Positions 1 to 64,000 of a DNA stretch of 64,000 nt are shown piece after piece. The notes under the pieces are model-generated. The model saw only the letters and a list, made by a program, of their open reading frames with translations. It did no database searches and was not told the DNA's origin. The stretch lies in IMG/VR virus record IMGVR_UViG_3300032893_000016, positions 34,147 through 98,146 of that record; one strand, given 5' to 3'. Both the position numbers and the translations under genes were made by a program. Origin of the DNA: a virus. Numbering within the stretch: the stretch's first letter is position 1; the number at the start of each line of letters is the position of its first letter.

Positions 1-131
1 GAAAAGCCCCACTCAATAATCTTGCAGGGCACCAACGGCTTGATCTGCAAGATGGTCTTTAGTGTACTGACGTTGACCGGGACAAAAGCAGCCGTAGTAT
101 TCTTCGGTCCGTTGAATAGTTGATACAACAT
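1..131 (-). CDS. 5' part of a hypothetical, probably virion, protein running off the window edge
   Basis: ATG at 131 with GAGAGGAAG RBS; open frame MLYQLFNGPKNTTAAFVPVNVSTLKTILQIKPLVPCKIIEWGF to the edge. Confidence 0.55.
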   Translation of the reverse strand, partial: MLYQLFNGPKNTTAAFVPVNVSTLKTILQIKPLVPCKIIEWGF

Positions 132-228
132 TTCGTCAGCTTCCTCTCAGGTAGCGCCAAAGTATGGAGGGCGGTGATCTAATCTTTCACCTTGCGGCTT
201 ATCCCTTACACAGAGGCCGCCCACAAAC

Positions 229-1500
229 TTAGGTCGTCTGCCCGGCAGCGCGGAGGGTGAATGACGTCTGACCAGGAGCCGCACCAGCGAGCAGCATGAG
301 ATTGAGCCACATGGCTTGCGCGCCCGCGCTATTGGGCGCGGCACCATTGGGCAGATTCTGCGGTGAAGGCACATTCTCGGATTGCGGGGAAGCACCATTG
401 GTGAAGTACTGATTGACCGCCGCACCGTTGCTGTGCGTGGCAGCCGTCGAACCCATGACACCGCGCACGATCGTCCAGGTATTGGTACCTGCGCCCGCCG
501 TGACCTGCACAATTTCGTTGTCGATCTGAACGTAGAAGCCACCTTGCGTGATGGACTGCGGAAAGGACGCATTGGCCGTCACGGTCATCGACGTCGCGCC
601 CGTGCTGGCGATAGCACCATTCAGCGTGGTGTTGGCAAGGCTGGCCAAGCCGGTGATGGGGGCGGTCTGACGATTGGTCACCGTGCCCGTATCATTCAAG
701 GACGAGCACAGCGCGAAGTTCAGGTAGCCGGTACTGGGGTCGGCCTGTTTGGACAAGCTGGCCACAGTCAAGGCGGTCGCGGTGTTATTGTTGACCGCGA
801 ACACCTTCTCAAAGAACCAGCGGGTCGAACCGCCCGCCACGTCGGCGGCCACATTGTAGAACGGACGACGCACCTGGGTGACCTGATTGGGCGACAGATC
901 GAACAGCATGCCATTGTACACGCTGTACACGCTGGTGTTGTCGGGCACCACGGACCAGTTGCGATTGACCGCGACGAAGTCCGTACCATAGCTGCTGTTG
1001 TCGATAACCTGACGAAGCTGGCCAGCACCGGTGCCACTGATAACGCGGATGATCATGCCGACCAAAGCATTGACGCCATCACCGCTCTGCAGCTTGGCCA
1101 GCGCCGGGGTAATGCCGGAGGCGTTGGCGGAGCCGCTCTGCATAGTGTGCGAAGCAATGACCGCGGTGTGCTGGAGCACGGCAATATCGCCGACGGCCGT
1201 CGTGCCACCCTGCACCGCCTTCATCAAACGCTGGAACGTGACAGCGCCGCTGACAAGGGTGGTACCGTTCAACGTTTTGGTTTCGGTGACGATCGTGCCG
1301 CTGGTATTGCGGCCCGAAGTGGTAATCGTGGTGGCGGTATCCGAACCGCTGGACGAAAGGTAGTCGACGGTGTCATTGGACCCAAGGTCATCAAAGACCA
1401 TCTTGGTCGCGAACGAAACCGCGCCGCCCGTGGTCGAACCATCGGTGTCGGGCGAGTTGGCAGAGCCGTAAAACGTGCAGTCAGAAGGCAGAACGCTCAT
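229..1500 (-). CDS. Putative virion structural protein
   Basis: 423 aa, T/G/S/A-rich; contains the TLNGAI..ATSMTV..FP..YVQIDNEIVQVT..RG..GSTAATH module common in phage structural proteins. Confidence 0.65.
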   Translation of the reverse strand: MSVLPSDCTFYGSANSPDTDGSTTGGAVSFATKMVFDDLGSNDTVDYLSSSGSDTATTITTSGRNTSGTIVTETKTLNGTTLVSGAVTFQRLMKAVQGGTTAVGDIAVLQHTAVIASHTMQSGSANASGITPALAKLQSGDGVNALVGMIIRVISGTGAGQLRQVIDNSSYGTDFVAVNRNWSVVPDNTSVYSVYNGMLFDLSPNQVTQVRRPFYNVAADVAGGSTRWFFEKVFAVNNNTATALTVASLSKQADPSTGYLNFALCSSLNDTGTVTNRQTAPITGLASLANTTLNGAIASTGATSMTVTANASFPQSITQGGFYVQIDNEIVQVTAGAGTNTWTIVRGVMGSTAATHSNGAAVNQYFTNGASPQSENVPSPQNLPNGAAPNSAGAQAMWLNLMLLAGAAPGQTSFTLRAAGQTT

Positions 1501-1565
1501 CGTCGATCCTTTTCAACAAGGGTTGGGTCAACGCCAGCGAACGCCGGCGTAAATTCAGGGGCGAA

Positions 1566-3494
1566 CTAGAAGTTGTTAAGGGCCTCGAAATAGTCGCGCG
1601 TTACTTCACCGCACACATTCGAGAAAAAGTACTCTTCACCGTGACAGCGCACGGCCATGACGCGCTCTCCTGTGGCATACACGGTAGAGAAACCGAACCA
1701 GCTATCCACGCGCTTGATTCTGTTTCGAACTTCTAGCGAAGCCACATGGCGGTTGCATTTGGTACACCAAATACCAACGGTACCATTATCAAGCGTGATC
1801 GTAAGATCACCCACGGCAGAAGCAGTCTACGGCTTCAACTCTGTCGGGCTTGAGGCCGCCGTAATCCCACTCGGTGATGAGGAATAGCACACAATGCCAT
1901 TCCTTCTCGGTGAGCTGGCCAAGGGTAACTATGCCGGGCTTGAACCATTCCCAGCCGCGTGTGCAGACAAAGCCTTGCGCTTCCAGGTACTGATGCGGCC
2001 CCGTGTCGTCAATAGGGTCGCCAAAATACCCTTCCATCAGCTCGCGGACTTCGTCACTTGCTTGCGGCATCACGCACCAGACTTATGGGCAGCACGATCG
2101 TGGGCTTCTCGCCTATGTGGCAGCACTCTTCAGCCGCAAGGCCGAGCCAATGCCCCGTGTGGCTGACCACCAAGGTCGGCGTCAACTCGCTTACCCACAT
2201 GCCAAGCAGCGCTTTCAGTTCCGCTTCATGGCGGATGGCTTGCGCTTTCATTTGATTGCGTACAGCCATCAGGCGAAGCTCATCCCATTCCTTCGCTCGT
2301 TTCCAGAAGGAGGGGTCGCTGATCGGTCTGGAGAATAGAGGAACAGCGCGGGGGAGTTCTCTCATCTGCGCAGCACCAAGTACAAGCCAAAGGCCGCGAA
2401 GCCTAAGCCCACGATCAACAGCAGGAACTGAATATCATCGCGCGACACGATGCTTGTCCTTGATGCATTGCCAAACGTACAACGGGGTCAATAGGAGGAT
2501 GACAGCGACACAGAACCAGAAAGACTGCCAGCGGCTGTACCCATGCTTATTGTACCCGGGCATCAGCGGCTACCAAGTCCCTCGCAATTGTCGCCACGTG
2601 CGCGAATCGTACCTTTCGCGACGCGATCATCCAGCAGCGCCTTGAGTGCCGGCGTACCTTTTTCGCACGACCAGCCATTCGGGCCCATCGTCAAATACCG
2701 GCAGCACTCGAGCTGCCCGACCTTGCACACCGCCTTGACGTACATATCATCAGGATACTGTGGCTTCAGCATCTAATGCTTCCACCTGGTTGGATGCGTA
2801 AGCCCTTCGCGAAGCATGGCCTTGGCTTTTTCCGCCTCGGCCAATTCGGCAGGCGTCAGGAACACACAGCTCAGCGAACCATCACCAAGGCAAACGCGCT
2901 CCCCATCAATGTCCTTGACGAGTACGCGACGCAAGCTGGGGTAAATAGCCAGCACTTCCACATCGGGCAGGCAATGGCCTTCCATACAATGCCCGTGGAT
3001 CATTTCACCAACCTTGACTTCGTGGCCATCGCCGGTGTCGATCAAAAGGACCTCAGGCTGACTTTGCGTCATGGCGCTCTCCATCCTGCCGCAGGTACGC
3101 GACGCGCCCCGCTTGTGTAATCTTCCAAACGGGTACATAGAAGTCGCCAGAACCTTTGGAGCTGACGACCACGTGCTTCAGATCAGCAAAGCCTTCGCGC
3201 GAAAGGTGGGCAACATCTTCATACTCAGACGCAGCGACAAAAAACTCGATACCACGATTGCCCTGTTCGAGCAACGCCATCTGGCTAGGCGTAAAGTGTA
3301 CGATCGTATCGTCAGCCACCGGCAGCCTGTTTCTGAATTGCGAGGCCAGCATAGTATTGACGGGCGCGGGCTTCGCCAAGCCTTTGTCCGTACTTCAACT
3401 CGCGAAGGCTGGGGATAAGCGCCAGCCGCTTCTTCAAAGCTTCCGTCGCTTCGGTTAGGTACCTTTGGCTTTCGAGTGTCGCTTCCGTGGGCAT
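1566..3494 (-). other. Run of small hypothetical CDSs (1566-1814, 1807-2073, 2054-2365, 2563-2772, 2773-3072, 3053-3379, 3312-3494)
   Basis: Abutting or overlapping minus-strand ORFs typical of phage accessory regions. Confidence 0.55.
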
Positions 3495-3877
3495 CAGCCG
3501 CCTTCTAAATCCGCCATCTTAATCGTTTCGAGTTCTGAATAGTACTTACGGGCGCTCTTCTCGGACTTGCGTGCCCCTTTGCGCAACTCCTCCAATGTAG
3601 GCAGCGTGCGCAATTTTAGCAAGTACGCATGACCGGTCTGGATGCCGATCTCTACGCGCTCAGACCACGGACGATGCCGGACCTTGCTCGGCTTGACGGG
3701 CTTCAGTGTCAGAACCATTGGATACCACTCTACGACGGATGCGACCTGTTTTCAGCTCTTCTGGCGAATAGGAGAATGAAGGCGTCGGGAATTGACCCCG
3801 GCTCGACACCGCGCCAGAGCCAAGGCGAGGGGCTTGGGCGGGCGTTTGGGGGATGGCTGCCAATGCAGTGCCGCGCT

Positions 3878-4246
3878 TCAGCCACCGTTCCTCCTGGGCC
3901 TTGCGCTCGCCCTTGCGGGCATAGTAGGCGCTATCATGGGCGCGTCTGTCTTCTTTATTTGCGTAGGGCATGATTTCAACCTTGGTAATTCGTCGGGCGG
4001 CAAGCCGCTCGCCTTTAAGCCATACCCAAGTACGTTAAGGCAAGTCTCTATATCGGTAAGTCGGATGGATCGTTCCGCGCGCCACCAGCGACCCAACATA
4101 TTCTTATTGACGCCGGCGTTATCGGCCAACCAATTGCGAGACCTGCCAATCGCCACCAAATGGAAGTGGATGAACCAAACAAGATGATGGGCCTTGGCAT
4201 GCGGCGCATGCTGGTCAACATTGGCAAGGCCATGCGGGCGGCTCAT
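3878..4246 (-). CDS. XRE-family helix-turn-helix protein
   Basis: SRNWLADNAGVNKNMLGRWWRAERSIRLTDIETCLNVLG; start inferred from ATGA overlap with upstream gene. Confidence 0.65.
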   Translation of the reverse strand: MSRPHGLANVDQHAPHAKAHHLVWFIHFHLVAIGRSRNWLADNAGVNKNMLGRWWRAERSIRLTDIETCLNVLGYGLKASGLPPDELPRLKSCPTQIKKTDAPMIAPTMPARASARPRRNGG

Positions 4247-4668
4247 CTGCGGCGTCGATTGAAACGGAAGTTGTTCAGATTGATAGGCACAGCCGCTGCG
4301 GCTTTCATTTCCGCCAGAAAGCTTATGCGCATCCGGCATTCAATGTCCTGCAAGGCGGTCAGTGCTTGCGCCTCATCACGATTGCAGCGCTGATAGTAAA
4401 TTTCCACCACCTGCATCGATGTCATACCGATCAGGCTGTTGGCACAGAACTCGCGCAACCGCTTGGGCAGGATTTCCATACACGCCATTTCCACCACGGC
4501 GCGGGCCTCACGACCATCAGCTTCCGCTAAGTTCTTGATATGTATCAGATACCTAATTACGTCGTCAGCGGACCGAAGCTCCTGCTTTGGTTCCGGGATG
4601 ACCCAGCTTTGTGCCAAAGCCTGCTGTGCCGGCGTAAGTTCCGCTTCCTTCTTTAACCGCGATACCAT
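4243..4668 (-). CDS. Hypothetical protein
   Basis: ORF in operon, stop overlaps next start; start at MVSRLKKE inferred. Confidence 0.45.
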   Translation of the reverse strand: MVSRLKKEAELTPAQQALAQSWVIPEPKQELRSADDVIRYLIHIKNLAEADGREARAVVEMACMEILPKRLREFCANSLIGMTSMQVVEIYYQRCNRDEAQALTALQDIECRMRISFLAEMKAAAAVPINLNNFRFNRRRR

Positions 4669-5221
4669 GCAAGTTCCTGTAGCGGCCATCCGCTGCATCC
4701 ATACCAAAACCGATAAGCCAACCGAAGTCATGCGGCACGGTAAGCGCGGCCATCATGCGCGGCTTGATCTGCCTGTAGAACTCATTGGCCGGATCGCCCT
4801 TATCGACGCCCATCATGTAGCGCACTTCTTTGGCCTTGGCCAGCCCAAGATAATATTCCATTTTCTGGATCGTCACGCCGCTGTCGAAGACATCATCCAC
4901 GACAAGCACATTGCGCCCGAACAGGTCAGGCAGCGAAAAAGACATCCAGGTTCTGTCAGTGGGGATCTCGAACCGACTAGGCGCGGCCTCAATGCGGTGA
5001 ATGTCAGCGTACCCAAGTTGCGGAAAGATGCGCCGATCAGCCAGGCGAGAGCAAACCTCTGACATCATGGGTATGCCACCTGACATGAGCCCAATGACCA
5101 TGTCGGGTATCCAACCCTTGCGCTGTCCAATATCGAGCACAGTGTTGAGTACCATTTGGTGGATGCGGCCTTCCATTTCAAAGCCGCTGAGCACTCCGAT
5201 ATAGCCTTCAGGCACGTACAT
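4565..5221 (-). CDS. Type I phosphoribosyltransferase, HPRT-like
   Basis: PRPP loop VLVVDDVFDSGVT; C-terminal WLIGFGMD..GRYRNL typical of Hpt. Confidence 0.8.
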   Translation of the reverse strand: MYVPEGYIGVLSGFEMEGRIHQMVLNTVLDIGQRKGWIPDMVIGLMSGGIPMMSEVCSRLADRRIFPQLGYADIHRIEAAPSRFEIPTDRTWMSFSLPDLFGRNVLVVDDVFDSGVTIQKMEYYLGLAKAKEVRYMMGVDKGDPANEFYRQIKPRMMAALTVPHDFGWLIGFGMDAADGRYRNLHGIAVKEGSGTYAGTAGFGTKLGHPGTKAGASVR

Positions 5222-6072
5222 TACTCGATCTCCGCGATCACGAAGCCGGGATGATGCGCCAGCTTCCGCCAATAGTTCATACGATCGAGCACGGACCGCT
5301 TGGCCACAGCAGAACCGTTGAGTAAGTAATTGCCGTTCTCCTGCCGCGTGCAGGCATCACCCTTCAGCTTCAGGTACTTGACCGCGTCGATCTTGAACTT
5401 GCTGTCGCCGTACAGCGGCGGGTGCGTATCGAGCTTGGTCGCATCGTACGTAAAATCGGAATTGGGCTGCGGAGGCATGCGCGCGGGCCTTGCCGGGCCT
5501 TGCTTCTGCTCTTCCTGCTTGATCAACTTGCCTTGCGACACGTCGGCCAATTCGGAAGGCACCAGCTCCGTTATGTTCTCTTTACCGGTGACGCGCCCTG
5601 TCACCGCGCCACCGACAGGTTTCCCTGCCGGGGCCGGGGGCTTGCCACCTTGAGCAGCCTTACGGCCGCCTCTAGGTTTCTTGTCCGATGTGCCGGCGTC
5701 GGCCATCGTCTGCCAATGGTCTTTAGGCAGACAGAAGATGATCTCGTGCTGATCGGCCTTCTCCATCTCGCACGCAAAGGCTTTGGCGTTGACGAGCGGC
5801 AAGCCGGTCACGTACGGAACAGTGATCTGACCACCACCCAGCTTCAGATCCTTGACGACGAACAGGGCCTCAGGGTGGTTGAAAGTGCTGAACCGCATCT
5901 TGCCCGCAAGAGCGTCAATCTGCACGTGACAGCGATTGAGGTTGTACTGCTTGCGAAGCGTATCGCTAATACCGATTGTGATGAACGCCGTACCATCCGC
6001 CTTGATGCTCATACCCGCTTTCAAGCGGGGAGCAACCTTGACCTGGATGGGGGACAAATCAATCCAGCCCAT
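5221..6072 (-). CDS. Hypothetical protein with central low-complexity linker
   Basis: 283-aa ORF coupled to the PRTase gene. Confidence 0.65.
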   Translation of the reverse strand: MGWIDLSPIQVKVAPRLKAGMSIKADGTAFITIGISDTLRKQYNLNRCHVQIDALAGKMRFSTFNHPEALFVVKDLKLGGGQITVPYVTGLPLVNAKAFACEMEKADQHEIIFCLPKDHWQTMADAGTSDKKPRGGRKAAQGGKPPAPAGKPVGGAVTGRVTGKENITELVPSELADVSQGKLIKQEEQKQGPARPARMPPQPNSDFTYDATKLDTHPPLYGDSKFKIDAVKYLKLKGDACTRQENGNYLLNGSAVAKRSVLDRMNYWRKLAHHPGFVIAEIE

Positions 6073-6165
6073 GTACTTTCCCCTTCATTTCACCTAAAAC
6101 ATACAAGCATGACTACGGCCACGGCTATAGCGTACGCAAATAGAGCGCACAAGCCCATCTCCACG

Positions 6166-6426
6166 TCAAACGGTATCGAAATGCCCCAAATGCGCAAACC
6201 GTCTGTCCAGGTCAGCCTCGAAGGCGGAAAGCTCCTCTTCCAGCTCTTCGATTTGTGCTACCATAGCCTCCCGGCACGCCTTCCGCAAACGGGGGTCGAC
6301 ATCCTCGTACTCCGTAGGATGGACCAGCGCTTGGAGGAAGTTTTCGACATCATAGCATTTGAGCGCGCACTTAAATTTTTCCAGCGCGGTTAATGTGACT
6401 TCGTACTGCGTCAGGTCTTCAATCAT
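6166..6426 (-). CDS. Hypothetical acidic protein
   Basis: 86-aa ORF. Confidence 0.5.
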   Translation of the reverse strand: MIEDLTQYEVTLTALEKFKCALKCYDVENFLQALVHPTEYEDVDPRLRKACREAMVAQIEELEEELSAFEADLDRRFAHLGHFDTV

Positions 6427-6612
6427 GGCTCATCCGACATAACGAAATGGCTGGCAAGTACTTTTTTCTGAACGATGAACGCTACGCATCACGCACCTAT
6501 ACATACTCTTTTCATGCGCGCGGCGCAAATCCGGAGGAACCGATTTGCTATAATTAGTACATCAGATGGGAATGGTCCTGTCTGCGCTATTTGAAATTGT
6601 TAGGAGCACTAT

Positions 6613-7227
6613 ATGAAAACGAGAGATAAGTACGTCTCTGTGAATGGATCATGGCCAGCCGATGCGGATACGAAGAAGCCCATCAGCCCGGCCTTGGCCA
6701 AGCGAGCCTTCAAAGTTCTGTACAGGCATCGCTTTCACAAGCCTTGGAAGTTCCCCGTGCAAGCCGTCAAGGGCGCGCATCGCAGGACATGGGCTGGGTA
6801 CGTCAAGCTGCCAAAGCACATCGAAAAGTGGGGCATGATCGTCGCCCCCGATGCGGGCTGGCATAATTTCGTACACGACCTAAGCCACTGGATACACCGG
6901 AAGCAATATCCGAACCAGGATGCGCATCGGGCGAGCAGTCACGCGGCGGTTGAGAAGGACCTGATCGAACAGGTTGTCAACCGCGGCTGGTTGCAGGCCA
7001 AGGAGCCGCAGCGGCGGCCGAGGGCGGCGAAGCCCAAGCCCACGCCGGCACAGGCCAAGCTGCAACGGATCGAAGCGTCCATTGCCCGCTGGGAGGCTAA
7101 ACAGCGCCGCGCCGCAAACGCCCTGAAGCGTCTATGTCGTCAGCGGGGTCGGGCGCTTCGTTATGCTGCACGAGTTCAGTCAGCCGCAGCAACGGAAGCA
7201 GTTGTGGCCGTCCATAGCAGTCCCTAG
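6613..7227 (+). CDS. Hypothetical basic protein, possible zincin-like HDxxH motif
   Basis: AGGAG RBS, upstream GCTATAAT, HNFVHDLSHWIH...H motif, coiled-coil C-terminus; lone plus-strand gene. Confidence 0.65.
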   Translation: MKTRDKYVSVNGSWPADADTKKPISPALAKRAFKVLYRHRFHKPWKFPVQAVKGAHRRTWAGYVKLPKHIEKWGMIVAPDAGWHNFVHDLSHWIHRKQYPNQDAHRASSHAAVEKDLIEQVVNRGWLQAKEPQRRPRAAKPKPTPAQAKLQRIEASIARWEAKQRRAANALKRLCRQRGRALRYAARVQSAAATEAVVAVHSSP

Positions 7228-8166
7228 GTAAGTCGTCCTCCCCACCAATCGTCCGCAATGGATCGTTGGTGGGGAGGCGACATTCAACCTTTGGTTCGGT
7301 CGCGGCCTTGATCTCGCGGATCATATCGAGGCGCCCTACTTCGGCCAGCTTCATACCTAGGTCCCACAAGCCCTCGAAGGGCTCATACTCTTTGGCCATT
7401 GCTGCGTACTTATCGCGGCATTTGGCTTGCGCCTCTTCCCACCAGCGCTTGCGTTCAGCCACGACTTCGTCGTACATGATCCAATGGATCGGACCATGAA
7501 GCAGCGCACCTTGAGCAAAACGAATGGTCTCTTTTACGTACAGCTTTCCACCTGTGAACTGATCTTCATACAGCTCCCAACTGACCCTCAGCAAGACGGC
7601 TTTGCCTACGGTGTCGGTGAAGGCAACTTCCATCTCTTGGGTCATCCGGCCAACCTCGGAATCTCCATAAGGTAGCGCAGCGCTATCCCGCTTGTGATGC
7701 TGGGCATGTACCAGCCGGGCTGTGCATCGGTCAGCTCCCAGTTGGTAAATTCCCCGCACACCACCGCGCGCAGGTCATCAATGGGGAGCTGGGATAGCGG
7801 AATGTACGGACCATTCTCGGCAAGCTGGAAGCGCGGCTCTCTCACACCCGCACCCTTTCAGCCCGCGCATGCTCCGCTTGACTGCAGCCGCATGTCAGGC
7901 AAGCCCCACCCATGACACCTTTCGGTCGCCTGTACTTGGCGCAAGGCTTGAGGCCGACGTTGCGCATGATCTCATCAACCACCTGCGCATCAGAAGGCGG
8001 GTAAATCGTCTTGGATACGTTTACTACGCCGGCGTCAATCTTGCCCGCGATGATCTTGCCACGCGGCCCTTGCGAACTTATTTGGCTCGCCCACTCTTCA
8101 GGCGGCACGACACCGCATGTGCAGAAGGCGGCCGTACGCAAGGCCACCGGGCAGCGACGATCGTGC

Positions 8167-8616
8167 TCAGACTTTTTGGTCATAGCCGGGCACTTCCACA
8201 GGCTTGGTCTGCATGTACTGTTCAAGCTTGCGCAGCTTTTCCAGCGATGCCGTGTTCATTGTGCCCGGGTTCAGCACGCCGGCACGGCACAGCATCGTCA
8301 ACAAAGCATGTAGCTGCCCTGCCTCTACGCTGGCGCGGTCGCGATTGGAAAGCGTGTGGCCGGGATCAGGCTGTACTTGGTCAAGGCCAAAACGTTCTGC
8401 CTTGCTGAGGCGGATGCCAAAGCGGCAAAGCGCGGCAATCAGTTCTTCGATGAGCTCGAAGCACTCTTCCTGCGCAATGGTAATGAGCTCTCGCTCATAC
8501 TCTGTTGGCAGGGGATCAGGGGATTTGAAACGCGTGGCAGCGTCGGGGTCCGCACCGCAGGTACAGAAGTGGCCCGTCTTTTCCTTGAGCTCGCAGCCTG
8601 CGTGATGCTCAACCAC
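8167..8616 (-). CDS. MazG-like nucleotide pyrophosphohydrolase
   Basis: IAQEECFELIEE...SKAERFG...NRDRASVEAGQL, all-alpha NTP-PPase pattern (partly divergent). Confidence 0.55.
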   Translation of the reverse strand: MVEHHAGCELKEKTGHFCTCGADPDAATRFKSPDPLPTEYERELITIAQEECFELIEELIAALCRFGIRLSKAERFGLDQVQPDPGHTLSNRDRASVEAGQLHALLTMLCRAGVLNPGTMNTASLEKLRKLEQYMQTKPVEVPGYDQKV

Positions 8617-8761
8617 TCAGCGGCCTTTCAGTTCGATCTTGCGCGGCTCAGGCTTCATGGCAACGCTGCCACCTTCCGCCAGCCGTGCAACCAATATAGT
8701 GTACGAAGCCTCCTTCGCAAGCTTTTCGGATTTGCGAAGCCAACGCTTGTACTTATATCGT

Positions 8762-9530
8762 TCAACCAGCCGCCGCAGCCACTTGACCATTGTTTGCCTG
8801 TCCTGTGGCCGTCATACCTGTAACGCCATTTGCGCGGGCGGCCTCTTCCAGCTTTTCCTTGCGGATGCGATCTGCCTCAGCCTGATCGGCCAAAATCTTC
8901 TTGCGCTTGGCGGCCAGATCGTCTTCCTTGGCCACGAAGTACTTGGCGCAGCACGTTCCGTTACAGAAGTGCAGCATCGGAGCGGGCTGCGGAAACTCAC
9001 CCAACGGAAGTACTTCGGTTCCTTCCTTCAGCGGCACAGATTGATACTGCACCATCAAGCGGTAGCGGATGCCATCGCCGGCGTCCGTGTTCTTGCCGCA
9101 TGCGTCACAGGTCGTCACGTGCTGGAGAGCCATAGCCTTACCCCTTGTCCGTCAATTGCATATACAAACCCGTATCGACCAACTCAGCTACGCGCTTCAT
9201 GACTTCGGCCACTCTGTCCTCAGGCAAATAGTGCATGACGACCGGGCGCATCATCGTATCGCCGGGCTCTCCCAACATGTGAACGATGATGAACGCCTTG
9301 ACCTGCTCATTGTCGAAGCCGTGCTTGCGCAGCGCCGCCATGTAGGCGGCCTTGGCAGCGAACAAGGCGTCCGAATACTTTTCCGCATCGGCCTTGGTCT
9401 CGACGACCTTCTGATCGAACCCATCAAGGATTTTGCTGATCCGCTCTTTGGGTTGCAGCGCACATTCGCTTTCGCAAGCGCGTTGGCAGTACTCTTTTGT
9501 GTGCGGGCAGCGGACGAAATCCTTGGTCAT
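8762..9530 (-). other. Two hypothetical CDSs (8762-9133 with CxxC motif; 9138-9530)
   Basis: Consecutive ORFs. Confidence 0.55.
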
Positions 9531-9850
9531 GTCAGCAGCGGCCTCTCACCAAACGCCCTTTGCGTTATGGCATTTGTGTACATAGCGCACAAGCCATCTT
9601 CGAGCGGCTGATAATGGCGGCACGTAAATGGACGATCGTTGTACTCACCGCAGCGGCCATCTTCCGTCAACAGCGGACACCAGAAGCGCCAATAACCTTT
9701 AGGTGCTTTGTACCATGGGAGGAAAGGCACGCCGGCACGAACCATCCGCACCAATATGTACAATGGATGCACTTGATGATCGTCGCCTATGTTCAGCGTA
9801 AAGCCGCTACAGCAGCGGCCCGGCCTTGTGCAGATATCGCACAGGCTCAT
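9527..9850 (-). CDS. YkgJ-family cysteine-cluster protein
   Basis: CDICTRPGRCC...CPLLTEDGRCGEYNDRPFTCRHY. Confidence 0.7.
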   Translation of the reverse strand: MSLCDICTRPGRCCSGFTLNIGDDHQVHPLYILVRMVRAGVPFLPWYKAPKGYWRFWCPLLTEDGRCGEYNDRPFTCRHYQPLEDGLCAMYTNAITQRAFGERPLLT

Positions 9851-10623
9851 CAGCCTTCCTTCGTTTCCTGCCTCTCGGCCATCTTGATGGACAGAAGCTT
9901 AGTCGTAAAATCGTCCGCGCTCATAGTATGTACCAATTTGAACTCTAGCAGTTGGATGCGACCATCTTTGATGCGCTCTTTCAAATCGTCCAAGGTCGCC
10001 AGCGCGTCTTCTGTCTTAGCGGCAAATGCGTACCCATTCTTGCTATCGCTTGGCGTGACTTTCAGATCGAACAGCGAACTCATTTGGGTTCCTCTTCGAT
10101 ACGGCCAAAGGCGTCGCGCATTTCCCGCGCCGTCACTTGATGACTTGCACCGCTGCCCATGAATGTCAGGACCATATCATTGTCCACGATCGGTCGACCG
10201 CTAAGGTGGGCTTCTGCATCCACCATCCGCCACCACATACCAATACTTTCGATGGCCCGGTTGCGTTTCTCTGCCGCGACAATGTCAATCTTTGGTGTAC
10301 GAAGGATGGCGGCAATGTCGGGCTGGAACATGCCATCGCTGATGGGGCTGACACTGGCCTTCTCAATGACGATTGGCTTCGGCTTGCGGAACCATGACAG
10401 GAAATCAATCATCCGTGTCATCCCCATTCTTGCAGCCGGGCAGGAACTCCACGCCTATCGTTGGTACAAGGCATGGCGTCCAGACTAACCCACACTTCTG
10501 GCATGCGTGGGCCTTGTGCAACTTCAACGCAAATTCATTCTTGTCAATATGTCTCTCATGGCACACAGGGCACCACAACAACATGGGTATCGGGACGATT
10601 ACTCTATCAACGGTTTCCGGCAT
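9850..10623 (-). other. Three small hypothetical CDSs (9850-10083, 10080-10427, 10405-10623 Zn-finger-like)
   Basis: Overlapping start/stop codons; CPVC...H...HACQKC in the last. Confidence 0.55.
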
Positions 10624-10677
10624 AGGTACTTTTTTCGGAAAAATTAAATACGGGTACTAAATTATCTTCGTACATAC

Positions 10678-10962
10678 TCAGCGTTTCAACTCAAAGGCAA
10701 ACCAATTACGCTTGGGTGGTGTCAAGGCTGCCATCATTTGGGCATACGCCTCTTTCCCTACCCACATTTGGCATGGCTTCAAGGCAACGCCATCCCACTC
10801 GCTCATGATCCATGCGGTCCGATCAGCACCGGCACCTGCAAGGTCCCATGCCGTCTTGAACGTTACGGGATCAATGTCAGCAATTGCGAGTGCTTTCGTT
10901 GGGGGAATGACAGTCGAGGCGGCGGCTGCGGCAGTACCTAAAAGGAACGCGCGCCTATTCAT
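10678..10962 (-). CDS. Small protein with twin-arginine (Tat)-like leader
   Basis: MNRRAFLLGTAAAAA. Confidence 0.65.
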   Translation of the reverse strand: MNRRAFLLGTAAAAASTVIPPTKALAIADIDPVTFKTAWDLAGAGADRTAWIMSEWDGVALKPCQMWVGKEAYAQMMAALTPPKRNWFAFELKR

Positions 10963-11254
10963 CGTCCTTGAACCTGAAAGTACCAAAGTAGGCTTCATGC
11001 CAATCCACCCCTGACCATCGGTACAAACGACTATTGGTGGTCAGGAAAAGCAACTGATCTGTGTCGCCTTCGATTGGGAGCTCATCCACTACGTACATCA
11101 GCGGAGGCATTGGCGGAAGCACAATATCCTTCCAAGGCATCATGCCCACCGAAAGGGTATCAGCGCTAATGCCATCTGCAATTATGGGCTCAACGATAGC
11201 AGGCGCGACTACTACCGCCGCCGTGCTGCCCATCAGGAACGATCGTCTGTTCAT
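10955..11254 (-). CDS. Small protein with Tat-like leader and tail-fibre-like repeat
   Basis: MNRRSFLMGSTAAVVVA; C-terminal VVDELP..DQLLFLTTNSRLYRWSG..W. Confidence 0.65.
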   Translation of the reverse strand: MNRRSFLMGSTAAVVVAPAIVEPIIADGISADTLSVGMMPWKDIVLPPMPPLMYVVDELPIEGDTDQLLFLTTNSRLYRWSGVDWHEAYFGTFRFKDDE

Positions 11255-11840
11255 ATCATGTGCATCAGATTGGCGACGACTACGGAAATAGCTAGTACCA
11301 AAAAGCACATGACGGACGCTGTGCCGAACTTCTGATTGATGCCCCCGGCGATGAATAGGCCGATGCTCATGCAGGCGAGTACTGATTGGGCGGTCGCCAG
11401 CGAACTCATACGACTACTTTCCCTTCGGAAGCACTTCCTGATCGTCAGCCATGATACGTACGCTGACACCGGGCTTGTTAGCAAGTCCATTGTACACTTG
11501 CAAGGCCCGATGCCAACTGTCTGTCCTGATGCCTTCGATCTCTCGGTTCTCTTTGATGAACCGAACTAGTACCCTGTATTGCTGCACCTCACGCGGCGGT
11601 GTGCACCAAAGCCGCATGCGGGGATCTTCTGTTAGTGCAGCGCCACCAGGTTGCAATTGATTGGCCGGTGTTGCTGAATCATCCTGCATACCTTGGACAT
11701 ACGCCCGGACAGAATGAACAGCAAAGACAGAACAATCAGAAGAGAAAGTACTAACAATGCACGATAAGGCGTCTGCGGGCTGTACAGCAGCAACAGGTCG
11801 ATGCCGCCAACAGCCAGGAGACCCAGCGCCATGAACTTGA

Positions 11841-12308
11841 TCATGTCTGCTCCTCCTTCTCAAAAGTGAAAACGCGCTGGATACCAAAAGAGCCCAACGC
11901 TTTCTGTTCTCGATACGCACTGTGTACTGGGCACAAAGCTAATTCTTCCTTTGTCCTCCGCCGAATACGGTTCTCAGACAACGTCGACCAAAGAAGATTG
12001 CTGCGGCGATTATCCAGACTATCGCCATTCTTGTGATCGCCAATATTGTGGAACAGCGATGGCGGGACGCCGGCACGGGCAACCACTACCTTGTGCATGA
12101 AGATTACGCCGCGCGGCCTGTGGACGCTCCGCCTGGCGTACCTTTTGCCACGCCATGTGACGGCATGCCATGCCCATTGGTTTAGGTACTCATAATCTTC
12201 GTTACTGACTATTGCGTACAGATCAGGATCGCGATACGATAGGTAGAGCCTACGATAAGGCAGCGGCTCAGGCCAGTGGCGCGGGTCGAAGTCGGGGTCA
12301 AGCCACAT
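11841..12308 (-). CDS. HNH endonuclease (HNH_3 type)
   Basis: YAIVSNEDYEYLNQWAW...MHKVV...DHKNGDSLDNRRSNL. Confidence 0.8.
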   Translation of the reverse strand: MWLDPDFDPRHWPEPLPYRRLYLSYRDPDLYAIVSNEDYEYLNQWAWHAVTWRGKRYARRSVHRPRGVIFMHKVVVARAGVPPSLFHNIGDHKNGDSLDNRRSNLLWSTLSENRIRRRTKEELALCPVHSAYREQKALGSFGIQRVFTFEKEEQT

Positions 12309-12460
12309 AGCGGGAACAACCAGACACGCGCTGGGGGCAGACGTGGGTAAGGCGGCCTAACGGGGGATGACCGTGTGGCCGCCATCTGATTGCCCCTGCT
12401 ATGGGGCTTTGTACTAAAATTTTGGGCTGTTTTGCAACACAGTGGTCGCGATGGCTGGAC

Positions 12461-12489
12461 ATATTGCCATAAGAATCAGGGGGTTGCAA
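12461..12489 (-). promoter_or_regulatory. Putative sigma70-type promoter
   Basis: TTGCAA-N17-CAATAT in an intergenic gap. Confidence 0.5.
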
Positions 12490-12499
12490 ATAAAATCTA

Positions 12500-12841
12500 C
12501 TACGCTGGTTTGCGGCGCAAGTAGTACTCTGTATCGGCCAAATCGGACAGCGGCGAGGGCACCCCATTAATGTACACAACACGGGGCACGCGCTTCTGGA
12601 AAAGCTGGCCGAAGCCAGTACCCAATTGGCTGACTTTAAACCCCGGCTCTTCCTTGAGAATTTTCTTTCCGGCTGGCGTTCCGAGCACAAGCGCATAGTT
12701 GGCAATCTCGTCGATCAAAGGGATCATACGCCGGTCGCTGGCCAAGGAGCCACGGTGGTACAAAAGATACTGGCCGGGCTCCAACTTGTTGACGGCTTCG
12801 CGCATGGCGTGCATGCTGGGAAACTGCGGGCGGACATTCAT
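12500..12841 (-). CDS. Hypothetical protein
   Basis: ATGA overlap with the SbcC-like gene; LLYHRGSLASDR. Confidence 0.6.
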   Translation of the reverse strand: MNVRPQFPSMHAMREAVNKLEPGQYLLYHRGSLASDRRMIPLIDEIANYALVLGTPAGKKILKEEPGFKVSQLGTGFGQLFQKRVPRVVYINGVPSPLSDLADTEYYLRRKPA

Positions 12842-14724
12842 TGTTTGATATACGAACCTTTCTCGTCCTTCTCAACCACAATCACCTCTTCGAACTCGCC
12901 GCGGTCAAACGAGGCGTGATCAACTAGATAGATTGATTTTCTTTCATCCTTGGCACGATCGTGCAAGTACTCCAACAACTGATCCACGCCAGCGGGTGAC
13001 ATATGCTGAGTTGGCTCGTCGAGTACTAATACATTGGGAGTGACGCCGGCACGCGCAAGTAGGATCTCGGAAAGCGCGAACGTAACCGCAAGGTGCCATC
13101 GCTGGCTCTCGCCCCCGCTGTAGCTCTCCCACCGAACGGGCTCATCCACGCCGGGCGGGAATAGAGTAATGTACATCCCAAACTTGGTGTTCCCGCCCTT
13201 GACCTCCTTCTCGGTGTTGAACCTGATGGCCCACCCGATCAGCCCGAGCTGTTCCGCATAGCTGTTGGTCGTAATCTCCAGCTCATGCAGCGCTTCGTCG
13301 ATCAGCTCCATTCGGATATCTTTGAAAGCCTTATTCCAGTACTTGTAATTCTCAGCCTCCGCTTCGGCCTTTGAAACCCTTGCTTGCGCTATCTTCAATA
13401 GGTCAGCCAACTTGGTGATGCGCTCCTGTGCGCGTCGCTCCGCCACTTCGTGCGGGTTAGCTTCACGGTAAATGGCGTCTGCTGTACGAGATTTGTCTTG
13501 CAAGCGGTCCTCGAGAAGCTTATGCGCAGCTTCCCAATTAGTATAACGGGATGTTGCTTCCTCCAATGAAGACCTTGCACTATGTACCGCTTCGCCAAAA
13601 TCCTCTACTTTGGACGCAAGGTCCTCTACCCGCTTGCGCGCGTCCTCTATCGCGTTCTTGTCACGCTCGCACTGGGAAGCCTTATCTACGCGGACAGCGC
13701 GAAGCTGCTTCAGCTCATCTTGCAGATGCTTCTTGCTGACGGGTTGGCCGCACTGCGGGCACGTGGCTTCCTTGGCAGCGAGAGCCGCTTCGACTTTGGC
13801 GATGTCCTCATCGACTATCTTGAGGCGAGCATCCGTCGCGGCCTGAAGGCGCTCGGCATTGAGGAGTGATTGGCGGGCCTGACGAAGCAACCCTTCGTTA
13901 CTCGCCAATTGCTGCTCCGCCAGCCGCAACTGCTCCTCCAAGCCTTGGGCGTTCCGGGGCCTTGGGGGAGCCTTTGCCGCGCTATCCTGAACCGCCTGTT
14001 TGGCGTCGTTTTCCTCCTGCTCGGCGGCCTTGAGCCGGGCAGCCTTGTCCTCCGCCCACCGATCGGCCTCTTTGGCCGCGTGCGAGGCCGCTGCATCGGC
14101 TTCCTCCAGCCCTCCCCTATGCCGCTGCTCGTCCAGCCGGGCCTCCGCTGCACGGGCTTCGCAGGCGCTCGCATGCTTCCCAGCGGCATCCGCGGCATCC
14201 AGCCACGTGTCCAAGGCCAGCGCCTCGGCGAACATCTTGGTTTGGGGCTCAGGGGTCATGTCGAGGAATTGGGTACCGAACTGGCCAATGACCAGCGCCC
14301 GCCGAAACAGGTCCTCGGACATGCCGAACGTCTCTGCTACTTCTTTTTGCTGGAGGACACGGCTGTTGTCATCATCGTCGCCCACATACAACTTGATCTC
14401 GTTGGGCTTGCGCGTGCGCTTGATCTCGTACATTTCGCCATTGCGCTTGTAGACCAACCGCACCCACGTGTTGGGCTTCTTAACATGCCAAGGCAGGATG
14501 GCATCGGCCGGTCGTTCATCCCGGATGGTCTTGCCCCACAGGCACCACGTCAACGCATCCCATATTGTACTCTTGGCTGCGCCGTTGGCACCCAGCTCAG
14601 GCTCAATCTTGTTGATGCCCGTGATGAAGTACAGGCCAGCCTCTCGGTTCAGATCGAACGAGTGCTTGCCGGTGAACGACTTAAAGTCGTTGAACTCAAG
14701 GAGGAGTAATTCTAGCTGGTGCAT
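12838..14724 (-). CDS. SbcC/Rad50/gp46-like recombination ATPase
   Basis: Walker A variant GANGAAKST, coiled coil with CPQC zinc hook, signature YSGGE, Walker B LVLDEP. Confidence 0.92.
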   Translation of the reverse strand: MHQLELLLLEFNDFKSFTGKHSFDLNREAGLYFITGINKIEPELGANGAAKSTIWDALTWCLWGKTIRDERPADAILPWHVKKPNTWVRLVYKRNGEMYEIKRTRKPNEIKLYVGDDDDNSRVLQQKEVAETFGMSEDLFRRALVIGQFGTQFLDMTPEPQTKMFAEALALDTWLDAADAAGKHASACEARAAEARLDEQRHRGGLEEADAAASHAAKEADRWAEDKAARLKAAEQEENDAKQAVQDSAAKAPPRPRNAQGLEEQLRLAEQQLASNEGLLRQARQSLLNAERLQAATDARLKIVDEDIAKVEAALAAKEATCPQCGQPVSKKHLQDELKQLRAVRVDKASQCERDKNAIEDARKRVEDLASKVEDFGEAVHSARSSLEEATSRYTNWEAAHKLLEDRLQDKSRTADAIYREANPHEVAERRAQERITKLADLLKIAQARVSKAEAEAENYKYWNKAFKDIRMELIDEALHELEITTNSYAEQLGLIGWAIRFNTEKEVKGGNTKFGMYITLFPPGVDEPVRWESYSGGESQRWHLAVTFALSEILLARAGVTPNVLVLDEPTQHMSPAGVDQLLEYLHDRAKDERKSIYLVDHASFDRGEFEEVIVVEKDEKGSYIKQ

Positions 14725-14879
14725 TCTGTCCCTTTGCCCACCGCTCAATCTCTTCGGCCTGCCGCAGGATTTCGTTGGCCGTCTGTTCGGTGCGCATGGG
14801 GAGATCGGTGAGCGGGTATGCGGCGATGGCGGCCTGCAAACACATCAGCCGGAATTGGGCCTCAGCCGGGCTTTTGTAA

Positions 14880-15479
14880 TCAGCCGGTGGCGGAACTGGA
14901 TTGGTTCTCACTGACGACATAATTGAGCAGCCTACAATCGTTGTACGACAGCATCAGCGGGTGTCGCGGGCTGCCATCTTTAGCATACCCCAAACACTTC
15001 AAAGGTACTGCGTACTTTTTTGCCATAACCCTGATCGCCTCAGCCCGCACATCCATCCATTGGTGCTGGACGCCGGCGAAGCCATTGCCGCCCCATGCCG
15101 CCACCACGGGCACATTGAGGGCATGCGCCCACTGGAACATTTTGTGTAGTACAAGATCACCCAGCTCACCCACCGCATCCTCGAAGCCCTCCTTGAAGAG
15201 CTCGGCCGGGTAAGGCGTACGCTTGGTGAAAAGGTTAACCACTCCGAACCAGCGAATACTCAAGCGGCGGTTGAAGCCCACCAGCTTGCGCATCGTGGGG
15301 TCATTCTTGCTGCGGCTGGCCAGCGATGGGTTCAGCATCAAGAACACGGCGCATTGTATTTCGTACGAGGGCGCGCCGGTGTCGCGCATCAACCAGATGC
15401 GATGCCTCTCGGTCGCTACTTCAGGCAACGGCTTGGATGCGAACGAAAGGTTCCTGATGGATTCTTCTTCAGGGCTCAC
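14880..15479 (-). CDS. DUF1643-family protein
   Basis: FLMLNPS.A....DPT, VVNLF, VVAAWG, G.PRHPLM; start approximate. Confidence 0.75.
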   Translation of the reverse strand: MSPEEESIRNLSFASKPLPEVATERHRIWLMRDTGAPSYEIQCAVFLMLNPSLASRSKNDPTMRKLVGFNRRLSIRWFGVVNLFTKRTPYPAELFKEGFEDAVGELGDLVLHKMFQWAHALNVPVVAAWGGNGFAGVQHQWMDVRAEAIRVMAKKYAVPLKCLGYAKDGSPRHPLMLSYNDCRLLNYVVSENQSSSATG

Positions 15480-15730
15480 GGCATCGTCTGTGCGGGAATG
15501 ATCTTGCTTTCTGCCTTCCACTGGCCGCACCAATCGCGCGGCTGGACAACAGGCAACATCATCGTTTGATGGATGCGGGGATGGCCTTCAGGGGTCACGC
15601 CCATGTTGAAAGCAAAGGGCACAGGCGGGTTCAAGCGGCAAGCGATCCGCATGTCTTTGCCTGAGCTGACCTCAAGGCGGAAGTGGCAAGTGCCGCAGCA
15701 CTCTGAAGGAAGCATGGGTCCGGGCATCAT
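15476..15730 (-). CDS. Small cysteine-rich protein
   Basis: CGTCHF...CRLNPP...DWCGQW; similar to 36485-36712. Confidence 0.6.
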   Translation of the reverse strand: MMPGPMLPSECCGTCHFRLEVSSGKDMRIACRLNPPVPFAFNMGVTPEGHPRIHQTMMLPVVQPRDWCGQWKAESKIIPAQTMP

Positions 15731-15736
15731 TCACCT

Positions 15737-16789
15737 CTACGATATCAGGGACATACCAATGTCCTCAAGCTCCCGCGTCAGGTTATGACGCTTGGCATGA
15801 GTACGAACTATCTCTTCCGGCTTCTTGACCAGATCACGCAGCGTGCCCGTGTCCTCAAGGCGGATGCGCTTGGGCGCTGGCGCTGCGGCCTTCAGCTCGG
15901 GCCCAAACAACTGCCAGCCCACAGCCGTGCACTCATCCTTGATGGCCTTGCGCATGTCGGGCCAAAGGTCGTAATCGGCGCGGGCAAGATAGACGCGGAC
16001 CTTTACTTGGTCGCCCTTGTAAATGTCCTCATCCTTCTCAGCCTGCTCCAGCATTTTGATGGCATCCTTCGCCGAGGAAGGACGGCGCAACTCAACGAGC
16101 ACCCTTTGAACACCGTTCAGGTGCAGGTCTTGCTGCTGATGCTTCCCAGCCTTGTTGGTGCCAATGTGTAGAACGCGCGGGGTGAAACGATCACCAAAGT
16201 GGATACGATAGGGCGCACCGACATACTCAATTTTCTTGTTGACAAGCTGCGGCACGTGGATGTCACCCGAGAAGACTTTGCCCTTGAAGCCATCAAAGAT
16301 CGTCGGGCTTATTCCGGGGAGGAGCGTTCCGTTTTCGGATTGCGCACCATCGTAAGTCTGGTGCGTGAAGATGTATTCGTAATCGTTAAACGTGTCCACC
16401 GGCCAGGAATGAACGTCCCGGGTGCATGGTAGAAACAAGCCCATCTTGGAACCCCACAGGGGCAGCGCTTCCGGGCTGCTAACAAAGTCAACGCCGGGTA
16501 CAAAATGGACGAAATCAAAAAAGGGCTTGCTAAGATCAAAGCCGTCGTGATTACCGAGTGAGACCGTAACCCGAATACCCTCCCGGACAAGACCAGCCAG
16601 CTCCATAACGATACGGTTAACAAGTACACTACTATGGTGATCCTTCGCATCTGTCAGGTCTCCTAGAAAGAGAACGCGCTTACATCCAAGCTCCTTGGCT
16701 TTAGTTTTCAGAAAAGGGAAGAGTGCCCAGCGGTATTCATCGTTGGGCTTTTCAGTGAAGTGAAGGTCAGCTGTTACAAGAGCGGACAC
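15737..16789 (-). CDS. SbcD/Mre11/gp47-like metallophosphoesterase nuclease
   Basis: ADLH, LGDL, GNHD, FTHQ, SGDIH motifs. Confidence 0.92.
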   Translation of the reverse strand: MSALVTADLHFTEKPNDEYRWALFPFLKTKAKELGCKRVLFLGDLTDAKDHHSSVLVNRIVMELAGLVREGIRVTVSLGNHDGFDLSKPFFDFVHFVPGVDFVSSPEALPLWGSKMGLFLPCTRDVHSWPVDTFNDYEYIFTHQTYDGAQSENGTLLPGISPTIFDGFKGKVFSGDIHVPQLVNKKIEYVGAPYRIHFGDRFTPRVLHIGTNKAGKHQQQDLHLNGVQRVLVELRRPSSAKDAIKMLEQAEKDEDIYKGDQVKVRVYLARADYDLWPDMRKAIKDECTAVGWQLFGPELKAAAPAPKRIRLEDTGTLRDLVKKPEEIVRTHAKRHNLTRELEDIGMSLIS

Positions 16790-17289
16790 GGGCTGGCCAT
16801 CAGGGCTTCAAAGTCGTAGATCAGGATGGCCGCGCTACGCCGGCGATAGATCACACCCAACGGAGTAGCCTTAAAATCAACACCTCTTACATCCATCGTG
16901 GCGACGATCGTGGGCATCTGGTTCTGATGCGCGATCAGCAGCGGCACTTTATTCGCGCGCAAAGCATCGTAGCAGGTCTGCTCCCAAAAAGTAATAAACT
17001 CGCCTTTGCCCTTGACCATCGCGCTATCCAGCGCAAGATTCCTGACGCACTTGCACTCAACGGAGAAAATGTCGATCAGCTTGTGGCCAATGGGATCGGT
17101 AGCCGTGATGTCACCGCCCTGCGTCTTGTTCTTCTTGCCGCTCTTGTGCATCACCGTCGCGCGCCCACCTGACATAGCGCTGCGCCAGAACAGATCCTCG
17201 CGCAACCCACCAGACAGCCATTGGCTGAGCCGCTTGCAGATCAGGCGCTCGAACCCCGCGCCTTTTGCTTTGCCGCCACCCTTCTTCAT
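16774..17289 (-). CDS. PD-(D/E)XK Holliday junction resolvase (T5 D14-like)
   Basis: KGAGFER, RSAMSGG, GDI, VECK. Confidence 0.75.
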   Translation of the reverse strand: MKKGGGKAKGAGFERLICKRLSQWLSGGLREDLFWRSAMSGGRATVMHKSGKKNKTQGGDITATDPIGHKLIDIFSVECKCVRNLALDSAMVKGKGEFITFWEQTCYDALRANKVPLLIAHQNQMPTIVATMDVRGVDFKATPLGVIYRRRSAAILIYDFEALMASPCPLL

Positions 17290-17498
17290 TGAGGCATCCT
17301 ACTTGCACGCCACGTATCCACCCAACCAGAATACTGTTGGCCGCTAACCCACCATACACAATCCAACGAGCAAACGTTATCGCGCTTGAAAAGAATACCC
17401 TGCACACGGACCTTGCAGGTCTCATCGCCATCAACTATTACGAAGTCACCCACGCTGGCGAGGCCCCCATCACCAAGGACCGCAACGACGTCATTCAC
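17286..17498 (-). CDS. Small hypothetical protein
   Basis: ATGA overlaps at both ends. Confidence 0.55.
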   Translation of the reverse strand: MNDVVAVLGDGGLASVGDFVIVDGDETCKVRVQGILFKRDNVCSLDCVWWVSGQQYSGWVDTWRASRMPQ

Positions 17499-18541
17499 GA
17501 CGGCCGGCTCCTCTTATTGCGCGTGGGCAGGACGGCCTTATCCATTTCCCTCCAGCGCCTCTCTACAAGCGCTCCGACGCGATCCACTTCCTCCCAATAC
17601 TTTCCATCGGGCAGATCATTCAGATCGTCAAGCATGTCCAGTATCTTGGTCATGCGATCCTTCGCACCCTTGGGCCAAGCCCCACCCACGTCCTCGATGG
17701 CATCAATCTCATTGAGGAACATAAGACTGGCGCGGAGATCATCCGTACCGAACCCGAACAGGATATCGAAATGGGCCTCACGCAAGGGAAGGCCAATCTT
17801 GTTCTTCTTGACCTTGGCCTTGATCTCCACACCGACAGGCAGCTTCTGACCGCGGGTCGTTTTGGTGATTGCGCCCATATGATGCAGCCACACGACCTGG
17901 GACGCGTAGAAGTTCAGAGCACGGCCGCCGCTGCGGCTGGACTTCTCTCCGAACATTGCGCCAATCTTGTCGCGCAACTGGCTGATGATCATAAGGTGGA
18001 CGTTAGAGGCCTCCACGTCGCGCACCAGCTTGCGGAAGAGCTCCGACATTTTCTTGGCCTTCTGCGCGCCATAGCTGCCATCGGTGATCTCCCGCTTGAC
18101 CTCAGCCTCATCGGAGAGCGCGTCAAGGGAATCCAGCACATAGAAGCCGGGCTTTTTATACTGTCTGCATTGCTTGCAGACGTCATTCAGATCATCGTGG
18201 AAGTCTTCCACGGTGTGAAGCTGCGGCTCCAGAAACTTAACGCGCGACATGGGCATGCCCAGCGCCGAAGCGTACGGCTTGTCAAAGGCGCTCTCGGCCT
18301 CCCGGAAATAGATGTCGCCCTTCTTAAATTTGCGGGCAAAGTTGCAGCTTGCCTCGATGGCCAGAAGGGTCTTGCCGGTGGAGTTGTCACCCACCACATT
18401 GCTGATGCGCCCCATCGGCCATCCACCCCCGAGCGCAAGGTCCAGTACCCTGCACCCGGAGGTGATGAACTCTAAATTGGGCTTTGGGTTGGAAAAGTAC
18501 GCCCCGCCCTCGTCCTCATTCTCAAGCTGGACCCGCGCCAT
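17495..18541 (-). CDS. recA: RecA/UvsX recombinase
   Basis: LDLALGGGWPMGRI, Walker A GDNSTGKT, LDSL, SGGRALNFYAS, KVKKNKI. Confidence 0.95.
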   Translation of the reverse strand: MARVQLENEDEGGAYFSNPKPNLEFITSGCRVLDLALGGGWPMGRISNVVGDNSTGKTLLAIEASCNFARKFKKGDIYFREAESAFDKPYASALGMPMSRVKFLEPQLHTVEDFHDDLNDVCKQCRQYKKPGFYVLDSLDALSDEAEVKREITDGSYGAQKAKKMSELFRKLVRDVEASNVHLMIISQLRDKIGAMFGEKSSRSGGRALNFYASQVVWLHHMGAITKTTRGQKLPVGVEIKAKVKKNKIGLPLREAHFDILFGFGTDDLRASLMFLNEIDAIEDVGGAWPKGAKDRMTKILDMLDDLNDLPDGKYWEEVDRVGALVERRWREMDKAVLPTRNKRSRPS

Positions 18542-18544
18542 GCG

Positions 18545-19930
18545 CTACCGACGGCTGCCCCTGCCGCCCCTTTCACTGTCGCGCCCGCTATCACGAGAGC
18601 CCCTGCCACCGCGCTCGCCGGCGTCGGCCTCAAGGCGCACCCGCCCACCGCGCGGGGACTCTTCCTCGGCGGTATCGCGACCCCGGCCCCGGCTTTCGCC
18701 GCGCCCGCCACGGTCGCCGCGCCCACGACCAGCATCGGCAACAGCCTCCCGGGCGGTCTCTTCGACCTCATCCGGAGGGTCCGCTTCCGCAGACCGCGCA
18801 CCCCCACCACGCCGCCCCTCCGGCTCCGCAGACCGGGCACTCGAACGTCCTTCCCCCCGTTCGCCGCGCCCCCGGCTGCCCTCCTCCGACTCTTCCCGGC
18901 CACCCCGGCTTGAACCCCGGTCGGAGCCGCGTTCTCCGCGCCCGCCACGGGCTTCTTCACGCCCGCCGCCCCTGCCGCCGCGCTCCTCGCGCCCGCCGTC
19001 ATCGCGCCCGCCACGGCCCCTGCCGCGCTCTTCCTCCTCCGGCTCATCATCCGGAGGATCATCCCGACGGCTGCCCCGGCTGCTCCGAGTATCGTCCCGG
19101 GTGCGCTCAGGCTCAGAACCCCGGCCCCGGCCCCGGCCACGATCGTCGCCGCGCCCACCGCGGCCCCGGTCATCATCCCTGCCGCGCCCACGGCCACCCT
19201 TGTCCTCGTCTTCCTTATTGGACCGGGCCACCGTGCCAGCGAGCACCTTCTCAAGGTACTCATTGGTCTGATAATTGAGGATGGATGGCAAGGGATGCTC
19301 GGCGATGTAATCGAGCCACTTGATCTGCTCATCCTCGTCCTTGGAAATGTACGAGGGATCGCGGGCCACATCCATGCCGGGGTAGCGGGTGTTCAGGCCG
19401 GTGCCCTCCCGCTTGAAGAACAGATCGTAGCCGTCATCCGGATGATCCAGCACGATCACGGAATTGTCCTGCTGAGACTGGCAGCGCGTGGCAATGTCCT
19501 TGTCGGTGGACCACGACATGTTCCAGACCTGCGGCCCGGCTTCTTCGTTCTTGCGGTCGATCATCCAGACCAGCACGCGCTTATTGGCCTTGATCTGATT
19601 GAACAGCTCATCATCGCCATCCGCCTTGAGGCGCGCGGCCTCTTCACAGATCGGGCAATCCTCGTTGAGCATCTTCTTGGGGCAAAGGTACTGCCCATTG
19701 TCCGCGCCCACATTGCCGTGGACCCAAACGGTGATGCTCCAATGATCACCCCACGTTTCCGTGTCCTCCCACGTCGGGGGCAAGATGCGGACTTGCTGCT
19801 TCCCCTCCGGGATGCGCCAGACGGGGAAGTCCTGTTTAATGATCCCGTCGAAATTGCCGCCCTGTTGATTGGCGTGTGCGCTAACCGCTGCGGCATTATC
19901 GCGCTCGCGATAGCCGGACCACTTACCCAT
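18545..19930 (-). CDS. gp32-like single-stranded DNA-binding protein with long RG/acidic tail
   Basis: VRILPP, H...YLCPK...CPICE, HPDDGYDL..KREGTGLNTRY; about 220-aa R/G/E/D low-complexity C-terminus. Confidence 0.8.
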   Translation of the reverse strand: MGKWSGYRERDNAAAVSAHANQQGGNFDGIIKQDFPVWRIPEGKQQVRILPPTWEDTETWGDHWSITVWVHGNVGADNGQYLCPKKMLNEDCPICEEAARLKADGDDELFNQIKANKRVLVWMIDRKNEEAGPQVWNMSWSTDKDIATRCQSQQDNSVIVLDHPDDGYDLFFKREGTGLNTRYPGMDVARDPSYISKDEDEQIKWLDYIAEHPLPSILNYQTNEYLEKVLAGTVARSNKEDEDKGGRGRGRDDDRGRGGRGDDRGRGRGRGSEPERTRDDTRSSRGSRRDDPPDDEPEEEERGRGRGGRDDGGREERGGRGGGREEARGGRGERGSDRGSSRGGREESEEGSRGRGERGEGRSSARSAEPEGRRGGGARSAEADPPDEVEETAREAVADAGRGRGDRGGRGESRGRGRDTAEEESPRGGRVRLEADAGERGGRGSRDSGRDSERGGRGSRR

Positions 19931-20087
19931 GTTCTTTCCCTTCTCTCGATAGGCGACCTAAACTCTTCAAATAATCCATACGCGACCGGTAATAGGCGAA
20001 GCTTCCCGCCCGCACTACCAGGTACGCAATGAACGGACTGCACAGCGCTAACGCCAGCGCGGCGATCAACCAGAACTCAGCGGTCAC
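19923..20087 (-). CDS. Small membrane protein
   Basis: GTG start; hydrophobic FWLIAALALALCSPFIAYLVV. Confidence 0.5.
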   Translation of the reverse strand: MTAEFWLIAALALALCSPFIAYLVVRAGSFAYYRSRMDYLKSLGRLSREGKEHG

Positions 20088-20613
20088 GAGACTGATTCCT
20101 TCTGTTGAACGCCGGATCGTTTTTGTGGGCATTGGCGACTGCTTGGCGCACCGCGCCATCTGTCGTCCAGTACCCGGACGCATAAAGCTGGACCAAATCC
20201 TTAATGGCGTAGCCGCGCTGATCGAACGCGCGTTCCAAAGCCTGCCACAGGTCGGCCTCAAGGCAGGCGTCACCATACTTGGCCGCCAGCTTCTTGATGG
20301 ACGGCATTAGCATGATCTTGTTCTTGACGCCCGTCTCTGTCATCTTGCCGTCATCTTCGCGCCACCCAGCGCGCACCGAAGCATCCAGCTCGGCTTCCAG
20401 CTGTTCCTTTTCCAGCTTCAGCTTGTCACGCCGGCTCTTGGCGAACATGTACTCTTTGCTGACTTGATGGTACAGATCAGGATGCTCCGTCAGGTCATCA
20501 TCCAATTCGTACTTTTGGATGCGAAGCTTCGTCTCCAGATCGTCCATGAGCTCCGGGGTCTTGTACCCATCGGGCACAGGAACATCGTTCAGGGTCACTC
20601 TTTCTCTTGCCAT
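20077..20613 (-). CDS. UvsY-like recombination mediator
   Basis: Helical protein with KMTETGVKNKIM...RAFDQR pattern, next to SSB and RecA. Confidence 0.6.
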   Translation of the reverse strand: MARERVTLNDVPVPDGYKTPELMDDLETKLRIQKYELDDDLTEHPDLYHQVSKEYMFAKSRRDKLKLEKEQLEAELDASVRAGWREDDGKMTETGVKNKIMLMPSIKKLAAKYGDACLEADLWQALERAFDQRGYAIKDLVQLYASGYWTTDGAVRQAVANAHKNDPAFNRRNQSRDR

Positions 20614-20632
20614 GCTATGACATACCCCACGC

Positions 20633-21553
20633 CTATCCGATCACGTTGGCACAGGCAAGGATAACCTGCCCAATACCATCACCCTTGTACATGACCTTGC
20701 CAAAGGCTTCGAGAACAGCAAGCGAGCGCGCGGCTTTTTTGGTGGTGTCGGCACCCAGCGCGACTTTCGTATGATAGCCGATCACAACCCGGCGTATACT
20801 TTCCGGGTCGAGGTCCTTCATCTTTTCAACCAGTGCCATGATCTGCTTGTAATTGGAACTCTGCAACAGCAGCCGGGCCAGCTCAAAAGCCTCCGGCGCA
20901 TTGGTCGCGGACTGCAGGAGCTCGGCTGCTTCTTCAACAGACCCAGCTTCCATGCAAATGTTCAGGTTCGACAGGGCCTGCCGGGGGCTGCCATTTGCCT
21001 CGTCGGCGCACAGCCCAATGATCTCCCCGCCGACCTTGTCGGTCAGGATATTTTCTTTGTCAGCAATGGTGCACAGGAAATTGTACAGCTCATCGCCCGT
21101 CAGGTCGCGCAAAGCGTACGAGGCAAAGCGGGTCTTGATGCTGGCCTTCAGCTTCGTCGGCGCTGTCGTACAGAAGAACCAATAAATCCACGGGGGCGGC
21201 TCTTCGAGCGATTTCAGCAAGGAATCCAGCGCTTGGCCGGACAAGCCTTGGCACTCATCAATAATGATGGCGCGCGAACCGGACAGCCTATAGTTCAGCG
21301 TGGAAGTGATCTTCCGCATTTCGTCGATACCGGTGTTCGACGCTGCGTCAATCTCAAGGATGCCTTCATCGGGAACCCCGAACGCGCGGGCAGTAATGCG
21401 GGCCAAGGTCGTCTTGCCTGTGCCGGCGTTGCCTGTGAACATGAACCCTTGGGCGGACTTCTTGGCCACGACGGCCTTGAGAGATTTGACCGCGGCGTCC
21501 TGCCCTACCACCTCATCAAAGGTCTTCGGACGATATTTCGTAATCAAGCTCAT
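20633..21553 (-). CDS. Clamp loader, DNA polymerase III gamma/tau-like AAA+ ATPase
   Basis: KYRPKTFDEVVGQ, GTGKTT, EIDAAS, IIIDEC, LLKSLEEPP. Confidence 0.92.
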   Translation of the reverse strand: MSLITKYRPKTFDEVVGQDAAVKSLKAVVAKKSAQGFMFTGNAGTGKTTLARITARAFGVPDEGILEIDAASNTGIDEMRKITSTLNYRLSGSRAIIIDECQGLSGQALDSLLKSLEEPPPWIYWFFCTTAPTKLKASIKTRFASYALRDLTGDELYNFLCTIADKENILTDKVGGEIIGLCADEANGSPRQALSNLNICMEAGSVEEAAELLQSATNAPEAFELARLLLQSSNYKQIMALVEKMKDLDPESIRRVVIGYHTKVALGADTTKKAARSLAVLEAFGKVMYKGDGIGQVILACANVIG

Positions 21554-24132
21554 GCGGCCAGCTTCCCCTTCCAGGTGTCGGACGCGTACTCGCCCGCCTT
21601 CTTAAGGTCATACCAACTCGGGCCTGCGGACATTTCCACCGTCAAAGGTACATTGACCCAATCGTAATCCGTGTACAGCATCTCGGTAACCACATCCTGC
21701 GCCCATTCATCCGCGCCCTTCTTCTTGCGGAAGAATGTCAAATCGTCATGGATGAACATATTGCACTGGTAATCAAGGCCGCGCTTGGACAGCCGCGTCG
21801 CCGCGCCCATGACGATGAAGGTCTCGCAAGCCTGAATGGGGCTGTTGATGACCTCGTTCATGGACATAGGCGCATGGCGGATCGTGCCATCCAGACTGAT
21901 GACGTATCCATTCTGCTTGTAGAACTTAATGGCGCGCTCCTGCCATTCCTTCACGCCTTCAAAGGTGTACCAGAACTCGTCATACAGCGGGCTGATGACC
22001 TTTTCGGGGATGTCAAGATTGTTGGCCACACTTTGCATGGCCGAGCCAAAGAACAGCGGGAACGTCCAGCCATTCTTTACCACATCGCGGAACTTGCGGA
22101 TCGGATCGTCTTCCAGGTGGAACTCGTCCATACGCCGCGGATATGCCTTGGCCAGCTTCTCGGTCCACTCCAAATGAATGTCATACCGATCCCAAAGCGC
22201 CTTGATGAACGAGCGATCCTGACTGGCCATCGCGATGATGCGCGCCTGAATCTGGCCGTAGTCGAACGCATAACAGTATTCATCCGAGCCGGGTCGTATC
22301 TGCTTGCGGACTTCCTTACCCTCAGCGTCGCGCTTGGGAAAGTTCTGCTCATTGGGGCCATCGGATGATGTGCGCCCCGTCTTGGTGAAGACCGTGTTCA
22401 AGGATGGATGCAGCAGCCCATCCTTCCAATAGTATGCGCCGCCCGGCCCCAGCTCCCGGATATAGGTCGACAGCATCTTCTCGACGCCGCGAAGGTGGAC
22501 AATCTTGTCAAGGCCGGGCAGGTCAATTTCGTTCAGCACGTCTTCATCGGTGGAGTATTTTTCGTTGCCACCGCTATCGGTCTTCCAGCCCTCCTTACAT
22601 TTGTAGACGTCCTTCAGGAGCTTTTCGACATCGTGGTTATTGGTGGGCTTGAACGGCCGCCCGATTACTCTCTTAAACTCTCGCGCAATTTCAGACTTGG
22701 CGATCTCGTCGTGCAGATCGCGTGCAATGTCTTCATATTTATGAAGCAGGTCTTCGTTCTCGTCCGGATCAATAGGCACGCCTTTGAGCTGCGTGAGGAC
22801 GGCTGTTGGAACGCGAGACATCCGCTCGTTGAAATGCTCTTCACGTTTTGCATCCCGTATAAGATCAAACTGTCGAACGCCAAGAAAGTAATGGTACCGA
22901 GTATCGAGCCCATTATAATGTAGAGTATCTTCCAAAGGCTCATTGAGCATGTCCTCCTTGTCCAGCGGGCTTAGAACTTTAAGGTCAAAGCCGAAGTGTT
23001 GGCGCACGAGGAAGTTCAGGGACAGCGGCCCCTGCCTACCCTTCTCGCCGACACGCTCATCGAGCACAGCGGCCTGCACCATCGTGCAAATCCATTCGCC
23101 GGCTCGCAGGATGCTGTGCCCGAACAGGTAGCCAACCCACTCCATTTCAAAGGCCGCATTGTGGACCATCTTGATGACCTTGGAGCACAAGAACGTCTCG
23201 AAGGCATCTCGTATCTTCTCAAACTGCGCTTTCGTCCAGTTCGCCCGCGGATGCTCATAAGGGAAGGCCAGCACCTTCTCGCCCGTGCCAACCGCAATCG
23301 TCAGAAGGCGGCCATCATTGTACGGCCGGACAGTTTCGGTTTCAAAGTCCATGCCGACTGCCCATTGCTCGGCAGCCCATTCAAGGTGTGCGACGATCGT
23401 ATCAACGTCCTCGTCCGTGCCACCCAGCACAATATCGACATTGATGTCGCGCTGGTCCACTTCGTGGTAGTACTGATTGACGTCGGCCCACTCGATCTTG
23501 TCCAGCTCTTTGAAGACGCGCCTTATGTCGAAGTCGAACGCGCGCTCATCCTCATTGTAGATGCCAGCCGCATCGTTCTGCCAATCCTTGCGCTTCTTAA
23601 GGAGCTCGGCCGGGCTGACCACCGGGTATAACCAGCACACATGGCCAGCAATGTTAACCACCGCCCGCCTGCCGCGCCAATCATAGATACGATCGTCGCC
23701 TACGGCCCATTTGAGCGCCGCCTGCCCCACGGCAAGAATGGCCTTGGGCTTGGCAGCGGCAATGTCGCGCTCCACGCTTGGCCTGCAACACTCGACCTCG
23801 TACTTGGCGTCGGTCAGCTTGTTACCGGGCGGGTGCGTGCGCACCACATTGTTGAAGCGGATGTCGCTTTTCCAGTCTTTGGGGATACGCCGGCGTAACA
23901 GCAGCCCCGCCTCCCCGGAGAAGTGGTCGTCCTGTTTATCATCGGTCTTGGACGGGAACTCACCCAGCACATAAAGGAGGGGCTCGGACGCCCCGCTTGG
24001 GGCCATGTGGGGGTGGGCGTTCTTAACCTTATCTAAAGGACAAGCTCTACATTCCAAGCGACGTAGCAATTCCGCGGAAGGTTCTCCCTTCTTGCCCTTG
24101 CCCTTGCCCGTGCCTGAGGCTAGGAAACCCAT
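21550..24132 (-). CDS. Family A DNA polymerase with N-terminal uracil-DNA-glycosylase-like domain and 3'-5' exonuclease
   Basis: CRACPL/GEFP/UDG4-like N-terminus; DFET and HNAAFE exonuclease motifs; TKTGRTSS; motifs A (DYGQIQAR), B (KNGWTFPLFFG), C (IHDD). Confidence 0.92.
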   Translation of the reverse strand: MGFLASGTGKGKGKKGEPSAELLRRLECRACPLDKVKNAHPHMAPSGASEPLLYVLGEFPSKTDDKQDDHFSGEAGLLLRRRIPKDWKSDIRFNNVVRTHPPGNKLTDAKYEVECCRPSVERDIAAAKPKAILAVGQAALKWAVGDDRIYDWRGRRAVVNIAGHVCWLYPVVSPAELLKKRKDWQNDAAGIYNEDERAFDFDIRRVFKELDKIEWADVNQYYHEVDQRDINVDIVLGGTDEDVDTIVAHLEWAAEQWAVGMDFETETVRPYNDGRLLTIAVGTGEKVLAFPYEHPRANWTKAQFEKIRDAFETFLCSKVIKMVHNAAFEMEWVGYLFGHSILRAGEWICTMVQAAVLDERVGEKGRQGPLSLNFLVRQHFGFDLKVLSPLDKEDMLNEPLEDTLHYNGLDTRYHYFLGVRQFDLIRDAKREEHFNERMSRVPTAVLTQLKGVPIDPDENEDLLHKYEDIARDLHDEIAKSEIAREFKRVIGRPFKPTNNHDVEKLLKDVYKCKEGWKTDSGGNEKYSTDEDVLNEIDLPGLDKIVHLRGVEKMLSTYIRELGPGGAYYWKDGLLHPSLNTVFTKTGRTSSDGPNEQNFPKRDAEGKEVRKQIRPGSDEYCYAFDYGQIQARIIAMASQDRSFIKALWDRYDIHLEWTEKLAKAYPRRMDEFHLEDDPIRKFRDVVKNGWTFPLFFGSAMQSVANNLDIPEKVISPLYDEFWYTFEGVKEWQERAIKFYKQNGYVISLDGTIRHAPMSMNEVINSPIQACETFIVMGAATRLSKRGLDYQCNMFIHDDLTFFRKKKGADEWAQDVVTEMLYTDYDWVNVPLTVEMSAGPSWYDLKKAGEYASDTWKGKLAA

Positions 24133-24576
24133 CTAACTGCCCTTCGCAAAGACCATACCCAAAGGATGGCGATGGCTGCCACCATAGTGGTGGCTCGACC
24201 ATGTTTGCGGCTGGAACTGAAAATCAATAGGAAGGCCGGTCTGTGCCCGCAAGCGTTCGGAGATTGCGACGGTTAGAAGCGTCCACTTCGGATCATGCTC
24301 CCAATGGCCACCCCGGCTTAGATCTTTGTACCCCGCATCAGGAAACTCCGCGATGAAGGCTTCATCCTTCATGATGAACCGAACGTCAACGTCACGCCAA
24401 TCAGGCCGGTGCAAGACAGACCCAACTAGGTAGCAGCCGAACCCATCAAAGGCCCGGTTGATCTGAATGCACGCCTGATCGAGTAGGAAATACGTTGGAG
24501 GACCAATGTGGTCAATTTTCTTGCGCCTAGGTGGTATGAGCGGGGGCTCACATGCGTACTTGCCGGGCTTGAACAT
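24133..24576 (-). CDS. Minimal nucleotidyltransferase-like protein
   Basis: YLVGS......WRDVDVR...PIDFQ, the Pol-beta superfamily GS-DxD pattern. Confidence 0.55.
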   Translation of the reverse strand: MFKPGKYACEPPLIPPRRKKIDHIGPPTYFLLDQACIQINRAFDGFGCYLVGSVLHRPDWRDVDVRFIMKDEAFIAEFPDAGYKDLSRGGHWEHDPKWTLLTVAISERLRAQTGLPIDFQFQPQTWSSHHYGGSHRHPLGMVFAKGS

Positions 24577-25700
24577 TAGACCAGCCGAGTTGACGCCAAA
24601 TAGGTGAACGTGCCAATCTGGAAGACGGCCGCCTTGTCGGTCAGCATCATCTTCATGGGATCATCCTTCTTTTTCTTATCGGCATCCTCATCGGGATTGC
24701 TGACGGGCAACACCCGCTTGATGATGGCGGGGTCAACGTTCACCCTGATATTGGGGTGCTTACCGAAGTCCATCCGATCGTCCAGCTCGCCGAGGCCGCT
24801 CTTGGTGTACAGGATGAGCTCCCCGTTCTTGACTTCCATTTCAAGGGTCTCGCCCGGGAGGCCGGCGAGCAGCACGAGCGCCCGCTCGATTGCATTGGGG
24901 AACTGGTCGGGCACTTTCTGGAAGCAGGGCTTGGCCAGCGTGTCATCCATGGTATCGAAGAATTTGTAGGGCTTGTTGACGTTGATCATGCGCCCGAAAA
25001 TGCGGACGCCGTCATCATTGATGGCGTTGACTTCGCTCTCGGAAACGAAAAGCTTGCCGCCCTTCTTGCAGAGCTTCCTGACCAGCTCGCAGAAGTCGGA
25101 GGGGATGCAAACGCGCTTCAGCTTGTAGCCGGAAGGCAGCTTGCCGCGCACTTCCGTAATGCTGGCGCTATCGGTCGTGTAGGCGTACAGATCATCCTTG
25201 TCGGGGATGAACGTGACGCCGAGCTGATCCTGAACCGAAGTGTCGCGGCCCGCCGACAGCATGACCGTTTCCAGCATGACAAGAAAATCATTGCCAATCG
25301 TCCGGGTGGGCTTGCCAGTGACTTCGGGCTGATCCCACACCGAGGCACTCAAGGGGAGCAGCCCGGCCTCCAGCTTGGCACCAGCGGCCTTCATCCGCAT
25401 CAGCGCCCCGTCCTCGCCCTCGACCTCTTCAAAGCTGACCGTGTCGGCCCCGCTGTGGGAAAGGAAGCCGGTGAGCAGCGCCCCATTCATGCCGCCCTTG
25501 AAAGGCGACTTGAAAGGTACCGTGATGCCGATCACATCATTGAAGGCCATCAGCGTGTCGCCGTTAAACCAGACGCACATCAGCGCCTCCAGCGGGCTCT
25601 TGGCCGCTACCGCGGGCGCGACCGTTTCAAGTGCCGCCAGCAAGTCCTTCCGGGGAAGTGTCTTGCCATCATTCGAAGTTGCTTTGCCGCCTCTGGCCAT
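24576..25700 (-). CDS. DNA polymerase III beta-like sliding clamp
   Basis: About 374 aa; LLAALETVAPAV..K...L, QLGV, YTTDS patterns; next to polymerase and clamp loader. Confidence 0.75.
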   Translation of the reverse strand: MARGGKATSNDGKTLPRKDLLAALETVAPAVAAKSPLEALMCVWFNGDTLMAFNDVIGITVPFKSPFKGGMNGALLTGFLSHSGADTVSFEEVEGEDGALMRMKAAGAKLEAGLLPLSASVWDQPEVTGKPTRTIGNDFLVMLETVMLSAGRDTSVQDQLGVTFIPDKDDLYAYTTDSASITEVRGKLPSGYKLKRVCIPSDFCELVRKLCKKGGKLFVSESEVNAINDDGVRIFGRMINVNKPYKFFDTMDDTLAKPCFQKVPDQFPNAIERALVLLAGLPGETLEMEVKNGELILYTKSGLGELDDRMDFGKHPNIRVNVDPAIIKRVLPVSNPDEDADKKKKDDPMKMMLTDKAAVFQIGTFTYLASTRLV

Positions 25701-25896
25701 CATCAAAACCCTTGCGTTGCTTTTTAGGCATACGCGCGAGCTTTTCGGGCCTGCGGTCAGCGGGAATGTCCAATGTACTCTTGACGGGGCTGTGCATATA
25801 GAAGTACGACAGAAGCCAAGCGTTGCCTCCGACACGACGAAGCAGCGGGCACCAAGTCTTCTCACCACGCATGGGAATGGCGTACACTACTCGCAC
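25669..25896 (-). CDS. Small paralogue 3 (LLSY motif)
   Basis: MRVVYA...WLLSYFYM...KKQRKGFDDG. Confidence 0.65.
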   Translation of the reverse strand: MRVVYAIPMRGEKTWCPLLRRVGGNAWLLSYFYMHSPVKSTLDIPADRRPEKLARMPKKQRKGFDDGQRRQSNFE

Positions 25897-26138
25897 GAGT
25901 CCTCCGTTTGCTTGGCGTGTGCAAGGATGGCCTTCACGCGACGTTTATCGTGGGTTGTGTTGCCCCATGTCCCGTTGAACTTCTTGGAGGGCGGGCGGAT
26001 GCCGGTGGCGGAAATGGCCGCCAGCCATTCAGGCTTCCATTCGTGGATGATATAGTGGTACGAATAAAGGCGCGGGCAATCCATTAGCGTCAGGATGCGC
26101 GAGCACCAATCATCGTTCCCAGCGTACAGGATGCGCAT
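25887..26138 (-). CDS. Small paralogue 2 (LYSY motif)
   Basis: MRILYAG...RLYSYHYI...KKFNG. Confidence 0.65.
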   Translation of the reverse strand: MRILYAGNDDWCSRILTLMDCPRLYSYHYIIHEWKPEWLAAISATGIRPPSKKFNGTWGNTTHDKRRVKAILAHAKQTEDSCE

Positions 26139-26377
26139 TACTCAACCTGTCGGGCAGCCGCAAGAACGGCCAGCCTCCGCCGCCGCATGTACGATCCATT
26201 GTCAAAGCCGCGCCGTTTCTTGCCCGACACCTTCTTTTCACCATGCAGGTAATCCTTGAGGTCGGCCTTCTCGGTCACCATGAAATAGTAGGACAGCAGC
26301 CGCGGTAGATCGCCCAGCGCGTTCAGCACTTGGCGTTGATACTCCGCGGTGGGCCAAGTTGCGTACACAAGTTTCAA
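26138..26377 (-). CDS. Small paralogue 1 (LLSY motif)
   Basis: MKLVYA...RLLSYYFM...KKRRGFDNG. Confidence 0.65.
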   Translation of the reverse strand: MKLVYATWPTAEYQRQVLNALGDLPRLLSYYFMVTEKADLKDYLHGEKKVSGKKRRGFDNGSYMRRRRLAVLAAARQVE

Positions 26378-26381
26378 AAGA

Positions 26382-26624
26382 TTACTCGCATTTCAGGAAC
26401 ACCGATGCCAGATAACGGACCTCGGCAAACGGGAACAAAAGTCGCTGCCAATTCCTAGCCTGATTCTCGGAGAAGCAGAACACAGGCGACCCCTTAAAGA
26501 AGATGATACCCATGATGGGGTGAACCAGCCAGTACTTTTCCTTGATGTGAAGCACATGGCCTTCCGACGCAAACTGCGCATCGGGCAACGCCTTGTAAGA
26601 AACTCTCTGATCGTCAGCTTCCAT
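26382..26624 (-). CDS. Hypothetical protein
   Basis: 80-aa ORF inside the modification operon. Confidence 0.55.
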   Translation of the reverse strand: MEADDQRVSYKALPDAQFASEGHVLHIKEKYWLVHPIMGIIFFKGSPVFCFSENQARNWQRLLFPFAEVRYLASVFLKCE

Positions 26625-27462
26625 GGGAAAGCTTCAGCCGGTGGCGGAACACATCTACGCCGGCGTGCTCCTCGAACTTCTTCATAAAGTAGACAATGGC
26701 GCGGGCACGAGCTTCATAATCGTGCGCGCAATCCAGCACCGTAACCCCCACCTCGTTTTCCAGCCAGTTGGATATCATGGCGCGTACCGACGGGCCCATC
26801 AAGAGGAAATGGTCGGAAGGGGTGCCCTTGTCACGATCGGTGGCGCTGATGGTGTGCTTGAGAGGCGCCTCCTTGTAATTGGGCTTTCCGTTCTTGAACT
26901 TGGGGATCAGGATTGATCCGTACGCGGCCGTCTGCGCCCATGACGTTGCGTCGCAGGTCGTCCAAGGGTAGCGGGCCATCAGAGGGAAGCTGCTCATAGC
27001 AAAGCCGTGGGTCTTGACCAGCGGCTTGCCCTTGTGATCGGTCAGATAGGTGAAGCAGGTATCCAGCCAACGCCGGGCCTCAGATGCGCCACACAGATTG
27101 GTCGCCGGGGAAAGGCCGATGTAGGGCTCTCTGTCCTGCAACATGCGCTCCAACCAGAACCAGCGCTCTCCGCGGTGGAACACAGGAATGGGGGAAAGCC
27201 CCGCCTTTTTCATCTTCTGCAGGTTCTGATAAGAGGCGCGGGCACCGGCTTCCGCATCGTCCGCGGTGCGCTTCTTATCCTTCTCGCCGGGAATCACATC
27301 CAGATTGACATAGGTATCAATGTACTGCAGGTTGTCTTTGATGTACTTTATGTAATCGTTCAGGTTGATCTCAGTCTTCTTCGTGAACGCGCTGAAAGCC
27401 CCTGAATCTAACATAATAAAGACTTTTTCCTTTTTGGGCTCTTCGAGCCTAACGCGTGTCAT
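26614..27462 (-). CDS. TGT-fold DNA transglycosylase, DpdA-like (7-deazaguanine insertion)
   Basis: MLDSGAFS, NLDVIP, PIPVFH.GE, HGFA, PWTTCDATSW; clustered with queC, folE, queD. Confidence 0.75.
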   Translation of the reverse strand: MTRVRLEEPKKEKVFIMLDSGAFSAFTKKTEINLNDYIKYIKDNLQYIDTYVNLDVIPGEKDKKRTADDAEAGARASYQNLQKMKKAGLSPIPVFHRGERWFWLERMLQDREPYIGLSPATNLCGASEARRWLDTCFTYLTDHKGKPLVKTHGFAMSSFPLMARYPWTTCDATSWAQTAAYGSILIPKFKNGKPNYKEAPLKHTISATDRDKGTPSDHFLLMGPSVRAMISNWLENEVGVTVLDCAHDYEARARAIVYFMKKFEEHAGVDVFRHRLKLSHGS

Positions 27463-27907
27463 CAGATGCGTAGCTCCGAATATGGAGGCAGGGCACGTTC
27501 AACTCTTGGTACACCTTAATGACTTCGTGCATATCGTCAAAGGCCATCTCAATGAACCAGCCTTCTCTCCGCACCTTATGGACCATCCCCCGCTTAACCT
27601 CGGCCGTCGTTGTGCCCCAGTCGCCATTGGCGCGAGCCAAGATGCGGCTGCCATCAATCGGCACGTCATGCTTGTACAGCCAGTCCTGCATTTCAGGGAT
27701 GGACCCTTCATGCTTGCCGGTAAACAGAAACAACGGATGAACCTTGGCAAGATTGCGCGCCAGCTTCACCATCTGGTAAAGCGGCGGATCACGGTAGAAC
27801 TTCTCGTCCCACTCTTTCCACTCTTTCGCCTTGGCGTGGTGAATGCGATGGCTAGGGTCGGAAAGCGTGCCCTCCATGTCGAACACGTAGCAGGACGGTT
27901 TACCCAT
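27449..27907 (-). CDS. HAD-family phosphatase (polynucleotide kinase 3'-phosphatase-like)
   Basis: FDMEGTL, FTGK, K, AFDD motifs; motif I reads DxE rather than DxD. Confidence 0.75.
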   Translation of the reverse strand: MGKPSCYVFDMEGTLSDPSHRIHHAKAKEWKEWDEKFYRDPPLYQMVKLARNLAKVHPLFLFTGKHEGSIPEMQDWLYKHDVPIDGSRILARANGDWGTTTAEVKRGMVHKVRREGWFIEMAFDDMHEVIKVYQELNVPCLHIRSYASDDTR

Positions 27908-28665
27908 TACAAGTCAGCCCAAAGCTTTCGATGCTTTACAATTACGTACGGAACAATCTCCGCCTTGCGGTTTCCATCGTAATGAGTACCATGCTTCATT
28001 TCGGAAAGGATGGCAAGGTTGGCTTCAACCGAGAGCGGATCAACCTCGTAGGCCTCCGGGATGCCAAGCTGGCCAAAGACACCCCAGCGCCGGAAGCATG
28101 AAATGCAGTGACCGCAAGGCGTCGGCGTGTTGCTGAGGCACGAGTTCGTGTTATGGATTTCCTCCACCGACACGCCACGCTGCAACAAATACTCAACGAT
28201 CGACACCTTGTTCCAACCGCGGGCGGCCAGCGGAAACATGACCTCCAGGTTGGGCTTCATCGTCGTGTAGCTGAGGACCGTAGTCATCATATGACGGAAC
28301 GTGTTATTCTTATCAACCGCCTTGGCGTGGGTTTCACCCGCCAACGCCCCAATCCACAGCTCATCGGGCAAGGTCATGCAAGCCGCAAGCGCCGCCAGCG
28401 CCATGTTGCGACCCGGAATGTAAATATCGCCGGCGAGGCCCATGGTCTTGATCCCATCCTTGGTCTTGCCCAGCCAGTCGACGCGTCGGATATCAGTTTC
28501 GGGCGGGAGGGACCTGATCTCTTTCTCCAAGTAGGGCTGGCCAATGTCGAAGAAGATTGGATGAACTACGACCGGCTCAGCGCCAATGGGGATGTACCCT
28601 TTGCAAAGGTAATACATGGCCAAGCTATCGAGGCCACCCGAGTAAAGGATTGTCACCTTGGTCAT
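27907..28665 (-). CDS. queC: 7-cyano-7-deazaguanine synthase-like
   Basis: PP-loop SGGLDS, IPGRN, zinc motif SC.....CGHCISC. Confidence 0.85.
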   Translation of the reverse strand: MTKVTILYSGGLDSLAMYYLCKGYIPIGAEPVVVHPIFFDIGQPYLEKEIRSLPPETDIRRVDWLGKTKDGIKTMGLAGDIYIPGRNMALAALAACMTLPDELWIGALAGETHAKAVDKNNTFRHMMTTVLSYTTMKPNLEVMFPLAARGWNKVSIVEYLLQRGVSVEEIHNTNSCLSNTPTPCGHCISCFRRWGVFGQLGIPEAYEVDPLSVEANLAILSEMKHGTHYDGNRKAEIVPYVIVKHRKLWADL

Positions 28666-29237
28666 TTGTTGGCCTCCGCCGCCAGCGCCAGAAACTCCGA
28701 GCGAGCCTTGGCATCCTGGAACATTGCACCCCGAAAAGCTGTCGTGGTCGTCCACGTTCCTGCAATGCAGACACCCCGGCTTTCCATGCACCGGTGTCGA
28801 CAGCGCACAAGCACGCCCGCGCCCTTGGCGTCAAGATGCTTGAACAAAGCGTCGACTATCTGATTGGTCATCCGCTCCTGAACTTGCAAACGGTGGGCAA
28901 AAATATCCACCAGCCGCTTCAGTTTGGAAAGCCCCACGATCCCCTTCTCGCCGGGGATGTAGGCAATATGCGCCACCCCAAAGAACGGGGCCATATGATG
29001 CTCGCAGAAGCTATTGACCGGCAGGTTGGCCTGGAAGATCATTTCATCGTAATGATGACCGGCCTCTTCGAAGACCTTGAGGACGTCCTCCGGCTTCTGA
29101 TTGTAGCCGCTAAACCAATGCTTGAAGGCTTTAGCCACACGTACCGGCGTATCCTTTAAGCCCTCACGGTCGAAGTTGCCGGGCTCAATCTGCTCCAGCA
29201 TTGCCCTTACGGCCGCCTGAATTTCAACTTCACGCAC
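28662..29237 (-). CDS. folE: GTP cyclohydrolase I
   Basis: REGLKDTPVRV, SFCEHH, GLSKL, RLQVQE, HRCMESRG. Confidence 0.95.
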   Translation of the reverse strand: MREVEIQAAVRAMLEQIEPGNFDREGLKDTPVRVAKAFKHWFSGYNQKPEDVLKVFEEAGHHYDEMIFQANLPVNSFCEHHMAPFFGVAHIAYIPGEKGIVGLSKLKRLVDIFAHRLQVQERMTNQIVDALFKHLDAKGAGVLVRCRHRCMESRGVCIAGTWTTTTAFRGAMFQDAKARSEFLALAAEANK

Positions 29238-29826
29238 GGATAAACAGGCCCCAAATCTCAGCGTGCCCGGCACGCAACTCAACTGTCTCTACCGGACATA
29301 CGGAACTGAACCCATTAAGCTGCATAAAGTGTACTAACCAGCGCTCATCCCAAATCGTATAGTGGTACTCCCAAAAGGCCCATTCAGACTTCCGATGGGG
29401 CACGGCAATGAAGACAAGGCCATCGTTGGGGTCCAGCATGCTCCGCGCCGCCGCAATGGCAGCATAGGGATTGTAGACGTGCTCCAAAGAATGATTCAGC
29501 ACGACGAGGTCGAACTTCTCATCCTTGAACAAATGGCGCAGGTTGGGATCGGTCATATCCCAGCGCCGGATATCCAGGTTGAACGGATTGATACTGAAAT
29601 GAGTGTCGACGCCCGCCACCCGCCGCACAATGCCCGGGTTCATGGACCGAAGCTGGTTCAGGCAGGTGCCGTAGTCGCACCCCAACTCCAGCACGGACTT
29701 GGGCAGCCCAAAATTGTGCTCGAACAGACGATGTGCAAGCCAGTCCATGCCCTGCCGGGCATAGCTCTCAATCTCCCGCGACCGACCATCATCGTCATGG
29801 TTGTGGTGCGCTGTATGCTCCGGCAT
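29230..29826 (-). CDS. Class I SAM-dependent methyltransferase
   Basis: VLELGCDYG motif I, FDLVVLNHSLEHV. Confidence 0.8.
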   Translation of the reverse strand: MPEHTAHHNHDDDGRSREIESYARQGMDWLAHRLFEHNFGLPKSVLELGCDYGTCLNQLRSMNPGIVRRVAGVDTHFSINPFNLDIRRWDMTDPNLRHLFKDEKFDLVVLNHSLEHVYNPYAAIAAARSMLDPNDGLVFIAVPHRKSEWAFWEYHYTIWDERWLVHFMQLNGFSSVCPVETVELRAGHAEIWGLFIRA

Positions 29827-29853
29827 GATTCCTCCTAGAAGGGCTGGACTAGC

Positions 29854-30519
29854 CTACTCGCCGTTGACGGCCTTGGCGATGTCCTTGGGGTTGACGTCGT
29901 TATCAGCCATGAACACCGCGACGTGCACGAACGCACCGCGGGCCTGCCGCAGCGTACCGACCGGCATGTCGATACCCTTGGCCTTGACCTTGTTGGCCAG
30001 CGCTTCGATGCTGTCGCCGGGCTTGGCCGCGATCAGCTTCCAGACGGCCTTGATCTTGCCGTCCTTCTTGGGCGGAGCGCCCTTCTTCTTCGCGGGAGCC
30101 TTCTCAGCGGGGGCCTTGTTGGCAGCGGGCTTCTTGCCTTTGCCCTTGCTTGCCGCCTGCTTCTTTTTTCCAGATGCCACGGTACTATCTTCCTTCTTGT
30201 CATCGCCGGCACCATCACCGGCATCAGGCGCAGCCGCTCCGGTACCATTGGTCGACTTGTCTTCGGACTCACTATCGTCCGAAGCCGCATCCGGGAACGG
30301 CAGGAACGGCTTCTTGTCCCGAAAGGGGATGATAAGCCCCGTCTCGGCAAATTGCTGTCCAGCAGATCCAAGGCTGGCCCAATCATCATCCGACGCTGCG
30401 GACAACCCCTTGGCTAACCTACCCAGGTACTCATCGCGGTCTTCACCCTTCTTGGGCGTGACCTTGGCCACCTCTTGGAACTGTTTTTCCAATGGTGACA
30501 CGGCCTTCTCTGTTGCCAT
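29854..30519 (-). CDS. Lys/Ala-rich putative DNA-binding protein
   Basis: Histone-like KKPAANKAPAEKAPAKKK linker; N-terminal domain shared with 41540-41926. Confidence 0.6.
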   Translation of the reverse strand: MATEKAVSPLEKQFQEVAKVTPKKGEDRDEYLGRLAKGLSAASDDDWASLGSAGQQFAETGLIIPFRDKKPFLPFPDAASDDSESEDKSTNGTGAAAPDAGDGAGDDKKEDSTVASGKKKQAASKGKGKKPAANKAPAEKAPAKKKGAPPKKDGKIKAVWKLIAAKPGDSIEALANKVKAKGIDMPVGTLRQARGAFVHVAVFMADNDVNPKDIAKAVNGE

Positions 30520-30611
30520 TCTGGTAATCCTATGTTGAAACAGCGGCGGGTTGGCTGCCGTCGCTTATATCATACCTACGTGATTTAGTTCCTATTGGCA
30601 AGTACGCACCA

Positions 30612-31163
30612 TTAGGTACCAACGGCCGGGTACGCGGCGGCACAATTGGGAGTTTCCCACACAATGATCTGCCGGAGCCTTGCTTTTGTTGCGCTTCTCG
30701 CCTTAACACGCGGCTCCAACAAAAAATACCAATGTTTGGCAAGATTCTCAGCGGTGGGCGTAAAGTCAACTATGTACATCTTCAGATCACCCAGCCCCTT
30801 CGCCTCCACGGTCGATACTGCATCAGGCTCGCCACTAAACTTACGGTTGATCAACCATTTAACTGCATTATCAATCAGCTCAGGAATTGCACCACCAGCA
30901 ATCAGCATCGGCCGAAGCAAAGGATCATCGTACTTGAGAATGGTGCCATGATCACAAGGCTTGTCAATCTTGTCCATCATTTCCTCTTTGAGGAAACCGA
31001 AGTCAAGGAGCATGCCGGTCTGCTCGCCGGTGTCATGCAGCTCTTGGCCTTCACAAACAGCCTGTATCGTGTAACGGTGGCCATGCGGGTTCCGGCACTT
31101 GCTGCCATGATCCTGAATGCGATGACCGGCGTCGATGCCGATCTCTCGCGTGATGGTGAACAT
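30612..31163 (-). CDS. queD: 6-carboxytetrahydropterin synthase
   Basis: AGHR...CRNPHGHRY, DFGFLK, DH, PTAENLA, VWET. Confidence 0.93.
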   Translation of the reverse strand: MFTITREIGIDAGHRIQDHGSKCRNPHGHRYTIQAVCEGQELHDTGEQTGMLLDFGFLKEEMMDKIDKPCDHGTILKYDDPLLRPMLIAGGAIPELIDNAVKWLINRKFSGEPDAVSTVEAKGLGDLKMYIVDFTPTAENLAKHWYFLLEPRVKARSATKARLRQIIVWETPNCAAAYPAVGT

Positions 31164-31172
31164 GGGGGCTCC

Positions 31173-31907
31173 TTACTTCGTCTGGCTAATCATACTATCC
31201 GACGAAAGGACCTGATGTACGTCATGGCAGACGGACAGCAAAAACCCCTCCCACGTCGGGGGAGGGGGAGGCATTTGGCCGACGCCCATGAAGTGTGCCT
31301 TGAACATTGCCGCCAGATCAACCTTCTTGGGGTCGGCGGAAATGGCGCGGCAAAGCTTCTCATTTGTACTCTCGCGCAAACCGCGGCGGTCACGCCGGCA
31401 CGGCCTGTTGATTTGGCGTTGGCCAATGTCCGTCATGAAGATACGCATCAACTCACCAAGCTCAGCGGGCGCGGAGGCAATCTTCTGCATGATCGTGCCC
31501 AGCTCAGGCTCCATGGCCGTAAGGGGCACGTTCTCATAAAAGCGCTCTTCGGATTGATCGGCCCCCAACACCTGCGACACCGCCAACTCCAGAACACGGA
31601 CACGCGTCTTGGTCTTGTCCTTGTTGAGCATCGTCATTTCAGGGGTGCGCTGGTTGGAAAGGTCGTTAATATGATTGCTATACATCCGCTTGAAAAGACC
31701 CATCACGTGACGGGCATCGGTAATATCCGGATAACTTCTGCGGAGCTCCGCAAACTTTACGTACCCATCTTGGATCAAATCTTCCAACTGATAAAAGCTG
31801 GCCACCCGCCACAGATTGCGATGCGCGTAGGACACCATCCATCCGCGGATGCCGTTGTCCATGAGCGGGTCGGTCTTCTCGTTGTCAGTCTTTCCCCTTC
31901 GCGGCAT
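31173..31907 (-). CDS. Sigma70 region-2-like protein (putative phage sigma factor)
   Basis: LEDLIQDGYVKF...FKRMYSNHINDL. Confidence 0.5.
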   Translation of the reverse strand: MPRRGKTDNEKTDPLMDNGIRGWMVSYAHRNLWRVASFYQLEDLIQDGYVKFAELRRSYPDITDARHVMGLFKRMYSNHINDLSNQRTPEMTMLNKDKTKTRVRVLELAVSQVLGADQSEERFYENVPLTAMEPELGTIMQKIASAPAELGELMRIFMTDIGQRQINRPCRRDRRGLRESTNEKLCRAISADPKKVDLAAMFKAHFMGVGQMPPPPPTWEGFLLSVCHDVHQVLSSDSMISQTK

Positions 31908-32153
31908 TTTCTTCTTATCCCGTCCCTAAAAAAGTCCAAGCCCCGACGAATATCAAAATATCACTGCCGAGCACCGTTGGCATCCCCCTCGGCAGCAAGG
32001 GACTTGTATGAGCAACCCATGTCCTCAGGAGGGATGGGGGCTGCACCATGCCGGGTGCGGTGTTCACCATTCTGAAAAGAAAATTGCCTCACCCTCAACA
32101 GGCGCGGCGGTCACCATCATATGCTTTTTGCTGGACGCGACGCAAGGGAAATC

Positions 32154-33173
32154 TTAGCGCAAATTTCTTAATTCACGAACTTGTTGGGGAGAGAACAGCG
32201 CGGGGTCCTTTTCTGTCTTCATCATGTGTACCTTAAAGCCAAAGTGCGCCACCCGATCATTAATACTAAAAGCATCCAACGAAGCGTCGCGATCCAAAAG
32301 TACAATCTTGCGCTTAAAGCGGTCGGACAGATCGCCCAACAACGACGCCTGCATGCGCGACATATTCTTTCCAAACAAGCATGTGGCCCTGATTCCAAAC
32401 TCTCTGCCAAAGAAGTCGACGCGCATCGCATCGAAGGGGCCTTCCACCACGACGAGCGTTTCATCGTGCGCACGATCGAGCTCCTGGTAGTTCCAAAGGC
32501 AATCTGTGATGACACGCAGCGCGGGTGGTGTTCCCTCAGCGCGGGCCTTGTCCTCTTTTGTCGTCAAAGTCTTGTAGCGGGGAATTGCTTTTTGCCCGAT
32601 TGCTCGGCCTGTCCAGTTGACCAGACCCTCCTTCATAAATATGGGGATAACTATGCGGTTGGCGAACGGCCCCATGCGGGCGGCCCGCAAGTGGTAATCG
32701 TGCGCCAGCCCCAAGACTTCGGCATCCTCGTAATCTCGGTCTTCTGAAATCAAGTAGTTCCAAAAAGGCAGGCTCTTACGATCGTCGGAAATAGGAAACA
32801 TATCCTTCATGAAACCTAGCTTCGCAGACCGCTTGGGAGCCTCGCTGGCAGCCAACCCCAACACTTGGGCAAGCTGGTCGCCGAAGCCCTCCTCCGGGCC
32901 TAGCGCGGCCTCCGGCTTGGAGCCTGCTAGGCGGTGGGCCTCTTCCATGGAGCAGCCGATCAGGGCGTGGATCAGCCGGGCGGCCGAGCGCCCGCGGTGG
33001 GTGGAGTTGCGCCAGCACCCCCACCCTTTTCCTTCGAGGCTGATGCCTAGGTGGAAGCTGGTGTCAGACGAGCCACATAGAGGGCAACGGATGTTGATAT
33101 TGCCCTTGGCGACGTTGGGGCCTTGCTCAATAAAGGCGATGCCGTGGTTCGTCAGAAAGCGTCGCCAGTCCAT
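32154..33173 (-). CDS. DNA primase
   Basis: Zinc finger CPLC..H...C, RIVIP, WTGR, TOPRIM VVEGPFDA and LDRD. Confidence 0.9.
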   Translation of the reverse strand: MDWRRFLTNHGIAFIEQGPNVAKGNINIRCPLCGSSDTSFHLGISLEGKGWGCWRNSTHRGRSAARLIHALIGCSMEEAHRLAGSKPEAALGPEEGFGDQLAQVLGLAASEAPKRSAKLGFMKDMFPISDDRKSLPFWNYLISEDRDYEDAEVLGLAHDYHLRAARMGPFANRIVIPIFMKEGLVNWTGRAIGQKAIPRYKTLTTKEDKARAEGTPPALRVITDCLWNYQELDRAHDETLVVVEGPFDAMRVDFFGREFGIRATCLFGKNMSRMQASLLGDLSDRFKRKIVLLDRDASLDAFSINDRVAHFGFKVHMMKTEKDPALFSPQQVRELRNLR

Positions 33174-33181
33174 GCAAAGAC

Positions 33182-34476
33182 TTACCAGCGGCAGGTGGCG
33201 AACGTTTCCACTTGGTCGATGTCAGCGGCGGGGATGGCGGTCTGATCCCCATACTCGTTAACGATCACGACAAATGCGCCCTCGTACTTTACTGCCAGAT
33301 CATAGCTACCGCCAGCGCGGGGACGGTGCTTGAACTCTCGCACCGTCCCATCCTTCATTGTGACCGTAACGTCCACTACTGCGCCTGTGCCTTGCCACCA
33401 AGGTCGACGACCAGCGGCTTGATGTTAAGGTCGAACGGCTGAGTGGAATAAAGGTACTTACCATTCCACTGGACATAGGCATCGCTGGTCGTGTGACAAT
33501 AGATGTACGGATCAGACGGACCATAAGTGCCATCCTCGCCGGGGCCTTCCACCCTCTCCCACGATCCACCCAAGTTCATGCCTTCATTATTCTCATCATG
33601 ACCGTAAGCCCTGATCCACTCGACACGCGCCGACTGTGTCAGCCGCTTTGAGCCCGACGTGCACTTGCCCTTCACCGCATAATACTGGATCGGACGGCCG
33701 TCATCGGAAAGAAAGACGATGTAGCCGACAAGGCCCGGCTTGCCCATCGTGGTACGCTTGAAGGCTATGTTGTCCGCCTCGTTGTTCTCAGTCGTGGCGG
33801 CGTCAACCTGCTTGGCCAGATCCAAGCTTTGACGTTCAGCATTGGTCGGCGGTGCCGAACTGGCGCAGCCGTCGCTCTCATGTCCCTTACTCGCACCCAT
33901 CAGCAGGATGGTACCGGCGAGCAGGAGGGGTATGGCAAAAATCCTACGCATGTCTGTGTTGCTCCTTCTTTGGTGCCGCTACTTAGCGGCGGGCGGATCA
34001 CACCAATTAGGCGGGTATGACGAAGGCAGCGGTGTCCATGCCGACGTCGACGCCGGAAGCCAACGCTCCGGGTTTCTGAAAAAGCCTGCATCAAGCCGAG
34101 CAGCGCGGGAGTTATACTGGCCCACCCAATCGAGGCAGGTTTGCATGACGCCCGTCAATTCGGTCTGCCGGGCCATCGCGCGATCCTTATCGTTGACCTC
34201 GGCCCACCTCTCTAGCGCTGCGGCGTTCTTGATCTTATTGGGGAACAAGTCAAGAGAGGCGCTGGTATCGTGGAACCATTTGTACTGGGTCAGCATGTTG
34301 TCGGCGTCGATGATCTTGTTGACCACCCGCGCACCTTGCTGGACAGGATTGGTAATGGTGTGCAGAAAGCAGCCCACCACGCCGACAGCCGTCAAGCTGC
34401 AAAGCAAAAGAACCAAGACACGTGTCAAGGTCCAGAACGGCCTCTTCTCGAAGCCTTCTTCATAATCGTAGCCCAT
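33182..34476 (-). other. Three hypothetical CDSs (33182-33376; 33376-33951 with signal peptide; 33979-34476 with TM segment)
   Basis: Consecutive ORFs with hydrophobic N-termini. Confidence 0.6.
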
Positions 34477-34486
34477 GTACGCTCCT

Positions 34487-35860
34487 TCAGATTGTAGGGG
34501 GCAGGACGCCGGCGTCCTTCAAATCCTGAACACGAACCGGCAACTCATTCGGGACCTCACGCGACCCAGCCAAAGCGTTGTGGACAATTTGACAGGCCCT
34601 TTCCCTAGTATATACTCCGGCCCGGCTAATGTTGGTTATGTACCCACACTCGGCAGGCCCCCACCAACCACTATGCTCGTGGGACCAAATTAGATAACGA
34701 TCATCCTGCATCATAGGGCTCCTATTCCGAGCCGTATTCGGCTGAAATTTCGTCGCGCAATTCTTCCGGGGTGTCGGCTGCGTAGGTGGCGACATGCGCG
34801 CTATAACAGCGGACAGCGGCCTTAAACTTGCCGCCCTCAAACCAGCATTGGGCATTGAAGTTCCAGCCCGGATAGTTGGCCGTGACATGTTCGACTTTCA
34901 TACGCGCGGCGATCTTCTGATCCACCTCGCCGTCGAAATTGGACATAAGGTTGTCACCAGCATCTGGCCAATCGTGCGGATAATCAGCTAGTTCTACTTT
35001 TGGCATCTGTCCCTCCATTACTGCTGGCGGTTAAATTCATAGATGTATTCGCAGCGACGATATGCTGCGCCCGCTGCCTGACTGTCGTCGTCAAACCGCT
35101 GCCGATGTGCATCATCCAGACATCCTCGACACGGGCGAGCATCTTTCCGTCTTTGTCGAATAGCTCGACCGCGCGGCGCTTCATGTCGGGATTAGTCCAG
35201 ACGCGGACATTGTTGACGCAGGCCAGATCAGCTGGCCTTGCTCTCTCCGGTTCTACGGTTGCAAATCCCATTTTGTGGCTCCGATTATCGAACTTCGATG
35301 GTTGGAATTAGGGCGACAATTGGCGCGTCGAACTTATCGACGGCTCGAACAGCAGCGATGGCGCAAAGGTCCGCAATGCAAGGAATGTGATAGCCGTGCC
35401 GTTCTAGGACCGGCATCATCGCCTCACGCGCCGCATCGACCTTTTTATAATTAAGATCGTGGGTAGCGCTTCGCACTGCTATAAATCCAAGTTTGAGTGT
35501 CACTCTTGCGACATTGTCTTCATCGATCCAGTCAACCTCACCGCAGTTCTTTGGATCAGAACAGTTTCGGTAGCCAATTTTATTGCACTCTCTACAGCGC
35601 GGCATAGGGCTCGTCTAGTTTTGGGGTTGAAGGGAAAGATAAAGCGCATCGAACTCGCGCCCGGTAACATCGCTGCAATAGGGCTTGTCGTTGTCGCCAA
35701 CCGGGCTGTTGTCTATTAGGTCGCGGGCAGCGGCCTCAATCTTCCGAAGGCGAATGATCTCGTCAACCAAGACATTGGCCTCGCCTTGAGACAGAGCCAA
35801 GCAACCATCCCTGCTGTCCCTGATGATGCGGTCTACGCTCGGCTTCGTCATTTGTGGCTC
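34487..35860 (-). other. Run of small hypothetical CDSs (about 34487-34714, 34722-35018, 34984-35271, 35285-35605, 35615-35851)
   Basis: Tightly packed minus-strand ORFs. Confidence 0.5.
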
Positions 35861-35864
35861 GCTT

Positions 35865-36065
35865 TCAGTTGACGGTTGCATGGAGAGGGACGCGCATATT
35901 CCAGTGGTCGCGCGCTTCATCCAGGGTGTGCCAGTAACAGGTCATGGCGTGGCACTTGCCCTCGCACTCGACGCGGTAGCCAGGCCCCGATGGGAAGATG
36001 CTGCCGTGGCACTTCATGCTGGCGAACGATCCGCAGAACGGGCAGCGATCAAGAGTGGTTGGCAA
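35865..36065 (-). CDS. Lar-family restriction alleviation-like zinc protein
   Basis: LDRCPFCG...VEC...C...EARDHWN.R. Confidence 0.65.
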   Translation of the reverse strand: MPTTLDRCPFCGSFASMKCHGSIFPSGPGYRVECEGKCHAMTCYWHTLDEARDHWNMRVPLHATVN

Positions 36066-36484
36066 GATACGCTCCTATCTTTTCCGTGGTGGCGCTGGCG
36101 GCGGTGGCGGCTTAACCGCCTCTGGCGGCATGGGCTGGCTCTGTTTTTTCTTTCCCGACATAGACCCTCCGCTCAGAGTGTTGGACTGTATTGACGGATG
36201 CGGTCGCGCAGATCGTTAAGGCAGCTTTCCGCTTCCTCTGCCCGTTTTCGCCACGCCTCGTATTCCGATTTCCATGTCAGGGCGGCGCGCGCCACGGCTG
36301 CGGCATCATGGAGATTGTATTCTAGCTCGTCCGGCAGGGCACCATTGCATGGGTAGTGTTTCGCGCTGCCGATCAGAATTTCGGCGGTCTGCTGGACCTT
36401 CTTATCGGAGGCGTCGCGTAACTCCGCGAGGCGGTTTGCCTGCCATGTCGGATCGTTGTTGTGGTATCCCATAGAAGGCTCCCT

Positions 36485-36712
36485 TCACGGCTCGCGCGGT
36501 ATTGCGGGTTCGGGCGTGGGCCTCTTTTCGCCCTCGCCACACCAATCTGTTTTGGAGACGATGGGCCACACGGCAACCCAAGGGGCTTTCTGCTCAAGCC
36601 GCTCTTGGGCGATGGTTGAACCAACGGGGCAAGCGCGGCGGCATTGGCTCGTTGGTGTGTCGTAAAATTTGCAGTTCTCGCAATTTGTCATCATCGTTCC
36701 CTCAGTGTGCAA
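36485..36712 (-). CDS. Small cysteine-rich protein
   Basis: CENCKFY...CRRACP...WPIV...DWCGE. Confidence 0.6.
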   Translation of the reverse strand: MHTEGTMMTNCENCKFYDTPTSQCRRACPVGSTIAQERLEQKAPWVAVWPIVSKTDWCGEGEKRPTPEPAIPREP

Positions 36713-37064
36713 AGCAGGCGAAATAGATCAGCCAGGAAAAGAGGAACCAGCAGCCGGCGGCGGGCATATAAAACAGACCGCTAAAGTCCAAGTAGCCGCT
36801 GCTGATCTTTGACAGCAGCCAAGCTGATCCGCCCAGGCTGATGACTAGAAATAAAACCCAAACTGGAATGTGCATTTGGCGCTCCTCAACTATAAGGGGT
36901 TGAAATGACACAATTGCTCTTGTTACAATCGCGAGCCGCCGCGTCAGCACTAGCTTGCGTTCGGTAATTCAGAACGGCCAAACGTTCCTGATTATCAAAC
37001 ACGATCCATTCTCGCTTATGCTGATGAACTGTAAAACGTGGCTGCTGTTGATCCATGTCTTTAC

Positions 37065-37844
37065 CTATGGAGCCTGAAGCTCATGCGAGGCTTCTGATTG
37101 TTCCTGCTTCGCATTCATGGCCGCCAGCGCTTCTTGATAAGGGGTGCGCTCCTCCGGCAGATCGACATTGTACATGCCGGTCACTTTGCCATTGGTCAGC
37201 GTCAGGATGTTACCCTTGACAGGAACCTGCCAACGGTCGAACATGCGCTCCTCCGCCGAACGGTTCGGATCGACCGCGGGCGCATCGTCGAACAGACGCA
37301 GCGTCTGCTTTTTATACTTATCGCCGAGGAACCGATAATTCAGAACGCTGATCGTCGCATCCCAGTCAAAGGCGAACTTGACCAACTGGTCACGATCGTA
37401 AATGCCGATCCGGGTGATGGCCTCAACCGGCACCCTGTTAAGAAAGGCGCATGTGCCCATCGCCTGAAGGCTGAGCTGCCATTTGTCGGAACCAATGTAA
37501 TGCCGCAACGCCTTGCGCTCCTGTTTGGTCAGGTCGATCAGGGACTTGCCGCTGGGGTTGTCCTGACGGTGGGCAACCTGCGCCAGCACATCTTCATCGG
37601 GCACGAGGAAGACCTTGGTGTGACCCAGCTTGTCGGTGTCAATCTCAACGATGATGCCGCCTTCTTTCTCGCCCTTGGCCGCCGTGAAGCAGAAATAGGG
37701 CGCGTAAGCATCCGTCAGGTAGACAGCGTCGCGATTGCTGTTCACCGTGTGCTGCCAGTTCCCCCGGCGTCCAGCACGGGGCTTCAGGCCATCGGTCAAA
37801 ATGCTGTTAAGGAAACGTTCGCCGGTTCCGTGGTATAATTTCAT
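37065..37844 (-). CDS. ADP-ribosyltransferase-fold-like protein
   Basis: LYHGT...IL.DGLKP...VYLT...IIVEID...VPVEAI. Confidence 0.5.
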   Translation of the reverse strand: MKLYHGTGERFLNSILTDGLKPRAGRRGNWQHTVNSNRDAVYLTDAYAPYFCFTAAKGEKEGGIIVEIDTDKLGHTKVFLVPDEDVLAQVAHRQDNPSGKSLIDLTKQERKALRHYIGSDKWQLSLQAMGTCAFLNRVPVEAITRIGIYDRDQLVKFAFDWDATISVLNYRFLGDKYKKQTLRLFDDAPAVDPNRSAEERMFDRWQVPVKGNILTLTNGKVTGMYNVDLPEERTPYQEALAAMNAKQEQSEASHELQAP

Positions 37845-39137
37845 CAGTCGAGCCTCGACACTTCGAAGGAACCATCCTTCTGGAAAATGCCGACCCATGC
37901 GCCATCATACACGACGATCGTCTCATCGCGGAGCTGCGCCTTGGCCAGAACAATCTTCATGGGGTCGCCCGGGTACTTAATGCTGAACTCGGACGGGCCC
38001 GAGCAGCGCCGGAAGCCTTCAAGGGGGCTCCAGCCGCCGCCAAAGCAATACCGATCTTCGATCTGTTGCGCAGCGGAGCGCGGATCATCCTCATTGATGA
38101 AGGCCGGGATGAAGCCCAAGGCTTCAGGGCTGCACTGGGGATGAACAATTTCAAAATTGATCATATCGCCTCCTGAACGAATGATAGCTTTACGTATACC
38201 GGAACGCTGGGGGCCAAGGCCCTCTCTGGCCAACCCTTCAGCTTCACCCAATAGGTAGGCGCGACCGGGTCGGGTTTCAAGTACTCAATCGGTATGAAAT
38301 TGTTGAACCCATCGCGGCGCATGAAATAGAACGCCTCTTCCTGCGCCGCCTTGTTGCGGGAAAGCCACGCCACGGTGACCGCCTGCAAGCCCCGGCCGTC
38401 GGCGGCGTACATAGCCGGGTTCTGCTTTTCGCTGGCGTAGATGTGGGGGATGATGCCGGGTTCGTTCCTGATGCAATAGCAAAGGCGAACTCGGCTCATT
38501 CCCATTTGCCTTTCAGCAAGTCAGTCAACGAAACAAACTTACCTTTGGCAAGAGGGTCCGGCCGACGACCACCGAAGTAGCGATCCAACACCCGCTTGAA
38601 GGCAGCGATGTTCTGTTTGGCCCGCTTCACTGATTCCTCTTTGGCGTTATTGTCATAGGCATCGATCAAACTCTCTTCGGTGTCGATGGCAATGTTCAAC
38701 GCCAGCCGGATCGCCTTTCTGTCGGTCAGAGCCATCGGATCAATGCAGCCTCCTCCGAACCGCGGCCAAGATGTCCTCCTTCAGTGTCTGGCGTGCGCCT
38801 ATAGGCATACCATTGGGGAGGACTTCGTTCAGCAACATATCCACCGCCTCCGATGGGGGAACGTCATGATGGACGACCCCATCGTGGGCAATGTCGGCGA
38901 GGTGTTCGACTTGCGCGCGGTGCGTCATGCCGCCACCTCATACAGGTTGGAACCATCGTACACAATCTTCCCAATCTCACCAGTGACTTTGGTGTCTTCG
39001 GTGAGGCTGCTGTGCACGAGGTTGGTCTTGAAGGGGAAGCCCTCAAGCTTTTTGGCTTTGCCGATGGCTTCCTTCAAATTGCGCGCCTCGATGAGCACGG
39101 GGATTGATGCGGGGATCAGCGCTTTGAAGGTCTTCAT
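37844..39137 (-). other. Run of small hypothetical CDSs (37844-38164, 38161-38505, 38496-38735, 38740-38928, 38925-39137)
   Basis: Overlapping start/stop codons. Confidence 0.55.
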
Positions 39138-40120
39138 TTCGCCTCCTCCAGCGCCAACTCCAGCGCGTGCTTCTTCATCGAAGCACCCTGCCCGAACCAA
39201 GCGCTATACAAGCGGCCATCATCCGTCCGACCCTGTTCGTGATCGACGACATACGTGACCGCGTTCAGCCAACCCCAAGCCGTGCCTTGGGCGGTCGACG
39301 CCTGCGCACCGGGGGCCTTCTGCAAGGCGTCCTCGAAGCGCTGGATCATCAGCGGCACCTTGGCATCGCCGGACTTGATCGCGTCCAGCGTAGGCTGCTC
39401 GACCTTCAGCAGCTTGTAGAACAGCTTGGTCGTCTTGGCCGCCGTCAGCTCGACCTTGGCCAGCTTGTTGCCGATCTGCTTGATGCTCTCACCGCGCTGG
39501 ATGGCCAAGCCCAAAGCCTGAGTGGCCTTCTCACGCAGCTCCTTGCCGAACACCTGACTATGGGGCATCCGGAAGGCGCGGCCGTCCAACGAACCCTTCG
39601 CGCCGCCGCTGCTCAGCGCCAGCGAGATCGTATTCCAGCACCACTCGCGCGTGGCAATGAACTGCGCCCGCGCCGACTTGCCGCCGACATGGGGGCTGGT
39701 CAGGAGCACGTAGTTGCTCATGCCGTCGCCCTGCTTTGCTGAACCGATATTGTAGGACTCGCCAGCCTTGGCCAGCGCCCACACATATTCGCCGCCGCGC
39801 ACGCTGCCGATGGCTTTCATCTCAAGATCGCCAGCGTTGACGAAGTCGGTGAAAAAGTCGACCGCATCCGAATTTTGCAGCGGCTTGTAACCCTGCCCGA
39901 CAATGGACAGGACCTGATCATTGTCGGCACGGACCAGCCCGAACTTCTTCGCAATGGGCTCAAAGCCCTTGCTGGTCTTCACCGCCAGCTCGCGCTTCTC
40001 GACTTTCCAGTCAAGACCGCTGGCCTTCAACATATCCTTGGGCGAGGTGCCCTTGGGGACTTCGATACCGGAACGGCCCCAAGGGGTTGTGCCGGCGTAG
40101 GCGTTCAAAGTTCTCGTCAT
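39134..40120 (-). CDS. DUF932-family protein
   Basis: TPW..G, SGLDWKV, VGQGYKPLQN, YVLLTSPH.G, WCWNT, GTAWGWLNAVTYVVDH. Confidence 0.85.
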   Translation of the reverse strand: MTRTLNAYAGTTPWGRSGIEVPKGTSPKDMLKASGLDWKVEKRELAVKTSKGFEPIAKKFGLVRADNDQVLSIVGQGYKPLQNSDAVDFFTDFVNAGDLEMKAIGSVRGGEYVWALAKAGESYNIGSAKQGDGMSNYVLLTSPHVGGKSARAQFIATREWCWNTISLALSSGGAKGSLDGRAFRMPHSQVFGKELREKATQALGLAIQRGESIKQIGNKLAKVELTAAKTTKLFYKLLKVEQPTLDAIKSGDAKVPLMIQRFEDALQKAPGAQASTAQGTAWGWLNAVTYVVDHEQGRTDDGRLYSAWFGQGASMKKHALELALEEAK

Positions 40121-40121
40121 T

Positions 40122-40469
40122 TTAAATCTTCTCCTGTTTACGGTTAAGGGGGTGCTCTCCACTATTCCACAGCTTCAGAAACTCGGGCCAATTGTCCCTA
40201 TCCAGAACTGTGCGGCGGCCAGCCTCATTGAAGGCATGAAGGATCCAACCGCGGCTATGCACCAGCGGGGCAGTTTCCACGAAGCTCACCGCCTTCTGCA
40301 GGTCGGTGAACTCTTCGGTGTGGAACTTGCCCGGCCCCGTCCTGACCGTGGCGGAAAAACCAACGGCATCCATGAACACCGCGGTTTCGAACTCCGCCGC
40401 CGTAAGGCTAGGGTCGTCGGGCTTCGCGCCCGGCTTGTAGGCAAATTTGGTTGCGTAACTTTTGGCCAC
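40122..40469 (-). CDS. Hypothetical protein
   Basis: GTG start after GGAGG RBS. Confidence 0.65.
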   Translation of the reverse strand: MAKSYATKFAYKPGAKPDDPSLTAAEFETAVFMDAVGFSATVRTGPGKFHTEEFTDLQKAVSFVETAPLVHSRGWILHAFNEAGRRTVLDRDNWPEFLKLWNSGEHPLNRKQEKI

Positions 40470-40474
40470 TTCAA

Positions 40475-40534
40475 GCCCTCCTGAGGCTTTCGTACTTACC
40501 AGCCAAATATGGGCGGAATAGTGGTTCAGTTCAA
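40475..40534 (-). promoter_or_regulatory. Promoter plus conserved GCCTCAGGAGGGC element
   Basis: TTGAAC-N17-CATATT followed by the 13-mer. Confidence 0.65.
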
Positions 40535-40548
40535 GAACAATAATACCA

Positions 40549-41247
40549 CTATTCTTTCAAAGCTTTATGCGTACTTTGCTTGACCTGACGATCGAGGCCG
40601 ATGGCATCCGCGGCCCGGAAACCGGCCACAGCGCCCTCTTCGTCCACCTCAACCATGGACTCTCGAATTTGAGGCTTGAAGCGCTCGTCAAAGGCCGCCT
40701 GAACCTGCTTCCCAAGACCGATGGGCACTGGCAGCCGGGAACCGTCCCCGCCGTCCACGCCCTTCTTTTCGGCCTCTGCCAGCAACAGGATCACCCGCTG
40801 GTCAAGGCGCACGGCCGCCGCATGGCGGAAGGCTTTTTCGTAATTGGCGGAAAGGTCTGGTTGCGCGGCCTTAATCGACTGGACCGCCCGGTCGATAGCC
40901 TGCTTTAAGTAGGCAGCGGCCAAGGTGGAAACCTGCACGTTGAGCGTGTGGCCATAAAGCAACATGATCGTGGAGCCATCCGCTTCACTGATCGTGTAGG
41001 CGCAGGTGCAATAGTTCAGCCGCGCGCCAGCCTGCCACACAATGCGCTCCCACTCGGAAACCATCGCCGGCTCGGTGTGGAACAGGACGAAGTCTTCTGG
41101 CCGCTGCTTCAGGTCGGCCAAGGTCAGGTTGTGCCGGGCCATCAGCGCGTGGAGCTTTTCCAGCGCCGACATGGCCTCATGCTCGTTGCTGCTTTGGGAC
41201 AGCGCCAGCAATTTGCGGGCGCGTTCTATGATGCTGCTGTCAGTCAT
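40549..41247 (-). CDS. DUF2786-domain protein
   Basis: IIERARKLLALSQSSNEHEAMSALEKLHALMARHNL. Confidence 0.85.
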   Translation of the reverse strand: MTDSSIIERARKLLALSQSSNEHEAMSALEKLHALMARHNLTLADLKQRPEDFVLFHTEPAMVSEWERIVWQAGARLNYCTCAYTISEADGSTIMLLYGHTLNVQVSTLAAAYLKQAIDRAVQSIKAAQPDLSANYEKAFRHAAAVRLDQRVILLLAEAEKKGVDGGDGSRLPVPIGLGKQVQAAFDERFKPQIRESMVEVDEEGAVAGFRAADAIGLDRQVKQSTHKALKE

Positions 41248-41476
41248 GTTGCTGCCCCGGATGAAACTTTGGGGTGTACTCAACACGGCCATCACAGTGC
41301 ACAGTCGCGACATGTTCGGCATTTTTAATACCGAAGGCATCGAGCGACTTGGTGGACTGGCAGGCGTAAAAGCTAAGGGGGCCATCTCCCAACCTGAAGC
41401 ATCGTACGTCGTAGGAGACCTGCTCCTTACGAGCGTTCTTTTGTGCTTCGTCGAACGCGAATTCTCGTAGACCCAT
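41240..41476 (-). CDS. Hypothetical protein
   Basis: ATG downstream of the conserved RBS 13-mer. Confidence 0.6.
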   Translation of the reverse strand: MGLREFAFDEAQKNARKEQVSYDVRCFRLGDGPLSFYACQSTKSLDAFGIKNAEHVATVHCDGRVEYTPKFHPGQQHD

Positions 41477-41482
41477 TTTTCA

Positions 41483-41535
41483 GCCCTCCTGAGGCATACC
41501 ACCATATAGGGGTTGCCCGGCCCGGCTGCAAGTAC
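41483..41535 (-). promoter_or_regulatory. Promoter plus conserved GCCTCAGGAGGGC element
   Basis: GTAC-TTGCAG-N16-CTATAT followed by the 13-mer. Confidence 0.65.
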
Positions 41536-41539
41536 TTAA

Positions 41540-41926
41540 TTACAGCTTATTATCTCGATACGCGATGATGACCTTCTCAGCCAGTTGTTGGGCGTCCGGA
41601 CCCAAGTCGTGCCACAACATATCAGGCAAGGCACTAGCCTCTTGGGCGAACCGGCCTAGGTACTTCTTCCTGCTTTCACCGGGCTTCTTTTTGATCTCCA
41701 TGATGGACACCAGCCGGAAGCAAGCAGTCCTCAAAGTGTCGCCCGCGATCTTTGCTTCGAGCGGCACGATCTTGTTGTAGCGATACTCAATTGCGCGCTG
41801 GATCAACTTCTCTTTTTCTTCCGAGCTCTTGGCCTTGATGGCGCGTACCAGCAAAGCGTCGACATGGCTTAAAAGGTATTTGAGCTGCGCACTCGTGTTA
41901 ACTTTCTTTTGCTTGTAGAAAGGCAT
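41540..41926 (-). CDS. Hypothetical protein sharing a domain with 29854-30519
   Basis: GGAGG RBS; KKPGESRKKYLGRFAQEASALPDMLWHDLGPDAQQLAE. Confidence 0.6.
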   Translation of the reverse strand: MPFYKQKKVNTSAQLKYLLSHVDALLVRAIKAKSSEEKEKLIQRAIEYRYNKIVPLEAKIAGDTLRTACFRLVSIMEIKKKPGESRKKYLGRFAQEASALPDMLWHDLGPDAQQLAEKVIIAYRDNKL

Positions 41927-42039
41927 GCTGACCTCCAAATGCAAAAAGCAAGAAGGCCACCCCGGTACCAATTTTAACACCCAACGGGATGGCCTTCTCT
42001 CCGCGCCGTTGTAGCACGTCCGGCAGCGGTGGCTAACTT

Positions 42040-42330
42040 TTACGCCGGCACAGATTCCTTGGCCAGCCGCTCGGCGGTGGCAAAGATATCGATGTCATCG
42101 GCCGTCTTCTCCGCACCAAGCTGGAGGACCAGCGCCGTGGCAAGGCCAGCCGCGCCACACTCGATACAATCGAGAGCAGACGACTGAACAGTGACGCCAT
42201 TGTCCTGATCGAAGTCGACATCGGCCAGATAAGAGTCGTTGCCTTGGGCAACCCGGACGCCGATAAAAGCAGCCTCAACAAACCTGTCTTCCCTGCGCAC
42301 AATGCGCGCAGTAATAACGGTGATTTTCAT
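42040..42330 (-). CDS. Hypothetical protein
   Basis: AGGAG RBS; upstream TTGCTT...CTATAT promoter-like sequence. Confidence 0.6.
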   Translation of the reverse strand: MKITVITARIVRREDRFVEAAFIGVRVAQGNDSYLADVDFDQDNGVTVQSSALDCIECGAAGLATALVLQLGAEKTADDIDIFATAERLAKESVPA

Positions 42331-42404
42331 GGTAGGTCTTTCTCCTGAGTATGCGTTGAACTAACGCATAACCATATAGGCCGTCCGCTCGTACAAGCAA
42401 GGGC

Positions 42405-43997
42405 TCAATCGTCGGGGCGCAGCATTTTTTCCGGGTTGCGCATCAGCGCCGCCATGAGATCATCACCTTCGCGATGGAAGTCGAGGATGCGCTGATCCAT
42501 AGTACCACGGACAGTGAAGTCCATTATGAAAGTGGTTTTGTCCTGACCGGGACGATAGGCGCGGCGCTCTCCCTGCTCGCGACCAATGGGGCTGACCGGG
42601 CTCTCATAAAAGAACTCGTAATTGGCGATGGGCAGGTCCAACGAATAGGCACCCAGGTCATTGTTCAGCACCAACCACTGCATGCCGCTGTCCGGGTCAT
42701 CGAACTCGCGGCGGATGCTGGTCTTATCTTTCGTACCGCCATACAGCCAACCATGCTTGACGCCGGCACGCTTGAGCTCTTTACAAATGCGCTGGCCTGA
42801 CCACGTGAATTGATGAAAGATGATGCCCTTGCAATCCTCCGGCACTTCCAGCACCGCCTCCATCAGATCGTCAAGCTTGGGGTTCTCCCTGAACTCGACC
42901 TGCGCCCGTTCGCCTGTCTCATCGTCGACGAAGCCAAGGAAGCCCGACGATATCTGGCGCATGCGCAGGAAGGCGTTTTTGATCTCGCGGAAATTACCGC
43001 GGCTACTTACAAACCGATTGGCTTCCTTATCTAGGTATCCTTGGGCCTCGGTAGACAGCGACACGATACGGGGCGGCACTCGTACAAGCGGCGGAAGGTC
43101 GATGCACTCATGAATTGAGTATGTAATGGATCGGTGATCCATGACACGGGCCAACTCTTCTTCCATGCTGGCCTTGAAGGTGTAATCGTAGGCGTACTTT
43201 CCTCCCCACCTATTTTTCTTTTTGGAGAAGAAGGCTTCCCGGAAGAGCTCAAGCGTGGGGCCAAGGGTTGCTCCGTGGTCGATGATGCGATACTGCGCCC
43301 ACAGCGGTGTGGGGTCGCGGCCAAAGGGGCGGCCCGCCAAAGCATAGCGGTAGTGGGTGCCCTTGGAAATCTGGTAGCACACCTTGTGGATTTTGCTGCC
43401 ATGATTGCCAACCTTGGTACTTTCATCCAGCACCAGCCCTTGCGCATTACTCGAGAGCAGCTTGATCTTCTTTGGGTCGGGCTTCATTTGCCCGCCCTCT
43501 CCATCCGCGCGCCGCACGCGCTTGGTCCCCATGTGCATCAGGCCGGGGTACGAGGCTAGGATCATGGGCGACTGCGTCTCAGCCAGAAGCATCCACTTTT
43601 CGGCCGTCGCACCATTGGCCAACGTCACGTAGCCGAGGCCAAGGTCCCACCGCGGGTCGTTGAGATGCTTCTCCCATCCGTACAGGGAACTCTCGCCGGG
43701 CGCGAGGATGATGGAACGATCGAGCTTGTAGGCATCATAGAAGTACCGCATTAGCTCCAGCGTAAGCAACGTCTTGCCGGTGCCCATGTCCAACCAGAAC
43801 AGGAACTGCGGGTAGGCCACACCCAACAGAAAGCACAGCTTCTGATGAAGCATGAGCTCGAACACTTTCTTGCGCGGGCGCGGGCGCAGCTTCCAAAGTG
43901 CTTCGTCTATGTCGTCATGCCCGAGGGCCTTCATCCAACTAAAGGAATCCCGAGGCTTGTCAAGGTAGGCGTCAATCGCGTAGCGCGTCAGAACCAC
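42405..43997 (-). CDS. SNF2-family helicase
   Basis: DMGTGKT, LVLDES, LAGRP, RMRQISSGF, ERRAYRPGQ. Confidence 0.9.
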   Translation of the reverse strand: MVLTRYAIDAYLDKPRDSFSWMKALGHDDIDEALWKLRPRPRKKVFELMLHQKLCFLLGVAYPQFLFWLDMGTGKTLLTLELMRYFYDAYKLDRSIILAPGESSLYGWEKHLNDPRWDLGLGYVTLANGATAEKWMLLAETQSPMILASYPGLMHMGTKRVRRADGEGGQMKPDPKKIKLLSSNAQGLVLDESTKVGNHGSKIHKVCYQISKGTHYRYALAGRPFGRDPTPLWAQYRIIDHGATLGPTLELFREAFFSKKKNRWGGKYAYDYTFKASMEEELARVMDHRSITYSIHECIDLPPLVRVPPRIVSLSTEAQGYLDKEANRFVSSRGNFREIKNAFLRMRQISSGFLGFVDDETGERAQVEFRENPKLDDLMEAVLEVPEDCKGIIFHQFTWSGQRICKELKRAGVKHGWLYGGTKDKTSIRREFDDPDSGMQWLVLNNDLGAYSLDLPIANYEFFYESPVSPIGREQGERRAYRPGQDKTTFIMDFTVRGTMDQRILDFHREGDDLMAALMRNPEKMLRPDD

Positions 43998-45442
43998 TAA
44001 TCGTCCTCGTTGTCCCCGTTCACGTCCGGAGCCTCAGCGCGCACCATATCCCAATACCTACTATTCGCCAGCCGCATACTATCAACGGCGAACTGGCCGG
44101 TCTTGTACAACTGCGACAGCAGCACCGTGAACTTATCCTCGTCGGACCGGGCCTTGTCGACGAAGATGCGCGCAAGGTTCAATTCGTGCTCCTGCGCCGT
44201 CTGGCTGTACGTCAGCACCATGTCGGCCGTTTGCAGCTTGGAGAAGTCTTCCGCCACCAACTGGCCTGTGACCAAGCGGCTGTTCATTGCCTGCCGCGAT
44301 GCCTGCGAGGGCGCGACCAGCGCGAACTTGCGGGTGTCGGCCAGCCCACGCAGCTCCTTGTACAAAAGCCCCAACCCCAGCCGCAGATTGTCCGCGCCGC
44401 CTTGGATCTTCATCAAGTCCGGATAATCGAGCAGCACCACGTCGGGCACGAAGCGCGTGGACAGCTCCAACATGTCCAGATAGCTTTCCAGCTTCTGGAC
44501 CGTGAGGGCATTGGTGGGGAACTTCTTGATGACCAGCCTGCCGAACCGATCACCCCATTGGTCCATCCGCTTGCCAAGCTTGGTACGGATGTTCGGGTCC
44601 GCGAGCCAAAGCTTCGGCATCTGTGTGCGGAACTCAAAGCCCGTCAGCCTATCCAGCTCATCAAGCGTGAAGGCCGTGCGGTCAAACTCTTCCTTGCGCT
44701 TGGCCACGGCAAACAGCGACTGCATGTAGCGCTGTGCAACCTGGGGCTCCGGCATTTCCAACGAAATGTGTAGCACCTTGGCGGACTGCAGGAGGCAATG
44801 CTTGCCGACGTGAACCACGAACCAGCTTTTGCCGCCGCCCTTGACCGCAATGAAGACGAGAAGCTCTCCCCGTGTCGGGCCAATGTTCAGGCGATCAAGG
44901 GGCGGGATGCCGATTGAGTAAGCGGTGTTGGGGCGATCCAGAAACTCGAAGACCCGGTTCTTATCGTTCAGGAACGTACCAAGGTCCATGCTGTCGGGCT
45001 GGACCCGCAGCGCATCATTGAGCATGCGCTCAACATCGTCGGAGGCCTCGGGCCCTCCTTGCTGGATACGCATGCCTGCGTTCAACAACGCAGACCGAAG
45101 GGTCTGTTTCCTGATGAACTCGTTCAGCCGGTTGAACGTAAACTCGGCGTTCAATCCGTTGGCAAGGTCCATCATGCCATTTACGATCGTGGACCAGCTC
45201 CGGTAATCCCGGTGCTTCGGATCGTCCAGCACATCGTCGAACACATCGCCAATATGGGCATCGCCGGGTGGCTTGCCATAACGCCGGCGATAGTCGAGCA
45301 GCCGGTCGGCTATATCTCGGTAGGCGATATCGAAATGGCCGGGGGCGAGCAGCCCTGCCGCTATGGCACCGAAGCGCTCATCGTAAGCCAGAAGGGTTAA
45401 AACCGACTCCTGAACCGGCGCAGATAACCTATCCTCTGCCAC
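43997..45442 (-). CDS. DnaB-like replicative helicase
   Basis: Walker A GGGKSW, HISLEM, LLDYPDLM, PSQASR, AEDFSK. Confidence 0.88.
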   Translation of the reverse strand: MAEDRLSAPVQESVLTLLAYDERFGAIAAGLLAPGHFDIAYRDIADRLLDYRRRYGKPPGDAHIGDVFDDVLDDPKHRDYRSWSTIVNGMMDLANGLNAEFTFNRLNEFIRKQTLRSALLNAGMRIQQGGPEASDDVERMLNDALRVQPDSMDLGTFLNDKNRVFEFLDRPNTAYSIGIPPLDRLNIGPTRGELLVFIAVKGGGKSWFVVHVGKHCLLQSAKVLHISLEMPEPQVAQRYMQSLFAVAKRKEEFDRTAFTLDELDRLTGFEFRTQMPKLWLADPNIRTKLGKRMDQWGDRFGRLVIKKFPTNALTVQKLESYLDMLELSTRFVPDVVLLDYPDLMKIQGGADNLRLGLGLLYKELRGLADTRKFALVAPSQASRQAMNSRLVTGQLVAEDFSKLQTADMVLTYSQTAQEHELNLARIFVDKARSDEDKFTVLLSQLYKTGQFAVDSMRLANSRYWDMVRAEAPDVNGDNEDD

Positions 45443-45446
45443 CCCT

Positions 45447-46292
45447 TCATTCCTGTCCCATAAACAGGTGCGTCTGGCACGAGAACCTGAATCCGCACTC
45501 CATGCAAATATCGGAGGCGTGCTTATAGTTGCGCATCGTGGCCTCGCGGTCGATCAGCCCGCTGTCCCACATGTTGGGAACCTCGCCAAAGCGCACCGCC
45601 CGCTTGTACACCGTCAGCGGGGAAATGTAAACCTTACCGCGCACTTCCTCCTGCGTGGCCCACGCCGGCACAGAAAAGTAGGGGCTGTCCGTGTCCGCGC
45701 TGACGACAAACTTGAAAGCATCAACCCGGTTGATGTAGCCGACACGCGGCTCCCGGTACACGCCTTTCGTGACCTTGGGGCTGACCACCAGCTTGACCGT
45801 TGAACGCAAGGGGTAGGGGCCATCGATGAACGGCCGCTGGATGTTGTCGCCATTGCTCTCGATCTGAACCGTGAGGCCACCGCCCGCCTCCTGCAACGCC
45901 CGGCACAGATGGGGCAGCATGGGCTGAAGCATGGGCTCCCCGCCCGTGATCACCACGAGGCTGTAGGGATAGGCCAAGACCTTGACCGATGAGAAACGAT
46001 CGTCCTCAATCGTCTTTTCGGGGGCGCACTCACGCACCGCCTTGACAACCTGCTCCACCGTCATGGACATTGAGTTCTCCAGCTCAAAGCTGGTATCGCA
46101 GAACTCGCAACCCATGCCCTCTTTCTGCCCGCGGTTGCAACCCGCCAGCCGGACAAAGACGGCCGGATGCCCGGCGTAAGGCCCCTCACCCTGAATTGTG
46201 TAGAAAATCTTTGTAACGCGCAGCAAAGGGCTCAGCCCTTCATAGTCGGCAGGACCCGCGTTCTTGTCCTGATGCTGGATGTAATGAACCAA
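45447..46292 (-). CDS. queE: 7-carboxy-7-deazaguanine synthase (radical SAM)
   Basis: FYTIQGEG, FVRLAGCN...CEFCDT, ITGGEP, IESNG, VSPK, QTH. Confidence 0.93.
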   Translation of the reverse strand: MVHYIQHQDKNAGPADYEGLSPLLRVTKIFYTIQGEGPYAGHPAVFVRLAGCNRGQKEGMGCEFCDTSFELENSMSMTVEQVVKAVRECAPEKTIEDDRFSSVKVLAYPYSLVVITGGEPMLQPMLPHLCRALQEAGGGLTVQIESNGDNIQRPFIDGPYPLRSTVKLVVSPKVTKGVYREPRVGYINRVDAFKFVVSADTDSPYFSVPAWATQEEVRGKVYISPLTVYKRAVRFGEVPNMWDSGLIDREATMRNYKHASDICMECGFRFSCQTHLFMGQE

Positions 46293-46329
46293 AGGAATCT
46301 CCGCCTAGCCTGCTAGGCAGACATACCCC

Positions 46330-48225
46330 TCAGTTGTTCGCGAAGACCAACTTGGAGAAAAGGTAGCGCGCATGCCTGTACAGCAGGCCCGGCAGATACG
46401 CACCCCAAATGAAAGTCATCAGGACATGCGCGAACACATTGTACGCATACCCCAGCTTCGCGCGAGCGCCAAGGTAGGACGAAAAGCCCACCCCAAGATA
46501 GAAGCCGGTCAGCAACGCGAGAGTTGCAGCCGACAAAATCTGTACACTATGCCACACGTTACCCAACATTATTTTTCTGCCCTATAAAGGAAGAACCGGT
46601 ACTGCGCAATACCAACTGCTTGAGTAGCCCGTTGGACAAGTACCCGGGGAAAGCTTTTTCTATGGCTTCCGGGATTTTGTCCACATTGGCAAGTACTAGG
46701 GAAGGCGACAAGGTAGCCCACCTTAGTACATCATCGCACAAGCATTTGGCGGCCAAACGGCAGAGGGCAAGCCGGATGGTGGTCTGGTTAGGGATGCCAT
46801 GCTTGGGATCAAAAAGCAGCTCAGCCACCGGAGAGACCTTCGACGAATAGACCTTGTAGCATTTTGAACGCTTGAGAGCCGGAATGGCTGCACTGGAAAT
46901 GAGGCCCCGGTCACCTAATTCCATCATGAGGCCGTCGAAAACGAAGTCACGGTTGCTGAAATGTTCAGGGTCAGGGATACTGAACTGGCGAATTCTACTA
47001 CCGCCATCCATTGCATCCAGCGCGCGGAGCTTGCCGCGCACCTCGCTGCGCTGCTCAGGCGAGAGGCGTGGCAGCGCATCGAGCACCGTCTTCATCAACT
47101 CATTCGTAATCATGTCAGCTTTGTGAGCTCCCGAACCATGAACTCGTGGAGCTGTTGCTCCGTGTCGAACCCGACACCGCCATTACCGCGGCTCCGATCC
47201 CACTCCAGCACATACTTTCCACGAGGATGCGCGCCCTTCTCATGTATGCTCACACGAGCGATCATGACCGCGCCTACATAATAGGCCCGGTCTCCGAACT
47301 GGAGCGCCTGCCACGTCAGCACCGACTTCAGCCGGGCCACGGTTCCACCCTTGCCCGTACTTGGTTTATCGACAGCGTCGGTCAGCCGGATGCGTTCCAT
47401 GCCAAAGCATACTTATCGGGATTTTGTCCTCAAGGAATCCAGCACGTCAGCGGCCTCCCGCAGGTCATCCGCCCATTGCATCAGCAAGGCAGGGCGCAGC
47501 CCACGCCGGCACACAAGGATGGTGCACAAGGCCCCGGCCGTCTTGGCGACCAGCCGCCACGCACGCTCCAAACCTGCGTGCGGGGAATCCATCAGTCGCG
47601 GGTCTTACGCGCGATCTCGGTCAGCTTCTTGACGGCGGAGGGGGTCAGAACCTTCAGCTTTTTATTCAGCCTCAGCACTTCTTCTGCCGCGAACCTAGCA
47701 TCCGCCCGCGCCTTACGGTCATCGTCAGCCTGCTTGATCTTTTCGATGGCAGCATCGGGCAACACGCCCATCTTGGCAAAGCCGTACAAAACCCGAAGGC
47801 CCCTGCCGGTGTTGCCATCAATGTGCGATCCACCCAAACGAGTGTTGACATTGTTCAGGATCGAACAGTAATAACGAAAGTTGGTGCTTGACCGCGTGAT
47901 CGGCGGCAAAACCATCCAAGTGTTGCCCGCCTCCCTGAACACGGTGGCGTTCTTGATGACCTTGTCGGTCGGAAAGCGCCGCACCGGAAACCGGCCCAGC
48001 GCTTTGGGAATTGAAATGTAGAAGATGCGCTCACTTGGCATTGCTGCCTCCCTGCCTGAATGCGGTTGCGTAGCGCATGGCATCTTCGTGCTGGACATTT
48101 TCATGCCCGCGCTCCATGAAGGAACGATAACGATCGTATTCGCGACGGCCGAGGCCAAGCTCTTTGCGCCGGGCCAAAGGCAATTCGTACGCACGACCAT
48201 AATGAACGTTGACTTTCTCAGCCAT
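46330..48225 (-). other. Hypothetical CDSs (46330-46569 membrane protein, 46559-47113, 47110-47400, 47592-48041, 48031-48225)
   Basis: Consecutive overlapping ORFs. Confidence 0.55.
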
Positions 48226-48245
48226 GCAAATCTCCTAGGTGGCAA

Positions 48246-48271
48246 GGTGCCGGGCGTTGCGACCCGGCACC
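48246..48271 (-). terminator. GC-rich hairpin directly after the Tas-like gene
   Basis: GGTGCCGGG/CCCGGCACC 9-bp stem; no clear U tract. Confidence 0.45.
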
Positions 48272-48283
48272 CTTCCCTAATAC

Positions 48284-49153
48284 TTACTCAGCCGCAAGAC
48301 CGCTGGTGTCGTTAGGCGCGGGAATGCGGTGAGCATGGCCCAAGATCGCAATTGGATAAGGCACAGGAGGCTCCTTGTGCAAGAGCAACCGGAATCCCAT
48401 CTCATGATAGTGGGCGAGGAACAGCTTCACCGCGTACCGCTTGGCACGAGCGTGGATATGCGCGGGCGGCAACTTGCCCGACGAATACCACTTATAGGCA
48501 TCGGTGTTCTTGCCAATCTTGAACTTGGCAAGCTTGGCCGCCGCCTGCTCGGCGAAGAGACCGGCGTCGTTCTTCTTGATCTCCTCCGCCTTGCGCTGGG
48601 CATAGATCTGCCCGTACACATCGTCCTCCCGGTTCTGGACCTTGACGAAGGATTCACCAATCTTCCAGCAAAGGGTCTTCAGCGTGGCGTTCCACGGCCG
48701 CTTCTGACCCTTCTCCCACACGGAGGTCGGATCATAACCCGCGTAGCGCCAAATGCTACCCGCAGTCATGCCCTTGCCCTTGTCGCCCGGCTTATTCGGA
48801 TCAGGCGGCACCCCGATCTGAATATGGGCAAGGAGGCCCGCCGCGATGACGGGGCCGATGCCACAAATCGACATGGCCCACTTACCGAGCGGGTTGGCTT
48901 CGGCATACTTCTCCAGCGCCCGCTTGATCTGCTTCTCCATGATGTCATCCTGCATGTTCAGCCAGTTGATGACACTGTGGGGCTCGCCGCTTTCCGACAG
49001 CGCCCGGATCTGGTTGCCCGTCCGGATGCGGCCTTCCTGCATGGTGTAATAGGCGTCGACAAGAAAGCGGGCTTCATCCGCTCCCAAGGTCGCCGCCGAC
49101 TTGGCCAGATCGCGTGATAGCGCACTGACCTTCGGTTCGACTGTCTCGTCCAT
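48284..49153 (-). CDS. IS110-related Nop-domain RNA-binding protein without nuclease domain (TasA-like effector)
   Basis: GAGGAG RBS; coiled coil then SICGIGPVIAAGLLA, IWRYAGYDP, PWNATLK, YGQIY..RK, HIHARAKRYAVKLFL; no N-terminal DEDD RuvC; adjacent to 36-nt dual-repeat array. Confidence 0.8.
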   Translation of the reverse strand: MDETVEPKVSALSRDLAKSAATLGADEARFLVDAYYTMQEGRIRTGNQIRALSESGEPHSVINWLNMQDDIMEKQIKRALEKYAEANPLGKWAMSICGIGPVIAAGLLAHIQIGVPPDPNKPGDKGKGMTAGSIWRYAGYDPTSVWEKGQKRPWNATLKTLCWKIGESFVKVQNREDDVYGQIYAQRKAEEIKKNDAGLFAEQAAAKLAKFKIGKNTDAYKWYSSGKLPPAHIHARAKRYAVKLFLAHYHEMGFRLLLHKEPPVPYPIAILGHAHRIPAPNDTSGLAAE

Positions 49154-49278
49154 TGTACTCTTTCTCCTCATTGCCGCAAAATTGCAGCAAGTAGGTACAT
49201 ATGCCTAAGTACACGTCGGCGCAAGAACATTCAGGGTGTAAGGTACTTACTCCGCAGACATAATTCATTTAAGTACAA

Positions 49279-58365: not shown

Positions 58366-58764
58366 TTACTCGCAGCCCTTCAATGCAGTGGTCAGTTCGT
58401 TTTCCCGTTGCTGGCGAAGCAAACGGCCTTCCAGAAGTTCCTTCATGACGAAGTGTACGTTTTCCAGTTCATCCATTAACGCCTTGACATCATTGTTGTC
58501 CGCCTTCAATCGTGCCGCAGCGTCAGGATAAGGGATGGTCTGAAGCAGGGTATCATTGTCAGGATACTTCTGCGGGTCCAGACTGATTTGTGGCTTGCAA
58601 TGTACCGCGTTGTTGATAGGTACATCGACCGTGACGGTCTTGACCTTGTCCTCATTGGGCACGGTGGAGCAGGCAGCCAAGCAAACCAGACCAATGGCCA
58701 ACACCCCGGCCAAAATGGTGATGAAGGTCCACTTCAACCAATTGTGTTTCGTTGCTGTTCTCAT
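58366..58764 (-). CDS. Putative o-spanin lipoprotein
   Basis: Lipobox LAAC; follows i-spanin. Confidence 0.65.
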   Translation of the reverse strand: MRTATKHNWLKWTFITILAGVLAIGLVCLAACSTVPNEDKVKTVTVDVPINNAVHCKPQISLDPQKYPDNDTLLQTIPYPDAAARLKADNNDVKALMDELENVHFVMKELLEGRLLRQQRENELTTALKGCE

Positions 58765-59210
58765 TGTGCAAACCCCTTCAGCATCAAATCTTGGAATGAA
58801 AGCACGGCCCCGGCGATGCCGGAACGATCGAAGCCGAGCGCCTGAATGTGTGCCAAACGTTTCTCAAGCGCTGTGCGCTTTGCCTGCTCGGCCGCCAGCG
58901 CATCGTTGGCCCTCTTGGTCGCGGCATCAGACGCAACCTTGGCATCCGCCTGCATTTTCTTGATGCGGAAGTTCTGGTCGTCGATGGCCGCGTTCAGGGT
59001 GCCCTCATTGTCCTGACAGACCTTCAGCCGCTTGATCGCAAGGTCGCGGTCAGCAGCCGCCTGTTTGCCACCCGGGATGATCGTCCAGTGGACAAAGGGA
59101 ACGTACAGACCCTCCCATCGCAGGCCAAAGTAAAGAGAGGCCGGTAGACAGATGAGCAGAAGCACCGCCATTATGACGGCGATCAATTTACTTGTTAACC
59201 ACGCCACCAT
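58761..59210 (-). CDS. Putative i-spanin (Rz-like)
   Basis: N-terminal TM then alanine-rich coiled coil; after holin. Confidence 0.65.
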   Translation of the reverse strand: MVAWLTSKLIAVIMAVLLLICLPASLYFGLRWEGLYVPFVHWTIIPGGKQAAADRDLAIKRLKVCQDNEGTLNAAIDDQNFRIKKMQADAKVASDAATKRANDALAAEQAKRTALEKRLAHIQALGFDRSGIAGAVLSFQDLMLKGFAQ

Positions 59211-59511
59211 TTTTTGCTGCCTCCATTCGAGCTTCGGATAGATTGCGTTCTTTCTTGTCGTAATGATGGGACGCATGAGAGCCACCAAGGTAGCTACCCA
59301 CCATGGGGCCAATGTCCATGACATGGCCGAGCATGTCCCAATGGCCGCCAATCCACGCAAGGATACCCGCCGCAACGGTGCTCATGCCCGCAAGATTCGC
59401 GGCCCACAGATTGATCTTGACGGGCGACAGCTTGTTCTCGCTGTCATCCAGAACATTGACGAAACGAGCCACCTTGATGACCCGGCTGGTGTCGGGGGGA
59501 TAGATGGGCAT
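59188..59511 (-). CDS. Putative holin
   Basis: Two weakly hydrophobic segments, charged C-terminus, next to endolysin. Confidence 0.5.
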   Translation of the reverse strand: MPIYPPDTSRVIKVARFVNVLDDSENKLSPVKINLWAANLAGMSTVAAGILAWIGGHWDMLGHVMDIGPMVGSYLGGSHASHHYDKKERNLSEARMEAAKNGGVVNK

Positions 59512-60155
59512 TACGTGAATACCTTCTTTGCATGGGCCGTGGCTGCAATGCGTTGTTCGAGGCTTGTCAGGCCGCCATTCAAATGCTGAGTAACGGTCTG
59601 GACGTTATCCTGATCGGAAGGAGGATTGCAGCCATGCTCCTTCCAGAAGTGCAGGGCGATCAGCGCCGCGTTGCTCCACACCATCGCAAGGTCCGGGTCG
59701 GCAACAAGGTCCAAGCCCAGCTCTTTCCCGAAGTGCGTATAGTTGTAAAGGCCGGTGATCTGGATGATGCCGCGCCCGCGGTAGCGCCAGCCATTGCCGT
59801 TCCCTTCCGGACCATTACCCAGCGGATCATGAACATGGCCTTGATCGTCTGTCCACGCGGCGTAGGCTGCGTTGGCAAGGGCTTCCGGGTTGTGGGCAAG
59901 ACTGGCAGCCCTGTCCTCCAACCGGGGCCATTCGCGCGCGATAGCATCCGCGCTGTAATTAAGGTTTTCGACGACATGGGTGAACCCTTGACACTCGACA
60001 AAGGTCTGACCCATGAAGTGTTGGCAGTTCAAAACTGAAGGCAGATAGTTGTCCCGTTGGGCTTCGAGTGTGCCGGCGAGGGCAGTCGCCACCGTGCTCT
60101 GACAATTGGGGGCAAACGAAAGGATGCGCAGCGCTGTGAACATACTCAACTCCAT
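59511..60155 (-). CDS. Glycoside hydrolase family 19 endolysin
   Basis: FMGQ..VE..GF...ENLNYS, GWRYRGRGIIQITGLYNY, LNGG. Confidence 0.9.
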   Translation of the reverse strand: MELSMFTALRILSFAPNCQSTVATALAGTLEAQRDNYLPSVLNCQHFMGQTFVECQGFTHVVENLNYSADAIAREWPRLEDRAASLAHNPEALANAAYAAWTDDQGHVHDPLGNGPEGNGNGWRYRGRGIIQITGLYNYTHFGKELGLDLVADPDLAMVWSNAALIALHFWKEHGCNPPSDQDNVQTVTQHLNGGLTSLEQRIAATAHAKKVFT

Positions 60156-60631
60156 TTCAGCCCAAGGAGGGCAGCCTTGGTTTGGGCATTATTTGTCGCC
60201 GCCAACAGCGCATCCCGCTTTGCGTTGGCAGCCTTCCGATCCTGTAGATGAGCCTTAGCCTTGGCTGTGGCCGCCGCATCGCCCAGCGCCGCGCCGAGCT
60301 GAACTTCCACCACGTCGAAGTTGGGAGTGACAGCATCCCGGTGCGCGGTATGGATTTCCATCAGCTTGACCGCCTTATCCCAATCCGTCGGAGCTGTGCG
60401 CGGCACAATCCGCTTTGTAACAAGATCTACTTTGTGATCGTTGGGATGCGGCTTGAAATCATGGATGTCGGTTGTGATAAGGAAGTCATGTCCATCCAGT
60501 AGAAGGTGCTGCATGTGCGCGACCATGAAGGGAACATCGCACCGCTTTTGAATATGTCCAGTGGTGGTATCGAAGACCACTACTGAAACCATTCTTGTTG
60601 GCGCTGACGTAATCTTGACTTCAATAGTCAT
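60146..60631 (-). CDS. Putative tail assembly chaperone
   Basis: Directly after the tail fibre (ATGA overlap). Confidence 0.5.
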   Translation of the reverse strand: MTIEVKITSAPTRMVSVVVFDTTTGHIQKRCDVPFMVAHMQHLLLDGHDFLITTDIHDFKPHPNDHKVDLVTKRIVPRTAPTDWDKAVKLMEIHTAHRDAVTPNFDVVEVQLGAALGDAAATAKAKAHLQDRKAANAKRDALLAATNNAQTKAALLGLKWS

Positions 60632-63600
60632 CTCTTCAACTCCGTAGCGTGCATGGTCGCCCCGTTTGATGTGGGTGTGTTGCCAGCCTGCCAGTAAATG
60701 TACAAATAGTAATTCTGGTAACCGGTGTACCCAGCAGTATCAATGCAATCAAACGCGGTGTTGATAAAGTCCGGGCACGAACCGCCGCCATAGCCAATCT
60801 GCCCGATAACTGTGCCACCCGGGTTCTGGATTTGATAGTAGCCGCGCGGACCATTTGTATTCCACGTAATGTAATCCGACATGGACACGAGCACGTTGGT
60901 TCCCACGTCCAGGTTCACAGTCAGATAGCCAATTTGGTACCAAGTGCCTGTGCCAGGTACAGAGTAGGAACCTAGCGTTGTTCCGTACGAATTGGAAACT
61001 GCATTACTGACCAAGTGGCCGGTGACAATGATGCTGTTGACAACGATGGCGGTGGCGTTCACCGCACCAACAGCAATTGTGCCCGCCGTGATCGCGTTGG
61101 TATCAATCTTGCCCGCGGTTACCGCGTTGGCGGCAAGCTTGAGCGCGCTGATCGCACCATCTACGACAAGGTTGCCATCGGCTCTGCGATTGACAACAGG
61201 GCTGGTAAAAGTTGCAGCATCTCCGTTGGACACAACACCAACGTAGAAGAACAGATCAAAGTAATATGCGCCAGCAGGAGCAGTGGCGGTTCCAGAGAAA
61301 CTATACGGACCCCCTGTTATAGTTTGGGCCTGAATAGTCGTATTACTAAGGCCCGCACCAGTATTATCGTACCACTCCATCTGCAAAGTGCCAGTGGCCG
61401 TCTGTCCCGACGTGCCACCAGCACAAGATGCGTAGAACTGATCTCCTGGATTGCAGGCAATCTTTTTGGTACCTAAACCAGCATAACTATTTGAAGCACT
61501 TGACTGGGTAGCAAGTAGGACGTTGCGCGTGTTCCACGAACCACCAGGAGTGATAACGCTAAGAGAACATCCGCCCGGCCATGCGCCCCAGTAACTCAAA
61601 TCATTGATATTGCTATCTAGGATCAGGTTATCGACTGAGCCGATAAACATTTTCGACGCGGAAACCGCACCCGCTGCAATCTGTGTCGCATTCACCGCGC
61701 CCGCTGCAATCGTGGCGGTCGTGACAGCGTTCGCGGCAATCGTGCCCGCCGTCACTGCATTGGCGGCAATCGTTCCAGCCGTGACAGCATTGGCAGCAAT
61801 CTTGCCCGCAGTAATCTCACCCGCACCAATCTTGGCCGCCGTGATCGCACCATCAACGATAAGGCTGCCCGTCATGCGAGCGTACATTGCCGGGCCACCC
61901 ATGTAAGCATTACCGGTCGAGGTGGCAGTCACCTTAAATTGCAGCGCGATACCAAACGAACCAGCCGGGACCGTTACGGTGCCAGAGAATTGAGCCGGCG
62001 TTGAATTGATCGTGCCGGTCTGCACCGTAGAGGTGCTGGTCTGTGAACCAGACGTATCGTAGAACACGGCAATGAGATTGCCGCCCGTATTGCTGTTATC
62101 AGAACCCAGGTATGCGGAAAGCAGAAGACTATCACCCGGCTGACAGGAAATAATCTTGGACGTTGCACCATTGCCGGACGTGGCCGCGAACTTCAGGCGC
62201 GACAGTGTGCCCCAGGTAGTGCCGCCAGACGCATCAAAGGAAATGGCACCAGAGAGCGCCGTCCAATACGCAATGTCCGCAAGGTTAGCGTCGAGAATCA
62301 GGTTCTGCACCGACCCAATGAACATCTTGCTGGCGCTGATGGCCCCTGCCGCGATCTGCGTGGCGGTGATGGCCGCCGCAGCAATCGAGCCGGTAGTCAC
62401 GCTGTTGGCGATCAGATCACCACCATCTACTGCTTTGGTCCAAGCACCAGCAACCACGCGGTACAGCTTGCCGTCGGTTGAAAGCCATGCGAACTGACCA
62501 TTGTTCGCGCCGGTTACAGCGGGCAGAGAAGTAACGATCTGAACCGGGGTGATGCCCGCCGCAAATTTCGTAATGTCGATGGCGTTGGCCGCAATCTGAC
62601 CCGCCGTGATCGTACCGGTAATATCCACCGCGGCAACAGCTGGGGTCCATGCGCCAGCCACCACGCGGTACAATTTACCATCAGTCGAAAGTGTGGCCAC
62701 CTGCCCATTGTTCGCCGTCGTGACGGCAGGCAGGCTTGTCACAACCTGTACTGGGGTAATCCCAGCCGCGAACTTGGTGATGTCGATGGAGGCTGCGGTG
62801 ATGTTGACACCCGGCACAGCCACAGTCCAGGAGCTGGAACCAGAATCCCAGCGATACAACTGCTTGTCGGTCGTCAGGAAGACAACGTTACCATTTGCGT
62901 TATTTGCAGGCAGCGACGACGCAACCTGAACGGCGTTCAAGCTCTCCGCAAGGAGTACGGCCAGCACAGCACCACTTGCAATTGAACTGGCATCCACTGC
63001 ACCGGGCGCGATGAGCGGGTTGGTGATGGCGTTGTTGGCAATATCGCCCGTGTTAACTTGCGCCACAGTGTTGGTCGCACCAGCGCCAGCATTGGTCGGA
63101 TCAAACAGACCTTCGTTGCCGGAAATGTCGCGGCACCTGATCCAATACCAGTACTGCGTGTTGGCCACGGCCGTCTGGTCATTGTACTGAGTGGCATAGG
63201 AGCCAGCGTCCGCGATGTGCGTCGCATGGGCAAAGGTGCTATCCGCTGACCGCCAAATTTCCACTGCCGCAATGCCGACATTGGGCGCGTTGACCCAATT
63301 CAACTGGAGGCCAAGCTTAGCCGCCGTCACGGTGAGGCTTTGTGGCGCATAGATGGTCGGCGGCCCGCCGATCACATGGGTGTAGGCCGTGACTTCGGAT
63401 AGATCCTGGTAGCCACCTCCAAAGATATTAAAGCTGGCCAGCTTAATGTAAATGGTGCGGCCAATATCCGCCTTGGTGTAGGGGATGCGGACGATGTTAT
63501 CGTCCATGCGTACGAACAAGCTGCCTGCAAGGTGGTTGGAGTTTGATGAGCCCCACTGACCACGACGCAGGTAGCCGGTGCTGGGTGCGCCATTGCACCC

Positions 63601-64000
63601 CAGGTTATAGTGGTACGTGCTCGTCAGCGTGGCTTGTTGATAGGAAAGGTATTCACCATCTACGAAGCAAAGCGTGGTAGCGGTGTCCGCATCGTTCTGC
63701 GTACCGCCCTCGATTTGGCCTTGGCTTTCGGTCAGGTCGATGGACAGGGTATTGGTCGTATCCGGATCGCTACCGCTTGGGAGGTTCGCGGTCAGGGTAC
63801 CAATGCGGCTGGGACCCGACAGCGTGGCAATCTTGGCGTACGTCGCATTGTCGGTGGAGAGGTAGACATCGCAACCACCCCAGTTCGGATTGCCGGTTTC
63901 CGAACACGTGGCCAGCCATGTCTCCAGACCGATCACGTTGGCAAGCTGGACGGGCACATCGAAGATCGCCGGCGTCAGGGCATCGCCGGGCGCGACGTTG
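60628..64000 (-). CDS. Tail fibre / host-specificity protein, 5' end beyond the window
   Basis: Frame open to the edge; GCDVYLSTD, LRRGQWGS, IYIKLASFN, FN3-like YWYWIR, ITAxxIAAxA repeats, two carbohydrate-binding-like domains. Confidence 0.88.
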   Translation of the reverse strand, partial: NVAPGDALTPAIFDVPVQLANVIGLETWLATCSETGNPNWGGCDVYLSTDNATYAKIATLSGPSRIGTLTANLPSGSDPDTTNTLSIDLTESQGQIEGGTQNDADTATTLCFVDGEYLSYQQATLTSTYHYNLGCNGAPSTGYLRRGQWGSSNSNHLAGSLFVRMDDNIVRIPYTKADIGRTIYIKLASFNIFGGGYQDLSEVTAYTHVIGGPPTIYAPQSLTVTAAKLGLQLNWVNAPNVGIAAVEIWRSADSTFAHATHIADAGSYATQYNDQTAVANTQYWYWIRCRDISGNEGLFDPTNAGAGATNTVAQVNTGDIANNAITNPLIAPGAVDASSIASGAVLAVLLAESLNAVQVASSLPANNANGNVVFLTTDKQLYRWDSGSSSWTVAVPGVNITAASIDITKFAAGITPVQVVTSLPAVTTANNGQVATLSTDGKLYRVVAGAWTPAVAAVDITGTITAGQIAANAIDITKFAAGITPVQIVTSLPAVTGANNGQFAWLSTDGKLYRVVAGAWTKAVDGGDLIANSVTTGSIAAAAITATQIAAGAISASKMFIGSVQNLILDANLADIAYWTALSGAISFDASGGTTWGTLSRLKFAATSGNGATSKIISCQPGDSLLLSAYLGSDNSNTGGNLIAVFYDTSGSQTSTSTVQTGTINSTPAQFSGTVTVPAGSFGIALQFKVTATSTGNAYMGGPAMYARMTGSLIVDGAITAAKIGAGEITAGKIAANAVTAGTIAANAVTAGTIAANAVTTATIAAGAVNATQIAAGAVSASKMFIGSVDNLILDSNINDLSYWGAWPGGCSLSVITPGGSWNTRNVLLATQSSASNSYAGLGTKKIACNPGDQFYASCAGGTSGQTATGTLQMEWYDNTGAGLSNTTIQAQTITGGPYSFSGTATAPAGAYYFDLFFYVGVVSNGDAATFTSPVVNRRADGNLVVDGAISALKLAANAVTAGKIDTNAITAGTIAVGAVNATAIVVNSIIVTGHLVSNAVSNSYGTTLGSYSVPGTGTWYQIGYLTVNLDVGTNVLVSMSDYITWNTNGPRGYYQIQNPGGTVIGQIGYGGGSCPDFINTAFDCIDTAGYTGYQNYYLYIYWQAGNTPTSNGATMHATELKR
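61670..61860 (-). repeat. 30-nt coding tandem repeat (VTAGTIAANA-type) in the tail fibre
   Basis: About six imperfect 10-aa units. Confidence 0.8.

Follow-up and report, generated by a model that had tools for sequence, protein, structure and literature searches.

DpdA enzymes place 7-deazaguanines in phage DNA and restriction is thereby defeated, and what determines their target motifs is an open question in the field: published work reports two modified motifs for CAjan but one for iggy. The bacterial DpdA of S. Montevideo is a TIM-barrel DNA guanine transglycosylase that consists of one polypeptide (about 400 aa), carries a Zn site and a large β8/α8 insertion and works with the DpdB ATPase; its β1/α1 insertion helps to form the DNA-binding surface, and its β2/α2 insertion flanks the active site and is a proposed contributor to sequence recognition (PMC10164549). 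In single-chain phage DpdAs (e.g. Pantoea phage Vid5 gp34 and the CAjan/9g-type proteins of PHROG 887), the β1-α1-β2 segment of the barrel is N-terminally fused. The TGT family is able to work as a heteromer (e.g. the eukaryotic QTRT1/QTRT2 pair), each subunit being a complete barrel with an extra N-terminal β-sheet lid that acts on tRNA. In some archaea the archaeosine TGT is split, with the catalytic barrel apart from the C-terminal RNA-binding domains (i.e. as whole domains), and split or half TIM barrels such as HisF are engineered laboratory constructs. We know of no TGT with a barrel divided between two polypeptides, nor of tandem alternative copies of a small piece in either the archaeal split TGT or the half-barrel constructs. 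Our literature search for a split or permuted DpdA returned nothing relevant.

Here we analyse a viral locus within a stretch of 64,000 nucleotides (hereafter the window), in which a DpdA-like core of the same family lacks the β1-α1-β2 segment, whereas this segment is encoded three times downstream. The whole is best explained as a naturally split DpdA barrel, and we consider it probable that the first of the three small proteins (mini1) is the principal partner, with the other two (mini2 and mini3) as likely alternates.

Locus layout and gene neighbourhood

The setting of the core and the three small open reading frames (ORFs) is a viral 7-deazaguanine cluster; the features of the locus are as follows:

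27449-31163, minus strand: upstream run of a HAD/PNKP-type phosphatase, QueC, FolE, a SAM methyltransferase, a Lys-rich protein and QueD (Pfam, PHROG)
26614-27462, minus strand: DpdA/TGT-like core, 282 aa (phrog_887, E 8.5e-44; fold model)
26382-26624, minus strand: 80-aa orphan ORF between the core and mini1, of uncertain membership in the system
26138-26377, minus strand: mini1, 79 aa, TTG start (module HMM, complex model)
25887-26138, minus strand: mini2, 83 aa, ATG start (BLASTP to mini1, module HMM)
25669-25896, minus strand: mini3, 75 aa, GTG start (BLASTP to mini1, orthologue in a related locus)
21550-25703, minus strand: downstream sliding clamp, 147-aa ORF and UDG-fused family A DNA polymerase

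FolE, QueD and QueC belong to the same gene run as the core (Pfam/PHROG), and the core is predicted, with gene context as support, to exchange DNA guanine for a 7-deazaguanine base. As in single-chain phage DpdA loci, these genes adjoin replication genes; the downstream genes match phrog_947 (E 1.9e-25) and Pfam DNA_pol_A and UDG. Their order from clamp to polymerase is common to Edwardsiella phage vB_EpM_ZHS (OM621816; hereafter ZHS) and to the related locus L097, which has a core 49% identical to that of the window, the same synteny and three modules in the same order. Separately, a candidate QueE of the radical-SAM type is encoded at about 45840-46142.

The gene boundaries are tight. The mini1 stop overlaps the mini2 ATG in TAATG, a GGAGG Shine-Dalgarno sequence stands 4 nt upstream of the mini3 GTG, and codon-position GC is gene-like in the three proposed frames (mini2 GC3 0.76). 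The end of mini3 overlaps the start of the sliding clamp (probable start 25703); a long upstream extension of the clamp ORF over mini3 was rejected as a real gene because residue 70 is where clamp homology begins, and the alignment with the L097 clamp sets in at an internal MMARGG start. The 80-aa ORF has gene-like codon-position GC; its 5' end runs 11 nt into the core gene, and its 3' end falls 4 nt short of the mini1 start. It has no relative among 160 related loci and is missing from L097 and L017, where a module lies directly 3' of the core. Read-through or a simple frameshift that would fuse the core, the 80-aa ORF and mini1 was also discarded, given that the frames differ and that 4 nt separate the stop of the 80-aa ORF from the mini1 start.

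Catalytic core and small ORFs

The core matches phrog_887 (queuine tRNA-ribosyltransferase) only from profile position 58 onward, and its LDSGAFS motif begins at residue 18. A reading made from the sequence alone had proposed that this gene starts almost directly at the LDSGAFS strand, and this is what we find: a hidden N-terminal extension can be dismissed because the open frame runs just 12 codons 5' of the ATG before reaching a stop. AF2 models the core (pLDDT 91.3) with six barrel strands (β3-β8) out of eight. Bacterial TGT is the best structural match: with VIA-align, residues 9-269 of the model superpose on residues 92-365 of Z. mobilis TGT (5jt7; Z 14.5, rmsd 3.2, 219 aligned). An N-fused homologue (P0016; core 55% identical, model pLDDT 90.3) gains E2-6, H11-22 and E27-31 relative to the bare core, and its residues 1-308 match 5jt7 from 40 to 365 (Z 20.2, rmsd 3.0, 262 aligned). 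The TGT match thus starts at residue 92 for the core and at residue 40 for its N-fused relative, which indicates that the core is without β1-α1-β2; as modelled, the 282-aa protein is an incomplete barrel with two of eight strands missing. By sequence, neither the core nor the Vid5 DpdA has a significant match among PDB chains, so the relation to TGT is visible at the fold level only.

The active site appears to be retained in the core. D19 (LDSGAFS) and D171 (TTCD) are invariant in 34 homologues (alignment A3), and the core model has them on its first and last barrel strands, respectively; D55 and H96 are also invariant, each at the end of one of the two strands that follow the DSG strand. From motif and strand order, we infer that D19 and D171 are the equivalents of Asp95 and Asp256 of bacterial DpdA; D55 and H96 are putative strand-order counterparts of Asp130 and His181. 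Single-chain phage DpdAs (31-39% identity by tblastn) have the DSG and β8 aspartate motifs in common with the window core. Unlike bacterial DpdA, the core has no CxCxxC motif, and no cysteine cluster of the structural Zn site (CxCxxC...H) occurs in its 282-aa sequence.

The three adjacent ORFs of 75-83 aa on the minus strand indeed have the common motifs that were first noticed by eye: each starts with M[KR][LIV][VL]YA, continues about 20 residues on with [LY]SY[YHF][FY][MI] and ends in a basic KK..G tail (GFD.G is present in mini1 and mini3). Pairwise BLASTP scores (mini1-mini2 E 3e-8; mini1-mini3 E 2e-5; mini2-mini3 E 1e-3) identify them as paralogues. Searches of Pfam and PHROGs with the three ORFs gave nothing meaningful, tblastn with mini1 and the consensus-like protein P0127 against 50,697 phage records gave no match, and the three-ORF profile, run in a word-based search over 5.8 billion proteins, recovered the window's own proteins alone.

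Their relation to full-length DpdAs emerges from profile comparison. With an HMM built from the fused N-termini of other proteins, and seeded without any window sequence, the three small ORFs rank 1st, 2nd and 6th of 1243 window ORFs, a placement beyond chance. The general module HMM finds mini1 (E 2.4e-8) and mini2 (E 5e-4); mini3, the most divergent of the three, scores non-significantly (E 8, rank 11 of 1243) and is tied to the module family through its paralogues and its L097 orthologue only. When the three-ORF profile is compared with 42 DpdAs by hhalign, it matches template columns 2-35 (E 1.1e-4, probability 56%), and mini1 aligns to the C-terminal module and tail (residues 300-375) of a C-fused DpdA (P0273, E 3e-4). 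By these profile matches, the small ORFs share homology with the strands that open full-length DpdAs, as had been anticipated in the sequence-only reading; the expected N-terminus is present in Vid5 DpdA and in about 30 metagenomic relatives. A resemblance of the modules to nucleoside 2-deoxyribosyltransferase N-termini was also considered, with ZHS_61 at the same position in phage ZHS, and was dropped after fused DpdA modules were found. Two other small ZHS genes, ZHS_62 and ZHS_63, have the look of modules.

The module in related viruses

The module occurs in three ways: N-terminally fused before LDSGAFS (i.e. in the Vid5 DpdA and the metagenomic relatives mentioned above), C-terminally fused (e.g. 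in P0229 and P0273), which is an apparent circular permutation, and free. Free modules have a simple signature, with an M-K-I-Y-x-A start and R-L-L-S-Y-[FY] about 20 residues on. An exhaustive profile search yields 537 representative proteins at E<=1e-3, mostly free and 47-110 aa long, and 142 of the top 150 matches are free proteins of <=110 aa. Six representative free modules gave nothing meaningful against Pfam and PHROGs. Hundreds of free-standing relatives begin exactly at the first strand, and subtype-specific loop motifs are kept across distant loci. Judged from these sequences, the module family is large and under selection.

Free modules lie almost always on the strand of the core (111/114), and 61/114 are within 500 bp downstream. 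A free module is nearby in none of 19 C-fused cores vs 40 of the 77 remaining cores (Fisher p 1e-5), a cross-tabulation that undercounts fusions because the module HMM fails to detect the 'WPGG' N-fused subtype, along with several modules that can be made out by eye. Free modules also lie near about half of the N-fused cores (7/14; e.g. in L084 and L068); since these cores should be complete, the free modules must have a role beyond complementing bare cores, or a different one. A few bare cores with long flanks (e.g. L106, L041 and L067) have no module detectable by the HMM, which misses divergent modules.

The whole 98-kb record contains one core and three modules. Among these, mini1 belongs to the widespread 'ATW' subtype and has a basic tail, and its orthologues lie directly 3' of the core in L017, L083 and L097; mini2 and mini3 are the reciprocal best matches of the second and third L097 modules, respectively (mini3, E 7e-6). 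The sequence-only reading had taken the small ORFs for N-terminal pieces of a split DpdA. An incomplete core, homologous small ORFs and strands that can be supplied in trans are all supported. One point needs correction: since the free genes are found 3' of the core, and the fused modules closest to them are C-terminal ones, the split is best seen as the fission of a circularly permuted DpdA rather than the loss of an N-terminus. Across the collected sequences the split arrangement is widespread, and it is undescribed as far as we found in the literature.

Complex model, proposed mechanism and alternatives

In the modelled complex of the core and mini1, mini1 lies between the last and first strands of the core: its residues 25-31 are in register with core residues 15-20 (the DSG strand), and its residues 3-4 contact core residues 169-170 on the strand that carries D171. 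For the core, a TGT-type barrel with all eight strands is seen in this complex only, and it closes in the same register as in the fused homologue P0016. The runs share at least 71% of contacts, with a partner pLDDT of at least 63. Completion of the barrel by a small ORF, as the sequence-only reading had proposed, is supported by the model for mini1 with an ipSAE of 0.87, compared with 0.00 for the best of 3 controls; the score mark used, met by 58/80 solved complexes and 2/110 mismatched pairs, is a rough guide here as the alignments were self-made. The modelling program may have learned the TGT barrel, so the score speaks for likeness to a whole barrel rather than for binding in the cell. Taken together, homology, fold models, a controlled complex model and fusions in both orientations support the view that barrel strands can come in trans, and at the level of these models a split-barrel DpdA, in which mini1 is the principal partner, is shown computationally.

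In the mechanism that we propose, the 282-aa gene would supply β3-β8 and the conserved active-site residues D19, D55, H96 and D171, and a separate small protein would bring β1-α1-β2, insert between β8 and β3 and close the barrel. We regard mini1 as the principal partner because it is an orthologue of the module that is C-fused in permuted DpdAs of other viruses. The paralogues mini2 and mini3, apparently old and conserved with the same two strands, most likely fit the same site and would form alternative holoenzymes, and the basic tail of the module probably contacts DNA. What we infer is that the proteins actually bind each other in the cell, that the enzyme is active only when complexed and that mini2 or mini3 serve as alternates.

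Differences of mini2 and mini3 from mini1 fall in the β1/α1 loop and in the segment after β2. By analogy, it is plausible that exchange of modules alters specificity, because the module includes the loops that, in bacterial DpdA, have been linked to DNA contact. In its full form, one core would combine with any of three exchangeable subunits, each presenting other loops and another tail at the DNA-binding face, to give several holoenzymes for different motifs or 7-deazaguanine bases and hence a broader anti-restriction protection, with the split of a permuted barrel as the enabling step; we hold this extension to be possible but distinctly tentative.

An alternative is that mini1 alone completes the barrel and that mini2 and mini3 have another job (e.g. 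control or inhibition of assembly, independent DNA binding or a decoy role that interferes with a host TGT/Dpd-family enzyme). Only mini1 belongs to the subtype seen C-fused and directly 3' of the core in relatives, the family profile gives mini2 and mini3 far lower scores, and free modules also stand beside N-fused, presumably complete cores. However, mini2 and mini3 retain both strand motifs that form the modelled interface, are translationally coupled to mini1 and occur in the same order in L097, and the 98-kb record shows no evident target besides the core. We judge this alternative unlikely, though it is the strongest competitor of the split barrel with alternates.

It is considerably less probable that the core works alone as a six-stranded partial barrel and that the small proteins are unrelated accessory factors resembling N-terminal strands. 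Partial barrels do exist in other enzyme families (e.g. radical SAM enzymes), and some bare cores have no detectable module nearby, but the small ORFs are homologous to modules fused at either end, C-fusion and free modules are mutually exclusive, and the complex closes the barrel in the register of the fused homologue. Least credible of all, the small ORFs could be functionless, decaying duplicates of a dpdA 5' fragment, being short, tandem, divergent and without database annotation, but the exact first-strand starts of hundreds of free relatives, the loop motifs kept in distant loci, the gene-like codon-position GC, the Shine-Dalgarno sequence of mini3 and the three orthologues kept in L097 all argue against decay.

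The split barrel suggests a physical answer, for part of the DpdA family, to the question of target motifs: DNA-facing rim strands and loops would be a separable unit, able to exist as a fusion at either end, as a free protein or in several copies. It would also be a rare natural TIM barrel divided within the barrel itself, of which fused, permuted and split forms can be compared, with a bearing on barrel evolution from smaller β-α units and on split-enzyme design. Several hundred small viral proteins that were unannotated now form a defined family. In practice, expressing a DpdA gene of about 260-290 aa on its own is to be avoided, and one may speculate about a connection with the failures that have been reported when some phage DpdAs were to be reconstituted in E. 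coli.

Gene run around the core and the small ORFs

The window is the final 64 kb of a viral record of 98,146 bp, which is estimated to be 76% complete. The TGT-like gene (hereafter the core, encoding 282 aa) and three small ORFs (mini1, mini2 and mini3) lie in a single tightly packed run, with all genes on the minus strand:

30612-31163, minus: QueD
next, minus: Lys-rich protein
29230-29826, minus: class I SAM methyltransferase
next, minus: FolE
27907-28791, minus: QueC (ORF as listed)
27449-27907, minus: HAD/PNKP-type phosphatase
26614-27462, minus: core, DpdA/TGT-like
26382-26624, minus: 80-aa orphan ORF
26138-26377, minus: mini1, 79 aa
25887-26138, minus: mini2, 83 aa
25669-25896, minus: mini3, 75 aa
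next, minus: sliding clamp
next, minus: 147-aa ORF
next, minus: UDG-fused family A polymerase

This run is a phage 7-deazaguanine DNA-modification cluster adjoining replication genes, and its gene order agrees with those of Edwardsiella phage ZHS and the metagenomic locus L097. The methyltransferase and the phosphatase, both within the deazaguanine run, are absent at the corresponding positions of L097; their presence points to a base that is modified further or to a step at the nucleotide level. The sole radical-SAM match in the viral record (window ~45840-46142, minus strand; 29.6 bits, in a 285-aa open frame) is a candidate QueE, 15 kb from the FolE-QueC-QueD run. As listed, the QueC ORF (294 aa from GTG) overlaps FolE by 130 nt, and its true start is probably near 28665 because QueC-like sequence begins at an internal MTKVTILYSGG. 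The core and mini1 are 237 nt apart, a gap filled by the 80-aa orphan ORF, which overlaps the core stop by 11 nt and ends 4 nt before the mini1 start. Its codon-position GC is gene-like; it has no relatives among 160 related loci, and L097 and L017 lack it at the corresponding position.

The three small ORFs lie where the sequence-only reading had placed them and share the motifs it described, with pairwise BLASTP E-values of 3e-8, 2e-5 and 1e-3. They look translated, judging by (i) their GC by codon position, which is like that of neighbouring genes; (ii) the TAATG common to the mini1 stop and mini2 start; (iii) a Shine-Dalgarno-like GGAGG 4 nt 5' of the GTG start of mini3; and (iv) the TTG start of mini1, which yields the family-typical MKLVYA.

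A barrel predicted to lack its first strands

The core matches PHROG 887 (queuine tRNA-ribosyltransferase; E 8.5e-44) only from profile position 58, and its LDSGAFS starts at residue 18. A longer N-terminal form is excluded by a stop 12 codons 5' of the ATG. The model of P0016, a metagenomic homologue with the N-terminal piece fused (pLDDT 90.3), is an eight-stranded beta/alpha barrel whose first elements are E2-6, H11-22 and E27-31, and its residues 1-308 align with chain residues 40-365 of Z. mobilis TGT 5jt7 (Z 20.2, rmsd 3.0, 262 aligned). The large subunit had been proposed to be incomplete, and the core is indeed modelled with only six barrel strands (pLDDT 91.3), its residues 9-269 aligning with 5jt7 residues 92-365 (Z 14.5, rmsd 3.2, 219 aligned). 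Since the core aligns from chain residue 92 and P0016 from residue 40, the core is predicted to lack a counterpart of TGT residues 40-91, i.e. beta1-alpha1-beta2 (hereafter the module) and the following link. Its C-terminus offers no substitute, because the beta-meander at residues 183-204 occurs in the N-fused model too. Bacterial DpdA has one catalytic aspartate after beta3 and the other on beta8 (PMC10164549); the core retains both, as D19 and D171, plus the invariant D55 and H96.

The proposed extension before LDSGAFS in phage DpdAs is real: Pantoea phage Vid5 DpdA has ∼55 additional N-terminal residues with the same strand-helix-strand pattern as the small ORFs, and of the metagenomic homologues that share 50-57% identity with the core, the majority begin at LDSGAFS and ∼10 carry the piece fused in frame. 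A seed HMM made solely from these fused N-termini ranks the three small ORFs 1st, 2nd and 6th among 1243 ORFs. The module HMM iterated on the 160 related loci matches mini1 (E 2.4e-8) and mini2 (5e-4), with mini3 not significant; at ≥10 bits it gives 164 matches and zero reversed-sequence decoys. With hhalign, residues 1-37 of a three-ORF profile fall on template columns 2-35 of 42 DpdAs (E 1.1e-4, probability 56%), in line with the suggested homology to TGT/DpdA N-termini.

One complex prediction, for which the core was given alignment A3 and mini1 alignment A4, scores 0.87, compared with 0.00 for the best of three controls; the score mark is reached by 58/80 solved complexes and 2/110 mismatched pairs, counts that are approximate, own alignments being used here. 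At least 71% of contacts agree between runs, and partner pLDDT is ≥63. In the lowest-error contacts, mini1 25-31 (the RLLSYY strand) runs parallel and in register with core 15-20, the strand that ends in the DSG aspartate, and mini1 3-4 lies against core 169-170 (the TTCD strand carrying D171). The predicted contacts give the strand order seen in the fused homologue, beta8-beta1-beta2-beta3. What the prediction shows is that core and mini1 are compatible with one complete barrel; it does not show binding, since it may do no more than detect a TGT barrel supplied as two chains. Taking model, homology and fusions together, a split-barrel DpdA with strands supplied in trans, as originally suggested, is well supported computationally for mini1 as partner, and we consider it likely.

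Module arrangements across viruses

In related loci, the module is N-fused, C-fused or free. C-fused proteins (350-450 aa) start directly at LDSGAFS and carry the module at the C-terminus, an apparent circular permutation. Free modules are ORFs of 40-110 aa, on the core's strand in 111/114 cases and downstream of it within 500 bp in 61/114, with 33 more within 3 kb. Cores with a free module nearby number 0/19 among C-fused forms compared with 40/77 others (Fisher p 1e-5). In a few bare cores with ∼10-kb flanks no module was detected by the profile, which misses divergent subtypes. Free modules also accompany 7/14 N-fused cores (e.g. L084, L068, L063 and L133); supposing these barrels to be complete as they stand, their free modules must displace the fused one or act otherwise.

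The commonest free subtype is that of mini1, marked by A-T-W after strand 1, a Q-G..L-T helix start and Y-x-K-T-G after strand 2. C-fused modules fall in this subtype too. The alignment of mini1 with the C-fused DpdA P0273 (residues 300-375) spans 72 residues and takes in the tail (E 3e-4). Residues 50-75 of mini1 form a basic tail with G-F-D-N-G, then an R-R-L-A-V-L-A helix. This tail lacks confident placement in the complex model; it is a conserved element, because it aligns with the extreme C-terminus of P0273 and recurs in mini2.

Searched exhaustively with the profile, 1.84 billion representative proteins yield 537 module-family members at E≤1e-3, 103 of them at E≤1e-10. Among the top 150, 142 have ≤110 aa, and nearly all match from residue 1. 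No Pfam or PHROG family was found for them, going by six representative free modules. The DpdA enzyme family and pathway are already known; full-text literature searches, and the main phage deazaguanine papers, gave no account of a DpdA that is split, truncated or permuted, nor of a small accessory subunit. Within that scope, a split inside the barrel, permuted forms and multiple copies of the small subunit were not previously known.

In phage ZHS (vB_EpM_ZHS, OM621816; L001), with features at 3863-4777, 5283-5567 and 5542-5721, the DpdA reading frame continues upstream without a stop to an ATG at L001:3863, immediately after the FolE stop, and the stretch from there resembles a 'WPGG'-type fused module; the annotated start (L001:3977) is probably too late. 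ZHS_62 matches the module HMM at full length (7.9 bits), and ZHS_63 is module-like by eye only.

Retention and possible role of three copies

Many loci contain 2-4 free modules of distinct, recognisable subtypes, which differ chiefly in the loop after strand 1 and the segment after strand 2. In L097, the nearest relative with long flanks (core 49% identical), the core is followed by three modules that are reciprocal best matches of mini1, mini2 and mini3 (BLASTP 7e-7, 5e-4 and 7e-6) and keep the window's gene order; a second or third module is present in L017 and L083 as well. The triplication is thus old and has been maintained, which speaks for a function.

In bacterial DpdA, the beta1/alpha1 insertion forms part of a positively charged DNA-binding surface, and the beta2/alpha2 insertion, beside the active site, is a proposed contributor to sequence recognition (PMC10164549). 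The module would supply the beta1/alpha1 and beta2/alpha2 loops plus a Lys/Arg-rich tail. Specificity-changing subunits are thus physically reasonable by analogy, because the module would bring exactly the two DNA-implicated loops and this tail; interchangeable use of the three copies in this way is a tentative idea, plausible but less likely than not.

Three metagenomic proteins (P0129, P0138 and P0173) contain two different-subtype modules in tandem inside one small protein, which raises the question of module-module association. Another (P0167, 218 aa) joins a free module, residues 1-57, to an HNH/NUMOD4 homing endonuclease, which hints that mobile endonucleases at module boundaries may have aided splitting or shuffling of these genes. 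Five viral contigs (L138, L115, L055, L074 and L041) have two or three adjacent DpdA cores, with bare, N-fused and C-fused forms mixed and several free modules.
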